In this document: positions 1 through 64,000 of the stretch, one piece after another | Position numbering within the stretch: position 1 is the stretch's first letter | Layout of the letters: each line of letters opens with the position of its first letter | From: an uncultured Clostridia bacterium | Lineage (GTDB): Bacteria; Bacillota; Clostridia; TANB77; CAG-508 | Assembly: GCA_947601495.1 (NCBI GenBank) | Contig: CANQGE010000001.1 | Coordinates: 31,731-95,730, forward strand | Reading direction: 5' to 3' | Length of the DNA: 64,000 bases | The notes under the pieces: model-generated | The model's input: the letters and a program-made list of their open reading frames with translations, nothing else | What the model was told of the DNA's origin: nothing | Database searches by the model: none | Program-made: the position numbers and the translations under genes

Positions 1-245
1 ATACCTATTAAATATCCTGTATTAAACGTTGTATCTGCTTTATGATTATAACTTTGAATAGCATCTATTAAAACTATTATTCCTAAAATAATATATATGC
101 CTAATAGCACATATTTTACAACAAATGATTCCTGAATTGTAAGTAATGTCATATCTTGTGGAACCTTTTTTGTAAAAATAACAATTAAAATTCCAAATAA
201 TATGTTAGTAAATGCTAAGCATAAATTTACAATTTTTCCTCTCAT
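1..245 (-). CDS. Membrane protein, 3' end truncated by window edge (MRGKIVNLCLAFTNILFGILIVIF...)
   Basis: ATG at 245-243 on minus strand, preceded by GAGGAAAAAA RBS. Translation is hydrophobic with at least two predicted TM helices. The frame stays open to position 1. Not in the ORF track because it is partial. Confidence 0.35.
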   Translation of the reverse strand, partial: MRGKIVNLCLAFTNILFGILIVIFTKKVPQDMTLLTIQESFVVKYVLLGIYIILGIIVLIDAIQSYNHKADTTFNTGYLIG

Positions 246-266
246 TATTTTTTCCTCACGTAAATT

Positions 267-947
267 TTATTTCTTTTGTATTTCTTCAAAAACAGCCTTA
301 TAAATTTCTTCATGTATATCTTCTCTAGTTCTTATTTCATCTTCTTTAACACATTTTATTTCATTCCAATTATATTCTTTTACTAAACTACAAGCTGCAT
401 TATAAGAATCTTCTAAGTGCTTTTGATCTCTTTCATGTATATCTTTTTTACTATCGTGTGTAAATTTGTTTTCTCTATTTGTTATTAACTCTCTAACTTT
501 TTCAGGTGGCATATTTAAGAAAAATACTTTTGTTGGAACTGGAAGTCCAAAAATATTAAATTCTAAATCAAATAACCACTTTAAAAATTTGTCTCTTTCT
601 TTTTTATCAGAAATTTTACCAGCTTGATGAACCATATTAGCTGTTGTATATCTATCTGCTAATATTATTCCATCATTTTCATAATATTGTTTTAAATCTT
701 TTATATATGTTGCATATCTATCTACAGCATAAAAAGTTGAAGCAATATAAGGGCTTATTTCTTTAGCATTTTCTCCAAATTCTCCAGATAAATACATTTT
801 TACAAGTGATGATGAAGGACTATCATAATTTGGAAAACTAACTGTTTTATAACTTATTCCATCTTGCTTTAAATGATTTTTTAGTAACTCAAATTGAGTT
901 TGTTTTCCACTTCCATCTGTTCCATCAATAACAAATAACTTTCCCAT
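267..947 (-). CDS. tmk: Thymidylate kinase
   Basis: P-loop VIDGTDGSGKQTQ at the N-terminus. The 226-aa length and overall layout match dTMP kinase. Confidence 0.9.
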   Translation of the reverse strand: MGKLFVIDGTDGSGKQTQFELLKNHLKQDGISYKTVSFPNYDSPSSSLVKMYLSGEFGENAKEISPYIASTFYAVDRYATYIKDLKQYYENDGIILADRYTTANMVHQAGKISDKKERDKFLKWLFDLEFNIFGLPVPTKVFFLNMPPEKVRELITNRENKFTHDSKKDIHERDQKHLEDSYNAACSLVKEYNWNEIKCVKEDEIRTREDIHEEIYKAVFEEIQKK

Positions 948-957
948 AATATTTCCC

Positions 958-2559
958 CTATTTTTTACTTATTCTATTAAATAATGGTTCTACATTTTCA
1001 AGTTTTAGTCCAGAGCTAACCTCTGTAAATTCCCATTTAGGTTCTTTTAAATCTAAATAGTTTCTAATTTTTTGACAGGCTGTTGGCATAACTGGTTCAA
1101 AAAGATTTGCTAAATTAGCAATAATTATGCTACATGTATAGATAGTATTGTTGAAAGAATCTATATTTTCTTTTCTTGCAACCCAAGGTTTATTTTCATC
1201 ATAAAACTTGTTTCCAAGTTCAACTAAATCCATAACCTTTTTTATTGCTTCTCTAAATTCTAGTTTTTCAATTAATTCGCCAACTTCTTTATATGTTTTT
1301 TCAATATTAACTTTTATTTCTTCATCTAATTTTCCAATAGGAATTTCTTCTAATTCTTTAAATCTTAATGTTCTATTAACTAAATTTCCAAATTTATTTA
1401 ATATTTCGCCATTATGTGTTTTTTCAAAATCTTCTATTGTAAAGTTTGTATCTTTTTTCTCTGGTCCATTTGCTAATAAATGATATCTTAAAGAATCTGA
1501 ATCATACATATCTAATGCTTCTAAGGCTGTCATTCCTATTCCTTTACTCTTAGAAAATTTTTGATCATTAAAATTTAAATATTCTGCTGAAACTATTGTA
1601 TCTACTAAATGGTAGTTTTCTTCTTGTCCTAACAATAAGGCATTTAAAATTATGCTATGGAACATAATGTTATCTTTTCCATGGCACATATATATTTTAT
1701 TATTATGTCCTTCTTTCCAAAAATCTTCCCATGTGCAGTCTGTTCTATTTTCACATAGTTTCATTGTATCTGTAAGATATCCCAAAACTGCATCAATCCA
1801 AACATACATTCTTTTATCTTCATAACCTGGAATAGGAATATCTACTCCCCAATTTAAATCTCTAGTAACAGCTCTATCCATTAAGCCTTGTTTTAAATAT
1901 TTTAAAGTTTCATTTTGAGCATTTATTCTCCATTCACCTTTTACTTTTTCTGTATGCTCTTCTATTTGTTTTTGAAATTTTGAAAGAGCTAAATATAAAA
2001 CTTTATTATTTCTCTCAGAAACTTTTGAACCACATTCAATACAATTTCCTGTTTTTAATTCTTCGTTTGTTGGAACATGAAGACAATTATCACATTGGTC
2101 ACCTTTAGTTTCTGCACCACATTCAGGACAAGTAAGAACAATTTCTCTATCTGATAAGAACTTACCACATGTTTCACAATATGTTTGTGGTTCTATTTTT
2201 TCATAAATATATCCATTATCATATAATTTTTTAAATAATATTTTTACTTTTTCTTTATGATATTCATCAAAAGTTCTTGAATATAAATCATAAGAAAATT
2301 GATAACCCTTAAAGATTTTGTTAAATTCTTCATCATATTTACTTGCTATTTGTTTTGGTGAAATTTTTTCTTTTCTTGCTCTTTCAGTAATTGGAGTTCC
2401 ATGGCAATCTGATCCAGAAACATAAAGAACATTTTCTCCTTTTAGTCTATAATATCTTGCCAAGAAATCTCCTGATATAAGTCCAGCAATATGTCCTAAA
2501 TGCAAAGAGCTATTTGCATATGGCCATGCTCCACCTATAAGTATATTTTTTCTATTCAT
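958..2559 (-). CDS. metG: Methionyl-tRNA synthetase (class I)
   Basis: HLGH motif (SSLHLGHIAG) and KMSKS-type motif (KFSKSKG). CxxC zinc knuckles (CETCGK, CPECG, CDNC, CIECG) are typical of MetG. Confidence 0.93.
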   Translation of the reverse strand: MNRKNILIGGAWPYANSSLHLGHIAGLISGDFLARYYRLKGENVLYVSGSDCHGTPITERARKEKISPKQIASKYDEEFNKIFKGYQFSYDLYSRTFDEYHKEKVKILFKKLYDNGYIYEKIEPQTYCETCGKFLSDREIVLTCPECGAETKGDQCDNCLHVPTNEELKTGNCIECGSKVSERNNKVLYLALSKFQKQIEEHTEKVKGEWRINAQNETLKYLKQGLMDRAVTRDLNWGVDIPIPGYEDKRMYVWIDAVLGYLTDTMKLCENRTDCTWEDFWKEGHNNKIYMCHGKDNIMFHSIILNALLLGQEENYHLVDTIVSAEYLNFNDQKFSKSKGIGMTALEALDMYDSDSLRYHLLANGPEKKDTNFTIEDFEKTHNGEILNKFGNLVNRTLRFKELEEIPIGKLDEEIKVNIEKTYKEVGELIEKLEFREAIKKVMDLVELGNKFYDENKPWVARKENIDSFNNTIYTCSIIIANLANLFEPVMPTACQKIRNYLDLKEPKWEFTEVSSGLKLENVEPLFNRISKK

Positions 2560-2590
2560 TAATTTTCTCCTTTTTTAATTTCAAGTTATT

Positions 2591-3967
2591 CTAATATCTC
2601 CTGCCATAAGGGTCTGATGGTCCCAAAACATGTAGTTCTTCTTCATCTTCTTCGTCTTTACTTTGTGGTTTTTCTGCTGGTTTTTCTGTTGGTGTTTCTT
2701 CAGGTGTTTCTTCTTTTACTTCTTCTTCAGCTTCTGATTTTTCTCTTGCTTCTATTTTGTCCATTATTTCGTCTCTTTTGCCCATATCTGTTTCAATTTC
2801 TGATCTAATTGTAGGAAGTTTTAATCCATATTTATCAAATAATTTTAATCTATCATCATTGATTTCTTGCATTTTTTCGATTTTTTCTGCTTTTGAAAGA
2901 TTTGTAACATTTTTTATTGAATCTTGTTTATTTTCTAATTCTTCTAAGTTTTGTGCCAATAATTCCTTGTCTTCTCTTCTTAAGTCTCTAGGTTCAGTAA
3001 CTAAATCTGCAACTATTTGATGCCCGTCCATATCTTTATAATATACTTTCGTACCTTTATCTTCCGCATTATCAACTACAGAAGCAGTTTTATATTCATC
3101 CATTACTTTTGTTGCATCTTCATCATATCTTCTTTCATCTATAACTCTTTCACCTTGTACAAATACTATTCTGTCATTTCCTGTTGAAATATCTCCACTA
3201 GAAAAAGCTAAACAATAAACTGGTCCACCATTATCTTGTAATCCTGCTGTATCAATTAATTGATCTGAAATGCTAGAAGGATTTCTTGCTATTAAAACAT
3301 GTTTTAAAGTTGCACCTTCTCTTTCTTTTATTTCATCTACTTTATCTTTTACATTTTCTGGTATGTTTACTTCTTCTTCCTCTTTTTCTTCTTCTGAAAG
3401 TTCTGCATCTTTTTCCTTAGTTTCTTCTTCCTTACCTTTATCTCTTTCCTCTTCTTCTCTATCTATTTCTTTTACTTGAAGATTTGGATTATTTTCTTTT
3501 ATTTTTTTAATAGTTTCTTCTTCATTTTCGGGAATTAATGTATCTTCTGCTATTTGTTTTTCCATTTCTTCTGGGGAATCTGGAAATAATGCATTTTCGA
3601 CTTCTTCTACTGATACATTTGCTTCAACTGCATATTTAAATACTTGTTTTTTCATTCGTGGAGTTAGCATAAAATTTTGTGAGTTTTCATCATCACCAAT
3701 AAAATCAACAGCCATATCTTCACCTTTGTCATTTACAGTTAATATTTGTGTTTCTCCATTTGGTAACAATATTTGAACTTTTCCAATTTTTTCTACTGTT
3801 CCGTCTCTTTTTTGAATTTCTTTTACTTCTACTAAATCAATATTAGATGGATCTATATCTCTTACCCTCATAGTTTTTTTACCATCTGATGATACATATG
3901 TATCTGCATTTTCATAAACTTTTGCAAGTAAAAATTGTCTTTGTAAATAATTATCTATATCGTTCAT
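2591..3967 (-). CDS. Hypothetical cytoplasmic protein with long acidic E/K-rich low-complexity segments
   Basis: 458-aa ORF with no TM segment and no recognisable catalytic motif. Central and C-terminal regions are strongly acidic (EEEERDKGKEEETKEKDAELSEEEKEEEE). Codon usage matches the neighbouring genes. Confidence 0.5.
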   Translation of the reverse strand: MNDIDNYLQRQFLLAKVYENADTYVSSDGKKTMRVRDIDPSNIDLVEVKEIQKRDGTVEKIGKVQILLPNGETQILTVNDKGEDMAVDFIGDDENSQNFMLTPRMKKQVFKYAVEANVSVEEVENALFPDSPEEMEKQIAEDTLIPENEEETIKKIKENNPNLQVKEIDREEEERDKGKEEETKEKDAELSEEEKEEEEVNIPENVKDKVDEIKEREGATLKHVLIARNPSSISDQLIDTAGLQDNGGPVYCLAFSSGDISTGNDRIVFVQGERVIDERRYDEDATKVMDEYKTASVVDNAEDKGTKVYYKDMDGHQIVADLVTEPRDLRREDKELLAQNLEELENKQDSIKNVTNLSKAEKIEKMQEINDDRLKLFDKYGLKLPTIRSEIETDMGKRDEIMDKIEAREKSEAEEEVKEETPEETPTEKPAEKPQSKDEEDEEELHVLGPSDPYGRRY

Positions 3968-4097
3968 ATTTAGTCTCCTTTGATTTTAAATTTATATTTA
4001 TATTATATAAGTATATTTTTACAATTTCAACAATTTTATTAACTTTTTAATAACAAAATTGCTTATTTTAAAATTTTTATATCTCATATTCTATAAA

Positions 4098-4130
4098 AAA
4101 ACCTAAATTGAAAAAACATCAATTTAGGTT
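4098..4130 (-). terminator. Rho-independent terminator downstream of the Wzz-BY-kinase fusion gene
   Basis: Inverted repeat aacctaaattga...tcaatttaggtt, followed by a T-run on the minus strand. Confidence 0.5.
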
Positions 4131-4136
4131 TTATTT

Positions 4137-7100
4137 TTATAAGTTTTTATTGTATTTTGTTTTAGGATATAAATTATCACCTAATAGTTCTTCTTCTATT
4201 CTAGCTTCTTCTTTTTGCTTTTCTCTTTCTTCTTCTCTTTGCTTTCTTATTTCCTCTTGTTTTCTCATTTTTTCTTCTTTTAGTTTTTGTCTTTCAATTT
4301 TTCTTTTTTCAGCTTTTTCTTTTCTTAGTTTATTTCTTTCTTCCCTTAATTTTCTTTGTTCTTCTTGTTTTTCTTTTTTATCTATAGATAATATATTTTC
4401 CTCATCTTTTTCTATTTCATACATTCCAGAATTTTCTGTTTCTGCACTCTCAACATCAATATCGCTTTTACTATCGAATTTTTCTATAATGCTTTCATAA
4501 AATTGCCTATTTTCCATTGATTTGTTAAACTCTTCTTCAGTTTTAAATTTTGAATCAATTTCATATATTTTTGAGAAATGAATCATAGATAATTTATCTG
4601 TTATGTTTATTCTATTTGTAAGCCAAATATTATTTAACTTATATTCAAGTTCAATATTAGATTCTTTTAATTCAGCTATTCTTAATCTTTTACATCTTAA
4701 ATCATATTCTTCTGATTTTTCATCTGGAAGTCTATCATAATTTTTTGACATACAATAAGCATAAGTATCTGCTCTATTAGAAACTACTTTTTCTTTTATC
4801 CAAACAGAATCATCATAATCGCAAAGAGTTGTATAAACTAAGGTATCTATTCTTTGAGCTTGCCTTTTGGTTATACCATATAATCCCATTAAGCCTTGCA
4901 TTCTATCACGTATTAGTGAAGGAGAATAATGTTTTTTCTCAAATCCGTCGTTTTTATCTATTCCTCGTATAATTTTTTCTACAAATATTTTTTCACTAAA
5001 TACTCTACAATATCCCTCTTCTGCATCAACAAAAATTAATACTGCACCATTTTTTTTGTTTGTTTCTACATTTTTTTTATCTTTTTTATGTTCTTTTTTT
5101 AATTCTCTTCTCTCTGCTTTTGCTCTTTCTAATTCTCTTTTCTCTGTTTCTCTTCTTTCTGCCTCTTGTTTTTCTTTTTCACGTTTTTCTATTTCTCTTT
5201 TTTCTGCTTCTATTCTTTCTTGTTCTATTCTTTCATTCTTTTTTGCTTCTAATTCTTTATTGTTCTCTTTTAAAATAGTTTCATTTTTTTCTTTCTGAAT
5301 ATTTTTAAAATCATTCTTTTTATTTATTTCATTTTCATTTTGAAATTCATCAAAAGTTTCCTGACCTTCGTAAGTATCTGAATTATTTTCTTTCTCTACA
5401 TCTAAATTTTCATCTAAGCTGTCAAATGATAATTGTGTGTTTTCTTCAGTTTCAATGTTGTTTAGATATATTTTGTCAAATTCTTTTTCTTTTTTTCTTT
5501 CTTCTATTTTTTCTTTAATACCTAATCCAAAATTTACTGTACTTGTTTTTACTTTATTAAAAGAGTTACTTACTACAGCTACGGTTTTTTCTTTTAAATT
5601 TTTTAATGATTTTGCAATATTTTCAAAATAATTATTAACTTTAAAACTTGATTCTGCATTATTAACTCTATTAGAAGAATTATTTATTAAAACAATGTTG
5701 TTTACATTTGTTTTTTTAGGATTTTTATTATAAATATTATTTTTATCTACAATTTCAATTTCTGGAATTATTGTTTTTATACTATCTTCTATATTGATAA
5801 TTTTTTCTTTATTTTCATTATTAGTTTTATCGTTTAAGTTTTCTTTACTTTCTGCTTTTTGCTCTTCCTTTTTATTATCATTATCTTTTACTTCGTTTGA
5901 CTCATCTTTTTCTTCTTTTTTATCTTTATTTTTATTTTCAATTTTATTTTCTTTATCTTCTAACTTATTATTATCTAATTTTTCTACGATAACTTCTTCT
6001 TTATTTTCAGACTGCTTTTTCTGTTCTATTTTATCTATTTTTGCTGCCATAAGAAGTTTTTGTTTTTTCTCTTCTTGTTTTTCTTTCGCAAAATCTTTTA
6101 ATTTATTAATTAGATTTTTTAAATTTTCTATAATTTTAGAAACGTTTAATTTTAAAAATGAAAATACTTTAATAGAAGTTGTTTTTATGTCTTGGAAAGA
6201 TATTTTTCTTCTAAATTTAGTTTTGTTTATTATAATTCCCATTGGATTTCCACCAACATTTTGAATATCTTTCTTAGCTTTAAATAAATCCTCTTTTTTA
6301 GTTTTCTTATAGTCCGATACTATTATTGTTGAATTAACAGCTCTAGTTAAAATTAAAGAATTCATATTGTTTAACACAGAAGTTCCATCTATTAAAACTA
6401 AATCATAAAAAACACTTAAGTCTTTTATTAATTCTTGTAATCTTTCAGAAGTAAGCAATTCTGTTGAATTTGGTGGTACTGTTCCTGAAGTAATCAAATT
6501 TAAATTTTTTATTCCTGTTTCATTTATAAAATTGTTTGTAAGTTTTTTTATTTCCATTCCATTAGAATCTAAACTTGATAAGTAATTAGAAAATCCAAGA
6601 TTGTTTGGTATGTTAAATATTTTATTTTGTCTACCATTTTGCATATCTGAATCTATTATTATTACTTTTTTTCCACTTTCTGCAAAAATTACACCAAGAT
6701 TAGCTGTAATGTAACTTTTTCCTTCACCATCTAAAGGACTTGTTATAAGTATTATGTTTTTCTCTTTATTATTAACGTTTATAAATTGAATATTAGTTCT
6801 AAGATTTCTAAATGCTTTTAAAGTTATTGATTTGCTTCCTGAAGTAGTTGATATTAATTCATTTTTAATTTTATTTGATTTATTTTTTTTGCAATTTATT
6901 AAAGGAATTTCAATTAATTTTTTTAAATTTATTTCATTATCGATGTTCTCATTAATTTTAATATTTCTGTCTATAATCGCTACAGCAAAAATATAACCAG
7001 AGCTTACTAAAATACCAATTATAAGAGAAATAAACGCACATAATATTATTGAAATATTTGTTGTAACTTTATTTATATGAGGACTATCAACTATATATAT

Positions 7101-7544
7101 TTCTCTATTTTCATACATTTCATCTAGTTTATCTGAAAGAATATCTATCAATTTTTGGTTTTCTTTTATTGAATTATTTTCATCAGTATTTTTTACTTGA
7201 ATTTGAAATGTATCTGAATTTGAATTTATTTTTATATCTATGCCTTTTCTTAGTTCTTTATTGCTTAAATTCAAATTTAAATCATCTTTTATTTTTTGAA
7301 TAGAGGAATCACTTTTTAATAGTTCTTTAAAAGTATGTATAAGTTTGGAAGTAATTTCTATGTTTTCTCTACTTTCGCTTTGTCCATTTTCAGTTACTTC
7401 TGATTTTATTAATAAAGCTTTTGATACTGAAATATATTCTTTTTTACTTAAGCATAGAGAAAGAACTATACCAATAATTAGTATAGATATTACAATTAAT
7501 ATTACATGTATTTTCTTTTCTTTTAATTTTTCCAAAAATATCAT
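4137..7544 (-). CDS. Fusion of Wzz-type chain-length modulator and BY-kinase-like P-loop ATPase, with a long K/E-rich coiled-coil and an unknown C-terminal domain
   Basis: The N-terminus has TM1 (HVILIVISILIIGIVLSL), a roughly 140-aa extracytoplasmic segment and TM2 (ISIILCAFISLIIGILV), which is Wzz/Cps2C-like. A CpsD/YwqD-like ATPase follows, with Walker A TSPLDGEGKS, A' VIIIDSDMQNG and Walker B DLVLIDGTS. About 300 aa of K/E/N-rich repeats come next (EKREIEKREKEKQEAERRE...). The C-terminus is a roughly 250-aa unrecognised globular region (GAVLIFVDAEEGYCRV...) with a final KE-rich tail. RBS AGAGGAAAAAA lies upstream. No C-terminal tyrosine cluster is present. Confidence 0.7.
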   Translation of the reverse strand: MIFLEKLKEKKIHVILIVISILIIGIVLSLCLSKKEYISVSKALLIKSEVTENGQSESRENIEITSKLIHTFKELLKSDSSIQKIKDDLNLNLSNKELRKGIDIKINSNSDTFQIQVKNTDENNSIKENQKLIDILSDKLDEMYENREIYIVDSPHINKVTTNISIILCAFISLIIGILVSSGYIFAVAIIDRNIKINENIDNEINLKKLIEIPLINCKKNKSNKIKNELISTTSGSKSITLKAFRNLRTNIQFINVNNKEKNIILITSPLDGEGKSYITANLGVIFAESGKKVIIIDSDMQNGRQNKIFNIPNNLGFSNYLSSLDSNGMEIKKLTNNFINETGIKNLNLITSGTVPPNSTELLTSERLQELIKDLSVFYDLVLIDGTSVLNNMNSLILTRAVNSTIIVSDYKKTKKEDLFKAKKDIQNVGGNPMGIIINKTKFRRKISFQDIKTTSIKVFSFLKLNVSKIIENLKNLINKLKDFAKEKQEEKKQKLLMAAKIDKIEQKKQSENKEEVIVEKLDNNKLEDKENKIENKNKDKKEEKDESNEVKDNDNKKEEQKAESKENLNDKTNNENKEKIINIEDSIKTIIPEIEIVDKNNIYNKNPKKTNVNNIVLINNSSNRVNNAESSFKVNNYFENIAKSLKNLKEKTVAVVSNSFNKVKTSTVNFGLGIKEKIEERKKEKEFDKIYLNNIETEENTQLSFDSLDENLDVEKENNSDTYEGQETFDEFQNENEINKKNDFKNIQKEKNETILKENNKELEAKKNERIEQERIEAEKREIEKREKEKQEAERRETEKRELERAKAERRELKKEHKKDKKNVETNKKNGAVLIFVDAEEGYCRVFSEKIFVEKIIRGIDKNDGFEKKHYSPSLIRDRMQGLMGLYGITKRQAQRIDTLVYTTLCDYDDSVWIKEKVVSNRADTYAYCMSKNYDRLPDEKSEEYDLRCKRLRIAELKESNIELEYKLNNIWLTNRINITDKLSMIHFSKIYEIDSKFKTEEEFNKSMENRQFYESIIEKFDSKSDIDVESAETENSGMYEIEKDEENILSIDKKEKQEEQRKLREERNKLRKEKAEKRKIERQKLKEEKMRKQEEIRKQREEEREKQKEEARIEEELLGDNLYPKTKYNKNL

Positions 7545-7787
7545 TTTTTTCCTCTCTTATCTACTAAATAAAAAATAAAAGACGCAAATAAAAATTATTC
7601 ACATCTTTTGTATGGTATTTTCTTATAAAATTCTTAATCATTATAGCAAACTTTCTTTAAAAATTCAATACTTTTAAAGTATTTATTTAAAAATTTTTAT
7701 GCTAATTTTGACATCTTATTTTTTAAAGTTTACTATTTTTATAGATTACTATTTAAACTCTGTTTTAAAACAATTGGAACGCCAAAA

Positions 7788-7805
7788 AGCACACTGTAAA
7801 GTGTG
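7788..7805 (-). terminator. Rho-independent terminator downstream of the LPxxG surface-protein gene
   Basis: gcacactgtaaagtgtgc hairpin, flanked by an A-run on the plus strand and a T-run on the minus strand. Confidence 0.5.
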
Positions 7806-7834
7806 CCTTTTATATTTTAAAAATTAATTTCTAA

Positions 7835-8263
7835 TTAAACATTATAATCTGATACTTTCTTATAAGCATATAATGCTGAAGCAACAAGTGCAATTGTTAC
7901 AAATACCATAGATGATCCATTTCCTGCATATGGTAATGAAGAACTTACTTTATTTGTGTTTGAATTTGTTGAATTAGTATTACTAGAAGTATTAGTGTTT
8001 GTGTTGTTTACTGTATTATTAGCACTTGGTGAACCAACTGTTGCTGGAATAAGTGTTCCGTTTGTGTTTGAATTTGTGTTCTCATCTGTAGCTTCATTAT
8101 TAACTGCTCCTGCTTCTTCGTTTGTTGAAGTTGTATTTGTATCTGCAACTAATTGTTGACCTTCTGTAGCAGAAACTAATGAACTTATACTAGCAAATGT
8201 GAAAGTTATTAATACGATAAGTACTAAACTTACTAAAAATTTTTCTTTTCTTAATTTAACCAT
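7835..8263 (-). CDS. Small S/T/N-rich surface protein with an LPxxG-type C-terminal sorting signal
   Basis: N-terminal signal peptide (FLVSLVLIVLITFTFASISSLVSA) and a low-complexity T/N/S-rich mature region. The C-terminus has the tripartite sorting signal LPYAGNG, a hydrophobic helix (MVFVTIALVASALYAY) and a basic tail (KK). Confidence 0.55.
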   Translation of the reverse strand: MVKLRKEKFLVSLVLIVLITFTFASISSLVSATEGQQLVADTNTTSTNEEAGAVNNEATDENTNSNTNGTLIPATVGSPSANNTVNNTNTNTSSNTNSTNSNTNKVSSSLPYAGNGSSMVFVTIALVASALYAYKKVSDYNV

Positions 8264-8297
8264 TTTTCCATCTCCCTATTACTTAACATCTGAACAT

Positions 8298-8326
8298 ATT
8301 ATAACATTACGATATATTCAATGCAA
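8298..8326 (-). promoter_or_regulatory. Sigma-A type promoter for the surface-protein gene
   Basis: On the minus strand: TTGCAT, a 17-bp spacer, then TATAAT. The RBS AGGGAGATGG lies before the ATG. Confidence 0.45.
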
Positions 8327-8397
8327 GTATTTTTTGTATTTTTTTGTTTTTTAATATTCTTGAAATATTGTAATATTTTTGTAATATTTGTCGTTTT

Positions 8398-9492
8398 TTA
8401 GACATTAAACTTAAATAAAACAATATCTCCATCTTTCATTACATAATCCTTACCTTCTGATCTAACTAATCCTTTTTCTCTAGCTTGAACCATTGATCCT
8501 GAAGCACTCATTAAATCATCATATGATACAACTTCTGCTTTAATAAATCCTCTTTCTATGTCTGAATGTATTTTTCCAGCTGCTTGAGGAGCCTTTGTGC
8601 CTATTTTTATTGTCCATGCTCTAACCTCCGGTTCTCCAGCTGTTAAGAAAGACATTAATCCTAATAATTTATAGCTTGCTTTTATTAATTTATCTAATCC
8701 TGATTCTTTAAGTCCAAGTGCTTCAAGCATTTCTTGTTTTTCATCTTTTTCTAAAGAACTTAATTCTTCTTCAATTTTTACACAAAGTGAAATAACTTCA
8801 GCTCCTTCTTTAGAAGCGTACTCTATAACTTTCTTTACATTTTCATTAGAATTTGGATTTTCTATTTCACTTTCTGAAATATTTGCAACATAAAGTACTG
8901 GCTTCATAGTTAGTAAAAAGCTTTCTCTTAAAACTTCTTTTTCTTCATCTGTATAGTTTAATGTTCTTGCGCATTTTCCAGAATTTAAAGTTTCTTTTAC
9001 TTTTTCCAAAGTATCTATTTCAAATTGATATTTTTTATCAGCTTTTAAAAGTTTTTTTGCTCTTTCTAGTCTTTTTTCTATTGTTTCCAAATCTGCAAAA
9101 ATTAATTCAAGATTTATTGTTTCAATATCACGAACTGGATCAACACTTCCATCAACATGTACTATATTGTCGTTTTCAAAACATCTAACTACTTGAATTA
9201 TGCTATCTACTTCTCTAATGTGTGATAAAAACTTGTTTCCTAAGCCCTCACCTTTACTAGCTCCTCTTACTAAACCTGCTATATCAACAAATTCTACAAT
9301 TGCATTTGTTACTTTTTGAGGTTTATAAATTTCTGCTAGTTTTTCTAATCTTTCATCTGGTACTGCTACTACTCCAACGTTTGGTTCTATTGTACAAAAT
9401 GGATAATTTGCACATTCTGCACCTGCATTTGTTATGCTATTAAATAGCGTACTTTTTCCTACATTAGGAAGTCCAACAATTCCTATTTTCAT
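8398..9492 (-). CDS. ychF: Ribosome-binding ATPase YchF (Obg-family GTPase)
   Basis: G1 motif GIVGLPNVGKSTLFN. Full-length match to the YchF/Ola1 layout, including the C-terminal TGS domain region. Confidence 0.9.
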   Translation of the reverse strand: MKIGIVGLPNVGKSTLFNSITNAGAECANYPFCTIEPNVGVVAVPDERLEKLAEIYKPQKVTNAIVEFVDIAGLVRGASKGEGLGNKFLSHIREVDSIIQVVRCFENDNIVHVDGSVDPVRDIETINLELIFADLETIEKRLERAKKLLKADKKYQFEIDTLEKVKETLNSGKCARTLNYTDEEKEVLRESFLLTMKPVLYVANISESEIENPNSNENVKKVIEYASKEGAEVISLCVKIEEELSSLEKDEKQEMLEALGLKESGLDKLIKASYKLLGLMSFLTAGEPEVRAWTIKIGTKAPQAAGKIHSDIERGFIKAEVVSYDDLMSASGSMVQAREKGLVRSEGKDYVMKDGDIVLFKFNV

Positions 9493-9562
9493 ATTTTACC
9501 TTCTTTTTTAATATATATTTTATTGTATTATAATTTATTTTAAGTTTTAATTAAAATAAAAA

Positions 9563-9638
<76 letters not shown>

Positions 9639-9678
9639 ATCTTTTCATAAAAATACATGGCATAAAATATGCCATATA

Positions 9679-10323
9679 CTAGTCTTCATTATCTAAACAT
9701 TTAATTGCTTTTTTTCTAATACGTTGAATTGCATTGTCTACAGATTTTACAGGAGAATTTAATTTATTTGCTATTGAAACATAACTATCTCCTTGTATGT
9801 ATTTATCTAGAACTTGTTTTTCAAATGTGCTTAAGTTTTTATCAATTCTATTTTCTACAAATTTTATGTATTCTTTTTTAGTGATTGTTTCTAATGGATC
9901 TTCCACAAGTTTTGTGTCTAGGATGTCCATAATAGAAGTATCTTCATTATCATCATAAGCTGCTATGTTTAGTGAATATGAAGAATTAAGTGGCATATGT
10001 TTTTGTCTATTTGAACTTTTTATTGCTGTTATTAATTGTCTTTCTATGCACAAATTTGCAAAAGTTTTAAATGAATTATTTTTTTCTAAATCGAAAGATT
10101 GTATTGCTTTAAATAATCCAATCATTCCTTCTTGAAGCATATCATCATTTTCAGCACCGATTAAGAAAAATCTATTTGCTTTCATGCTTGCAAGTCCTCT
10201 ATATTTTTCTAATAAATAATTCTGCGCTTCTAAATCGCCTAATCTAATTTTTTTGATTAGTTCTTCGTCTGACATATTTTGGTATTTACTACTCATTAAA
10301 CTATATAGCGCTTTATTAGACAT
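9679..10323 (-). CDS. sigH: Sporulation sigma factor sigma-H (sigma-70 family, ECF-like)
   Basis: The 214-aa length and layout match Firmicute SigH, with region 2 (EGMIGLFKAIQSFDLEKNNSFKTFANLCIERQL) and a region 4 HTH near the C-terminus (VSIANKLNSPVKSVDNAIQRIRKKA). Confidence 0.8.
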   Translation of the reverse strand: MSNKALYSLMSSKYQNMSDEELIKKIRLGDLEAQNYLLEKYRGLASMKANRFFLIGAENDDMLQEGMIGLFKAIQSFDLEKNNSFKTFANLCIERQLITAIKSSNRQKHMPLNSSYSLNIAAYDDNEDTSIMDILDTKLVEDPLETITKKEYIKFVENRIDKNLSTFEKQVLDKYIQGDSYVSIANKLNSPVKSVDNAIQRIRKKAIKCLDNED

Positions 10324-10357
10324 TTATATATAGAACCTCCATGCAAGTTATAGCTGT

Positions 10358-10386
10358 ATTATATGTTCAAATGCTTGATATGTCAA
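10358..10386 (-). promoter_or_regulatory. Consensus sigma-A promoter upstream of sigH
   Basis: Minus strand reads TTGACA, a 17-bp spacer (tatcaagcatttgaaca), then TATAAT. It lies about 35 bp upstream of the sigH start. Confidence 0.55.
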
Positions 10387-10404
10387 GTATTTGAAAGAAA
10401 AAGA

Positions 10405-10440
10405 ATAAAAAAAGGCAGATTTTTTTTAAATCCGCCTTTA
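10405..10440 (-). terminator. Probable bidirectional terminator downstream of rny
   Basis: Imperfect hairpin aaggcagatt...aatccgcctt, flanked by A- and T-runs. Confidence 0.4.
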
Positions 10441-10443
10441 TTT

Positions 10444-11985
10444 TTATTTTGCATAATCAATTACTCTAGATTCTCTAATAACATTTACTTTAATCTGTCC
10501 TGGATATTCCATTTCATTCTCTACTTTTTTAGCAACATCTCTAGCCATAATAACCATATCTGCATCAGATACCTTTTCTGGTTTTACAATTAATCTAACT
10601 TCACGTCCAGCTTGAATTGCAAATGATTTTTCAACACCTTCAAATGAATCTGCTATTTCTTCAAGTTTTTCTAATCTCTTAATGTAAGATTCTAATGTTT
10701 CTCTTCTTGCTCCTGGTCTTGAAGCTGATATAGCATCTGCTGCTTGTACTAAAACTGCTTCTAAAGTAAGTGGTTCAACATCTCCATGATGTGCTTCAAC
10801 TGCATTAATTACGTTTTCATTTTCTTTATATTTTCTAAGAATTTCAACGCCTAATTCAACATGTGTTCCTTCCATATCATGGTCTAATGCTTTTCCTAGG
10901 TCATGTAATAAACCAGCACGTCTTGCTATTTTTGAATTTATACCTAATTCTTCTGCCATTATTCTAGCTAAATTAGAAACTTCTATTGAATGATTTAATA
11001 CATTTTGTCCATAGCTTGTTCTATATTTTAGCTTACCAATTAATTTTATTATATCTGGATGAAGATTATTTACACCTGTTTCTAAAGCTGCTCTTTCTCC
11101 TTCTTCCTTAATTGTTTGGGCTACTTCTTCTTTTGCCTTTTCAACCATTTCTTCTATTTTTGCAGGATGAATTCTACCATCTTCAATTAATTTTTCAATT
11201 GCAATTCTAGCAACTTCTCTTCTTAGTGGGTCAAATCCAGAAATAATAACTGCTTCTGGAGTGTCATCAATAATTAAATCAATTCCGGTAAGAGTTTCTA
11301 ATGCTTTAATGTTTCTTCCTTCTCTTCCTATAATTCTTCCTTTCATTTCGTCATTTGGAAGAGCAACAACAGATACCGTTGTTTCAGAAGTATGATCAGC
11401 TGCACATTTTTGAATTGCAAAACTAATTATTTCTCTTGCATTCTTTGTAGCTTCTTCTTTTGCCTTTGCTTCTTGGTCTCTAATAATTGCAGCCTTTTCC
11501 TGTGTAATTTCTTTATCCAAATTACTTAATAATTGTTGTTTTGCTTGTTCTTCAGTTAAACCTGAAATTCTTTGTAATTCCTCTGATTGTTTATTACAAA
11601 TTTCTTCCAATTCTTGTTTTTTCTGTTCATTTTCTGCATATTTTCTTTCAAGTTCTCTTTCTTTTCCTTCACAAGCTGTTACTCTTTTTTCTAAGTTTTC
11701 TTCTTTTTGAATTAGTCTTCTTTCTTGTGTTTGAATGTCACCTCTTCTTTCTTTAATCTCTTGCTCTAAATCATTTCTTATTTGTAGTACTTCCTCTTTT
11801 GCTTTAATTAATTCTTCTTTTTTTAAATTTTCGGCTTCTACTTTTCCGTTTTCAATTAATCTTTTAGCTTCATTTTCCGCACTTTGAATTTTAGACTCTG
11901 CAGTTCTTTTTCTAATAACCATTCCTACTGGAATGAAAATTATAGCTGAGATTAGAAGAGTGGCAATGATTGAAATTGTTTGCAT
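10444..11985 (-). CDS. rny: Ribonuclease Y
   Basis: N-terminal TM anchor, a long coiled-coil, a KH domain ([15 protein letters not shown]) and an HD domain (LLHDLGKA ... EAHHGD). Confidence 0.92.
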
Positions 11986-12150
11986 AATTACATTTACCTC
12001 TTTTCTATTAAATTTTCAATGTACAACAAAATTATTCCATAAACTAAGTTATCATTTATATAATTTATATTGTATTTTTTCCTACATTAATATTTTATAT
12101 GTATTATTGCAATGTGTCAAGTTTTTTTCTTGGAAAATTATGTAAATTTT

Positions 12151-13083
12151 CTATTCAAACATTTTATTTATAGCCTTTTCAAAAACATTTTTTGCAATTT
12201 TATATCCAGAAGGAACTATTTCTGAAAATTTATTCATGCAAACATTTCCATTTATTTCCATAACAAAAATTTTTTCATCAGATGTAACTGCTATATCAAT
12301 ACTTGCAAAATTAATGTTTATAGCATTTCCTGCTTGAATTGCAACTTTTTTAATTTCTTCAATGTATTTATCATTTTCATCAATTAAAATTGGTTCTGCT
12401 CCGTTATTTAAATTATGTTTCCAGCATACTGTAACTTCTTCATTTTTTAAAGGTATTTTATTTAAATCTAAATCTTTACAAATTGGAAGATTCATTTTAT
12501 CATATTTAATGCTAATTAATTCACCTATATTATGAACTCCATCGCCTACAACATATGCTTTTTTCTTTTTATATGCATATATTACTTCACCGCTTAAAAA
12601 TATAACTCTATATTCATAGTCTATATCCATATATGGACAGGCGCTTAAAGTATCATTATCTTCAAATAGTTTAGAAACAATTTTTCTTACTTCATCTTCA
12701 GTTGAGCAATAATATACATCTTTTCCCTCATATGAATTATTTGCTTTTATTACCAATTTATTATTTGAACTTTTAAGCAAATTAATTGCTTCATCTAAAA
12801 ATTTTTGATTATAATATGCACTTCTAGTTTTAGGATTAAATATTATTTTATGTGGTATAGTTGATATATTGTTTTCATGTAGCACTGCATAAGTTGCAAA
12901 TTTATCTGATGCAATGTTATATGATGTTGTACTATTTAAATCCAATTGATATCCTATTATGTGTCTCTTCTTTCCATCTTTTATTAGTTCTTTAATCCAG
13001 CCATAAGAAAGTTCTTTTTGGGTAATATTTTTTTCATTACAAATCTCATTAATTATTTTATAAAATGGTTTATGCTTTTCCAT
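12151..13083 (-). CDS. ATP-grasp domain protein (YheC/YheD-like), function unknown
   Basis: N-terminal DKxxTYAVLxxNNI pre-ATP-grasp pattern. The central and C-terminal fold is consistent with ATP-grasp ligases. No operon partners clarify a substrate. Confidence 0.45.
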   Translation of the reverse strand: MEKHKPFYKIINEICNEKNITQKELSYGWIKELIKDGKKRHIIGYQLDLNSTTSYNIASDKFATYAVLHENNISTIPHKIIFNPKTRSAYYNQKFLDEAINLLKSSNNKLVIKANNSYEGKDVYYCSTEDEVRKIVSKLFEDNDTLSACPYMDIDYEYRVIFLSGEVIYAYKKKKAYVVGDGVHNIGELISIKYDKMNLPICKDLDLNKIPLKNEEVTVCWKHNLNNGAEPILIDENDKYIEEIKKVAIQAGNAININFASIDIAVTSDEKIFVMEINGNVCMNKFSEIVPSGYKIAKNVFEKAINKMFE

Positions 13084-13167
13084 ATATCATTCCTCTTATA
13101 TATTTTGTTATTTATATATAAAAAGCGAACTTTAAATTTATATTTTAAAAATTCGCTTTTGTGTAAA

Positions 13168-15204
13168 TTATTTTAATTTAGTTACAATTTTTAGAATTTC
13201 AGAATCGCTCCAAGCCTGTGAGAAAGTTCCACCAGGGTTAAAAGGTAATTCTGCATCATATACTTCTGAAAGAGTTCCAACTCCTTGAGAATTATTTATT
13301 TCCACTTTAAAAGTATTGTAAACTTTTTCTATAAATTTTTCGTATTCTATTTTTAATTTTTCTTTTTCTAATCTATCTTTTTCAAATTCTATTATATTCT
13401 TAAAGCTATCATTATATAGTCCTAAAAGCCAAATCCAAATTGTTCCTTGATGATATGCTGAATCTCTTTCAAAAACATTTCCTTCATAATGTGGAATATA
13501 TCCTTCCTCATCTTTTGCAAGGGTTTTTAATCCATACTTAGTAAGCAATTTACTTGTTACTGTTTTAAATATTGTTTTTCCAATTTCAGAAGAAGGTTTT
13601 ATAACTGGATATGTTGTTGATATTGCAAATAATTGATTTGGTCTAATTTTTTCATCTCCAATAACATCATATAAAGACTTTTTCTTTTTATTATAAAATT
13701 GTTTTTCAAATTCTTTCTGATGCTCTACTGCTGTTTTTTTATAAATGTCAGCTAGTTCTTTTTCATCAAATCTTTTTGCTAAATTTTCCAAAGTTTTTAA
13801 TGCATTATAGTAAAGTGCATTTAATTCAACAACTTTACCATTTCTAGGTGTAACTGCTTTGTTTCCAATTTTAACATCCATCCATGTATTTTGGGTGTCT
13901 GGAGTTCCAGAGCATAAAAGTCCATCATTTGCAATATAGATGTTGTTATTATCTTGATTAATTCCTGATTGATAATATTTAATTATTTCTTTTAACTTTT
14001 CATATATATTATTTTTTATGAAATCATAATCTTTTGTATATTGTAAAAATTTATTTACTTGCTCAAATAGTAATAGTGATGCATCTGCACTATTATATAG
14101 AGGTCTATTATCAAAACCAGAGTAACCGTTTGGAACTAGTCCAAATTTAACATCTCTAGTAAAAGTTAATAATATTTCTTTTGCTAAATCATATCTTTTA
14201 GTTATTAAAAATGCTCCTTCAAAGGCAATTAATGAATCTCTTCCCCAATCTAAAAACCATGGAAATCCTGCTATAATTGAATGTGTTCCAAATGAAGGTC
14301 TATTTATAACAAAGCTATCTAAGGCAATTACAAGGTCTTTTACTAATTCGTTGTAGTCTTTCTCTTTTTTAGTTAATTTGCTTTTTTCTTTTAATAGTTT
14401 TGTGTTATTTACAACAGTTTCAATTCTTTTTATTTCATTTTGTATTACTTTATTTGCATCAACTTGTTCTGTATTATCTTCTAATGAAGCTACGAAAGTT
14501 ATTTCTTTAGTTTCACGAGGTTTAATTTTTATTTCATATCTACCAGGAATAATTAAATTTTCTTTTGGGAAAAATCCTCTTTCTTCCTCTTTTATATAAA
14601 ACATATCTCTAAATACATCATTATAATGTTTTATGTATTCGCCTTCATTAGAAAAAATATAAAGAGGGAAGCTTGCATTTCCATCTATTTCTAATCTAAC
14701 TTTATTATTATCATTTTTTTGTTTTAACTCAAATTCGTGGTTTGTAGTCATTTGATGGAAGTCTCTAAAATTAACAATAGGCGTTAATTTCAAAAGAGAC
14801 TCTTTTTTTCCATTTTTTATTTTATATTGTACGACTACTGTATTTCTTCCATATATCATTGATATAGTTTTCACTATTTTTACATCTTCAATTTTATAAG
14901 TGAAAACAGGCAAAAATTCTTTTTCAAATGATTCTAAATTTTTATATCCTTCTGAAATATAGTTTTCACATACATTTGTAAATAAGTTGTACTCATCTCG
15001 ATCAATTAATATGCTTTCATCAAGTTTTGAAAGTAATAAATGCCTTTGTGCTGGTGGATTTAAAGGTGCTACTAGTAGTCCATGATATCTTCTAGTATTT
15101 GCTCCAATAACTGTTGATGAAGCAAAACCTCCTATTCCATTTGTTATAATCCATTCTTTATTTAAAGCATTTTTTAAATCGATTTGTTTTTTTAATAGTT
15201 TCAT
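13168..15204 (-). CDS. Amylo-alpha-1,6-glucosidase-type glycogen debranching enzyme (GDE_N + GDE_C family)
   Basis: The N-terminal signature TNGIGGFASSTVIGANTRRYHGLL is typical of archaeal/bacterial GDE-family enzymes. The 678-aa length is appropriate. Confidence 0.75.
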   Translation of the reverse strand: MKLLKKQIDLKNALNKEWIITNGIGGFASSTVIGANTRRYHGLLVAPLNPPAQRHLLLSKLDESILIDRDEYNLFTNVCENYISEGYKNLESFEKEFLPVFTYKIEDVKIVKTISMIYGRNTVVVQYKIKNGKKESLLKLTPIVNFRDFHQMTTNHEFELKQKNDNNKVRLEIDGNASFPLYIFSNEGEYIKHYNDVFRDMFYIKEEERGFFPKENLIIPGRYEIKIKPRETKEITFVASLEDNTEQVDANKVIQNEIKRIETVVNNTKLLKEKSKLTKKEKDYNELVKDLVIALDSFVINRPSFGTHSIIAGFPWFLDWGRDSLIAFEGAFLITKRYDLAKEILLTFTRDVKFGLVPNGYSGFDNRPLYNSADASLLLFEQVNKFLQYTKDYDFIKNNIYEKLKEIIKYYQSGINQDNNNIYIANDGLLCSGTPDTQNTWMDVKIGNKAVTPRNGKVVELNALYYNALKTLENLAKRFDEKELADIYKKTAVEHQKEFEKQFYNKKKKSLYDVIGDEKIRPNQLFAISTTYPVIKPSSEIGKTIFKTVTSKLLTKYGLKTLAKDEEGYIPHYEGNVFERDSAYHQGTIWIWLLGLYNDSFKNIIEFEKDRLEKEKLKIEYEKFIEKVYNTFKVEINNSQGVGTLSEVYDAELPFNPGGTFSQAWSDSEILKIVTKLK

Positions 15205-15224
15205 TAGTACTTTACCTCTTCTTT

Positions 15225-16805
15225 TTATTTCTTTCGTTTACCGTCATCTGCTCTTTTTGATTTAGTTTTATTAAGTTCTCTTTGAGTTTGCTCTAGTTTT
15301 TCAATTTGATTTGCAACTTTTCTATTTTCAAGTATTCTAGCATCCGTAGTTTGAATAGATTTAACTCTTTCACTATATTTTTCTTTAAACTTACTCTCTC
15401 TATTTTTTCCTTCTTGATGTTTTGATGTGTTTTGATTAAATATTCCTTTTTTAGAAACCTTTACTAATGCTTTTTGCTGTTTCTGTTGTAATTTTTTCTG
15501 TTCTTTTAATACAGATTGTAATAATAAATATTGAGTATCATTTTGCATGTCATGGAATTTAAGATCGTTACAAACCATTTCTATTATTATTGAAGCAACA
15601 ATATCTGAATTGTGCATAATTTTTCCATCTTTAATACATGACATATTTCTTTGAATAAGTTTTACATTAAATTCACTTAGTTTCTTATTATCTATATCTA
15701 CTAAATCTGAACCTTCTTTATTATATTTTCTTATGTATTCTGGTATAACTTCTCCAGTATCTGCCAAGCAATAGTCTATAATTCCACTACCAATATGTTC
15801 TTGTAAAACTCTTAAGTGATCTGATACTGCAAAGTCATCTGTTTGACCAGGTTCTGTCATAATATTAGAAATATAATATTTTGTAGCTTTGCTATCTTTT
15901 ATTTCTCTTGCTATATTCCTTATTAATAGGCTAGGTAGAACATTTGTATATAAACTACCAGGGCCAATAATTATAACATCCGCACTTGCTATTGCTTCTA
16001 ATACTCCTGGTGCTGGTTTGCAATTTGAAGGAGAAATATATATTCTATTTATTCTTTCTTTTTTACTTGCTACTATTTCTGCTATTTTATCTTTTTGATC
16101 AATAGTTGTTCCATCAGCAAGTTCTGCATGTACACTAATTTCATCAAGAGTAGCAGGAATAACTGTTCCAGAAATATTTAATACATCTTTGCTTTTTGAA
16201 ATTGCTTCTGCTATATTTCCATATATTTCAGTCATAGCAACAAAGTAAATATCACTAAAATTTAAACCTCTTAAACGTTCATGTCTAAAGTTTAAGTCCA
16301 TAAGACTTTTCATTTCGTTTTGATTACTTGAAATAGATATTAAAGCATCTTTAATATCTTTTCTTGCATTCATAGAAGTGTTTCCATAATCAGACATAGT
16401 TACTATTGCTGTGATATTATTAGTATAATGCTTAAATCCTTCGATTATATTATTTAAACCTTGTCCACCGCCTATAATAACAACTTTTGGTCCTTCTTCA
16501 TAAACATTTCTATTAAATATTAAAGATTTTATATTAGATTGAGCTTGTCTTCCTTTTTCAGAAGTGTTATTTGCCTCTATAATTAGCTCTAAACTTCTTT
16601 TTTGTATAAAAATAACACTAGTAACAATTGCAATAAATCCAATAATAAATATAACTATTGTTTTTCCTAATTCGAAGAAAGATATTTCTTCTGATGTTAA
16701 TATTTTTGCTATTCCATAACAAGTAAGTACAACACCAACAATTATTAAAAGAATCCATCTTTTTACTTTTGTACTTGCCTTAAACCATTCAAAAAAAGAT
16801 TTCAT
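15225..16805 (-). CDS. YvcK/CofD-family (gluconeogenesis factor-like) protein with an N-terminal 2-TM anchor and a C-terminal K/Q-rich extension
   Basis: Core motif PKVVIIGGGQGLNNIIEGFKHYTNNITAIVTMSDYG aligns with YvcK PKVVVIGGGTGL...ITAIVTVADDG. Two N-terminal TM helices and a roughly 100-aa basic C-terminal tail are not typical of YvcK. Confidence 0.65.
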   Translation of the reverse strand: MKSFFEWFKASTKVKRWILLIIVGVVLTCYGIAKILTSEEISFFELGKTIVIFIIGFIAIVTSVIFIQKRSLELIIEANNTSEKGRQAQSNIKSLIFNRNVYEEGPKVVIIGGGQGLNNIIEGFKHYTNNITAIVTMSDYGNTSMNARKDIKDALISISSNQNEMKSLMDLNFRHERLRGLNFSDIYFVAMTEIYGNIAEAISKSKDVLNISGTVIPATLDEISVHAELADGTTIDQKDKIAEIVASKKERINRIYISPSNCKPAPGVLEAIASADVIIIGPGSLYTNVLPSLLIRNIAREIKDSKATKYYISNIMTEPGQTDDFAVSDHLRVLQEHIGSGIIDYCLADTGEVIPEYIRKYNKEGSDLVDIDNKKLSEFNVKLIQRNMSCIKDGKIMHNSDIVASIIIEMVCNDLKFHDMQNDTQYLLLQSVLKEQKKLQQKQQKALVKVSKKGIFNQNTSKHQEGKNRESKFKEKYSERVKSIQTTDARILENRKVANQIEKLEQTQRELNKTKSKRADDGKRKK

Positions 16806-17728
16806 TATTTTTCATCTCCTAAAACTATTATTTCCAATTCTAAATCTGTGTTAAATTTTTCTTTTACTGTTTTTCTTATATGATTAATTAATTCTAAAAC
16901 ATCATTTGCCTTTGCTTTTCCTTTATTTATGATAAATCCAGCATGTTTTGTAGAAATTTCTGCATCTCCTATGCTATATCCTTTTAACCCACACTCATCT
17001 ATTAATTTTGCTGTTGGAGCTTCTAATGTTCTCTTAAAAATGCTACCTGCATTAGGATATTCAAGAGGTTGATGCTCTTTTCTTGAAATTGAATATTCAT
17101 TTATTTTTTCCTCAATTTCTTTTTTATTTCCTTTTTTTAATTTTAATGTTGTATCAATAATTATGCCTTCTAATTCTTCAAAAGCACTATGTCTATATTT
17201 GAAATCATGTTCATCAAAATTTATAGTTTTTATTTTTCCATCCAAGGTAACATATCTTGTTTTCACAACTATATCTTTCATTTCTCTGCCATAAGCTCCT
17301 GCATTCATTCTTATAGCTCCACCTATAGTTCCTGGTATTCCAGATAAAAATTCTAGTCCTTCAATTTCTTCTTTTAAAGCTATTGCAGATAATGTTGATA
17401 AAGACATTCCAGATTCTACTGTAATAAATACTTCATTTTCATTTTTTCTAATTTTAAAATTTTTAATGTCTAACTTTAAAACAGCTCCTTTTATTCCTTC
17501 ATCTTTTACTAATACGTTTGTGCCATTTCCTAAAATTACAAATTTTATTTTATGTTCTTTTAAAACTTTTAAAACTTTTTTTAATTTCTCAATTGAATCT
17601 ATTATTATAAAATAGTCTGCTTTTCCACCAATTTTAAATGATGTATGCTTAGACATAGGCTCATTTTTGAAAAAGTTATTTTTATTTATTATCTCTAGTA
17701 ATTGTTCATCAAGATCTATCATATGCAA
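16805..17728 (-). CDS. murB: UDP-N-acetylenolpyruvoylglucosamine reductase
   Basis: FAD-binding N-terminus (FKIGGKADYFIIIDSIEKL; LGNGTNVLV) and the C-terminal MurB domain. 307 aa. Confidence 0.88.
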   Translation of the reverse strand: MHMIDLDEQLLEIINKNNFFKNEPMSKHTSFKIGGKADYFIIIDSIEKLKKVLKVLKEHKIKFVILGNGTNVLVKDEGIKGAVLKLDIKNFKIRKNENEVFITVESGMSLSTLSAIALKEEIEGLEFLSGIPGTIGGAIRMNAGAYGREMKDIVVKTRYVTLDGKIKTINFDEHDFKYRHSAFEELEGIIIDTTLKLKKGNKKEIEEKINEYSISRKEHQPLEYPNAGSIFKRTLEAPTAKLIDECGLKGYSIGDAEISTKHAGFIINKGKAKANDVLELINHIRKTVKEKFNTDLELEIIVLGDEK

Positions 17729-17871
17729 ATTTCCCTTCTTGCAATTATATCACTAATTATTATATGCTAAATGCACACACAGTAATACTATCATTTTTCT
17801 GCTTTTTTTACAATACAAAAAGCAAATTTGTAACATTCAATTTATATTCTTATTATAAATAAAAAAATAAA

Positions 17872-17894
17872 GGGATAGAAAACTTCTATCCCCG
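17872..17894 (-). terminator. Rho-independent terminator downstream of the GT2 gene
   Basis: gggatagaa...tctatccc hairpin, followed by a T-run on the minus strand. Confidence 0.5.
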
Positions 17895-17915
17895 ATTATT
17901 TATTTAATTTACAAA

Positions 17916-19175
17916 TTAACTAATTGTTTCTTGTTTTACTTCTTTAATGTCTATATCTCTAACGTGCTCAATTTTTTCCCATTTTGTATTAGGTTTTACA
18001 ATACATTTAATGTTTATAGCTATCCAAGAACCTAAGAATAGTGGATAACAGATAATTGCACCAAGCATAGGTTTAATTTTTCTTTTATCTAATGCCATAA
18101 TAGCTGTTCCTGTAATAACTGGTAAAATAAATGTTGCAATTAAATATCTTCCATAGTTTCCTATTAATTCAGCAGCTGTCATTTCAGAACCTAGATATAA
18201 TAAGCCATTTATTCCTAATAAAACAAAAGTTAATATCATCATAGGAATTCCAAACATATATAATAAACCATCAAAGTTCATAAGAGTTTTATGTTCTACT
18301 ACACCTTTTGCTAAATCTTTAGTGTAGTTTTTCATACATTGAAGATGTCCAACTGTCCATCTAGAACGTTGTGACCAACTTTGAGCAAAATGAACTGGTT
18401 GTTCGTCATATACTATTGCATCTGTTGCCCATCCTATTTTTCTTCCTTTTGCAATATTTATTAAAGAAAATTCAATATCTTCTGTTAAAGTAACTGTTTG
18501 CCATCCATTAGGTTTTATTAAATCAAATTTAACCATAAAACCTGTTCCATTTATTAATGGTGATAATCCTAAATTATATCTTGCTAAGTGATAAAATCTG
18601 TTCATCATCCAATAAAAAATTGCATATCCTCCGGCAATCCAAGAATCTGTAGGATTTTTAATATCTCTATATCCTTGAACAATTTCTTCACCTTGGCAAA
18701 GTTTTTTATTCATATTTTTCAAAAAGTTTTTATCAACAATATTATCTGCATCAAATACGCAAAAAGCATCATAATCTGCATTTTCTTCTATTTTTTGTTT
18801 TAAAAACCAATTTAAAGCAAATCCTTTAGTTTTGTTTGTTTCATCAAATCTTTTTAGGACTTTTGCTCCTGCTTCTTTAGCAATTTCAGCTGTTGCATCT
18901 GTGCAGTTATCTGCAATAACAAATATATCATAAAGATTTTCTGGATAGTCTTGAGCTTTTAGGCTTTCAACTAAATTTTTAATAACTGTTTCTTCGTTAT
19001 GTGCTGGAACTATTGCCATAAATTTGTGGTTTTTTTCAATTAGTAATTTTTTATCTTTTAGTTTTATTAATGAACAAAAACTAACTACAATTTGATATGC
19101 CCAATATATAGTTATTAACCATATCAAAGCTTGTTGTAAAAGATATAAATACTTCATTTTTAACCTCTTTTCCAA
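17916..19175 (-). CDS. Family 2 processive beta-glycosyltransferase, integral membrane (PgaC/IcaA/cellulose-synthase-like)
   Basis: GT-A DxD region (VIADNCTDAT; FDADN). QxxRW motif (QRSRWTVGH). N-terminal TM helices and a cluster of C-terminal TM helices. Confidence 0.8.
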   Translation of the reverse strand: MEKRLKMKYLYLLQQALIWLITIYWAYQIVVSFCSLIKLKDKKLLIEKNHKFMAIVPAHNEETVIKNLVESLKAQDYPENLYDIFVIADNCTDATAEIAKEAGAKVLKRFDETNKTKGFALNWFLKQKIEENADYDAFCVFDADNIVDKNFLKNMNKKLCQGEEIVQGYRDIKNPTDSWIAGGYAIFYWMMNRFYHLARYNLGLSPLINGTGFMVKFDLIKPNGWQTVTLTEDIEFSLINIAKGRKIGWATDAIVYDEQPVHFAQSWSQRSRWTVGHLQCMKNYTKDLAKGVVEHKTLMNFDGLLYMFGIPMMILTFVLLGINGLLYLGSEMTAAELIGNYGRYLIATFILPVITGTAIMALDKRKIKPMLGAIICYPLFLGSWIAINIKCIVKPNTKWEKIEHVRDIDIKEVKQETIS

Positions 19176-19495
19176 TCGTTTGTATTATATAGATTTTTCC
19201 ATATCTATACACCTTTTTCATTATAGCATTTTGTGGAAAATTTTTCAAGTTTTTTTGTAAAATTTAATAATTTCTAAAATTCAACATTTTCAAGGGTTTT
19301 CATACTTTTATTATACTTTTTTTAAAGAATTTTATTATCCAATTATATGTAAAATTTTTAAATTTATTTATTGCTTTATTTTATTAGTTTTTTGTATTAT
19401 ATTTCATTATTTGTAAAAAAATGACTAAAAAAAGAAATTTATTTTGAAGTAATTCTTCAAATTATAAATTTCTTTTTTAATTTCTTTATTATTTT

Positions 19496-21604
19496 TTATT
19501 CTTCGCTATATAAGTCTTTTCTTGTTAAATTAATTCTGCCTTGGTCGTCTATTTCATAAACTTTAACAGTTACTTCATCTCCAAGTTTTAAGACATCTTC
19601 TACTTTATTTATTCTTTCTTTTGCTATTTTAGAAATGTGAAGTAATCCTTCTTTTCCTCCGCCTAAATCTATAAATGCACCAAATGTAGCTATTCTTGTA
19701 ACTTTTCCTGTATAGATTCCATCAACTTCAATTTCTCTTGTTATTTCTTCTATGATACTTTGAGCAGATCTTGCTTTTTCTATATCATCTGAATAAATAA
19801 ATACAGAACCATCTTCTTCAATATCAATTTTAACTCCTGTTTCTTCAATAATTTTATTAATAACTTTTCCGCCAGAACCAATAACATCTTTAATTTTTTC
19901 TGGATTAATTTGCATATTAATAATTTTTGGAGCATATTTTGAAATTTCTTTTCTAGGTTCAGAAATTTGTGGAAGCATTATTTCATCTAAAATGTATGTC
20001 CTTGCTTTTGCTGTTCTCTCAAATGCTTCTTCAATAATTTCATAGCTTAATCCATCAACTTTTATATCTACTTGAATTGCTGTTATTCCATCTTTTGTTC
20101 CACCAACTTTAAAGTCCATATCGCCAAAGAAATCTTCAATTCCTTGAATATCTGTAATAACAACATATTTGCTTGGATCATTTTCATCAGTAATTAATCC
20201 TGTTGAAATACCTGCAACTGGTTTCTTTATTGGAACACCAGCATCCATTAATGCCAATGTTGATGCACAAATGCTTCCTTGTGATGTAGAACCATTTGAA
20301 CTTAAAATTTCAGATACAACTCTTATTGAATAAGGAAATTCTTCTACACTTGGAAGTACTGGAACTAATGCTTTTTCAGCTAATGCACCATGTCCAATTT
20401 CTCTTCTTCCAGGTCCACGAGAAGCTTTTACTTCTCCAACACTATATCCTGGAAAATTATATTGATGCATATATCTTTTTGATTCTTCTGTATCTAGTCC
20501 ATCTAATAATTGCTCTTCGCTTTTCATTCCTAATGTAACTATTGACATTACTTGTGTTCTTCCTCTATTAAATAAACTACTACCATGAACTCTAGGAATT
20601 AATCCAACTTCACAAGATAATGGTCTTATATCATATATTCCTCTACCATCAACTCTTTTTCCTTCTTCTAGTATTAGTTTTCTAACAGTTTTCTTCTCTA
20701 ATTTATATATAGCATCTGCTATAGCTGTTTTATCTTCTTCAGCTTTTTCTTCACCAAATTTTTCAATATACCAATTTTTAACATCTTCTGAAAGCTTGTC
20801 TATTTTTTCATCTCTTTCTGGTTTATCTGGTGTTTGAACATCTTGTTTCATTCTTTCAGAAAATTCATTTGCTATTACTTCATAAACTTCTTCATTTACA
20901 GCAAAAGATGTATATTCAAATTTTGGTTTTCCTATTTCATCTTTTATTCCTTGTATAAATTCACATACTTTTTTAATTTCTACATGTGCTGTTTTAATTG
21001 CATCTAACATTGTTTTGTTTGGTATTTCATCAGCACCTGCTTCTATCATTGCTATTTTATCTTTAGTTCCTGCAACAGTTAATGTTAATCTACTATTTTT
21101 TCTTTGTTCTTCAGTAGGATTTATAACTATTTGGTCATTAACATATCCAACTGCAACAGCTGCTGTTGGTCCTCCAAATGGTATATCAGATATTGAAAGT
21201 GCAGCAGAAGTTCCTATCATACTGCAAACTTCTGGTGAGCAATCTTGCTCTACTGATAAAACTAAACAGCTAACAACAACATCATTTCTAAAATCTTTTG
21301 GGAACAATGGTCTAATTGGTCTATCTATTGCTCTTGCTGTTAAAATTGCTTTATCTGTTGGTTTTCCTTCTCTTTTTGTAAAGCTTCCAGGTATTTTTCC
21401 AACAGCATATAATCTTTCTTCATAATCTACTGAAAGTGGGAAAAAGTCTATTCCTTCTTTTGGTTCTTTTGAAGCTGTAACATTAACAAGTACAGTTGTT
21501 TCGCCATATCTTACAAGTACGCTTCCATTGGCAAGTCCTGCCATTTTTCCTGTTTCTATAGTAAGTGTTCTTCCTGCTAATTCCATACTATAAGTTTTAA
21601 ACAT
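19496..21604 (-). CDS. pnp: Polyribonucleotide nucleotidyltransferase (PNPase)
   Basis: 702 aa with two RNase PH domains, a KH domain and a C-terminal S1 domain (GKVTRIATFGAFIDLGGGKEGLLHISKI). Confidence 0.95.
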   Translation of the reverse strand: MFKTYSMELAGRTLTIETGKMAGLANGSVLVRYGETTVLVNVTASKEPKEGIDFFPLSVDYEERLYAVGKIPGSFTKREGKPTDKAILTARAIDRPIRPLFPKDFRNDVVVSCLVLSVEQDCSPEVCSMIGTSAALSISDIPFGGPTAAVAVGYVNDQIVINPTEEQRKNSRLTLTVAGTKDKIAMIEAGADEIPNKTMLDAIKTAHVEIKKVCEFIQGIKDEIGKPKFEYTSFAVNEEVYEVIANEFSERMKQDVQTPDKPERDEKIDKLSEDVKNWYIEKFGEEKAEEDKTAIADAIYKLEKKTVRKLILEEGKRVDGRGIYDIRPLSCEVGLIPRVHGSSLFNRGRTQVMSIVTLGMKSEEQLLDGLDTEESKRYMHQYNFPGYSVGEVKASRGPGRREIGHGALAEKALVPVLPSVEEFPYSIRVVSEILSSNGSTSQGSICASTLALMDAGVPIKKPVAGISTGLITDENDPSKYVVITDIQGIEDFFGDMDFKVGGTKDGITAIQVDIKVDGLSYEIIEEAFERTAKARTYILDEIMLPQISEPRKEISKYAPKIINMQINPEKIKDVIGSGGKVINKIIEETGVKIDIEEDGSVFIYSDDIEKARSAQSIIEEITREIEVDGIYTGKVTRIATFGAFIDLGGGKEGLLHISKIAKERINKVEDVLKLGDEVTVKVYEIDDQGRINLTRKDLYSEE

Positions 21605-21840
21605 TTTACATTCCTCCTATAAATTAATTTTATTTATTTGAAATGTAACCTCTACAATATAGTATTTTGCTTAAAAATAATACATTGTACAAGCTACTCT
21701 TTCAAATAAATAACCATAAGTATTTTACTATATTAACATAAAAAAATCAAGATAATATTTATTTCTAAGTTCTATCATTTGCATTTGTATATTTTTTAAT
21801 TATTAATTTTATTTTTAGCTATTATTATTTAAATAGCTAT

Positions 21841-21988
21841 CTAATATAGTTTATATAATTTAAAGGTAACGCGTAAGCGACCAACCGAAGCGAAAGCGAA
21901 GGGCGATTGGAGCAATCTTCATTTTGTTAATTTTAAAAAAAGAAGATTGCGACACCAAGTTACCGATAAATTATATAAACTATATTAG
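21841..21988. repeat. Palindromic intergenic element E1: 22-bp AT-rich inverted arms flanking a roughly 100-bp GC-rich structured core, in the rpsO-pnp leader
   Basis: Outer arms ctaatatagtttatataattta (21841-21862) and taaattatataaactatattag (21967-21988) are perfect complements. The core 21865-21964 (ggtaacgcgtaagcgaccaaccgaagcgaaagcgaagggcgattggagcaatcttc...gaagattgcgacaccaagttacc) folds into a long hairpin. A near-identical copy in inverted orientation lies at 44526-44679. Confidence 0.7.
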
Positions 21989-22045
21989 ATAATGGTATTT
22001 TAATTAAACAGATATAATAAACTTAAAATAAAATTTTTGCTTCAA

Positions 22046-22070
22046 AATAAAAAACTCGGAACAAATCCGA
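22046..22070 (-). terminator. rpsO terminator
   Basis: ctcggaacaaatccgag hairpin, followed by a T-run on the minus strand immediately after the rpsO stop. Confidence 0.55.
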
Positions 22071-22078
22071 GCTTTTAA

Positions 22079-22342
22079 TTATTTTCTTAAGTTTAATTTT
22101 TTAACTATTTCTCTATATCTGTTAACATCTTTCTTAGCTAAATAGTTTAATAAATTTCTTCTTTTACCAATCATTTTTAATAATCCTCTTCTAGAGTGAT
22201 TATCTTTTTGATGAACTTTTAAGTGTTCTGTTAATTCTGATATTCTTTCTGATAAAAGAGCAATTTGTACTTCTGGTGATCCAGTATCATTTTCTTCTCT
22301 CTTATAAGTATTAATAATTTCTTGTTTTCTTTCTTTAGTCAT
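22079..22342 (-). CDS. rpsO: 30S ribosomal protein S15
   Basis: [14 protein letters not shown]...[29 protein letters not shown] is the canonical S15. The start was moved to the internal ATG at 22342, which is preceded by an AGGAGG RBS. The ORF-track start at 22375 has no RBS. Confidence 0.9.
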
Positions 22343-22436
22343 TATCTTTATCCTCCTATTTATTTTATTTGCCATAAGCTGAGTATAAAGTAGGTTTTTC
22401 CTTTAAACTAAGTTTGTGGTATTTTTTAACATAGCT

Positions 22437-22465
22437 ATTGTACAATATTTTTTTTAAAAAATCAA
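22437..22465 (-). promoter_or_regulatory. Sigma-A promoter for rpsO
   Basis: Minus strand reads TTGATT, a 17-bp spacer, then TGTACAAT (extended -10). Confidence 0.45.
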
Positions 22466-22478
22466 GCATTTAGAAAAA

Positions 22479-23153
22479 TTAATCTAATTCTTCGCGTTCT
22501 TTTTCTTTTTTTGCTATATATAAAACTAATTCAACCACAGCAATAACTGTCATTAAGTTTACTATTACAGGTGATACTGGGATTCTTACTATTGCTATTA
22601 GGCTTGCTATAGCAAGTTCTGTTAAAGCAACTAGTACAAATAGTTTTCCTAACAATTCAAATGTATTCATTTTTCTAAATCTAATAACTAAATATGCAAC
22701 AATTACTACTACTGAAATAATTACTGGTTTTATATATGGTCTAATTAAATCTCTTATTCTTACATTTGAAACTTTCATTCTTTCAATATTTTCTGCTTCA
22801 AGCTCTGTTCCATATTTTTCATTTATTTTAGTTACTAAATTGTTTCTTTCTTCATCTGTGATAGATTGTGAGCTTATATTAAATGAATCTCTAAAGAAAT
22901 CTACACTTCTTACAACTACTGCTTTTTTTCCAAAAACTTCTTTACATATATCTTTTACTTCTTTTATATTTGTTTCTTTTCCTATAAATATATTTATTGA
23001 TTCATGTTGTTCTAACATTAAATATACATTAAATCCTTTCAATGCTACTACAACTAGTCCTGCAACTATTAAAAGAATCAAGCCCAATATAATTATTTTT
23101 TTGCTTCCATTTAATTCCATTGTTTTTCTCCTTTTATAAACTATTTTAAACAT
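22479..23153 (-). CDS. SecF-like protein-export membrane protein (divergent, shortened)
   Basis: N-terminal TM, then a soluble roughly 100-aa domain, then 3-4 C-terminal TM helices with a SecD/F-like IRFRK pattern. It overlaps the upstream gene by 8 nt. The queA-tgt...secD-secF synteny position matches. Confidence 0.45.
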   Translation of the reverse strand: MFKIVYKRRKTMELNGSKKIIILGLILLIVAGLVVVALKGFNVYLMLEQHESINIFIGKETNIKEVKDICKEVFGKKAVVVRSVDFFRDSFNISSQSITDEERNNLVTKINEKYGTELEAENIERMKVSNVRIRDLIRPYIKPVIISVVVIVAYLVIRFRKMNTFELLGKLFVLVALTELAIASLIAIVRIPVSPVIVNLMTVIAVVELVLYIAKKEKEREELD

Positions 23154-24573
23154 TTATAATAAACAAATAATTGTATAATGCTTGAAGGAATAATCCCCAG
23201 AATAGAATCATTCCTATACTGCTTATAACCACACTAGACATAAATGTAAATATTATAGAAATTGCACAAATAGGTATAATTGCTAAATACATTTTTTTCA
23301 TAGTTTCTAATAAAGCTATTTTCTTCATTTGGTTAGATTCTAATCTCTTTAAATATTTGATAACAAAAATATAATTTATAATTACTACAGCTACAGTAGC
23401 TATCAAAGCATTTACTGTTATTGCAACATTTGTATATCTTAATATAAGATTTAATAATCCTAAATATCCTAAAGTTAGTATAGAAGCTTTTAATCCTTCT
23501 AATTTAAATCTAATTATTAAATATAAACTTACAACAGCTATAGCTACTATAGTTACTATTTCTGCTACTAATTTTACATCATTAGTTAAAACAGAATTAA
23601 TACGATTATCTGAGCTCAATGTGTATTTTAAAGGTAAAGCATCATCATTTAAAATGTCTACTATCATTGATACACTTTGTGCAACTTCTTTATATTCATC
23701 AAAATCTTCTGTTGCTTGTCCCATAGGAATTTGTAACACGCCTGTTGCTAGTTCTTCGCCGAAATAAGTTGTACTAATAACTTGGTCGTCCATCTTTATA
23801 GAAATATAATTTGTTGTTTCTGTTCCATCTTCTGCTGTAACAGTTTGATATTTATTACTAATATCTTTTAATTTATCTTTTCCATCTTTTTCAAATGTTA
23901 GTTGTAAATATGCTTGGTATGAATTATTATTATTTGATGCTAACATTTTAGCTTCTTTTAAAGTTGAATCATCCATTAATATTAATCCATTTTGATAATC
24001 GATAATTTCAATTTTTCCAACTGTAGAAACTAAGGCTTGTTCAAGTGATAAATTTTCATTATCTGGTAATTCTATAATTATTTCTCCAGTAATACTATCT
24101 AGTCTTATATTATATTCATATACATCCATTTTTTCTAATCTAGATTGAATTACTTTTTTTGCTTTTTCGAAGTTTTCTTTTGTTATACTAGAATCTTCAT
24201 TTGCTTTTATTGTTCTTGTTTCTTTAGTATAGCCTTCTACTTCTGTCTTATCTTCTTCTGGTTCTTCAGTTTTTTCTGCTGATTGATCATTGGTATCTAA
24301 AGAAATTTCTGTATTTGAAGGAGTTTCTTCTTTTACTTCTCCTGCATAATTTCCACCAGCATCTACATATATTTCTTTTTCTTCTTCTGAGTTATCTAAT
24401 ACATAATGTAATTCTCTTTTTCCATCTAGCTCCATTCCTAGATTAAAATCTGGTAATATGTTTCTCCAAATTCCATAATTCTTAACATATAGTCCAACAA
24501 AAGCTACTACTGCTATTAATATTGCACCTAATAGTATTGTTATTGTTTTTACTGTTTTTAAATTCTTTTCCAA
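23146..24573 (-). CDS. SecD-like protein-export membrane protein (divergent)
   Basis: N-terminal TM, then FNLGMELDGKREL (compare SecD NLGLDLRGG), a large extracytoplasmic domain and 5-6 C-terminal TM helices (LYLIIRFKLEGLKASILTLGYLGLL). The usual GxAVDANV/ERIRE motifs are not recognisable. Confidence 0.45.
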   Translation of the reverse strand: MEKNLKTVKTITILLGAILIAVVAFVGLYVKNYGIWRNILPDFNLGMELDGKRELHYVLDNSEEEKEIYVDAGGNYAGEVKEETPSNTEISLDTNDQSAEKTEEPEEDKTEVEGYTKETRTIKANEDSSITKENFEKAKKVIQSRLEKMDVYEYNIRLDSITGEIIIELPDNENLSLEQALVSTVGKIEIIDYQNGLILMDDSTLKEAKMLASNNNNSYQAYLQLTFEKDGKDKLKDISNKYQTVTAEDGTETTNYISIKMDDQVISTTYFGEELATGVLQIPMGQATEDFDEYKEVAQSVSMIVDILNDDALPLKYTLSSDNRINSVLTNDVKLVAEIVTIVAIAVVSLYLIIRFKLEGLKASILTLGYLGLLNLILRYTNVAITVNALIATVAVVIINYIFVIKYLKRLESNQMKKIALLETMKKMYLAIIPICAISIIFTFMSSVVISSIGMILFWGLFLQALYNYLFIINV

Positions 24574-24585
24574 AGTTATTACCTC

Positions 24586-25245
24586 CTATAATAAGTTTGT
24601 ATCATTTATAATTAATTCAAACCATAAACCTAAATATTTTGCTGCTCTTTTGCTCATTTTTGTTCTATCCATAAATATTTCAAAATAATCTATAACAGGA
24701 CAAATTTTTGTATCTATTGTTAAATTTAATATTGCTTTTCTTTCTTCAACATCAATTTTGAGCTCCGAATTTGTAACTGCATAATTTACTTCATCGTGTT
24801 TATCGAATAAACTTCTATCTTTTTTTGAAACTCTGCTTCTATGTGCATCAGATTTGTCTGCTAAAATAAGGGCCGCCGATATGTCGCTAACTGCTGTACC
24901 AGTTAATTCATCATGGTTTCCTATTGCCATCATAATTTCAGTTCTATCAGATGCTTCCATGTTCATATCTTTTAAAATATTATAAGCAAGAATCGCTCCG
25001 GTATGTGCATGGTCTACTCTGTTTACAGAATTACCAATATCATGCATATAGCCAGCAATCCTTGCAAGTTCTATTCTATGTTCATCATATCCTAGAGTTC
25101 TAAGTATGTTTCCTGCTCTTTCAGCAACTACAGATACATGTCTATTAGAATGTTCTGTATATCCTAAAACGTCTAATTGCTTTTGAGCATTTTTTATTAG
25201 TTCTTTTACTTCTACATTATTAACAACATCCTCAAAAGTTACCAT
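24586..25245 (-). CDS. HD-domain phosphohydrolase
   Basis: H...HD motif (NRHVSVVAERAGN...YMHDIGNSVNR...H) and a downstream AHRS segment. 219 aa. Confidence 0.7.
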   Translation of the reverse strand: MVTFEDVVNNVEVKELIKNAQKQLDVLGYTEHSNRHVSVVAERAGNILRTLGYDEHRIELARIAGYMHDIGNSVNRVDHAHTGAILAYNILKDMNMEASDRTEIMMAIGNHDELTGTAVSDISAALILADKSDAHRSRVSKKDRSLFDKHDEVNYAVTNSELKIDVEERKAILNLTIDTKICPVIDYFEIFMDRTKMSKRAAKYLGLWFELIINDTNLL

Positions 25246-25345
25246 ATATCCTCCCTTGATTTTGTCTTATGTAAATTCTTGAATCATTATTCTTGTAAAT
25301 TGTATATTAAATTTTTAAAAATATCAACTATTTTAAATAAAATAT

Positions 25346-25699
25346 TTATTTAAAATTTACACCTATTATTCCACCAATTGCTCCTCCTAAGATTCCAAGA
25401 GCCATCATTATTATCGAATTAATATTTAAATTAAATTTTAAGTTTATAATACTTGATATCAAATATAGGATAACCATATATATAAATCCTAATATACTTC
25501 CATATAAAATTCCTTTTTCTTTTTTTATTCTTGAAATTCTAAATCCGCAAACTAAAAGTGAAAAGCTCACAATAGCAATTGTTACTGGAACAATTACAGT
25601 TTCACTTAAAGACGTTTCACTAAGCAAAATTGATAAGATAAAAATTAAAGCTACTGAAATTAGAATTGATAAAAAAGTTTCTCTAAAAAAATATTTCAT
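25346..25699 (-). CDS. Small 4-TM membrane protein
   Basis: 117 aa with four hydrophobic helices and GG(x)IGG glycine-zipper motifs. Confidence 0.5.
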   Translation of the reverse strand: MKYFFRETFLSILISVALIFILSILLSETSLSETVIVPVTIAIVSFSLLVCGFRISRIKKEKGILYGSILGFIYMVILYLISSIINLKFNLNINSIIMMALGILGGAIGGIIGVNFK

Positions 25700-25733
25700 A
25701 AAATCCTCCTAAAAAATTTTTTAATTTAATTTT

Positions 25734-25922
25734 TTATTAACTATATAATATAACTGAATTGCAGCTATCGCTTTTGAAAGTAATTGAGTTAGAATTGCTT
25801 AATATATTTTACGGAAAGAGTTCACAAACTTGTGGAAGGGTGCCGTAAAATGTATTTAGCAATTCTACGAAAATTAGCTTGAACAAGATAGCGAAAATGA
25901 AGTTATATTATATAGCTAATAA
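25734..25922. repeat. Palindromic intergenic element E2: AT-rich inverted arms and an imperfectly palindromic core of about 145 bp
   Basis: Arms ttattaactatataatataact and agttatattatatagctaataa are complementary with one mismatch. The core has nested inverted repeats (gaattgcagctatcg...cgatagc...gcaattc; ttttacgg...ccgtaaaa). Confidence 0.6.
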
Positions 25923-26037
25923 AGCTTATTTCTAAGTAAAAGTTTTTAAGCAAAAGTATATTTTTAAACAAAAAAATACTTCTATAAAATTATATTTATA
26001 GAAGCATTTTTTATAACTATTTAATATATCTTTTCTA

Positions 26038-27621
26038 TTAATTTGATGTATTTGAATTTGAAACTTTATTAGTTGTATTTTCAGTATTTGTAGAAGAATT
26101 TTTGTCAGTAGTTGTATTTGAAACTTTATTTTCATTAGAAGTTGTTTCACTTTCAGTATCGCTATTTTTTTCTTCATTCTCTTCTTTTTCATCTATGTTT
26201 ATAAGATTTTGTTCTTCTAAGAAATCTCTTAAAGGTCTTGCCTGTCCATCATGTTCCATATAATATGTTGTTTCTCCTGATTTTGTAATTGCATATATTT
26301 TAGTGCAAACACAAGGTAATACTATTCTTTCCTCAGTTATATCATATATTCCATATAGTTCATCTTTCTTTATAACAATTCCTTTTATTCCAACAGATGG
26401 TGGTATAAGAAGAACATTTTCTTCATGTCCTGATGTAGTTTCTTTTGAACCAGTTTTATATCCTAAATCATCTATTGTAATTGATAATATTAAATCTCCT
26501 TCTGTATTACATAATCCATATAAATCATCTTTTTGAACAGGTATAACTTCTCCAAAAAGTAATGATGAATTTTCAATATCGTCTAGTTCAAATTCAGAAG
26601 TATCAAAACCTATTGCATCATTTTCTGCATGAATAAGAGTTTTTCCATTTCTATTTACAACTCCAAATTCTCCATCTTTTTCTACTAAATAAAGTTGTTT
26701 TTCATCATCTAGCAAAGAAATATTTTCAAATTCTGACGGAGCAATTACTGTTCCACCATCTGAGTTTAATATTCCCATTGTTCCATTTGATGCAGTTACA
26801 TAAAATTCTTTTACATTTTGAACAAATTTTATATCATTATATTTTACACCTATTACTTCTCTGCCATTTTCGCTTAAAGAAATTACGCCATATAAATTAT
26901 CTTTTGAACCTTCTGTACCTTTTGAAACTATAACAAAATCATACAAAATTGATTTTAAGTTTTCATAATATCCACTTATTTGTGTATATCCAAGTTGAGC
27001 AATAGAAGATTTTGCTTGTTTAACTATATAATCTAAAGTATAAAATCTATATCTATATGGTTTCCAATCAATTCTTAAATTAAGCATTTCTGCAGCATCT
27101 TCTTTTGAAACATATATTTTTCCATCAATAAATTTTAAAGGATTTATTAAATCAAAGTTTTCGCAATAACCACTTTTATTTTTTGTAGTTACAACTATAT
27201 CTGCGATAGTAATTTTTTGACTAGTTGAAACCGTTGAAATATATTTTTGATATTTATTTTCATTAACTGACATTGCAACTATTTCAAAATCATTTTGTAA
27301 ATAGCAACTATCAGCATTTTCATTATATTTATTATATTCACCTTGATTATATGTATAGTTTAATAGAGTGGCTAATTCATTAGCATTTAAATATACTGTT
27401 CCTTCAATTTCTTTATAGAAATCATCTGGAAAGCTTTGTTGCTGATTATTATCTATAAATACTTTGTCTGTAACTGAATCTTGATATTGTAAAAGTAGAA
27501 TCATTGCAACAAGTCCTACTATTAAAAGTGCACATAATACTATAGAAAGCATAACTCCTTTTCTGTTTCTAGTATTTTTTTCCATTTTTTCTCTGTACAA
27601 ATCGCTTTCTTCTAAGTTCAT
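26038..27621 (-). CDS. Membrane-anchored WG-repeat (KWG-like) protein with a C-terminal S/T/N-rich tail
   Basis: N-terminal TM (VMLSIVLCALLIVGLVAMILLL). There are at least five repeats of the LYG(V/L/I)x...G pattern (LYGVISLSENGREVIG; MGILNSDGGTVIAP; EFGVVNRNGKTLI; LYGLCNTEGDLIL; LYGIYDITEERIVL). The C-terminus is TSNENKVSNTTTDKNSSTNTENTTN. Confidence 0.5.
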   Translation of the reverse strand: MNLEESDLYREKMEKNTRNRKGVMLSIVLCALLIVGLVAMILLLQYQDSVTDKVFIDNNQQQSFPDDFYKEIEGTVYLNANELATLLNYTYNQGEYNKYNENADSCYLQNDFEIVAMSVNENKYQKYISTVSTSQKITIADIVVTTKNKSGYCENFDLINPLKFIDGKIYVSKEDAAEMLNLRIDWKPYRYRFYTLDYIVKQAKSSIAQLGYTQISGYYENLKSILYDFVIVSKGTEGSKDNLYGVISLSENGREVIGVKYNDIKFVQNVKEFYVTASNGTMGILNSDGGTVIAPSEFENISLLDDEKQLYLVEKDGEFGVVNRNGKTLIHAENDAIGFDTSEFELDDIENSSLLFGEVIPVQKDDLYGLCNTEGDLILSITIDDLGYKTGSKETTSGHEENVLLIPPSVGIKGIVIKKDELYGIYDITEERIVLPCVCTKIYAITKSGETTYYMEHDGQARPLRDFLEEQNLINIDEKEENEEKNSDTESETTSNENKVSNTTTDKNSSTNTENTTNKVSNSNTSN

Positions 27622-27635
27622 AAAAATCCCTCACT

Positions 27636-28784
<1,149 letters not shown>

Positions 28785-29810
28785 TTATTTTATTAACATT
28801 GCATCTCCGAAACTAAAAAATTTATATTCTTTTTCTACTGCTTCTTTATAAGCCTTCATAATAAAATCTTTTCCAGCTAAGCTAGAAACTAACATTATTA
28901 ATGTAGACTCTGGCAAATGGAAATTTGTTATTAAGCTATCTATGCATTTAAATTTATATCCTGGATAAATAAAAATGCTTGTGTCTGCTTCTATTTCTTC
29001 TACTAATCCGTCTTTATCTGCAACAGATTCTAATACTCTACAAGAGGTTGTTCCTACTGCTACTACTTTTTTTCCTTCAATTTTTGTTTTATTTATTTTA
29101 TCTGCATCTTCTTTTTTTATGTAATAATGTTCAGAATGCATTTTATGCTCTTCAACATTTTCTACTTTTACTGGTCTAAAAGTTCCTATTCCAACATGAA
29201 GAGTTACGTTTGCTATTCTTACACCTTTTTCTTCAATTTTCTTTAATAGTTCTTCAGTAAAATGTAATCCGGCAGTTGGTGCAGCAGCAGAGCCATCATA
29301 TTTAGCATAAACTGTTTGATATTTCTTTTGGTCTTCTTTTGTTGCTTCTGTAATGTATGGTGGAAGTGGCATAAGTCCAACTTGATCTAATATTTCATTA
29401 AAAATTCCTTTATATTCGAATTTAACTTTTCTATTTCCACCTTCTAAAACATCTAAAACAGTAGCTTTTAAAATTCCATCACCAAAATATACTACTGAAT
29501 TTGGTCTTAATTTATTTCCAGGTCTTACCATTGCCTCCCAAATATCGCCATCAATTCTCTTTAATAGTAAAAATTCTACTTGGGCTCCTGTATCTTTTTT
29601 TCCATATAGCCTTGCTGGAATAACTTTTGTGTTATTTATTACTAAGCAATCTCCTGGATTCAAATAATCAATTATATCTTTAAAGACTTTATGCTCTATT
29701 TTATTTTCTTTTTTATCTAGAACCATAAGTCTTGCTTCATCTCTTTTATCATATGGGTGTTGTGCAATTAATTTCTCTGGTAGTTCATAATTAAAGTCTG
29801 AGACTTTCAT
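28785..29810 (-). CDS. queA: S-adenosylmethionine:tRNA ribosyltransferase-isomerase
   Basis: [20 protein letters not shown]-terminus. Full-length 341-aa QueA. Confidence 0.93.
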
Positions 29811-29883
29811 TTTAAAATCCTTTCTAAATATTTTTTATTAAATATATTTTTAAATTTATATATAACTTTAAATTTTAATCTTT

Positions 29884-30097
29884 TAATTAGCAAAATTATA
29901 TTATTCAATTAAGTTTTTCCGTTCCAGCTAATTCTTATAGAAATTCTAAAATTATAAAATGCGCCTCTTTCGCTGCTCAAATCTTCGATTTGCCTTCGAA
30001 CATCCCTCATTTTATAATTTAAGAATTTCTATATAAGAATTACTCTCAATCCAAAACTTAATTTCATAATATAAATTTTGCTAATTTTAGTTAATTT
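29884..30097. repeat. Nested palindromic intergenic element E3, between coaE and queA
   Basis: Outer arms ttaattagcaaaattatattat (29884-29905) and ataatataaattttgctaatt (from about 30069). Inner arms tcttatagaaattctaaaattataaaatg (29932-29960) and cattttataatttaagaatttctatataaga (30009-30040). These enclose a GC-rich core gcgcctctttcgctgctcaaatcttcgatttgccttcgaacatccctc. Confidence 0.6.
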
Positions 30098-30684
30098 GAA
30101 ATTTTATTAATTATTTCTTCAATTTTCAATCTCAAATCACAATTTTTTGTATTATAAATCACAAAATCTGATTTTTCTATATAAAACTTATCTTCATTTT
30201 GTATATTAAGTCTGCTTTTAGCTGTTTTACTATCAATATTATCTCTTTTGCAAATTCTTTCAATTTTTAAGTTTTCATCTGCAATTAAAGAAATTACAAA
30301 ATCACAATATTTTTGTATTCCAGATTCAAAAAGCAGAGGTGCATCAATTATTACAAATTTAACTTTTGAATCGTTTATATTTTTTATTCTGTTTAATATT
30401 TCATCAACCACAAACTTAAAAGTTAAACTATTTAATTTTTGGCGAGAAGCATCTTCACTATATATTTTATCAGCTAAAGCTTTTCTATTTAAATTGCCAT
30501 CTTTTAGAAAAACTTCTTCACCAAAAGTATTTTTTATTGCTTTTAAATAATCTGTTCCTAAAGTGCTCATTTCTTTAGCGATTTTGTCTGCATCTAAAAC
30601 TACAACATCTTCGCGTTCATTTAAAATTTCACTTAAAGTAGTTTTTCCACTTCCAGAAGTTCCAGTAACTCCAATAATTTTCAA
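30091..30684 (-). CDS. coaE: Dephospho-CoA kinase
   Basis: P-loop IIGVTGTSGSGKTT. 197 aa. Confidence 0.85.
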   Translation of the reverse strand: MKIIGVTGTSGSGKTTLSEILNEREDVVVLDADKIAKEMSTLGTDYLKAIKNTFGEEVFLKDGNLNRKALADKIYSEDASRQKLNSLTFKFVVDEILNRIKNINDSKVKFVIIDAPLLFESGIQKYCDFVISLIADENLKIERICKRDNIDSKTAKSRLNIQNEDKFYIEKSDFVIYNTKNCDLRLKIEEIINKISN

Positions 30685-30699
30685 AATTTTTCCCTCACT

Positions 30700-31134
30700 T
30701 TATAAAGTTTTTATTGCACTTGTTGCTAAAAAATCACATCTATTATTAAATTCATTATCACTATGACCTTTTACCTTTATGAATTCTACTTCATGCTTTT
30801 TTACTAAACTATAAAGTTCTTCCCAAAGTTCTTTATTTTTTACTAAACTTTTTCCAGATGTTTTCCAATTATTTTTTTCCCAGTTTTCAAGCCACTTTTG
30901 ATTAAAAGCATTAACAACATAAGCACTGTCACTATAAACTTTAACTATGCATTTCTCTTTTAATAATTTTAAAGCTTCTAAAACTGCTGTGATTTCCATT
31001 ATGTTATTAGTTGTTTCTTTGCTTGCTCCAGAAATTTCTTTTTTTACATCATTATATATTAAGATGGCTCCCCATCCTCCAGGGCCTGGGTTTCCAGAGC
31101 ATGCACCATCTGTGTAAATTGTAACTTCTTTCAT
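30700..31134 (-). CDS. rnhA: Ribonuclease HI
   Basis: [22 protein letters not shown], the catalytic DEDD residues and 144 aa. Confidence 0.85.
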
Positions 31135-31251
31135 AAAAATAACCCTTTTATTTTATAATAAATAATATTTATATAATTATTTGTAATTTAAACAAATATG
31201 TGATATTATACCAGTAAATTTAAAATATTACAATATAGGTGGTGATATATT

Positions 31252-32484
31252 TTGGATGGAATTTTAGGAATAGTATCTGAATATAATCCTTTCCATAATG
31301 GACATCTACATCATTTAGAACTTTCTAAAAAAATAACTAAAGCAGCTTTTACTGTTGTTGTTATGAGTGGAAATTTTGTTCAACGTGGCGATACCTCACT
31401 TATAAACAAATGGGTAAAAACAGAAATGGCATTAAAAGCTGGTGTTGACTTAGTAATTGAACTTCCTACAATTTACTCAATTTCTAGTGCTGAAAATTTT
31501 GCTGATGGCGCAGTAAAAATTTTAAATAGTTTGGGAGTTGTAGATTATATTTCTTTTGGAAGTGAAATTGGTGAAATAAGTCCTTTAAATGATGTTGCAA
31601 ATATTTTATATAGAGAGCCTAAAGAATTTTCTTCTTTAATTACTGCTCAATTAAAATCAGGTCTATCTTATCCTAAAGCAAGAGAAATTGCCCTTTCGCA
31701 ATTTTTTGGAAGTTCAAAAATATATTCAGAAATTCTAAACAATCCAAATAATATCTTAGGTGTTGAATATTTAAAATCTTTAAAAAAACACAGAAGTCAC
31801 ATAAGACCACTTACAATAAAAAGAGATTATAATGACTATAATGATAAAACAGAAAAAAGCGGAATCGCAAGTGCTACAGCTATTAGAACAATGATTCAAG
31901 CAGGTAAAAATGTGCATTATGTTGTACCTTATGAAACATACGAACTTTTGGATCAAGAAATAGAAAACGGTAGAATTATTAAAGATTTATCTGTTTTCGA
32001 AAAAGAAATAATTTATACATTAAGAAAAATGACTTTATCTGAAATAGCAAATTTACCAGATGTTTCTGAGGGATTAGAAAATAAAATAAAATTAGCAGCA
32101 AACACATGTAATAACCTTGAAGATTTAATCAAAAAAATAAAATCTAAACGATATACTCAAAGTAGAATTCAACGTATTTTATTATATGCTCTTCTTGAAA
32201 TTTCTCAAAAAGATATGAATTCTTCTAAAAAAGTAAATCCATATATTAGAGTTTTGGGATTTAATAAACATGGAAAAAGAATTATTTCTGCAATAGCAGA
32301 AGCAAATCCAAAACTAAACATTATAGTATCTGTAAAGAAATTTATGGAAAATTCAAATGACAATTCTTTAAGAAATATGATTTCAAAAGATATATTAGCT
32401 ACAAATATTTATACTTTAGGTTACAAAGCAGACCCTATTGCAAACTTAGATTATACTCATAAAGTAATAGAATATAATGAATAG
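31252..32484 (+). CDS. tmcAL: tRNA(Met) cytidine acetate ligase (UPF0348/YlbM family nucleotidyltransferase)
   Basis: N-terminus GIVSEYNPFHNGHLHH matches the TmcAL HxGH nucleotidyltransferase signature. 410 aa. Confidence 0.8.
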   Translation: MDGILGIVSEYNPFHNGHLHHLELSKKITKAAFTVVVMSGNFVQRGDTSLINKWVKTEMALKAGVDLVIELPTIYSISSAENFADGAVKILNSLGVVDYISFGSEIGEISPLNDVANILYREPKEFSSLITAQLKSGLSYPKAREIALSQFFGSSKIYSEILNNPNNILGVEYLKSLKKHRSHIRPLTIKRDYNDYNDKTEKSGIASATAIRTMIQAGKNVHYVVPYETYELLDQEIENGRIIKDLSVFEKEIIYTLRKMTLSEIANLPDVSEGLENKIKLAANTCNNLEDLIKKIKSKRYTQSRIQRILLYALLEISQKDMNSSKKVNPYIRVLGFNKHGKRIISAIAEANPKLNIIVSVKKFMENSNDNSLRNMISKDILATNIYTLGYKADPIANLDYTHKVIEYNE

Positions 32485-32495
32485 AAGAAGTAATG

Positions 32496-33662
32496 TTATT
32501 TCATTACTTCTTTTATTACATTTGCTAAATATTTCATACTGCTATTGCACTGTTCTAAAGTATTTCCTGTTGCTCCAACTTCTATTATGCATGCTCCATT
32601 TGCCACATGCTGATTGTATCTTGAATCTCTTAGTATTATTGGTTTAAAAAAACCCGGATACATTTCATTTGCTTTTTCCTGAATTTTTACTGCCAATTTT
32701 AAATTATTTATCCAGTTTGGATGCTCTAATCCTCCTCCATCACTTCCCATAACAAACATAACTTGAGCTACAACATCATCTCCTATTTGTACACAAGGTG
32801 CATAAGAACTATTATTTCCTAACGCATCTCTATGTAAATCTATTACAAATTCAGTATCATTGTTATTTGCAAGCATACTTTGAATTGTAGATAGTCCTCT
32901 AGTATATGAACCTGTGTATGCTGGATAATCGTGATATGTTGTATTATGAGTTACATTAAATCCAAATTCTGTAAGATAATTTGTAAGTTCAGTTCCAACT
33001 CTTGCCACACTTTTTTCTAAATCTATTGTTCTAAAATTTCCACTAGCGACATAATTGTTTTCTACTGTAGGAGTGTAACTTTCACAAGTATGTGTATGAT
33101 AAATTATAATGTTCTTTTTATTTGAAAAATCTATATTTGGATTTAGCATTTCTTGTGTAAGTGGATATTTAGATTCATTCTTTATTTTCACACTATTATA
33201 TGTATCTGTAAACTTATCAATTTTGTTATTGTCATCTATAACTTTTGTTGGGAGTAAGACATTTTCTAAATCATTTAAACTACTATTGTTTAAATTACTA
33301 TCACCATTTGTTTTGCCTAAATTAACATTATTCTCTTGGATTTCTGAATCCACTTGCTTTTCTTCTGAATTCAAAATTTTAATTTCTGACATTAACAATT
33401 TTTTAAATACACTTACATTTTCATTTTTAGTTTGTTCGTTTGAAAAAGATTTAGAAATTATAAGTGTATTATCTAATATTTTTTCTACGCCAAAATTAGA
33501 AAAATATTTTTCTTTAACAGCTGAAATATTTTTTGTAGTTTTAACTGCTCCTATAACTTTCCATAACACAAATAAAATAATTAAAAGTACTATACATTTT
33601 TTTATGAACTTAATTATATCTTTTAGGTTTATAACAGCTAAATTAATCATATTTTTCCTCAC
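32496..33662 (-). CDS. spoIIP: Stage II sporulation protein P
   Basis: N-terminal TM and the hallmark IIYHTHTCESYTP motif. The C-terminal amidase-like domain has DLHRDA. Confidence 0.85.
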   Translation of the reverse strand: MRKNMINLAVINLKDIIKFIKKCIVLLIILFVLWKVIGAVKTTKNISAVKEKYFSNFGVEKILDNTLIISKSFSNEQTKNENVSVFKKLLMSEIKILNSEEKQVDSEIQENNVNLGKTNGDSNLNNSSLNDLENVLLPTKVIDDNNKIDKFTDTYNSVKIKNESKYPLTQEMLNPNIDFSNKKNIIIYHTHTCESYTPTVENNYVASGNFRTIDLEKSVARVGTELTNYLTEFGFNVTHNTTYHDYPAYTGSYTRGLSTIQSMLANNNDTEFVIDLHRDALGNNSSYAPCVQIGDDVVAQVMFVMGSDGGGLEHPNWINNLKLAVKIQEKANEMYPGFFKPIILRDSRYNQHVANGACIIEVGATGNTLEQCNSSMKYLANVIKEVMK

Positions 33663-33828
33663 TTACAAACAAGTATATTAATTTGAAATACAAATTATTA
33701 CTTAATTTAAATTAAAAATGAACTTAAAATATTTCTAATATTCTAAGTTCATCTTCTATTTTAATTGTATTTTACTTTTCTATTAATATAATTAATTTAG
33801 CTGTTGTTTAATCTTTATTTTAAGAAGT

Positions 33829-35067
33829 TTATTTTTCTATAGCTTTAATAATTTCTTCAAGATTTAAGCTTATTTCGCTTTCTACACCAGTTTTCATTTC
33901 CTTAATTTTTGCTTTTCCTGATTGTAGTTCATTTTCACCTATAACTAAAAGATATCTTGCATTTATTTTATTTGAATATTTCATTTGTGAGCCAAAGCTT
34001 CTTTCACAAATATCTTTTTCAATTATATATCCTTTGCTTCTTAATTCTTGAGATAACTCTAAAGCTTTTTGATTTTCATTTTGTCCTGCTGACAAAATAT
34101 ATAAATCTGGCTTTTTATCTTCTTCTTCATTTTTATACATTTCCATAAGTCTTTCAACTCCAAGTGCAAATCCTATTGCTGAAGTTTTAGGACCACCAAG
34201 TTCTTGAACTAACTCATCATATCTTCCACCACCTAAAACAGTAAGAGATGTGGTTTCATCTATAAATTCAAAAACAGTTTTTGTGTAGTAATCTAGTCCT
34301 CTAACAATACTACTATTTATTTCATAATCTAATTTTAAATTTTTAAGAGTTTCTTGAACATTTTCAAAATGTTCTTTACATTCTTCACACAAATAATCTA
34401 TCATTTTAGGAGCATTTATGTTTAGTTCTTTACACTTTCTTTCTTTGCAATCTAAAATTCTCATTGGATTTTTTTCAAATCTGCTTTTACAAGTATCACA
34501 ATATTGTTCTAAATTTTTTCCTATAAATTCTTTTAGAACTTTTTGATATTCTTGTCTACATTTTGGGCATCCTATACTATTTAATGTTAGTTTTATATTT
34601 GGTATGTTTAGCTTTTTAAATATTTCATTTGCCATTAAAATTATTTCTACATCTGCTAAATAACTACTGCTACCTATTATTTCTGCACCAATTTGATGAA
34701 ATTCTCTTAGTCTTCCTTTTTGTACATTTTCATATCTATACATAGCCATATTGTACCAAAGTTTTGTTGGACTTGGCATGCTTCCCATTCCATTTTCCAA
34801 ATAAGCTCTAATAACTCCTGCAGTACCTTCTGGTCTTAATGTTATACTTCTACCACCTTTATCTTCAAAAGTGTACATTTCTTTTTGAACAACATCTGTT
34901 GTTTCTCCAACACTTCTTTGAAACAATTCTGTATGTTCAAAAACTGGAACTCTTATTTCTTTAAAATTATAGCTGTCAAATATTTTTTTCAATTTATTTT
35001 CTACTTCTTGCCATTTAAAAGATTCTTCTGGCAATAAGTCTTTAGTTCCCTTTGGTTTTTGTATCAT
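33829..35067 (-). CDS. hisS: Histidyl-tRNA synthetase (class II)
   Basis: GTKDLLPEES N-terminus, motif 2 (FHQIGAEIIG) and motif 3 (GGGRYDELV). 412 aa. Confidence 0.93.
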   Translation of the reverse strand: MIQKPKGTKDLLPEESFKWQEVENKLKKIFDSYNFKEIRVPVFEHTELFQRSVGETTDVVQKEMYTFEDKGGRSITLRPEGTAGVIRAYLENGMGSMPSPTKLWYNMAMYRYENVQKGRLREFHQIGAEIIGSSSYLADVEIILMANEIFKKLNIPNIKLTLNSIGCPKCRQEYQKVLKEFIGKNLEQYCDTCKSRFEKNPMRILDCKERKCKELNINAPKMIDYLCEECKEHFENVQETLKNLKLDYEINSSIVRGLDYYTKTVFEFIDETTSLTVLGGGRYDELVQELGGPKTSAIGFALGVERLMEMYKNEEEDKKPDLYILSAGQNENQKALELSQELRSKGYIIEKDICERSFGSQMKYSNKINARYLLVIGENELQSGKAKIKEMKTGVESEISLNLEEIIKAIEK

Positions 35068-35138
35068 TTCTTTCTCCCATCATTATAAATTTTTTATTGT
35101 TTAATTTTATGTTATTCATTATATAGTCTTTTAAATTT

Positions 35139-35789
35139 CTAAAAATCTTTTGGTTTTAATTCTAAATATATGTTTCTTTCATCTTGTATCATTGTAATTT
35201 TACCATGTCCTGGATATACAATTGTTTCATCTGGAAGTGGCATTAATTTATTAGTTATTGAATCTATAATTTCTGCAAAACTTCCAGTTGGAAGGTCTGT
35301 TCTTCCCCATGTTCCAGAAAATAATGTATCTCCTGTAAAAACAAGTCCTTGTTTTTCAGAATATAAACTTAGTCCTCCTTTTGTGTGTCCTGGTGTTGCT
35401 ATAACTTTGAATTCTATGTTTCCTACATGAATTAAATCTTCATCATCAACACGAGAATCTGCCTCTAATTCAGGCTTTTCCATTCCTATGTAACTTGCTA
35501 AATTTATACTATCATCAAATAATCCTTCACTATCTTCTCTACTAACAAGAACTTTTCCACCTTTTAATCTTTTAAGTTCTTGAGCTCCACCTATATGGTC
35601 TGCATGGCAGTGAGTTAAAAATATATATTTTAAATTAGCTTGCAATACATCTAAAGTTTCTGCTATTTTTTCTGGTTCTCCTCCTGGGTCTACAACCATT
35701 GCTTCTTTTGTTTCTTCATCACAAACAATATAGCAATTTGTAAGTATATCTTTTTGTTTTGTTTGTACATGTAATCTTTTTAATAACAT
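35139..35789 (-). CDS. MBL-fold metallo-hydrolase
   Basis: HxHxDH motif (THCHADHIGG). 216 aa. It sits in the position occupied by dtd or an MBL hydrolase between relA and hisS in Firmicutes. Confidence 0.75.
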   Translation of the reverse strand: MLLKRLHVQTKQKDILTNCYIVCDEETKEAMVVDPGGEPEKIAETLDVLQANLKYIFLTHCHADHIGGAQELKRLKGGKVLVSREDSEGLFDDSINLASYIGMEKPELEADSRVDDEDLIHVGNIEFKVIATPGHTKGGLSLYSEKQGLVFTGDTLFSGTWGRTDLPTGSFAEIIDSITNKLMPLPDETIVYPGHGKITMIQDERNIYLELKPKDF

Positions 35790-35800
35790 TTGTATTCTCC

Positions 35801-37999
35801 TTATCCTCTTTTTCTATTAACTTCATAAACGTTTTCAATATTTTTAAATGCAACTAATAGTTTGTTTAAGTTGTCTATATTTTCAACCTCAAGAGAAACA
35901 TTAATAATAGCAATGTTTTCTTTTGTAGTTCTCGTATTAACTCCCATAAGTTTTACTTTATAATTTTCAATTTGCTTTATAATATCTCTTAATAATCCAC
36001 TTCTATCTGTTGCTAAAATTTCTATTTCAACTTTGTAAATTCCATTTACATCATCAAACCAATATACATCTATCATTCTGTCTTCTTCATTAAATAAGTC
36101 TTTTACATTAGGGCAATCTGTACGATGAACTGAAACTCCTCTACCTTTTGTAATATATCCTATTATATCGTCTCCTGGCAAAGGGTTACAGCATTTTGAA
36201 AGTTTTACTAAGCAGTTATCTATTCCTTTTACAACAACACCTGTTTTTGAAGGTCTACTAACAAATGTTTTTGTTTTAGATAGCTCTTCTATTTTTTGCT
36301 CAAAATCTTCATCTTCGTGCTCTTTTCTATATTCATCAAGAAGTCTTGCCATAAGTTTATTTACAGAGATTCCACCAAAACCAATGCTAGCATATAAATC
36401 ATCTACTGTTTGGAATTTGTATCTTTCTAATACCAAATTAATCCATTCTGGCTTTACTAAATCAGAATATTTTATTCCTATTTTCTTAACTTCTTTATCA
36501 ACAATGTCTTTTCCTCTTTCAATGTTTTCAGCTCTTTGAGCTTTTTTAAACCATTGATTAATTCTTGTTTTAGCAGAAGAACTTTTTACAAATTTTATCC
36601 AGTCTCTACTTGGTCCTTTAGATTGCTCTGAAGTAATTATTTCTACTATATCTCCATTTCTAAGAGGAGTTATAATAGGCATCATTTTACTATTTATTTT
36701 GCAACCTACCATTTTATGTCCTATTTGTTCATGTATGCTGTATGCAAAATCTATTGGAGTAGCTCCTTTTGGTAAAACTTTAATCATTCCTTTTGGTGTA
36801 AAAATATATACTTCATCTTCAAACAACTCTGTTTTTAATGTGTTTAAAAATTCATCTGGATTTTCAGTATTTTTCTGCCACTCTAAAGTTTCACGAAGCC
36901 AAGCTAATTTATCATCTGTAACAACTACAGATTCTTTAGTTCCTTTATTGCTTGCTTCTTTATAAGCCCAGTGAGCCGCTATACCAAACTCTGCTGTTCT
37001 ATGCATGTCCCAAGTACGTATTTGAACTTCAAATGGAGTTCCTTTTGGTCCTAAAAGAGTTGTATGTATAGATTGATACATATTTTTCTTAGGAACAGCA
37101 ATATAATCTTTAAACCTTCCTGGCATAGGTGTATACATTTCATGCACAATTCCAAGCACAGCATAACAATCTTTTACAGTATCTACTAGTATTCTTAAAG
37201 CAAATAAATCATAAATTTGATCTAGTGTTTTATTATCTCTTTTCATTTTTCTATAAATACTATATAAGTGTTTTGCTCTACCTGTTACATCTGCTTTAAT
37301 TCCTTGATTTTTGATTTCTTCTTTTAAATCTGACTGTATTTTTTCTAGGAATTTTAGTCTTTCTTCTCTTTTTTTATCTAGTCCATTAACAATTTCATGA
37401 TACTCATCTGGATGTAAATATTTAAAACTTAAATCTTCTAATTCCCATTTTAAAGAATAAATACCTAGTCTATTTGCAAGAGGTGCATATAAATCTTGTG
37501 TTTCTTGTGCATTTGCAATTTGTCTGTCTCTAGGCAAATATTTTAAAGTTCTCATATTGTGAAGTCTATCTGCTAGTTTTATTAATATAACTCGTATATC
37601 TTTTCCCATTGCAAGAAACATTTTTCTATAATTTTCAACTTGCTCTTCTTCTCTAGTTGTATATCTTAAAGTTCCAAGTTTTGTAACACCTGAAACCATT
37701 TCAGAAATAGTTTCTCCAAATTCATTTTTTAAATCTTCTTGAGTTATACCAGTATCTTCTACAACATCATGTAAAAGAGCAGCACATAAAGTTTCATCAT
37801 CTAATTCTAGAGTAGATAATATGTATGCAACATTTAAAGGGTGAATCATATATGGTTCACCAGACCTTCTAAGTTGTTCCCCATGATTTTTCTTAGCAAA
37901 TTCATAAGCTCTTCTTATAAGATCTTCATTTACATTTGCATAATTTTCTTTTTGTTTTTCAATTATATCATCTATTGTTATTTGCTTAGTTTCAGACAT
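35801..37999 (-). CDS. relA: Bifunctional (p)ppGpp synthetase/hydrolase RelA/SpoT
   Basis: HD hydrolase domain (HDVVEDT), synthetase domain (RAKHLYSIYRKM; DLFALRILV), and TGS and ACT domains. 732 aa. Confidence 0.93.
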   Translation of the reverse strand: MSETKQITIDDIIEKQKENYANVNEDLIRRAYEFAKKNHGEQLRRSGEPYMIHPLNVAYILSTLELDDETLCAALLHDVVEDTGITQEDLKNEFGETISEMVSGVTKLGTLRYTTREEEQVENYRKMFLAMGKDIRVILIKLADRLHNMRTLKYLPRDRQIANAQETQDLYAPLANRLGIYSLKWELEDLSFKYLHPDEYHEIVNGLDKKREERLKFLEKIQSDLKEEIKNQGIKADVTGRAKHLYSIYRKMKRDNKTLDQIYDLFALRILVDTVKDCYAVLGIVHEMYTPMPGRFKDYIAVPKKNMYQSIHTTLLGPKGTPFEVQIRTWDMHRTAEFGIAAHWAYKEASNKGTKESVVVTDDKLAWLRETLEWQKNTENPDEFLNTLKTELFEDEVYIFTPKGMIKVLPKGATPIDFAYSIHEQIGHKMVGCKINSKMMPIITPLRNGDIVEIITSEQSKGPSRDWIKFVKSSSAKTRINQWFKKAQRAENIERGKDIVDKEVKKIGIKYSDLVKPEWINLVLERYKFQTVDDLYASIGFGGISVNKLMARLLDEYRKEHEDEDFEQKIEELSKTKTFVSRPSKTGVVVKGIDNCLVKLSKCCNPLPGDDIIGYITKGRGVSVHRTDCPNVKDLFNEEDRMIDVYWFDDVNGIYKVEIEILATDRSGLLRDIIKQIENYKVKLMGVNTRTTKENIAIINVSLEVENIDNLNKLLVAFKNIENVYEVNRKRG

Positions 38000-38017
38000 T
38001 TTAAATCCCCTTTTAGT

Positions 38018-39706
38018 CTAATATGATTTTCTCATATCTTTCATATTTATTTGCACATTTTTAATTCCATTAAAGGTATTTGTCTCTAGTACCCCAATTA
38101 TATCTACTTTATCACCAATTAAATATTCTTCCGAATATTTGCCCATATTAAATCCTATTGCATTAATAATTGTATTATTATCTTTTAGTGTTAGTTTTAG
38201 ATGTTTTCCTTCTGATAATGCTCTAATTGAATCTATTTTCAAATTTTTATAAATAAAAATAGGTGTTTTATTTGATTCTCCAAAAGGTTCAAGTAATTTT
38301 AAACTTTCTATATTTTCTAAAGAAATATCTTTTAAATTAATTTCTTTATCTATTTTTATAACTGGCATTATTTCAGCTATTTCTGCTTCTTCGGCAATCT
38401 TTTCAAATTTAGCTTTGAAATTTTCAAATTGACTCTTTTTTAAACTTAAGCCAACTGCCATTTCGTGTCCACCATATTTTTCTAAGTAGTCACTTGATTT
38501 GCAAAGTGCATCATGTAGGTCAAAACCTGGAATACTTCTTCCTGAGCCTTTACCATTTTCTCCTTCAAAACATATTAATATACTTGGTTTGAAATATAGC
38601 TCAGTTATTTTAGAAGCTACTATTCCTATAACTCCGTGGTGCCAATTTTCTGAGCCAAGTACAATTGTTTTTTTCTCATCAATTTTATCTTTTTCAATTT
38701 TAGAAATTGCTTCTTCAAAAATTTTTTTCTCTATTGTTTGTCTTTGCTTATTATATGAATCTAATTTTTCTGTTATTTTATTTGCTTCTACTATATTTTC
38801 TGTTAAAAATAAATTTAATGCATCTCTTTCATGTCCCATTCTTCCACAAGCATTAATTCTAGGAGCTATTCCAAATGAAACTGTATTTGAATTTATTTCA
38901 CTATATCCTGCTACTTTTAATAAAGCTTTTACAGCGGGGGAATTAGTTTGCTTAACTAGTTTTAGTCCAAGTTTTGCTATAACTCTATTTTCATCAATTA
39001 AAGGAACTATATCTGATATTGTTCCAATGCAAACAATATCTAAATATTTTAAGTATTCTTTTTCATCTAATTTTAATTTCATTCCTATAGCTTGTATTAA
39101 TTTAAAAGCTACTCCAACACCTGCTAAGCTGTTAAAAGGATATTTATTATCTTTTCTTTTACAATCTATTACAGCTAAGGCTTTAGGAAGTTCATCTAGT
39201 GGTTCGTGGTGGTCTGTGATAATAACTTCCATCCCCAAACTATATGCATAGTTTACTTCTTCTGTTCCGGAAATTCCACAATCAACAGTTATAATTAATT
39301 TATATCCTTCATCTGCAATTTGTTTTATTGCTTCTTGATTTAGTCCATATCCTTCATCTAGACGATTTGGTATATATGTTCCAACATTTAATCCTAATTC
39401 TTTTAGAAATTTTGATAAAACAGTTATACTTGTAATTCCATCAACATCATAATCACCATATATCATAATTTTTTCTTGTTTTTTTATGCCTTCTATAATT
39501 CTATCAACAGCTATTTTCATATCTGGCATTAAATATGGGTCATGAAAGTCATTTCTTGTAGGATTTAAAAAAACTTTTATGTCTTCATCGTCTGTTATAT
39601 CTCTATTTACTAAAACTGTTGCTAATAATTCTGATATTTCAAATTTTTCAGAAATTTCTTTAATTTTCTTCTCATCAGAATTATAATATTCCCACTTTTT
39701 GTTCAT
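38018..39706 (-). CDS. recJ: Single-stranded-DNA-specific exonuclease RecJ
   Basis: DHH motifs (IYGDYDVDGITS; ITDHHEP), a DHHA1 domain (GGHEMAVG) and a C-terminal OB region. Confidence 0.9.
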   Translation of the reverse strand: MNKKWEYYNSDEKKIKEISEKFEISELLATVLVNRDITDDEDIKVFLNPTRNDFHDPYLMPDMKIAVDRIIEGIKKQEKIMIYGDYDVDGITSITVLSKFLKELGLNVGTYIPNRLDEGYGLNQEAIKQIADEGYKLIITVDCGISGTEEVNYAYSLGMEVIITDHHEPLDELPKALAVIDCKRKDNKYPFNSLAGVGVAFKLIQAIGMKLKLDEKEYLKYLDIVCIGTISDIVPLIDENRVIAKLGLKLVKQTNSPAVKALLKVAGYSEINSNTVSFGIAPRINACGRMGHERDALNLFLTENIVEANKITEKLDSYNKQRQTIEKKIFEEAISKIEKDKIDEKKTIVLGSENWHHGVIGIVASKITELYFKPSILICFEGENGKGSGRSIPGFDLHDALCKSSDYLEKYGGHEMAVGLSLKKSQFENFKAKFEKIAEEAEIAEIMPVIKIDKEINLKDISLENIESLKLLEPFGESNKTPIFIYKNLKIDSIRALSEGKHLKLTLKDNNTIINAIGFNMGKYSEEYLIGDKVDIIGVLETNTFNGIKNVQINMKDMRKSY

Positions 39707-39787
39707 TCCTTTCCTCCTAAAATAAATTTTTCCTTAGTATTATATAACAAAATGTAAATAAAAGATAGTTTTTAAATAAAAAAAATA

Positions 39788-39812
39788 GAAACTGGACAAA
39801 AAATATCCAGTT
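39788..39812 (-). terminator. Bidirectional terminator downstream of the ylbF-like gene
   Basis: aaactggacaaaaaatatccagttt hairpin, flanked by A- and T-runs. Confidence 0.5.
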
Positions 39813-39819
39813 TCTTTTT

Positions 39820-40152
39820 TTATAATACATCTTTAATAGATTCTCCAATAATTTTATTGACATCAGCAATTAAAACATTAAATCTAACTTCTTTGTCAAA
39901 GTAATCTTTAACTTGAGCATTTTGAACTAATATTTGATAAAGTTCTTGTAATTTTTTCATTTTTTCATCACTTTGCTTTTCGCCTTGCATAGCAAGAAGT
40001 TGCTCTTCATAACGAATTTTTTCAAATTCATCAACCTGTTTTTTTAATTCAGGCATAGCAAGCAATTCTGTTTTTACTTTTTTATACTCATTATATTCTC
40101 TTGATTCTTTAAGAGCTCTCGCTAAATTATTTACTTCATCATAAACATTCAT
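39820..40152 (-). CDS. YlbF/YmcA-family regulatory protein (RicF/RicA-like, UPF0342)
   Basis: 110-aa helical protein. N-terminal VNNLARALKESREYNEYKKVKTEL is typical of YlbF/YmcA. Confidence 0.6.
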   Translation of the reverse strand: MNVYDEVNNLARALKESREYNEYKKVKTELLAMPELKKQVDEFEKIRYEEQLLAMQGEKQSDEKMKKLQELYQILVQNAQVKDYFDKEVRFNVLIADVNKIIGESIKDVL

Positions 40153-40175
40153 TAAAATTTTCTCCTTTTACATCC

Positions 40176-41765
40176 TTAATAATAAACCATATAATCAATT
40201 TCTGGGAATATATCATCTTTGTTAAATATATCTAATAAATATTTTGGGTCTATTTTATCATTTTTTATTTGATAATATAGCTTCGTAAATCTTCCTATAT
40301 GGTCTTTAATTGCTTTATGTGCATATTCTACCATTGTTCCATTTGTAATTATAAATAGCCAGTCACTACTTTGTGCAAGTAAAAGTTCTCTTGCACATTG
40401 ATTTAATGCTTGTCTTCTTAATGTATCTCCTTCATTTGGGAACATGCTTGCAAGTTCACACATTCTATCTCCAGCTTTATGTAAGTGTCTATGTGCATAG
40501 TCATTTGTTTGATTTAGCCAAACTTCACTATAGCCATTTGCTCCCCAACTTGATCTACAAGGTGTAGAAACTTGCATTTCAGGATACATATCTATATATT
40601 CACTAGGTGTAATTAATTTAAAATTACATTCATCATAATAGATTTTTTTAAATAATATATAAAGCCAATATGGTCCCTCATACCACCAATGTCCATAAAG
40701 CTCTGCATCATATGGACAAGTAATAATTGGTGGAACGTCCATATAGCTTGCTAAATGGTCTATTTGAGCAGTTCTGCAATCCATAAAATGTCCTGCTTGC
40801 TTTTCAGCAGAATCTTTTGCCCATTGAATATCATAATAATCTTTATTATCTGTTTTTCCAGTAATTCTATAATATTTTATACCTGTGTTTACTCTTGCAC
40901 CATTACTTGCTATATATGGTTTTATATAGTCATAATCTGTATCATAGCCAATATCTCTATAGAATTCTCTATAGTTGAAATCGCCTGGATATCCAGAAAT
41001 TGAACTCCAAACCTGTCTTGATGATTCTAAATCTCTTGCAAATGCTACTAATCCACCATGAGAAACTATTGGTGCATAAGTTCCATAAATTGGAGTTGGA
41101 TCTGCATATAAAACTCCGTGTGTTTCAACTATTGCATATTCTATTCCAAATTCTTTAAGATACTTATCTGCTTCTGGAACATATCCACATTCTGGAAGCC
41201 AAATTCCTCTAGGATTTCTTCCAAAGAATTTTTTATATGTTTGAACACCAACTGCAATTTGTGCTCTAACAGTTTTTTCATTTACATATAAAATTGGAAA
41301 ATATCCATGAGTTGCTCCACAAGTGATAATTTCCAATACTCCAATGTCTTGAAAATGTTTAAATCCAGAAATTAAATTACAATCATAAACATCTTGAAAT
41401 ACATGTAAATCATTTGTGTATCTATCTAAATAGTAATGTGATAAGTTGTTTAATCTTTTATCGTAAACTGTTCTTTTAACTTCTTTTTCACATAATTCTA
41501 TATGTTTATTTAAATATTTAATATATCTTTCTTTTAAAAGTTTATTATCTAACATATTTAAAAGCGGTGGAGTCATTGTCATTGTGATTCTAAAATCTAC
41601 ATGTTCTTCTTCTAATTTTTTAAAATTTAGTAAAAGTGGTATATATGTTTCAGATATTGCTTCAAAAAGCCATTCTTCTTCTAAGTAGCCTTCACTTTCT
41701 GGATGATGAATATATGGCAAATGAGCATGTAAAACAAAATTGACATATCCTTTAATATTTTTCAT
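40176..41765 (-). CDS. GH57 family 1,4-alpha-glucan branching enzyme
   Basis: N-terminal YVNFVLHAHLPYIHHPE is the GH57 signature. A catalytic Glu/Asp region follows, and the 529-aa length matches GH57 branching enzymes. Confidence 0.8.
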   Translation of the reverse strand: MKNIKGYVNFVLHAHLPYIHHPESEGYLEEEWLFEAISETYIPLLLNFKKLEEEHVDFRITMTMTPPLLNMLDNKLLKERYIKYLNKHIELCEKEVKRTVYDKRLNNLSHYYLDRYTNDLHVFQDVYDCNLISGFKHFQDIGVLEIITCGATHGYFPILYVNEKTVRAQIAVGVQTYKKFFGRNPRGIWLPECGYVPEADKYLKEFGIEYAIVETHGVLYADPTPIYGTYAPIVSHGGLVAFARDLESSRQVWSSISGYPGDFNYREFYRDIGYDTDYDYIKPYIASNGARVNTGIKYYRITGKTDNKDYYDIQWAKDSAEKQAGHFMDCRTAQIDHLASYMDVPPIITCPYDAELYGHWWYEGPYWLYILFKKIYYDECNFKLITPSEYIDMYPEMQVSTPCRSSWGANGYSEVWLNQTNDYAHRHLHKAGDRMCELASMFPNEGDTLRRQALNQCARELLLAQSSDWLFIITNGTMVEYAHKAIKDHIGRFTKLYYQIKNDKIDPKYLLDIFNKDDIFPEIDYMVYY

Positions 41766-41800
41766 TGAATTTTTCCTTTCAGTTTAATGTTAAAATCTTT

Positions 41801-42829
41801 TTATTTAAAAGTTGAACTTGAAAGTTTTGAAGATGGATTTGCCATATCAAACATACCTTCAGAAAGTTCTTCATCATATTGTTTTTGATAGAAGTCATTT
41901 ACATCGAATTTCTTTCCTAAGATAGTTTTTGTTTTTCTTAAATCTTTAACAAATTCTCTATTTGTTTTTACATCTCTAAAAGTAACACGATTTGATAAAT
42001 ATTCTAGTAGTACATGATCATTTGGTGCTTCTAAAACATTTGAATTTGCAAAAGGCAAATAATCTGTTTGAAGATTTATGTGATTTTCTTTTACCTTTTC
42101 CACATTTATAGCTTGATTTCTATCTATAAATTTTCTTCCAAGTTGAATTGTGTATTTTGTTTTTGGGTCATCTATATCTATGTACCAACTATTAGCAAAA
42201 TCGTTTATAGGTACCTCTTTTACATACTTTTTATCTTCATTATATACTAATAAAACAGGATAAGTAATTTCAAAGAATTTTTCTCCAAATGCATTTAAAT
42301 ATCTATCTCTATCACTATCAGCGACGTCCCAATATACGAATAATTTTTTAGGAGTTTGAGCAAGAATTTTTACAATAGTTTCATTATATCTGTATGGTAA
42401 ATCGTAGTATTCTAATATGTAATCTTTTTTAATATTTTTCTTTTCAGTTTTTTCTTTTTTCGCAGAAGAAGCTGTTGTTTTTGCGTTTTCTTTTTCAGTA
42501 GCAATTGAATCTTCTTCAGCCTCTTGCATAGAAATTATTTTTGATAAAAACTGCTTTATTTTTTCAATTACAGCATTTTCATTAATGTTCTTTGCTTTTT
42601 CTAATTTTTCTTTCTTGCTTCTTTCCCTAATTTTTTGAACTAATTCGTTAGGATTAGAAAAAATATTTTTTTGTGAAAAATCCTCAATTTTTAAAATGTC
42701 ATCACTATTCTTTTCAAACTCTTCATTTTTTAGCATTTTACCCATTTTCCTCCTTAGTAATTCCCTGTAAAATATTAGTATAAGTCCAATAATAATTAAT
42801 ATTATATCTTTAATGTAAAAAAACTTCAA
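41801..42829 (-). CDS. DUF4912-like protein (commonly partnered with GH57/GT4 alpha-glucan genes), N-terminal TM
   Basis: N-terminal TM, then a K/E-rich linker. The C-terminal domain has YDLPYRYNETIVKILAQTPKKLFVYWDV, which recalls the DUF4912 signature as I remember it. Its position right after GH57 supports this. Confidence 0.45.
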   Translation of the reverse strand: MKFFYIKDIILIIIGLILIFYRELLRRKMGKMLKNEEFEKNSDDILKIEDFSQKNIFSNPNELVQKIRERSKKEKLEKAKNINENAVIEKIKQFLSKIISMQEAEEDSIATEKENAKTTASSAKKEKTEKKNIKKDYILEYYDLPYRYNETIVKILAQTPKKLFVYWDVADSDRDRYLNAFGEKFFEITYPVLLVYNEDKKYVKEVPINDFANSWYIDIDDPKTKYTIQLGRKFIDRNQAINVEKVKENHINLQTDYLPFANSNVLEAPNDHVLLEYLSNRVTFRDVKTNREFVKDLRKTKTILGKKFDVNDFYQKQYDEELSEGMFDMANPSSKLSSSTFK

Positions 42830-43090
42830 TAGAAAAAATAAAATAAATTTTTTTTAAATTTTTTGTAATATAATCTTATAATTGTAACTAAAATGTAATA
42901 GAAATACGCGATTTTTTTGTCAAAAAATGTTTACTTTTGTTTTGGTTTTATATAAAATATATGAAGAATTAAGAAAATAATTTTTGAATTTTTTTCTTAA
43001 ATAATCAAGATTTGAAATAATTTTTTTTAAATTCAAAACTACTTGACAAAATTAAAATAACAAAAGATATGAAAGGAGCACTTTTTTACA

Positions 43091-44377
43091 ATGAAAATTT
43101 TAATGCTATCATGGGAATATCCACCAAGAGTTGTTGGAGGTATATCAAGAGTGGTTTATGACTTATCACACAAATTATGTATGCAAGGTCATAAAGTTAC
43201 CGTTATTACTTATAAAGATGGTAATGTACCATATTTTGAAGATGATGATGGTGTTGATGTTTACAGAGTAGATAATTTTATGATTGCTCCTAATAATTTT
43301 ATAGATTGGGTTATGCAACTTAATTTCAATATGATAGCAAAAGCTGGAGAAATTATTGCACAACAAGGAAACTTTGATGTTATACATGCTCATGATTGGC
43401 TTACTGCTTATGCTGGAAAAACATTAAAATTTGCATATAATACTCCTCTTGTAGCTACTATACATGCTACTGAAGCTGGTAGAAATAGCGGTATTAGAGG
43501 TGATATGCAAAAATATATTAATGATACTGAATGGATGCTTACTTATGAATCTTCAGAAGTTATCGTTAATAGTAATTATATGAAAAACGAATTACAAAGA
43601 CTTTTTGGTCTTCCTTATGAGAAAATAAATGTAGTACCTAATGGTGTTGATCTTACTTTATTTAATGGAATTGATAGAGACTATGAATTTAGAAGAAGAT
43701 TTGCCATGGATAATGAAAAAATTATTCTATTCATGGGTAGATTAGTTTATGAAAAAGGTATTCAAACACTTATTTCTGCTATGCCTAAAATCTTAGACAA
43801 TTATCATGATGCAAAATTAGTTATCGCAGGAAAAGGCGGAATGATTAATGAATTAAGAAATCAAGTTAATTTCCTTGGATTAGGAAATAAAGTTTATTTC
43901 ACAGGACACTTAGCTTCTAAAGATGTTCAAAAAATGTACAAGTGTGCTGATGTTGCTGTATTCCCTAGTACATATGAACCTTTTGGAATTGTAGCTATTG
44001 AAGCTATGCTTTCTGGAACACCAGTAGTTACTTCTGATGTTGGTGGATTAAATGAAATTGTAGAACATGGAGTAAATGGAATGAAAAGTTATGCTGGAAA
44101 TCCAAACTCTCTTGCAGATTCTATTCTTGCATTATTATTTAATCCAGAATTATGCAACACAGTTTCAAAAAATGCAAAAGAAAAAGTTAAAGCTCAATAT
44201 AATTGGACTAAAATTACAGAAGAAACTCACTTCACTTATGAAACAGCTATTTGTGAAACTATTGCAGAAAGACAAAAGAAACAAATTGCTCAAGAAGAAG
44301 CTCGTAATCAAATTAAAAAATCTAAAGAAGTTACAAACCTACTTTCATTCAAGAAAACTCACGAGGCATTTGCATAA
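43091..44377 (+). CDS. GT4 family glycosyltransferase (glycogen/alpha-glucan synthase-like)
   Basis: MKILMLSWEYPPRVVGGISRVVYDL N-terminus and the GT-B C-terminal domain with E...E (FPSTYEPFGIVAIEAM). RBS AAAGGAG. The promoter TTGACA lies about 45 bp upstream. Confidence 0.8.
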   Translation: MKILMLSWEYPPRVVGGISRVVYDLSHKLCMQGHKVTVITYKDGNVPYFEDDDGVDVYRVDNFMIAPNNFIDWVMQLNFNMIAKAGEIIAQQGNFDVIHAHDWLTAYAGKTLKFAYNTPLVATIHATEAGRNSGIRGDMQKYINDTEWMLTYESSEVIVNSNYMKNELQRLFGLPYEKINVVPNGVDLTLFNGIDRDYEFRRRFAMDNEKIILFMGRLVYEKGIQTLISAMPKILDNYHDAKLVIAGKGGMINELRNQVNFLGLGNKVYFTGHLASKDVQKMYKCADVAVFPSTYEPFGIVAIEAMLSGTPVVTSDVGGLNEIVEHGVNGMKSYAGNPNSLADSILALLFNPELCNTVSKNAKEKVKAQYNWTKITEETHFTYETAICETIAERQKKQIAQEEARNQIKKSKEVTNLLSFKKTHEAFA

Positions 44378-44410
44378 GATTTTAATAAAATATGTTTATA
44401 ATAATATAAA

Positions 44411-44445
44411 AACTCTTAGGAATTATTTTCTTAAGAGTTTTTTTG
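44411..44445 (+). terminator. Rho-independent terminator of the GT4 gene
   Basis: aactcttagg aattattttc ttaagagtt hairpin, followed by TTTTTT. Confidence 0.6.
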
Positions 44446-44454
44446 ATAAGAAAA

Positions 44455-44523
44455 ATTGCTTAATATTATTAACATTGCTTAATAATATTATTAAATATTA
44501 ATCAATACTATTAATCAATACTA
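44455..44523. repeat. Short AT-rich tandem direct repeats
   Basis: attgcttaata(t)tattaa occurs twice, then (a)ttaatcaatacta occurs twice, back-to-back. Confidence 0.6.
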
Positions 44524-44525
44524 TT

Positions 44526-44679
44526 GTGAATGCTTAAAAAATATAATTTAATAGTAACTTGGTGTCGCAATCTTCTTTTTTATAAATAAACAAAAGGAAG
44601 ATTGCTCCAATCGCCCTCCGCTTATGCTTCGGTTGGTCGCTTACGCGTTACTATTTAATTATATTTTTTAAGCATTCAT
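44526..44679. repeat. Palindromic intergenic element E4: inverted near-identical copy of E1
   Basis: Arms gtgaatgcttaaaaaatataatttaatag and ctatttaattatattttttaagcattcat are complementary with one mismatch. The core gtaacttggtgtcgcaatcttc...gaagattgctccaatcgccctccgcttatgcttcggttggtcgcttacgcgttac matches the reverse complement of E1 21865-21964 with a handful of substitutions. Confidence 0.7.
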
Positions 44680-44714
44680 AATATTTTTTGCAATTAATTT
44701 TAAAAATTATTTTA

Positions 44715-44975
44715 TTACTTCTTTTTGAGGTAAAGAAAAAGAACTCTTATTTGAGTTCTCCGTAACATTTCTTCTAATATTTTCTCTGCTACTATCAAAG
44801 GTGTTTGTTTTGGATTTGGTATTGCGCTGATTTTCTCCAAGTATTCTATTTGTTTCTCCCTCGGAAGCTTTTGAGCTTTCTCTACCATATTGTCCAAATA
44901 TTCCATTCGTTCCTTTTCTGTTCTCTGAAAACTTGTTAGACAACTGAATATTGTTCCTGATGGGTAATATACCAT
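44715..44975 (-). CDS. Small hypothetical protein (86 aa), low confidence
   Basis: ATG preceded by an AAAGGGGAAG RBS. A second overlapping frame (44707..44943, TTG start, disordered N/S/K-rich product) competes with it. Coding status is uncertain. Confidence 0.3.
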   Translation of the reverse strand: MVYYPSGTIFSCLTSFQRTEKERMEYLDNMVEKAQKLPREKQIEYLEKISAIPNPKQTPLIVAEKILEEMLRRTQIRVLFLYLKKK

Positions 44976-45006
44976 TATTTTTCTTCCCCTTTAATCATTA
45001 ACATTA

Positions 45007-45672
45007 TTATCTAAGAAAATAATAAATTCCATATAAAATTAACATATGAGCTGGATAAAAACAGTAATAGAAATATTTTATTTTCTTTCCTAATTTTCCA
45101 TTATATAGCATCATTATAACTAGTGGTATTATATATCCAACTATATATATTGAATATATTTTTAAATTTGCTCCTATACTAAATAAGTATACTGAAATTA
45201 AAAGTATATATGGAATTGGGAAAAGTACTCTATGATCTTTAAAAATGTAAATTATTAAAACTAAGGTTATTCCAAACCAGCCATAGTCAACATTTAATAT
45301 TTCTCCTAATGCAATTATTAATATGCATAAAGGTATTGACAAATATTTTTTCTCTATTTTTGAATATGCTAAAATTGCTAATAATCCAAGTAGTAGCGTA
45401 AACATTATGTTTAGCATTTTCCACTCGCCTACAAGTGTTCTAAATAACATAAATGGTAATTGCGATATTAATCCAAAAATAAAAAGTCTTTTCATATAAG
45501 ATTTTAAATTACTTGTATGTACAAATCCTTCTGTAATTAAAAAAGCAAATAGTGGAAACGCTACTCTTCCTAAAATTATTGTTAGTAAATTTTGAGTTAC
45601 TGGCAAAGCATATTTTACATGGTCTAGTACCATTGTTATACAAGCTATAATTTTTATTACAAAAACACTCAT
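45007..45672 (-). CDS. TraX-family membrane protein
   Basis: N-terminal KIIACITMVLDHVKYAL matches the TraX family pattern. Polytopic, 221 aa. Confidence 0.65.
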   Translation of the reverse strand: MSVFVIKIIACITMVLDHVKYALPVTQNLLTIILGRVAFPLFAFLITEGFVHTSNLKSYMKRLFIFGLISQLPFMLFRTLVGEWKMLNIMFTLLLGLLAILAYSKIEKKYLSIPLCILIIALGEILNVDYGWFGITLVLIIYIFKDHRVLFPIPYILLISVYLFSIGANLKIYSIYIVGYIIPLVIMMLYNGKLGKKIKYFYYCFYPAHMLILYGIYYFLR

Positions 45673-45675
45673 AAT

Positions 45676-46116
45676 TTATCCTAATAATTCCTTTACAACT
45701 TCATTAATAGTTTTTCCATCTGCTCCAGCACCTATTCTTGCTTTAGATTCTTTCATAACCATTCCCATATCTTTTAAAGAAGTAGCTCCAACATCTTTTA
45801 TTACTTTTTCTACTTCTACTTTTATTTCTTCTTTTGAAAGCTGTTTTGGTAAATATTCTTGCAAAATAGAAATTTCTTCATTTGTTTGATTTATTAAATC
45901 TTCTCTTTTGGCTTTTTCAAAATCTACAAGTGCATCTTTCTTTCCTTTTACTTCTTTTGCAATTATTTCAATTATTTTTTCATCTTCAACTTTTATTCCT
46001 TTGTCTTTTTCAATTTGTAAAATTGCAGCTCTAACCATTTGTATAGTGTTTTTTCTTACTTCATTTTTTTCTTTCATAGATTGTTTTAAATCTTCCATTA
46101 ATTTATCTTTTAACAT
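45676..46116 (-). CDS. yqeY: GatB/YqeY domain protein
   Basis: 146 aa. LKDKLMEDLKQSMKEKNEVRKNTIQMVRAAI matches the YqeY family. Confidence 0.8.
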   Translation of the reverse strand: MLKDKLMEDLKQSMKEKNEVRKNTIQMVRAAILQIEKDKGIKVEDEKIIEIIAKEVKGKKDALVDFEKAKREDLINQTNEEISILQEYLPKQLSKEEIKVEVEKVIKDVGATSLKDMGMVMKESKARIGAGADGKTINEVVKELLG

Positions 46117-46172
46117 ATGTTCTCCCTCTCTTTCTTATATTACTTTACTACAAAATATTCTTTTTATCAATA

Positions 46173-46667
46173 TCAAAATGTTATTAAATCTAAATAACTT
46201 AAAACTGAAACTTCCACAATTCGTTCTAATAGCTCTTTATATTCTTTTATTCTAAAATTAACAAATCCTTCAATTACAATTTTTTTGTTTTCTAACAAAT
46301 AATCTTTTATAGAATTTCTTAAAAGATCACTTTTATATCCTATTTTTTCATCTGGTAATTCTAGAACTTTTTTTGTTATTTCAAAAATGTAATTTCTTTC
46401 AAGGCTACTTAAATAAAAATAATTTTTTTCAACACTTTTTCTAATAAAATCTTCTTCATAAAATTTTTCAATACACCTTTTAATAATTATTGCAACTATT
46501 TCATAAAATTCATTAATGTAATCTTTTTCTAAATAATGAATGAATAAATTATCATATGTTTTAAATCTATAATTAGACATGCAAATATTTATTGGTAAAA
46601 GTTCAAATTGCTTTATTAAAAAATCTATTTTTTCCTCACTAATAGTTTTTATACATATTGTTTTCAA
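46173..46667 (-). CDS. Hypothetical protein
   Basis: 164-aa ORF with host-like composition and no recognisable motif. Confidence 0.4.
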   Translation of the reverse strand: MKTICIKTISEEKIDFLIKQFELLPINICMSNYRFKTYDNLFIHYLEKDYINEFYEIVAIIIKRCIEKFYEEDFIRKSVEKNYFYLSSLERNYIFEITKKVLELPDEKIGYKSDLLRNSIKDYLLENKKIVIEGFVNFRIKEYKELLERIVEVSVLSYLDLITF

Positions 46668-46807
46668 TTAAATACCTCTTCTTAAATTAAAATTTATTAA
46701 TTTATATTATTCATATTTTTCCTTTAGTGTGTTTAGATTATTCAAAAAAAAGAACTAAAATTATTTTATAATTTTAGCTCTTTTTAAAACAATATGTTTC
46801 TTATATT

Positions 46808-47323
46808 TTAATTATCAGTTGCCTTACTATTAACATTTTGGAATGCAACATGCTCTACATTTTTATCTAATGCAACAAACATATATACATACCATTTGTC
46901 TGATAAAGACCCTGCCAAAGTTTCAAATTTATAAGTGTATCCAATTGTAGCTTCTGTTTTACCTGAATTGTACTCTAAAGTATCTATTGAATGAATATAA
47001 TCCTTAGATGTATCTTCATATAAAACAACAACAGCTAAGTTATTTTCTTTAAAGAAATCTTCTGTATAAGTTTCAGTTAAAGTTGATTTTTTAAAAGTTA
47101 CTTCATTTGTTATTGCATCATTTACTTGATTTTTCTTAATAAATTTTGTAAAAGAATCATAATCTGTTATAAGAGTATTTTCTGCATTTACACTTGACCT
47201 TGTAACATTATATTCTACTTTTTTTGGCTTTCTTATTACTGCAAAGTATATAACTCCAATAGCCACAACTACTATAAGAGCAATAATAATTATTGTTTTT
47301 TTACTTGTTCCATTATTTTCCAT
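46808..47323 (-). CDS. Hypothetical N-terminally membrane-anchored protein
   Basis: Single N-terminal TM (KKTIIIIALIVVVAIGVIYFAVI), then a roughly 130-aa extracytoplasmic domain. Confidence 0.4.
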   Translation of the reverse strand: MENNGTSKKTIIIIALIVVVAIGVIYFAVIRKPKKVEYNVTRSSVNAENTLITDYDSFTKFIKKNQVNDAITNEVTFKKSTLTETYTEDFFKENNLAVVVLYEDTSKDYIHSIDTLEYNSGKTEATIGYTYKFETLAGSLSDKWYVYMFVALDKNVEHVAFQNVNSKATDN

Positions 47324-47409
47324 TTTCTTTTCCCCTTTTAAATTACTATAACTATCATAACTTATAAAAAAGAAAAAAACAAGTTTTAGTTAAATTTTTT
47401 ACAAAAACG

Positions 47410-48288
47410 TTATAAACTATTATTTATTCCTTCTGAAACAATATTTGTTATGCTATCTATTAATGTATCTATTTCTTTTGGAGTTACTATAAAATTAAAA
47501 TTATTTAATTTCATTTTATCAATTAGTTCATTCTCATTAACTTCAAAATCACATACTTTTAAAGTGTCTAATACAATTGTTGCTGCATCTAAAACCGTTG
47601 GAACTCCAATGCTTATTACTGGTATTCCTAAAGTTTCCTCAGATAAATCTGTTCTTTTATTTCCAACTCCCCCTCCTGGTGCTATGCCAGTATCAGAAAT
47701 TTGTATAGATTTATTTATTCTATCTATATTTTTTGAACACAAACTATCTATTGCAATAATTAATTTTGGCTTGATATTATCTACTATTCCCTTTACTATT
47801 TCAACAGTTTCCATTCCAGTTGTTCCTAAAACTCCTGGCGTTATTGCACTAACGCTTCTTGTATTTTTATCTATAATTTCTGGTAAATACATTTTAATAT
47901 GCCTTGTTATTTCTATGTTTTGAACTACTTTTGCACCTAATGAATCTGGTGTTGCATATAAATTTCCTAAACCTACTATTAATATTTCATCATTTGAATT
48001 TACATGTTTTTTAATTATTTCTCTTAATTCATTTGAAAAAACATTTACAATTTTTTCTTCTTTTTCTGTAGTTATATTATTTATTTTTTTAACATCAATT
48101 GTTGTATAATTTCCTCTTTTTTTGTCCAGTGCTCTTTCTCCATCTTCATTTATTATTTTAACTCTCGTAACTACAATATCATCTATTTTTTCTTCTTCAC
48201 ATTCTATTCCCTCTACTTCGCTTTCTAATTTATTAGCAGTTCTATATAAGTCTCTTCTTTCAACAGCCATATCTGTTCTAAAAAACAT
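47410..48288 (-). CDS. gpr: Germination protease (GPR endopeptidase)
   Basis: N-terminal FRTDMAVE (compare Bacillus Gpr IRTDLAVE) and ILIVGLGNLYATPDSLG (compare VLVVGLGNWNVTPDALG). Confidence 0.8.
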   Translation of the reverse strand: MFFRTDMAVERRDLYRTANKLESEVEGIECEEEKIDDIVVTRVKIINEDGERALDKKRGNYTTIDVKKINNITTEKEEKIVNVFSNELREIIKKHVNSNDEILIVGLGNLYATPDSLGAKVVQNIEITRHIKMYLPEIIDKNTRSVSAITPGVLGTTGMETVEIVKGIVDNIKPKLIIAIDSLCSKNIDRINKSIQISDTGIAPGGGVGNKRTDLSEETLGIPVISIGVPTVLDAATIVLDTLKVCDFEVNENELIDKMKLNNFNFIVTPKEIDTLIDSITNIVSEGINNSL

Positions 48289-48372
48289 AATTTAAGTCTC
48301 CTCTCATTAAAACAAATTTACTATTTAATATTTTCCTACATTTTAATTTTTTTATGCAAAATAGAATTTTAA

Positions 48373-48416
48373 ATAAAACAAAAAAATCTTTTTGCTTTTT
48401 TTAGCAAAAAGATTTT
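48373..48416 (-). terminator. Bidirectional terminator downstream of yebC
   Basis: aaaaaaatctttttgc...gcaaaaagattttttt: a perfect hairpin flanked by A- and T-runs. Confidence 0.6.
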
Positions 48417-48438
48417 TTTAATATTTTATTATATTTAA

Positions 48439-49164
48439 TTATTCTTCCCAATTGTGGAAAACTTCTAATACATCATCTAAATCTTCAAGATTATCTATTA
48501 ATCTTTGCATTTTTTCTGCATGATTCTCATCTAATGATACATAAGTATTTGGAACCATTTGAACTCCAGCTTCTAAAAATGTTAAGTTATTTTTAGTTAA
48601 TTCTTCTGTTACAGCTGTAAAATCACTTGGTGCTGTTGTTATTTCATAAACTTCTTCTTCAGAAGAAAAATCTTCTGCACCAGCTTCAATAGCAAGCATC
48701 ATTAAATCATCTTCACTTAATTTACATTCTGATTTTTCTATAACTATAACGCCTTTTTTCTCAAACATATATGATACACAACCTGTTGTTCCTAAGTTTC
48801 CTCCAGCTTTATCAAAAACATGTCTTACATCTGCTGCAGTTCTATTTTTATTATTTGTTGATGCATTAACAATAACTGCAACACCGCTTGGTCCATATCC
48901 TTCATATGTTATTTCATCATAAGTTTCATTACTTCCTGCTCCAGAAGCCTTTTTTATAGCATTATTTATTGTATCATTTGGCATGTTGTTTGCTTTACAT
49001 TTTGCAATAACATCTTTTAATTTTGAATTTCCTGCTGGGTCAGGTCCACCTTGTTTTACAGCTATTAATAATTCTCTTCCTAATTTTGTAAATATTTTTC
49101 CTCTTGCAGCATCTGCTTTTCCTTTTTTGGCTTGTATGTTATGCCATTTGCTATGTCCTGACAT
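48439..49164 (-). CDS. yebC: YebC/PmpR-family transcriptional regulator
   Basis: [27 protein letters not shown] is the canonical YebC N-terminus. 241 aa. Confidence 0.9.
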
Positions 49165-49323
49165 TAAATTTCTCCCCTTTCAAATTCATTTTTATTTAAG
49201 CTTTTCAATTATAGCACATTTCATCTATTTTGTCTATTTTTTTAATTTACTTATAGCATCTTTTTATCTATATTTTCAAATTGTTTATAACATTTTTTCA
49301 TCTATGCTCTTTAAAATTATAGT

Positions 49324-50382
49324 TTAAGGATATTTCTTTTTAATTTCTACTATTTTATCAAATTTATTTTCTAAAATATTAACAAATGCATCTGTAACTT
49401 CTGGGTCAAACTGTGTTCCTCTGCAATTAATAATTATTTTTTTAACCTCATCAATATCTAATTCATCTCTATATGAACGCCTAGATGTCATTGCATCAAA
49501 TGCATCTGCAACAGCTACCACTCTAGCTAAAAATGGAATATCTTTTCCTTTTAATCCTTGTGGATATCCTGTTCCATCATACTTTTCGTGATGATATGTA
49601 ACTATAGGTAAGATATCTTTAAAAATAGTAGCATTTGCTATTATTTGTCTACCAATAGATGGATGTTTTTTTATTTCATTATATTCTTGCTCTGTTAATT
49701 TAGATGGCTTTGTTAAAATAGAATCTGGAATTCCTATTTTTCCTATATCATGGAATAATCCACCTATTTTTAAAGTTGATATGTCTTTATTATAAAGATT
49801 TAGCTCTTCTCCAATTAATACAGAATAAGCAGATACTCTATCTGAATGGCCTCTTGTGTAACTATCTTTTGCCTCTACTGTATATCGTAGCAATTTTATT
49901 GTTTCTAAATATGCTTTTTCAAGTTTTTCATTTGCTGCTTTTAATTCTATATTCATGTTTTTAATCATTTGTAATTGGTCTATAGACTTAAAAGCAGATT
50001 CAATTAATAATAATAACTGATCAAACTTGTCATCTTTTTCACAATATGCTTGGATTGACAATTTTTTAATTGTTTCTAAAGGAGGAACAAGGTCTTTATG
50101 TCCAGTTAATAAAATTATGTATAATTCTGGATTAAATTTTCTGATTTCTTCAACAACTGTATCACCATGAATTGGTGACATCATGTAGTCTAGTAACATT
50201 AAATCAAAATGTTCATTTTTTACTTTTTCTATAGCTTCATAAGGATCTGTACATCCAACTAAAGTATAGCCAGAATGTTTTAAGAATACAGTTAATGAAT
50301 CTATAATTCCACTTTCATCATCTACAGCAATAATTTTATATTGATTGTTATTATTGTCCACTTTTTCAGACAAATGCCTCAT
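49324..50382 (-). CDS. Response regulator with HD-GYP c-di-GMP phosphodiesterase domain
   Basis: REC domain (KIIAVDDE...LMLLDYMMSPIHG...LTGHKD) plus HD-GYP (HSDRVSAY...FHDIGKIGIPDSIL...HHEKYDGTGYPQGLKG). Confidence 0.85.
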   Translation of the reverse strand: MRHLSEKVDNNNNQYKIIAVDDESGIIDSLTVFLKHSGYTLVGCTDPYEAIEKVKNEHFDLMLLDYMMSPIHGDTVVEEIRKFNPELYIILLTGHKDLVPPLETIKKLSIQAYCEKDDKFDQLLLLIESAFKSIDQLQMIKNMNIELKAANEKLEKAYLETIKLLRYTVEAKDSYTRGHSDRVSAYSVLIGEELNLYNKDISTLKIGGLFHDIGKIGIPDSILTKPSKLTEQEYNEIKKHPSIGRQIIANATIFKDILPIVTYHHEKYDGTGYPQGLKGKDIPFLARVVAVADAFDAMTSRRSYRDELDIDEVKKIIINCRGTQFDPEVTDAFVNILENKFDKIVEIKKKYP

Positions 50383-50396
50383 CGTTTGTTTCCCCC

Positions 50397-64000: not shown

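Follow-up and report, generated by a model that had tools for sequence, protein, structure and literature searches.

Organisation of the locus

The stretch of DNA analysed here (the window) is 64 kb long and carries a single uninterrupted ORF for a long-tailed protein that resembles a Wzz modulator and a BY-kinase in one chain. This ORF and its neighbours are as described in the first-pass annotation:

958-2559, metG
2591-3967, minus strand, acidic 458-aa protein (26% D+E), downstream neighbour
4137-7544, minus strand, long-tailed Wzz/BY-kinase-like protein, complete ORF of 1135 aa plus stop, with syntenic orthologues
7789-7806, the LPYAG protein's own terminator
7835-8263, minus strand, small LPYAG protein of 142 aa, upstream neighbour (signal peptide, N/T/S-rich region, LPYAG, TM segment)

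The closest syntenic orthologues have 1138 aa (88% identical) and 1104 aa (66% identical), and ~49 clusters at 50% identity share the same architecture, all from MAGs of low-GC gut Clostridia. Thus, the protein, which had been called an orphan, is not unique: the gene is real and belongs to a previously undescribed family from uncultured gut Clostridia. The organisation of the locus is conserved among family members, with the gene order ychF, small LPYAG protein, long-tailed gene, acidic protein, (metG) and tmk. The acidic protein evolves fast and always adjoins the long-tailed gene in the family; no family match and no known domain were found for it. In the LPYAG protein, the N/T/S-rich region is hypervariable and the cytoplasmic tail, YAYKKVSDYNV, is invariant. 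This conservation of neighbours may merely reflect general synteny inside one bacterial family, because the housekeeping neighbours are 75-90% identical.

The DNA of the gene is of low complexity, as first noted. Its plus strand is T/C-rich and contains overlapping ORFs of 80-156 aa, imperfect tandem repeats lie at 4190-4340, 5071-5266, 5481-5516 and 5902-5951, and the linker-coding part has periodic repeats of 15, 30 or 45 nt. Such a repeat-rich middle is prone to misassembly, and several database entries (P0059, P0060) end early in it, which speaks for an artefact, i.e. two or more genes joined by an error of sequencing or assembly, or a chance ORF in sequence of low complexity. However, >20 assemblies made independently in different studies contain an uninterrupted full-length orthologue (950-1140 aa), the reading frame is conserved through the N-terminal domains, the C-terminal domain and the tail, and the promoter and leader lie solely upstream, and the terminator solely downstream, of the ORF. 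The fusion of two genes that the annotation had itself considered is thus refuted by the comparative data, with the architecture recurring in >20 independent contigs, and we regard its probability as negligible.

Transcription signals

The gene forms a transcription unit of its own, in which the promoter and a terminator-like leader hairpin are both conserved, as judged from the following elements:

7640-7668, minus strand, sigma-A-like promoter (TTGAAT, 17-nt spacer, TG-extended TATAAT)
7566-7609, minus strand, conserved 5' leader element with the shape of an intrinsic terminator, between promoter and RBS
7577-7609, minus strand, leader hairpin of 15 bp with an A-tract on its 5' side
7566-7576, minus strand, U-run after the leader hairpin
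4098-4132, strand unassigned, terminator-like hairpin right after the stop codon

The promoter has 10 of 12 matches with the TG present, in a scan that, in DNA so rich in AT, yields no excess of matches over shuffled sequence, and an equivalent promoter lies at equal distance in the orthologues, distant ones included. Each orthologue has its own sigma-A-like promoter, together with the conserved leader hairpin. The early suggestion of a role in sporulation finds no specific support, the promoter looking sigma-A-like. The leader element occurs once per locus, always immediately upstream of the long-tailed gene, and has no match in Rfam. Its fold has a z-score of -3.75, and 95% of cells are paired across 15 leaders, compared to 48-68% with partners slid, with weak support from covariation in a sequence that is nearly invariant. 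Expression is probably gated by attenuation at this hairpin.

Membrane anchor and P-loop domain

Residues 1-452 are a fused two-TM co-polymerase-like anchor and a BY-kinase-fold P-loop domain, and the TM-loop-TM topology and the Walker A, A' and B motifs reported at first are all present:

6903-7544, minus strand, CpsC/Wzz-type (PCP-2b-like) membrane module, aa 1-214
7449-7511, minus strand, TM1, hydrophobic segment, aa 12-32
7059-7448, minus strand, extracellular loop of ~130 aa between TM1 and TM2
6975-7058, minus strand, TM2, hydrophobic segment, aa 163-190
6189-6839, minus strand, BY-kinase-type P-loop domain, aa 236-452
6714-6737, minus strand, Walker A PLDGEGKS, aa 270-277
6645-6653, minus strand, DxD motif in IIIDSDMQ (D298, D300)
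6378-6401, minus strand, Walker B LVLIDGTS, aa 382-389

The P-loop domain scores above the cut-off of 108.05 with the BY-kinase profile TIGR01007 (4.6e-43, 147.1 bits), and the membrane module matches TIGR01006 of the CpsC family (5.5e-17, 62 bits) and Pfam Wzz (0.0095, 16.7 bits) below their cut-offs of 296 and 25.5, respectively. PDB chains of CapB, Etk, Wzc and BceF match at 1e-24 to 1e-38, the best being the S. aureus CapA1/CapB1 chimera 4jlv (1.8e-38, aa 189-450). Residues 189-225 are a juxtamembrane activator-like helix that aligns with the CapA C-terminal fragment in PDB 4jlv/3bfv, with I216 at the position of the penultimate Phe of that fragment. In BY-kinases, two TM segments and a juxtamembrane helix that completes the ATP site make up the activator domain, and all of these parts are present here.

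By alignment, the nucleotide-binding and catalytic residues K276, S277, D298, D300, D386 and N440 are retained. Walker A residues G273-E-G-K276-S277 align with G-A-G-K55-S56 of CapB, with G and K 98-100% conserved in the clade; D300, the equivalent of CapB D79, is 89% conserved and the Walker B D386 100%; and K276, D300, D386 and N440 are kept across 53 clade members. In the BYKdb signature, D77 and D79 of CapB are the Walker A' DxD, D79 being the catalytic base, and the DTPP prolines sandwich the substrate Tyr (PMC3245071, PMC2422856, PMC9800525). The octamer interface and the Tyr pocket of CapB are built by E23, R81, K82 and P159-P160 (PMC2422856), and it is these residues that are changed here, i.e. 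E23 to K243, R81/K82 to Q302/N303, and P159-P160 to T388-S389. The EX2RX2R oligomerisation motif of helix alpha2 reads K243-AF-R246-NL-R249 here, and its Glu, found in 100% of 54 canonical sequences, is never the majority residue in the clade. The Walker B segment is without the DTPP prolines (89% of canonical kinases have P160, where the clade mostly has Ser), and DGTS or DGTP is also found in close relatives bearing a Y-cluster (P0109, P0100). Since the interface and pocket residues are changed in the clade, the canonical ring and Tyr docking geometry are not to be assumed, although the DGT[SP] of relatives that keep a Y-cluster weighs the other way.

Loss of the tyrosine cluster and an invariant C-terminal peptide

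The defining feature of BY-kinases is a flexible cluster of tyrosines, which the subunits of an octameric ring phosphorylate in trans. Here, the canonical cluster after the core is gone, and in its place are a variable charged spacer and an invariant peptide, EEELLxDNLYP[KR], which is the consensus of the family C-terminus:

4140-4214, minus strand, C-terminal peptide that defines the family, aa 1111-1135, KEEARIEEELLGDNLYPKTKYNKNL (invariant N, Y and P; L at least 90%)
4167-4169, minus strand, invariant Tyr1126

The first-pass annotation rightly described the cluster as absent: no Tyr lies between aa 441 and 604, so that the stretch from the core to aa 605 is free of Tyr, and none of the 53 clade members has a kinase-proximal cluster. 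The isBYK filter of BYKdb demands a C-terminal Tyr cluster right after the catalytic core (PMC3245071, PMC2422856, PMC9800525).

The best-conserved segment of the whole protein, overlooked at first reading, is its last 25 residues with Tyr1126. This Tyr sits 10 residues from the C-terminus, and family-wide it lies within the last 5-13 residues, a placement shared with Y-clusters. The NLYP tail is common to three architectural types, whether an accessory domain (see below) is present or absent, and terminates also the shorter relatives (710-800 aa) that are without this domain. The tail and the kinase-proximal Y-cluster are strictly exclusive (0/53 vs 53/53), which fits functional replacement of one by the other. 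In the AF2 monomer model the tail motif is disordered, as expected for a peptide binding in trans. With its single Tyr in the rigid context N-L-Y-P-K/R, the tail looks closer to a specific recognition peptide than to the loose, variable Y-clusters of BY-kinases.

The charged spacer and the accessory domain

Between the core and the tail peptide lie the following elements:

6051-6065, minus strand, KQKLL motif, aa 494-498 (at least 90% identity across 18 full-length members)
5055-6014, minus strand, variable K/E/N/D-rich low-complexity linker, aa 511-830 (identity 0.09-0.25, many gaps)
5070-5258, minus strand, ER/K-type helix within the linker, aa 763-825 (charge-pair pattern)
4521-5054, minus strand, accessory alpha/beta domain with no fold match, aa 831-1008
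4191-4382, minus strand, second ER/K-type charged helix, aa 1055-1118 (charge-pair pattern)

KQKLL ends an amphipathic helix ~45 aa past the kinase core, and the shorter relatives carry a similar K-L-L motif. The K/E-rich region had been read as a coiled coil of ~300 aa. However, hydrophobic occupancy of the a/d positions is just 0.12-0.5 over most of aa 500-830 and 1043-1120, and the region is mostly a variable low-complexity linker with ER/K helices. Residues 763-825 and 1055-1118 are dense in opposite charges paired at i/i+4, a pattern typical of ER/K single alpha-helices, and AF2 predicts one long helix across the second of these regions (model residues 220-296). In the family, the spacer is 250-650 aa long and consists of disordered low-complexity sequence and ER/K single helices.

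The C-terminal domain that had seemed unrecognisable proved to be so: it is confidently predicted (pLDDT 95) and has no match by sequence or fold in PDB, viral structures, Pfam, PHROG or PADLOC. It is an insert in the spacer of the subfamily seen here, and because some syntenic orthologues are without it, the domain is not the core of the innovation.

Relation to polysaccharide biosynthesis

The fusion of modulator and kinase is present as claimed, but it is not the oddity it was taken for, since close relatives with normal Y-clusters are fused as well (P0095, P0109 and a 545-aa gene in L010) and 281 BY-kinases of the fused P-type are listed for Bacillota in BYKdb (PMC9800525). It could then be asked whether this is an ordinary co-polymerase/BY-kinase serving an EPS, capsule or secondary cell-wall polymer locus in trans, the tail being a lineage-specific decoration. 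The TIGR01007 score, the NCBI name of the family proteins ('polysaccharide biosynthesis tyrosine autokinase') and the intact CpsC-like two-TM module with its extracellular loop are in keeping with this, as are the ~100-aa charged C-terminal extensions of the lineage's canonical kinases (P0100, P0109). Against it, no wzx, wzy, priming glycosyltransferase or CpsB/LMW-PTP gene was found within 56 kb on one side and 10 kb on the other, in a search that took in each ORF of 100 aa or more in the window and, in orthologous loci, a further 10 kb on the other side, whereas BY-kinase genes usually, though not always, lie in a polysaccharide locus with a cognate phosphatase; the annotation, which had seen no such genes adjacent, holds over this range, with no EPS locus within 56 kb. 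Furthermore, no long-tailed family member lies in a polysaccharide locus in the contexts examined, the Y-cluster is missing in all 53 members, and the gene has its own promoter, leader and terminators.

Related genomes also own a separate canonical set. The nearest canonical relative, from a related rabbit-gut MAG, has a kinase domain 47% identical to the present one and a YYYY cluster, and its gene lies in a full EPS locus with separate genes for Wzz and the CpsB phosphatase; a type-3 genome has a separate Wzz-kinase adjoining a glycosyltransferase. These sets suggest that the long-tailed gene is an extra paralogue and not the EPS kinase itself. We therefore consider service to a polysaccharide locus in trans unlikely, and the NCBI name, which all family members bear at present, is probably misleading.

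A possible tail-switched ATPase

We tentatively propose, at somewhat less than an even chance, that the protein is a lineage-specific paralogue of the capsule-type BY-kinase systems (CpsC/CpsD, CapA/CapB, Wzc) that works as a tail-switched membrane ATPase. By analogy with CapAB and Wzc, the ATPase domains would form a membrane-anchored ring, and the tethered C-terminal peptide would dock on a P-loop domain, either that of its own subunit or that of a neighbour. Docked Tyr1126 may be a relocated phospho-acceptor, or the peptide may be an ATPase regulator of the ParB/MinE type. ATP-dependent engagement and release of the tail could toggle the long arms between tucked and extended states, and the arms, with the accessory domain, would pass the switch on to any assembly that is scaffolded by the protein beneath the membrane. 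The weakest part of the proposal concerns the cell process, which is probably envelope- or surface-related, and the adjacent LPYAG protein, whose invariant Tyr-rich cytoplasmic tail makes it a candidate partner or substrate.

A fuller version, which we hold to be improbable as a whole, would make the protein a BY-kinase-derived membrane switch of a class not recognised before, in which one tethered, sequence-specific acceptor or regulatory peptide, EDNLYP[KR], on a long ER/K spacer replaces the multi-tyrosine tail, under an attenuator-type leader RNA. The tail YAYKKVSDYNV of the adjacent sortase-signal protein would be the substrate or docking site, and Tyr phosphorylation would govern surface-protein display or envelope assembly, not polysaccharide chain length.

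The protein could instead be a pseudo-kinase, i.e. a nucleotide-dependent scaffold or adaptor, in which the P-loop domain controls only oligomerisation at the membrane, NLYP and KQKLL recruit a conserved cytoplasmic partner (e.g. a division, chromosome-partition or envelope-synthesis protein) and the ER/K helices are rigid spacers. E23, P160 and the Y-cluster are lost in concert while the nucleotide-binding residues are retained, the rigid context of the peptide is typical of recognition motifs, the spacer is variable in length and the accessory domain dispensable, and BY-kinases are related to MinD/ParA. CpsD is known to couple to cell division (PMC4574921). On the other hand, D300 and the whole Mg/phosphate network are kept, which a pure scaffold would not need, the sole invariant side chain counted in the tail is a Tyr near the C-terminus, and the tail motif is on no other protein in the DNA searched. 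This reading is possible but rather doubtful.

The annotation's idea of a repurposed Wzc-like scaffold stands in part: the clade-wide loss of E23 (EX2RX2R) and P160 (DTPP), residues of canonical ring and Tyr binding, fits repurposing, but loss of tyrosine-kinase function cannot be concluded, given the single invariant Tyr 10 residues from the C-terminus.

The family bears on the question of BY-kinase roles beyond polysaccharide export. It is a natural experiment in which the core is kept, the cluster deleted and one invariant Tyr placed at the end of a 250-650-residue tether, and in which the gene has moved out of the EPS operon while the canonical system stays in related genomes. Should the tail be the acceptor, it would provide a one-site, geometrically defined BY-kinase, ideal for the ring assembly/disassembly model; if not, it would show the BY-kinase fold recycled as a scaffold. 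The family further adds a domain that is predicted with confidence and lacks structural relatives, as well as a conserved RNA leader confined to a single gene family.

Comparison with known systems

CapA/CapB of S. aureus and CpsC/CpsD of S. pneumoniae are Firmicute F-type BY-kinases with a PCP-2b modulator. The present protein shares with them the two-TM anchor with a short extracellular loop, the Walker A Lys/Ser, the DxD, the Walker B Asp and the adenine-binding Asn. Its best matches in sequence and structure databases are PDB 4jlv, 3bfv and 2ved (1e-32 to 1e-38), which cover aa 189-450 and with them the juxtamembrane activator helix of CapA. In contrast to them, modulator and kinase are one chain, no Y-cluster follows the core, a 680-aa C-terminal extension ends in the conserved peptide, and the gene lies outside a cps/cap operon without an adjacent CpsB/CapC phosphatase; compared to CapB, the Glu of EX2RX2R is Lys, DTPP is DGTS and R81/K82 are Q/N.

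E. coli Wzc and Etk are P-type, fused PCP-2a BY-kinases and, like the present protein, combine a TM anchor and a cytoplasmic kinase domain in one polypeptide. Chains of this type match in the PDB (7nhr, 3la6), and NF008568 matches aa 149-452 (1.9e-33) with 115 bits, far below its equivalog cut-off of 1068. Their expected octameric ring is the model for the mechanism proposed here, whereas a ~400-aa periplasmic domain with GNVR motif, the RK-cluster, the terminal Y-cluster and the capsule or colanic-acid operon with Wza and Wzb are Wzc's own.

The canonical BY-kinases of the same lineage (P0100-P0118; L034, L035) are 45-53% identical in the kinase core and share the DGT[SP] Walker B, the NYLSxxD loop, charged C-terminal extensions and an origin in low-GC gut Clostridia (GC 0.26). 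They differ in being split from Wzz, in keeping a YYYG cluster, in lying within full EPS loci with a CpsB phosphatase next in order, and in having no NLYP tail.

The SIMIBI ATPases MinD and ParA share the P-loop fold class, and MinD matches at 1e-10 to 1e-5, with the MinD/ParA profile models scoring far below their cut-offs. The signature lysine of the deviant Walker A (KGGxxK[ST]) is missing from SPLDGEGKS, and two TM segments serve as anchor instead of an amphipathic helix. The idea of a short, basic, conserved peptide acting on an ATPase comes from MinE and the N-terminal peptide of ParB, a resemblance that we draw by inference alone; in the present protein, such a regulator peptide would be tethered in cis.

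Domain organization of the long-tailed protein

The minus-strand gene at 4137-7544 is a single uninterrupted ORF encoding 1135 aa, here called the long-tailed protein, and an exact look-up found this sequence not on record. Hydropathy placed TM segments at aa 12-32 and 163-190 with a loop of ~130 aa between them. This topology agrees with the first-pass annotation, as do the motifs for Walker A (GEGKS), DxD (DSD) and Walker B (IDGTS). NCBIfam assigned aa 244-445 to 'polysaccharide biosynthesis tyrosine autokinase' (TIGR01007; 147 bits, cut-off 108; 4.6e-43) and gave a weak match of aa 4-214 to the CpsC family TIGR01006 (5.5e-17, under cut-off), while Pfam returned only generic AAA_31/CbiA and a sub-threshold Wzz. 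Among solved structures, the best matches are S. aureus CapA(C-term)/CapB chimeras (4jlv, 1.8e-38; 3bfv; 2ved), followed by BceF, Etk and Wzc; the alignment to the chimera extends beyond the kinase to the juxtamembrane activator helix of CapA. Judged by its sequence, the long-tailed protein is an ATPase of the BY-kinase fold that keeps its catalytic constellation intact and is anchored by a predicted CpsC-like module.

The K/E-rich region had been noted as low-complexity DNA overlapped by opposite-strand ORFs, and indeed it is T/C-rich and of low complexity, contains imperfect 12-45-nt repeats and has overlapping plus-strand ORFs. The accompanying proposal of a coiled-coil of ~300 aa was abandoned, as the charged regions are not heptad-like; their appearance is that of a disordered linker with two single helices of the ER/K type (aa 763-825 and 1055-1118), the second of which is one long helix in the AF2 model.

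The accessory domain (aa 831-1008), reported as unrecognizable, gave no match in profile searches of PDB sequences, Pfam, PADLOC and PHROGs, and PADLOC and PHROGs revealed no defence or phage link for the domain or its neighbours. AF2 modelled it confidently from a 32-sequence alignment (pLDDT 95.4, pTM 0.90) as an N-terminal antiparallel sheet, five helices and a sixth strand. Foldseek found nothing better than E = 0.4 in BFVD, and the lack of structural relatives applies to PDB40 and BFVD only. D900, D911, Y928, E942, R950 and Y968 are invariant, which suggests a defined binding or active site. Distant stand-alone versions (21-27% identity) occur as small proteins on two contigs too short for informative context (P0046 in L008; P0047 in L009, 1963-2949). 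One of them adjoins LysM/PG-binding and SprT-like genes, so the stand-alone domain may be phage- or mobile-element-borne.

A syntenic family

Although the protein had been called an orphan, an exhaustive phmmer search with the accessory domain recovered 49 clusters (representatives at 50% identity), most of them proteins of 950-1090 aa in which the relative position of the domain is the same. A word-indexed homology search with the C-terminal domain gave no match, as that index misses the family. Every full-length member inspected has the order Wzz-like module, kinase-like domain, linker, accessory domain and K/E tail; one database protein, P0035, looks chimeric, with a RecJ-like C-terminus. 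The sequences come from metagenome-assembled genomes only. The few named members are 'polysaccharide biosynthesis tyrosine autokinase [Clostridia bacterium]' or 'capsular exopolysaccharide synthesis family protein', and current annotation lumps the long-tailed proteins with ordinary autokinases.

The GTDB species-representative collection holds two orthologues, both in rabbit-gut 'uncultured Clostridia' MAGs, with best tblastn segments 88% and 55% identical and full-length identities of 89% and 66%. Both loci, further ENA/Logan loci and 20 loci from a JGI/ENA metagenome scan share the order (GDE, ATP-grasp, rny, sigH), ychF, small protein, long-tailed gene, acidic protein, (metG), tmk, and the immediate neighbours in the window are those first described. 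Many independent assemblies thus carry the full-length reading frame, which excludes the artefactual fusion of two genes raised at the outset.

A conserved C-terminal peptide

Among 18 full-length members, the conserved blocks are the membrane module (moderately), the kinase core, KQKLL at aa 494-498, the domain at aa 835-985 and the last 25 residues, which are the most conserved of all. An alignment of 30 C-terminal regions shows NLYPKTK unchanged throughout and EEELL almost unchanged. This NLYP tail (EEELLxDNLYP[KR] within aa 1111-1135, including Tyr1126) had been overlooked in the first-pass annotation, which was right about the unmatched domain preceding it. A profile of the last 44 residues matched only fragments of 31-60 aa in the word index, and across the window and 33 loci the tail occurs on the long-tailed gene only.

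With the N-terminal 460 aa as query we recovered a wider clade that includes short forms of 710-800 aa. These have the same Wzz-kinase front and a K/E-rich spacer, and end in EELLEDNLYPKTK..., EELQEDNLYP[KR]xx[MI] or DDNIYPRPRM; hmmsearch did not find the aa 831-1008 domain in them. Since some also occupy the same syntenic slot between the small and acidic proteins (L032), the domain is an accessory insertion, and the core shared by the family comprises the Wzz module, the kinase-like ATPase, a charged spacer and the NLYP tail. The terminal peptide is a conserved, probably unstructured element with one invariant tyrosine on a long variable tether.

A dedicated promoter and leader hairpin

The following elements surround the gene or recur at the compared loci:

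7668-7640, minus strand: sigma-A-like promoter TTGAAT-17-TGnTATAAT, also in orthologues including distant short forms
7566-7609, minus strand: leader hairpin between the promoter and the RBS
7789-7806 and 4098-4132: terminator-like hairpins flanking the long-tailed gene
L001 9933-9969, L004 9910-9947, L006 9934-9976: leader hairpin examples
L015 5019-5057, L022 5012-5048, L032 1283-1318: further leader hairpin examples

Comparison of upstream regions showed that, 3' of the promoter, the leader has an A-tract ahead of a 14-19-bp hairpin and a U-run behind it; the consensus is UACAAAAGAUGCAAAUAA-loop-UUAUUUGUGUCUUUUUU. The terminator-shaped hairpin is found in every orthologue, distant short forms included, exactly once per locus and with no second copy in the window. 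The fold has z = -3.75, and pairing is kept in 95% of cells across 15 leaders compared to 48-68% in slid controls. Covariation is not distinguishable from shuffles, with only one pair showing double changes, because the columns are nearly invariant. Rfam gave no match to the leader at gathering or E-value thresholds. The leader may act as an attenuator specific to this gene family, or may bind a protein.

Neighbouring genes

The small protein (142 aa; 7835-8263, minus strand), encoded upstream of the long-tailed gene, has a hypervariable N/T/S-rich ectodomain and a C-terminal module that is nearly invariant at 16 loci, LPYAG-(4 aa)-TM-YAYKKV[ST]DYN[VIL]. A sortase sorting signal usually ends in a few basic residues, so the conserved cytoplasmic tail with three tyrosines is atypical, and makes the small protein a candidate partner or substrate of its kinase-like neighbour. 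The substrates adjoining canonical BY-kinase loci, in contrast, end in ARKKLANA or KKRAVNA. In two related MAGs (L034, 7264-11723; L035, 1138-5791), the genes directly preceding the canonical Wzz/BY-kinase/CpsB trio encode a substrate of sortase (LAYTG or LANTG), a sortase itself and a multi-TM protein of 275-286 aa; sortase genes are thus recurrently linked to BY-kinase systems in the lineage.

The acidic protein (458 aa; 2591-3967) always adjoins the long-tailed gene but evolves fast, its distant orthologues aligning poorly at 19-21% identity and giving no functional clue. Housekeeping neighbours are 75-90% identical, placing all genomes in one fairly narrow lineage, so adjacency by itself argues only weakly for a functional link. 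The process served by the long-tailed protein would be one of the envelope or surface, in which the LPYAG protein may take part; the sporulation-associated role suggested earlier was rejected, as it has no specific evidence.

Elsewhere, the window contains no rRNA. Glycogen genes are scattered at 13168-15204, 40176-41765 and 43091-44377 (GDE-type debranching enzyme, GH57 branching enzyme, GT5/GT4 glycogen synthase), and the glycosyl-enzyme matches in the window belong to glycogen metabolism, not EPS. A two-gene NRPS (52224-59661, minus strand; C-A-T-C, then A-T-reductase; 1328 and 1153 aa) adjoins a pair of 7TM histidine kinase genes and a response regulator of the HD-GYP type; in this reduced, low-GC genome it would be a small peptide synthetase that releases an aldehyde or alcohol. 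Proteins of ~530-545 aa with only a weak WG_beta_rep match are encoded at 26038-27621 (minus strand) and in L001 (17253-18887), one of them a conserved neighbour of tmk, immediately downstream of it within the syntenic block.

Comparison with canonical BY-kinases

The nearest tail-less proteins (P0100-P0118) are ordinary kinases of ~310-370 aa, 45-53% identical in the core, with a YYYG cluster right behind it. Behind that cluster they carry a charged extension of ~100 aa with a conserved end (...NQINQYLDEEKKKLK), and extending BY-kinases at the C-terminus may be a trait of the lineage that predates the NLYP family. In L034, from another rabbit-gut MAG (GC 0.26), Wzz (239 aa), kinase (308 aa) and CpsB phosphatase are encoded in this order, in a locus that also holds rml genes, glycosyltransferases, UDP-glucose dehydrogenase and a flippase of the Polysacc_synt family (Wzx-type). 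The order Wzz, kinase, CpsB recurs in L035, and where a short-form NLYP gene is present, one genome encodes in addition a distinct Wzz-kinase of 545 aa adjoining a GT4 gene. The long-tailed gene, stand-alone and specially regulated, coexists in the lineage with a canonical EPS kinase system. A plain EPS co-polymerase acting in trans is a less likely rival reading.

The fusion of modulator and kinase, first taken as an oddity, is not the novelty, since nearby fused Wzz-kinases (P0095, P0109) keep their Y-clusters and BYKdb lists 281 fused BY-kinases in Bacillota (PMC9800525). The fold and ancestry of the family are likewise already known. In the full-text papers searched we found no description of a cluster-less core combined with an ER/K tether, an invariant NLYP terminus, an optional orphan-fold domain and a dedicated leader hairpin.

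We compared 53 NLYP-tail proteins and the query, column by column, with 53 Y-cluster kinases and CapB. G275, K276, D300, D386, N440, E362 and the GxxPPN loop are kept in both groups; D300 corresponds to CapB D79, the proposed catalytic base, and N440 to an adenine contact (PMC2422856). E23 of EX2RX2R, the CapB oligomerisation motif (PMC2422856), is found in 100% of the canonical group compared to K or other residues in the NLYP-tail group, and P160 of DTPP, kept in 89% of the canonical group, is mostly Ser in the NLYP-tail group. Cluster tyrosines occur in the canonical group only. As had been noted at first, the long-tailed protein has lost the canonical acceptor cluster; it has zero Tyr at aa 441-604. 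In the favoured reading, the protein would form rings, and the tail would dock on the P-loop domain with Tyr1126 as a relocated acceptor or part of a regulatory peptide. The main rival is a non-catalytic scaffold whose tail recruits another protein. Finally, the proximal Y-cluster is present in 0/53 tail-bearing proteins, and the tail is absent from 53/53 cluster-bearing proteins.

What the first reader, a model, noticed from the sequence alone, without database searches (positions are those of the whole stretch)
21841..21988. GC-rich structured palindromic element in the rpsO-pnp leader, duplicated in inverted orientation about 22.5 kb away
Seen: a 148-bp element with perfect 22-bp AT-rich inverted arms and a GC-rich core (about 55% GC in a roughly 27% GC genome). 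The core itself is a long hairpin (GGTAAC...GCAATCTTC / GAAGATTGC...GTTACC). Its reverse complement recurs at 44526-44679 with only a few substitutions; two of these sit together inside the otherwise conserved core (TTCGCTTTCGC versus TCCGCTTATGC). Established: in other bacteria the rpsO-pnp intergenic region carries the RNase III-processed hairpin used for pnp autoregulation. Inference: either a small mobile or duplicated MITE-like repeat family has inserted into the pnp leader, or a structured RNA motif (processing or termination element) is used at more than one locus. The intervening 22 kb is housekeeping (rpsO through recJ), so the pair does not delimit a mobile island.
Basis: partly seen in the sequence, partly recalled or inferred. 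Interest (0 to 1): 0.62.

Follow-up and report, generated by a model that had tools for sequence, protein, structure and literature searches.

The report
Dispersed flipping hairpin repeat, not pnp leader
The GC-rich palindrome between rpsO and pnp is one copy of a previously undescribed non-coding hairpin repeat scattered about 40-50 times through the genomes of some uncultured gut Clostridia, and it is not part of the machinery that regulates pnp.

Summary
Both copies exist as described. Each is a 154-162 bp hairpin: AT-rich arms of 33-37 bp around a 98-nt core, and the cores are about 93% identical.

It is neither a two-copy duplication nor a pnp regulatory hairpin. A genome scan plus a covariance model found about 50 copies in seven MAGs of uncultured Clostridia, more than 35 of them in one MAG. 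Every copy is intergenic, in either orientation relative to its neighbours.

The closest relative of the window's organism has a 259-bp rpsO-pnp spacer without the element. Another relative carries a copy in the opposite orientation. The conserved pnp promoter and leader lie downstream of the element.

Rfam, phage, plasmid, viral and JGI metagenome searches found nothing.

The core folds as a closing stem (P1), a GCGNNAGC mini-hairpin (P2), a bulged hairpin (P3) and a long hairpin (P4). P1, P4 and the arms covary strongly.

At orthologous loci the core is 96-97% conserved where neutral sites are 72-76% identical. In three of five orthologous pairs the core has flipped in place between its arms.

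Best reading: a new REPIN/MITE-like structured repeat that acts as a folded single strand, more likely DNA than RNA. Its mobiliser and its function are unknown.

The parts
21838..21870 (+). Copy A, 5' arm. AT-rich; the inner 5 nt, GTAAC, are P1.
   Evidence: Inverted repeat I3, 33 nt, 94% complementary. Arm extension analysis.
21871..21878 (+). Copy A, P2: GCGTAAGC, matching the GCGNNAGC mini-hairpin motif.
   Evidence: Read from the sequence. In nearly all of the 48 aligned copies this position is GCGNNAGC or GCGNAGC. Motif definition from PMC13037366.
21881..21910 (+). Copy A, P3: CCAA/TTGG and CC/GG stems, a GAA/GAA internal loop, a GCGA bulge and the apical hairpin GCGAAAGC.
   Evidence: Consensus fold. 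These pairs are invariant in all copies, partly because the search pattern required them.
21912..21950 (+). Copy A, P4: GCAATCTTC / GAAGATTGC stem with a 21-nt loop of 5% GC.
   Evidence: Folds. Compensatory variants in other MAGs: GCAACCAACC/GGTTGGTTG and GGAGTAATC/GATTACTCC.
21951..21958 (+). Copy A, conserved single-stranded joiner GACACCAA between P4 and the 3' strand of P1.
   Evidence: Alignment A3.
21959..21991 (+). Copy A, 3' arm. The first 5 nt, GTTAC, are the 3' strand of P1.
44522..44683 (-). Copy B, whole hairpin: 37-nt arms and the core at 44554-44651. It lies between the region downstream of the TraX-like gene and a bidirectional terminator at about 44413-44455.
   Evidence: An orthologous copy in the same orientation is present in MAG Lapin-015__bin83 (L012:6966-7084).
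21793..22047 (.). Outer imperfect palindrome around copy A (arms 21793-21818 and 22022-22047, 77% complementary). It roughly matches the about 215 bp that are absent from the closest relative.
   Evidence: Inverted repeat I16. Alignments A2 and A4.
22050..22076 (-). rpsO intrinsic terminator. This is context, not part of the element.
   Evidence: Conserved in L049, L050, L053 and L055.
21605..21790 (-). Conserved pnp promoter-like site (TTGATT-17-TAAAAT, 21750-21722) and pnp leader. This is context: it lies downstream of the element and is present in relatives with or without the element.
   Evidence: Alignment A4.

Best explanation
The element is one copy of a dispersed, non-coding, hairpin-forming repeat family of the REPIN/MITE/ERIC kind. 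The family is confined, as far as the searches reach, to a clade of uncultured gut Clostridia.

Anatomy:
- Each unit is about 155-190 bp.
- It has an oriented core of about 88-98 nt: closing stem P1, mini-hairpin P2 (GCGNNAGC or GCGNAGC), bulged hairpin P3, long hairpin P4 with an AT-rich loop, and the joiner GACACCAA.
- The core sits at the tip of a 25-45 bp AT-rich stem whose sequence differs from copy to copy but stays self-complementary.

Shown:
- The family is multicopy, strictly intergenic and found in both orientations.
- Loci differ between relatives in whether they hold a copy.
- Copies persist at orthologous loci with the core far better conserved than neutral sites.
- The core can invert in place between its arms.

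Inferred:
- The unit works as a folded single strand, and the core is the recognition module for a trans-acting protein that copies or maintains it.
- That strand is more likely DNA (exposed at replication or during transfer) than RNA.
- Flipping comes from recombination or template switching between the arms.

In this window, copy A is a passenger in the rpsO-pnp spacer, upstream of the pnp promoter. No role in pnp control is shown.
For: Family and distribution:
- The genome scan gave 41 loci in seven MAGs, most in Lapin-015__bin83.
- The covariance model found about 50 copies in the held sequence, and only two in the window.
- No copy lies inside an ORF. Contexts are 12 sense, 14 antisense, 10 between divergent genes and 5 between convergent genes.

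The rpsO-pnp spacer varies among relatives:
- 259 bp with no element in L049 and L055, whose PNPase is 99% identical to the window's;
- 363 bp with no element in L052;
- 616-683 bp with a sense-oriented copy in L050 and L053;
- 474 bp with an antisense copy in the window and in seven metagenome contigs of the same species.

Structure:
- 97.9% of cells are paired, against 82.8% in shuffles and at most 42% with slid partners.
- 18 of 29 pairs show changes on both sides, in P1, P4 and the arms.
- In the internal stems P3 and P4, mismatches are 10 G.T to 0 A.C on the strand that carries the GNRA loops. In the arms and P1 they are 6 to 6.

Conservation at orthologous loci:
- Between Lapin-015 and Lapin-032, fourfold-degenerate sites are 72-76% identical.
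- The core outside the P4 loop is identical at 65 of 68 and 67 of 69 positions; the P4 loop is 75-77% identical.

In-place inversion:
- L014:7310-7426 versus L056:3682-3798, where neutral identity is 96%.
- L007 versus L024.
- L039 versus L018.
- In each pair the arms are retained, and the inner-arm mismatches flip together with the core.

DNA rather than RNA:
- P2 is GCGNNAGC in most copies and the 7-mer GCGNAGC in at least eight.
- Both forms match the 'mini-hairpin DNA' consensus, which is far more stable as DNA than as RNA and occurs at single-stranded DNA priming and promoter sites (PMC13037366).
Against: - No mobilising protein was found. The held loci contain no multicopy ORF and no Y1-transposase-like motif, and the window contains only housekeeping genes.
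- No target-site duplication or clean empty site was obtained. At the rpsO-pnp spacer, a deletion in the Lapin-015 lineage explains the difference as well as an insertion in the window lineage does. The window keeps a stretch homologous to the arm of the L050 copy.
- Apart from one pair (the two copies in L023), paralogous copies share only the inner 20-30 nt of their arms. That does not look like a recent transposition burst, and the origin of the copy-specific outer arms is unexplained.
- Core conservation could reflect gene conversion among copies rather than selection.
- The 25 nt of P2-P3 used as the search pattern are invariant by construction.
- The preference for DNA over RNA rests on a motif match and on few independent G.T events. 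Nearest-neighbour energies show no difference between the strands.
Confidence: 0.6

Rival explanations
1. A multicopy small RNA gene family. Each copy would be transcribed, the long AT-rich stem would be cut by RNase III, and a stable structured RNA of about 100 nt (P1-P4 with GNRA loops) would be released to act in trans.
For: - GNRA-type loops (GUAA, GAAA, GAGA, GCAA) lie on one strand only.
- P1 and P4 covary.
- Mismatches in the internal stems are G.U only on that strand.
- The core is strongly conserved at orthologous loci.
- Independence of orientation from neighbouring genes fits a self-contained gene.
Against: - No promoter above chance lies in or next to the copies.
- No terminator or T-run beyond background follows the hairpin.
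- At least eight copies have P2 as a 2-bp stem with a 3-nt loop (GCGUAGC or GCGCAGC), which is weak as RNA but fits the stable DNA mini-hairpin.
- Several P3 loops are not GNRA: AUAA, AUUA, GUAU and AUAU.
- Forty or more copies of one small RNA gene would be unusual.
- There is no Rfam match.
Confidence: 0.17
2. A family of programmed invertible DNA switches (invertons). A site-specific recombinase would act on the inverted arms, for example at the conserved TATATA box, and flip the core to change a directional signal for neighbouring genes.
For: - The core is inverted in three of five orthologous comparisons, once at only about 4% neutral divergence.
- The arms are inverted repeats of 25-45 bp with a semi-conserved TATATA box at a roughly fixed distance from the core.
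- Crossovers lie outside the inner 14 nt of the arms.
Against: - No promoter or terminator was detected in the core on either strand.
- Arm sequences differ between copies, which does not fit a single sequence-specific recombinase.
- The flipped segment is only about 90-115 bp.
- All seven population contigs of the window's species show the same orientation at copy A.
- No recombinase gene lies near any copy.
- Closely spaced inverted repeats can invert their spacer without a dedicated enzyme (my own knowledge, not tested here).
Confidence: 0.1
3. A classical cut-and-paste MITE derived from an insertion sequence, with the arms acting as terminal inverted repeats bound by a transposase supplied in trans.
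For: - The element is small, non-coding, multicopy and intergenic, with inverted ends.
- Many copies end in TTCTTATAG...CTATAAGAA.
- Three copies in the goat MAG JAFRCC01 share long conserved arms ending in GTTAC...GTAAC.
- A different hairpin in the window (29892-30078) has arms that include the same AATTCTTATAG.
Against: - The outer arms are not conserved across copies within one genome.
- No target-site duplication is visible, for example at the near-identical pair in L023.
- The best-conserved part is the asymmetric centre, not the ends. A cut-and-paste element needs conserved ends and has no need for a covarying internal fold.
- No parent element with a transposase was found.
Confidence: 0.1
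4. The hairpin is the rpsO-pnp leader structure that RNase III and PNPase use to autoregulate pnp.
For: Only its position between rpsO and pnp, and its ability to form a long duplex.
Against: - It is absent from the same spacer in the nearest relatives, L049 and L055, whose PNPase is 99% identical.
- It is present at about 50 unrelated loci.
- Its position and orientation differ in L050 and L053.
- It lies upstream of the promoter-like site and of the leader that are conserved in all relatives.
Confidence: 0.02

Closest known systems
REPINs (REP doublets forming hairpins) with RAYT transposases (PMC3116915; bioRxiv 10.1101/2021.07.10.451892)
   Same: Both are non-coding, multicopy, intergenic units of about 100-200 nt that fold as long hairpins, with pairing kept by compensatory change. 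Both are inherited vertically and persist at loci for long periods.
   Different: In REPINs the conserved sequence is in the two arms (the REPs, often tagged GTAG or CGTC) and the tip is variable. Here the tip is conserved and asymmetric while the arms vary. No RAYT-like gene was seen, although the genomes could not be searched in full.
Correia elements of Neisseria, ERIC/IRU of enterobacteria, BOX and RUP of pneumococcus, bcr1 of the Bacillus cereus group (review: PMC3184786; survey of stem-loop families: PMC2267715)
   Same: All are small palindromic intergenic repeats found in both orientations. They fold stably when single-stranded and differ in presence or absence between relatives.
   Different: Those families have conserved terminal inverted repeats, and several duplicate a TA or short target. 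None is described, as far as I know, with an invariant GC-rich multi-hairpin centre that flips in place. There is no sequence similarity: Rfam, phage and plasmid searches were negative.
Single-stranded DNA initiation and promoter signals that carry mini-hairpin motifs: complementary-strand origins of phages G4, St-1 and alpha3, ssiA of RSF1010, and phage N4 virion RNA polymerase promoters (PMC13037366)
   Same: The core holds GCGNNAGC or GCGNAGC motifs (P2, and the tip of P3 in most copies) inside a larger fold that appears to be strand-specific.
   Different: Those signals are single, orientation-fixed sites on phage or plasmid replicons. This element is a chromosomal family of 40 or more copies in both orientations. 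No priming or promoter activity has been tested.
Invertible promoter switches (invertons) of gut bacteria
   Same: A short segment is bounded by inverted repeats and found in both orientations at the same locus.
   Different: No promoter was detected, the inverted repeats are not conserved between loci, no recombinase lies nearby, and the flipped segment is unusually short.
The rpsO-pnp leader hairpin of E. coli (RNase III site for pnp autoregulation)
   Same: Only the location between rpsO and pnp and the potential to form a long duplex.
   Different: This element is not conserved in relatives, is antisense in this genome, lies upstream of the conserved pnp promoter and leader, and is repeated at about 50 unrelated loci.

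Membership tests
pnp autoregulatory leader hairpin | Conserved in the rpsO-pnp spacer of related genomes | tested here: not met
   Absent in L049, L055 and L052. Present at a different position and in a different orientation in L050 and L053.
pnp autoregulatory leader hairpin | Lies within the pnp transcript, in the sense orientation, between the promoter and the start codon | tested here: not met
   The element (21838-21991) lies upstream of the conserved promoter-like site at 21750-21722. The GNRA-loop strand is antisense. Transcript ends were not mapped.
MITE | Small, non-coding and multicopy, with presence or absence differing between relatives | tested here: met
MITE | Terminal inverted repeats with a sequence conserved across copies | tested here: not met
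   Arms are self-complementary in every copy, but across paralogues only the inner 20-30 nt are alike. A subset shares TTCTTATAG ends.
MITE | Target-site duplication | tested here: inconclusive
   No direct repeat flanks the near-identical pair in L023 or other copies. No clean empty site from a near-identical genome was available.
MITE | A parent insertion sequence that shares the ends | tested here: inconclusive
   None in about 470 kb of held sequence, nor in the phage or plasmid collections. Whole genomes could not be searched.
REPIN/REP | Two inverted REP units with conserved sequence (a short palindrome, often with a GTAG or CGTC tag) around a variable spacer | tested here: not met
   The layout is the opposite: the centre is conserved and the arms vary.
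REPIN/REP | An associated single-copy RAYT gene flanked by the repeats | not testable with these tools
   Only 8-22 kb pieces of the MAGs were available, and none holds a Y1-like ORF.
Inverton | The same locus is found in both orientations | tested here: met
   This holds between related genomes. It was not seen within one population, and reads were not available.
Inverton | A directional signal (promoter) in the invertible segment and a dedicated recombinase | tested here: not met
   No promoter above chance. No recombinase near any copy.
Any Rfam RNA family | Score at or above the family's gathering threshold | tested here: not met
   The only hit in the window is a tRNA. Nothing better than E=4 on the element. 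Divergent copies in L040 and L019 are also unmatched.
Mini-hairpin DNA motif | Sequence GCGNNAGC or GCGNAGC | tested here: met
   P2 matches in nearly all copies, and the tip of P3 in most. Definition from PMC13037366. Whether it forms in vivo was not tested.

The most novel reading that the evidence does not exclude
The family may be a new class of structure-defined element that lives through its folded single-stranded DNA form. The conserved tip, two mini-hairpins plus P4, would be a nicking, priming or recognition signal for an unidentified enzyme. The element would be copied or inverted by hairpin-templated synthesis, comparable to the flip/flop of parvovirus terminal hairpins. That would also account for the self-complementary but copy-specific outer arms. 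Alternatively, it may have been domesticated by the host, as the selection on every copy would suggest.
Probability: 0.15. Interest if true: 0.8.

Novelty: new variant of a known kind. Interest (0 to 1): 0.45.

Why it matters
For annotation, this element should not be read as a pnp regulatory structure.

More broadly, it adds a well-defined repeat family from an uncultured gut clade, with an unusual combination of properties:
- an invariant, covarying, asymmetric tip;
- arms that keep their pairing but not their sequence;
- core conservation at orthologous loci far above neutral sites;
- frequent inversion of the tip in place.

If the core proves to be a single-stranded DNA signal or the handle of a new mobilising enzyme, it would give a tractable system for studying how hairpin repeats spread and persist in bacterial genomes. 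If it is an RNA, it would be a new abundant structured RNA.

The repeat also breaks short-read assemblies: contigs L054 and L056 start inside it.

Tried and rejected
1. Known RNA family. Rfam at gathering and at permissive E-value thresholds gave nothing for the window copies or for divergent copies.
2. Phage or plasmid origin. No blastn match, no match in viral contigs and none in JGI metagenomes.
3. The element lands in the loops of intrinsic terminators. A few copies suggested this: the two in L014, and those in L005, L023 and L036. Across 35 copies, however, a T-run or A-run next to the hairpin base occurs in 4 and 6 cases, which equals the 17% background. Rejected as a general rule.
4. 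A promoter split between core and arm, or any promoter in the element. Not above shuffled expectation.
5. A transposase next to copies. There is no multicopy ORF. A truncated copy in L027 is followed by a mechanosensitive-channel gene, not a transposase. No Y1 motif was found.
6. Defining exact insertion boundaries from the rpsO-pnp spacer, and from the spacer after the GntR-family gene in L057 and L058. The spacers are too diverged, and a deletion is as likely as an insertion.
7. A difference in fold energy between the two strands. None with RNA or DNA parameters.
8. The 46-nt GC-rich core at 29969-30014 as a second multicopy family. It occurs only in the window and its orthologue L049, and the covariance model does not detect it.
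9. A literature search for a described Clostridial equivalent found none.

Full report
**Observation**

- At 21841-21988 there are perfect 22-nt AT-rich inverted arms. They extend to 33 nt at 94% complementarity (21838-21870 and 21959-21991).
- The arms enclose GGTAAC...GTTACC.
- The reverse complement recurs at 44522-44683.
- Core words of 15 and 20 nt occur only at these two places, against at most 0.07 expected.
- Both units fold far better than shuffles, with z-scores of about -10.5.
- The window is 26.2% GC and the 5' 55 nt of the core are 54.5% GC.

Each copy carries its own self-complementary arms.

**Gene context**

rpsO (22079-22342) and pnp (19496-21604) are on the minus strand. The rpsO terminator is at 22050-22076, and a promoter-like site, TTGATT-17-TAAAAT, is at 21750-21722. 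The element lies between the two. Its GNRA-loop strand is the plus strand, so it is antisense to both genes. Copy B lies on the minus strand between the TraX-like gene and a bidirectional terminator shared with a convergent glycosyltransferase gene.

**It is a family**

One scan of species-representative genomes, using a 25-nt gapped pattern from the core, returned 41 loci.
- Most are in a single rabbit-gut MAG (uncultured Clostridia, Lapin-015__bin83, CANQYM01).
- The rest are in six other Clostridia MAGs, including one from goat ileum.
- A covariance model built from 41 copies found about 50 copies in the held sequence, including ones the pattern had missed. It found no third copy in the window.

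The window is a close relative of Lapin-015__bin83: 92-94% DNA identity and 95-96% identity at fourfold-degenerate sites.

No copy lies inside an ORF. Relative to flanking genes, 12 copies are sense and 14 antisense between co-directional genes, 10 lie between divergent genes and 5 between convergent genes.

Rfam has no match for typical or divergent copies. The phage and plasmid collections, viral contigs and JGI metagenomes have none either.

**It is not the pnp leader**

Relatives were fetched through exact matches to S15 and through PNPase homologues. Their rpsO-pnp spacers fall into four states (alignments):

| Loci | Spacer | Element |
|---|---|---|
| L049 (Lapin-015__bin83), L055 | 259 bp | none |
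| L052 | 363 bp | none |
| L050, L053 | 683 and 616 bp | one copy, other orientation, other position, other arms |
| window and seven contigs of its species | 474 bp | one copy, antisense |

All of these share the rpsO terminator and the last 190 bp or so before pnp, which hold the promoter-like site and a conserved leader. The element is therefore a variable passenger upstream of the conserved pnp control region.

I cannot say whether the window lineage gained the copy or the Lapin-015 lineage lost it. The window retains a stretch (TTTATTATATCTGTTTAATTA) homologous to the outer arm of the L050 copy. This suggests an element was already in this spacer in the common ancestor.

**Anatomy**

- **Core.** Reading 5' to 3', in copy A coordinates:
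  - P1: 5 bp, GTAAC/GTTAC.
  - P2: GCGTAAGC (21871-21878).
  - P3 (21881-21910): CCAA/TTGG and CC/GG stems, a symmetric GAA/GAA internal loop, a GCGA bulge, and an apical GC-loop-GC hairpin.
  - P4 (21912-21950): a 9-bp stem with a 21-nt AT-rich loop.
  - Joiner: GACACCAA.
- **Covariation.**
  - On the model-guided alignment of 48 copies, 97.9% of cells are paired. The figure is 82.8% in shuffles and at most 42% when partners are slid by 1-3 columns.
  - 18 of 29 pairs show changes on both sides (the independent RNAalifold result is).
  - P1 alternates among GTGAC/GTCAC, GTAAC/GTTAC, GTGCC/GGCAC, GTGAT/ATCAC and others.
  - P4 is replaced by GCAACCAACC/GGTTGGTTG or GGAGTAATC/GATTACTCC in other MAGs.
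  - P2-P3 is invariant, but 25 of its positions were fixed by the search pattern.
- **Arms.** They are 25-45 bp long (up to about 60) and nearly perfectly self-complementary in every copy. Across paralogues only the inner 20-30 nt are alike: a TATATA box followed by TTTATAAGTGAC, with a recurrent A.A mismatch. Many copies continue to TTCTTATAG, and others have unrelated outer arms.

**Evidence that the fold matters on one strand**

In the internal stems P3 and P4, every transition-type mismatch is G.T on the strand that carries the GNRA-type loops (10 cells, at least 6 independent events), and none is A.C. In the arms and P1 the counts are 6 and 6. Nearest-neighbour energies, however, do not differ between the strands.

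**Conservation and inversion at orthologous loci**

Five pairs of orthologous copies could be compared.

| Pair | Fourfold-site identity | Orientation |
|---|---|---|
| window copy B / L012 | 95% | same |
| L019 / L030 | near-identical genomes | same |
| L014:7310-7426 / L056:3682-3798 | 96% | core flipped |
| L007 / L024 | 76% | core flipped |
| L039 / L018 | 72% | core flipped |

- In the two most diverged pairs (Lapin-015 versus Lapin-032; neutral identity), the core outside the P4 loop is identical at 65 of 68 and 67 of 69 positions. The P4 loop is 75-77% identical, and the sequence beyond the arms cannot be aligned. The core, and the pairing of the arms, are therefore under constraint at individual loci, or are kept uniform by gene conversion between copies.
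- In the three flipped pairs the arms stay where they are.
- The inner-arm mismatches travel with the core, so the exchange points lie at least 14 nt out in the arms.
- The P4 loop of the L014/L056 pair is identical and specific to that copy. The same copy was therefore flipped, not replaced by another.
- The arms (at most 40 bp, and imperfect) are shorter than the largest assembly k-mers I would expect these assemblers to use (my assumption, not checked), so an assembly artefact is unlikely.

**DNA or RNA**

- P2 is GCGNNAGC in most copies and the 7-mer GCGNAGC (GCGTAGC or GCGCAGC) in at least eight: L003, L019, L030, L022, L017:7170, L033, L040 and L041.
- These are exactly the two forms of the 'mini-hairpin DNA' motif. 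According to a 2026 review, the motif is much more stable as DNA than as RNA. The review places it at the complementary-strand priming sites of phages G4, St-1 and alpha3, in ssiA, and in phage N4 single-stranded promoters (PMC13037366).
- As RNA, a 2-bp stem with a 3-nt loop would be weak.
- No promoter above chance and no T-run above background accompany the copies.
- Orientation is unrelated to neighbouring transcription.

Together this tilts me towards a single-stranded DNA form. The evidence is indirect, and a trans-acting small RNA remains possible.

**What I could not explain**

- No transposase, recombinase or other candidate partner was found.
- No target duplication was seen.
- The origin of the copy-specific, perfectly paired outer arms is unknown.
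- Two copies of one subfamily in L014 sit inside different palindromes that look like terminators (an A-run, a stem, then a T-run). This suggested insertion into terminator loops, but the pattern is not general.
- Only one pair of paralogues, the two copies in L023, is near-identical over the full length. The family therefore does not look like a recent burst.

**Verdict**

The 'mobile or duplicated repeat family' reading is supported, with the caveats above, and the link to pnp regulation is not. The closest known kinds are REPINs and the Correia, ERIC, BOX and bcr1 type of palindromic intergenic repeats. This family differs from them in three ways: its conserved part is an asymmetric, covarying, GC-rich tip; its arms are variable; and the tip flips in place. 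I rate it a new variant of a known kind, of moderate interest. There is a minority chance that it represents a new single-stranded-DNA-based element or switch.

Noticed in passing
window 29892-30078: A second long hairpin of about 190 bp with a different 46-nt GC-rich centre (29969-30014, CGCCTCTTTCGCTGCTCAAATCTTCGATTTGCCTTCGAACATCCCT). Its arms include AATTCTTATAG, the motif that ends many copies of the main family. It is present in the window and L049 and absent from L050, where the coaE-queA spacer is only 47 bp. No other copy exists in the held sequence.
   Followed up: partly
window 25733-25923: A third rod-like hairpin of about 190 bp, with 37-nt outer arms and a 54-nt inner imperfect palindrome, between a terminator and the RBS of the DUF3792 gene. 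It is identical in L049 and absent from L050. There is no meaningful Rfam match.
   Followed up: partly
L018:2425-2865: Three head-to-tail copies of the element (unit 161 bp) at a locus where the orthologous site in Lapin-015__bin83 (L039:5620-5739) has a single, oppositely oriented copy. The two upstream copies carry substitutions in P3 and in the joiner.
   Followed up: partly
L003:3286-3480: Four tandem repeats of a 47-nt unit that begins AAATTCTTATAG, immediately beside an element whose arms end in TTCTTATAG.
   Followed up: no
L054:1-68 and L056:1-69: Two metagenome contigs begin inside the element, at model position 50 in the core. The repeat breaks short-read assemblies.
   Followed up: no
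L033, L040:1180-1700, L041:2660-3180: In the goat-ileum MAG JAFRCC01 the family has a short P4 (a 3-nt loop) and arms of about 68 nt that are conserved among three copies and end in GTTAC...GTAAC. Within that genome it behaves more like a classical MITE. One copy sits just upstream of a short-chain dehydrogenase gene.
   Followed up: partly
window 33633-33805 and 60436-60625: Further inverted repeats with arms of 21-25 nt separated by 131-140 nt, in intergenic DNA. Not examined.
   Followed up: no
window 1-64000: 48 of 50 long ORFs are on the minus strand, all apparently housekeeping. Two very large adjacent ORFs (52224-55685 and 55675-59661) look like a non-ribosomal peptide synthetase, judged by eye only. 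One tRNA lies at 9566-9638 (minus strand).
   Followed up: no
L051:7560-10000: In a more distant relative (PNPase 94% identical), three extra genes, including a trypsin-like protease, lie between rpsO and pnp. This spacer is a hotspot for rearrangement in the clade.
   Followed up: no
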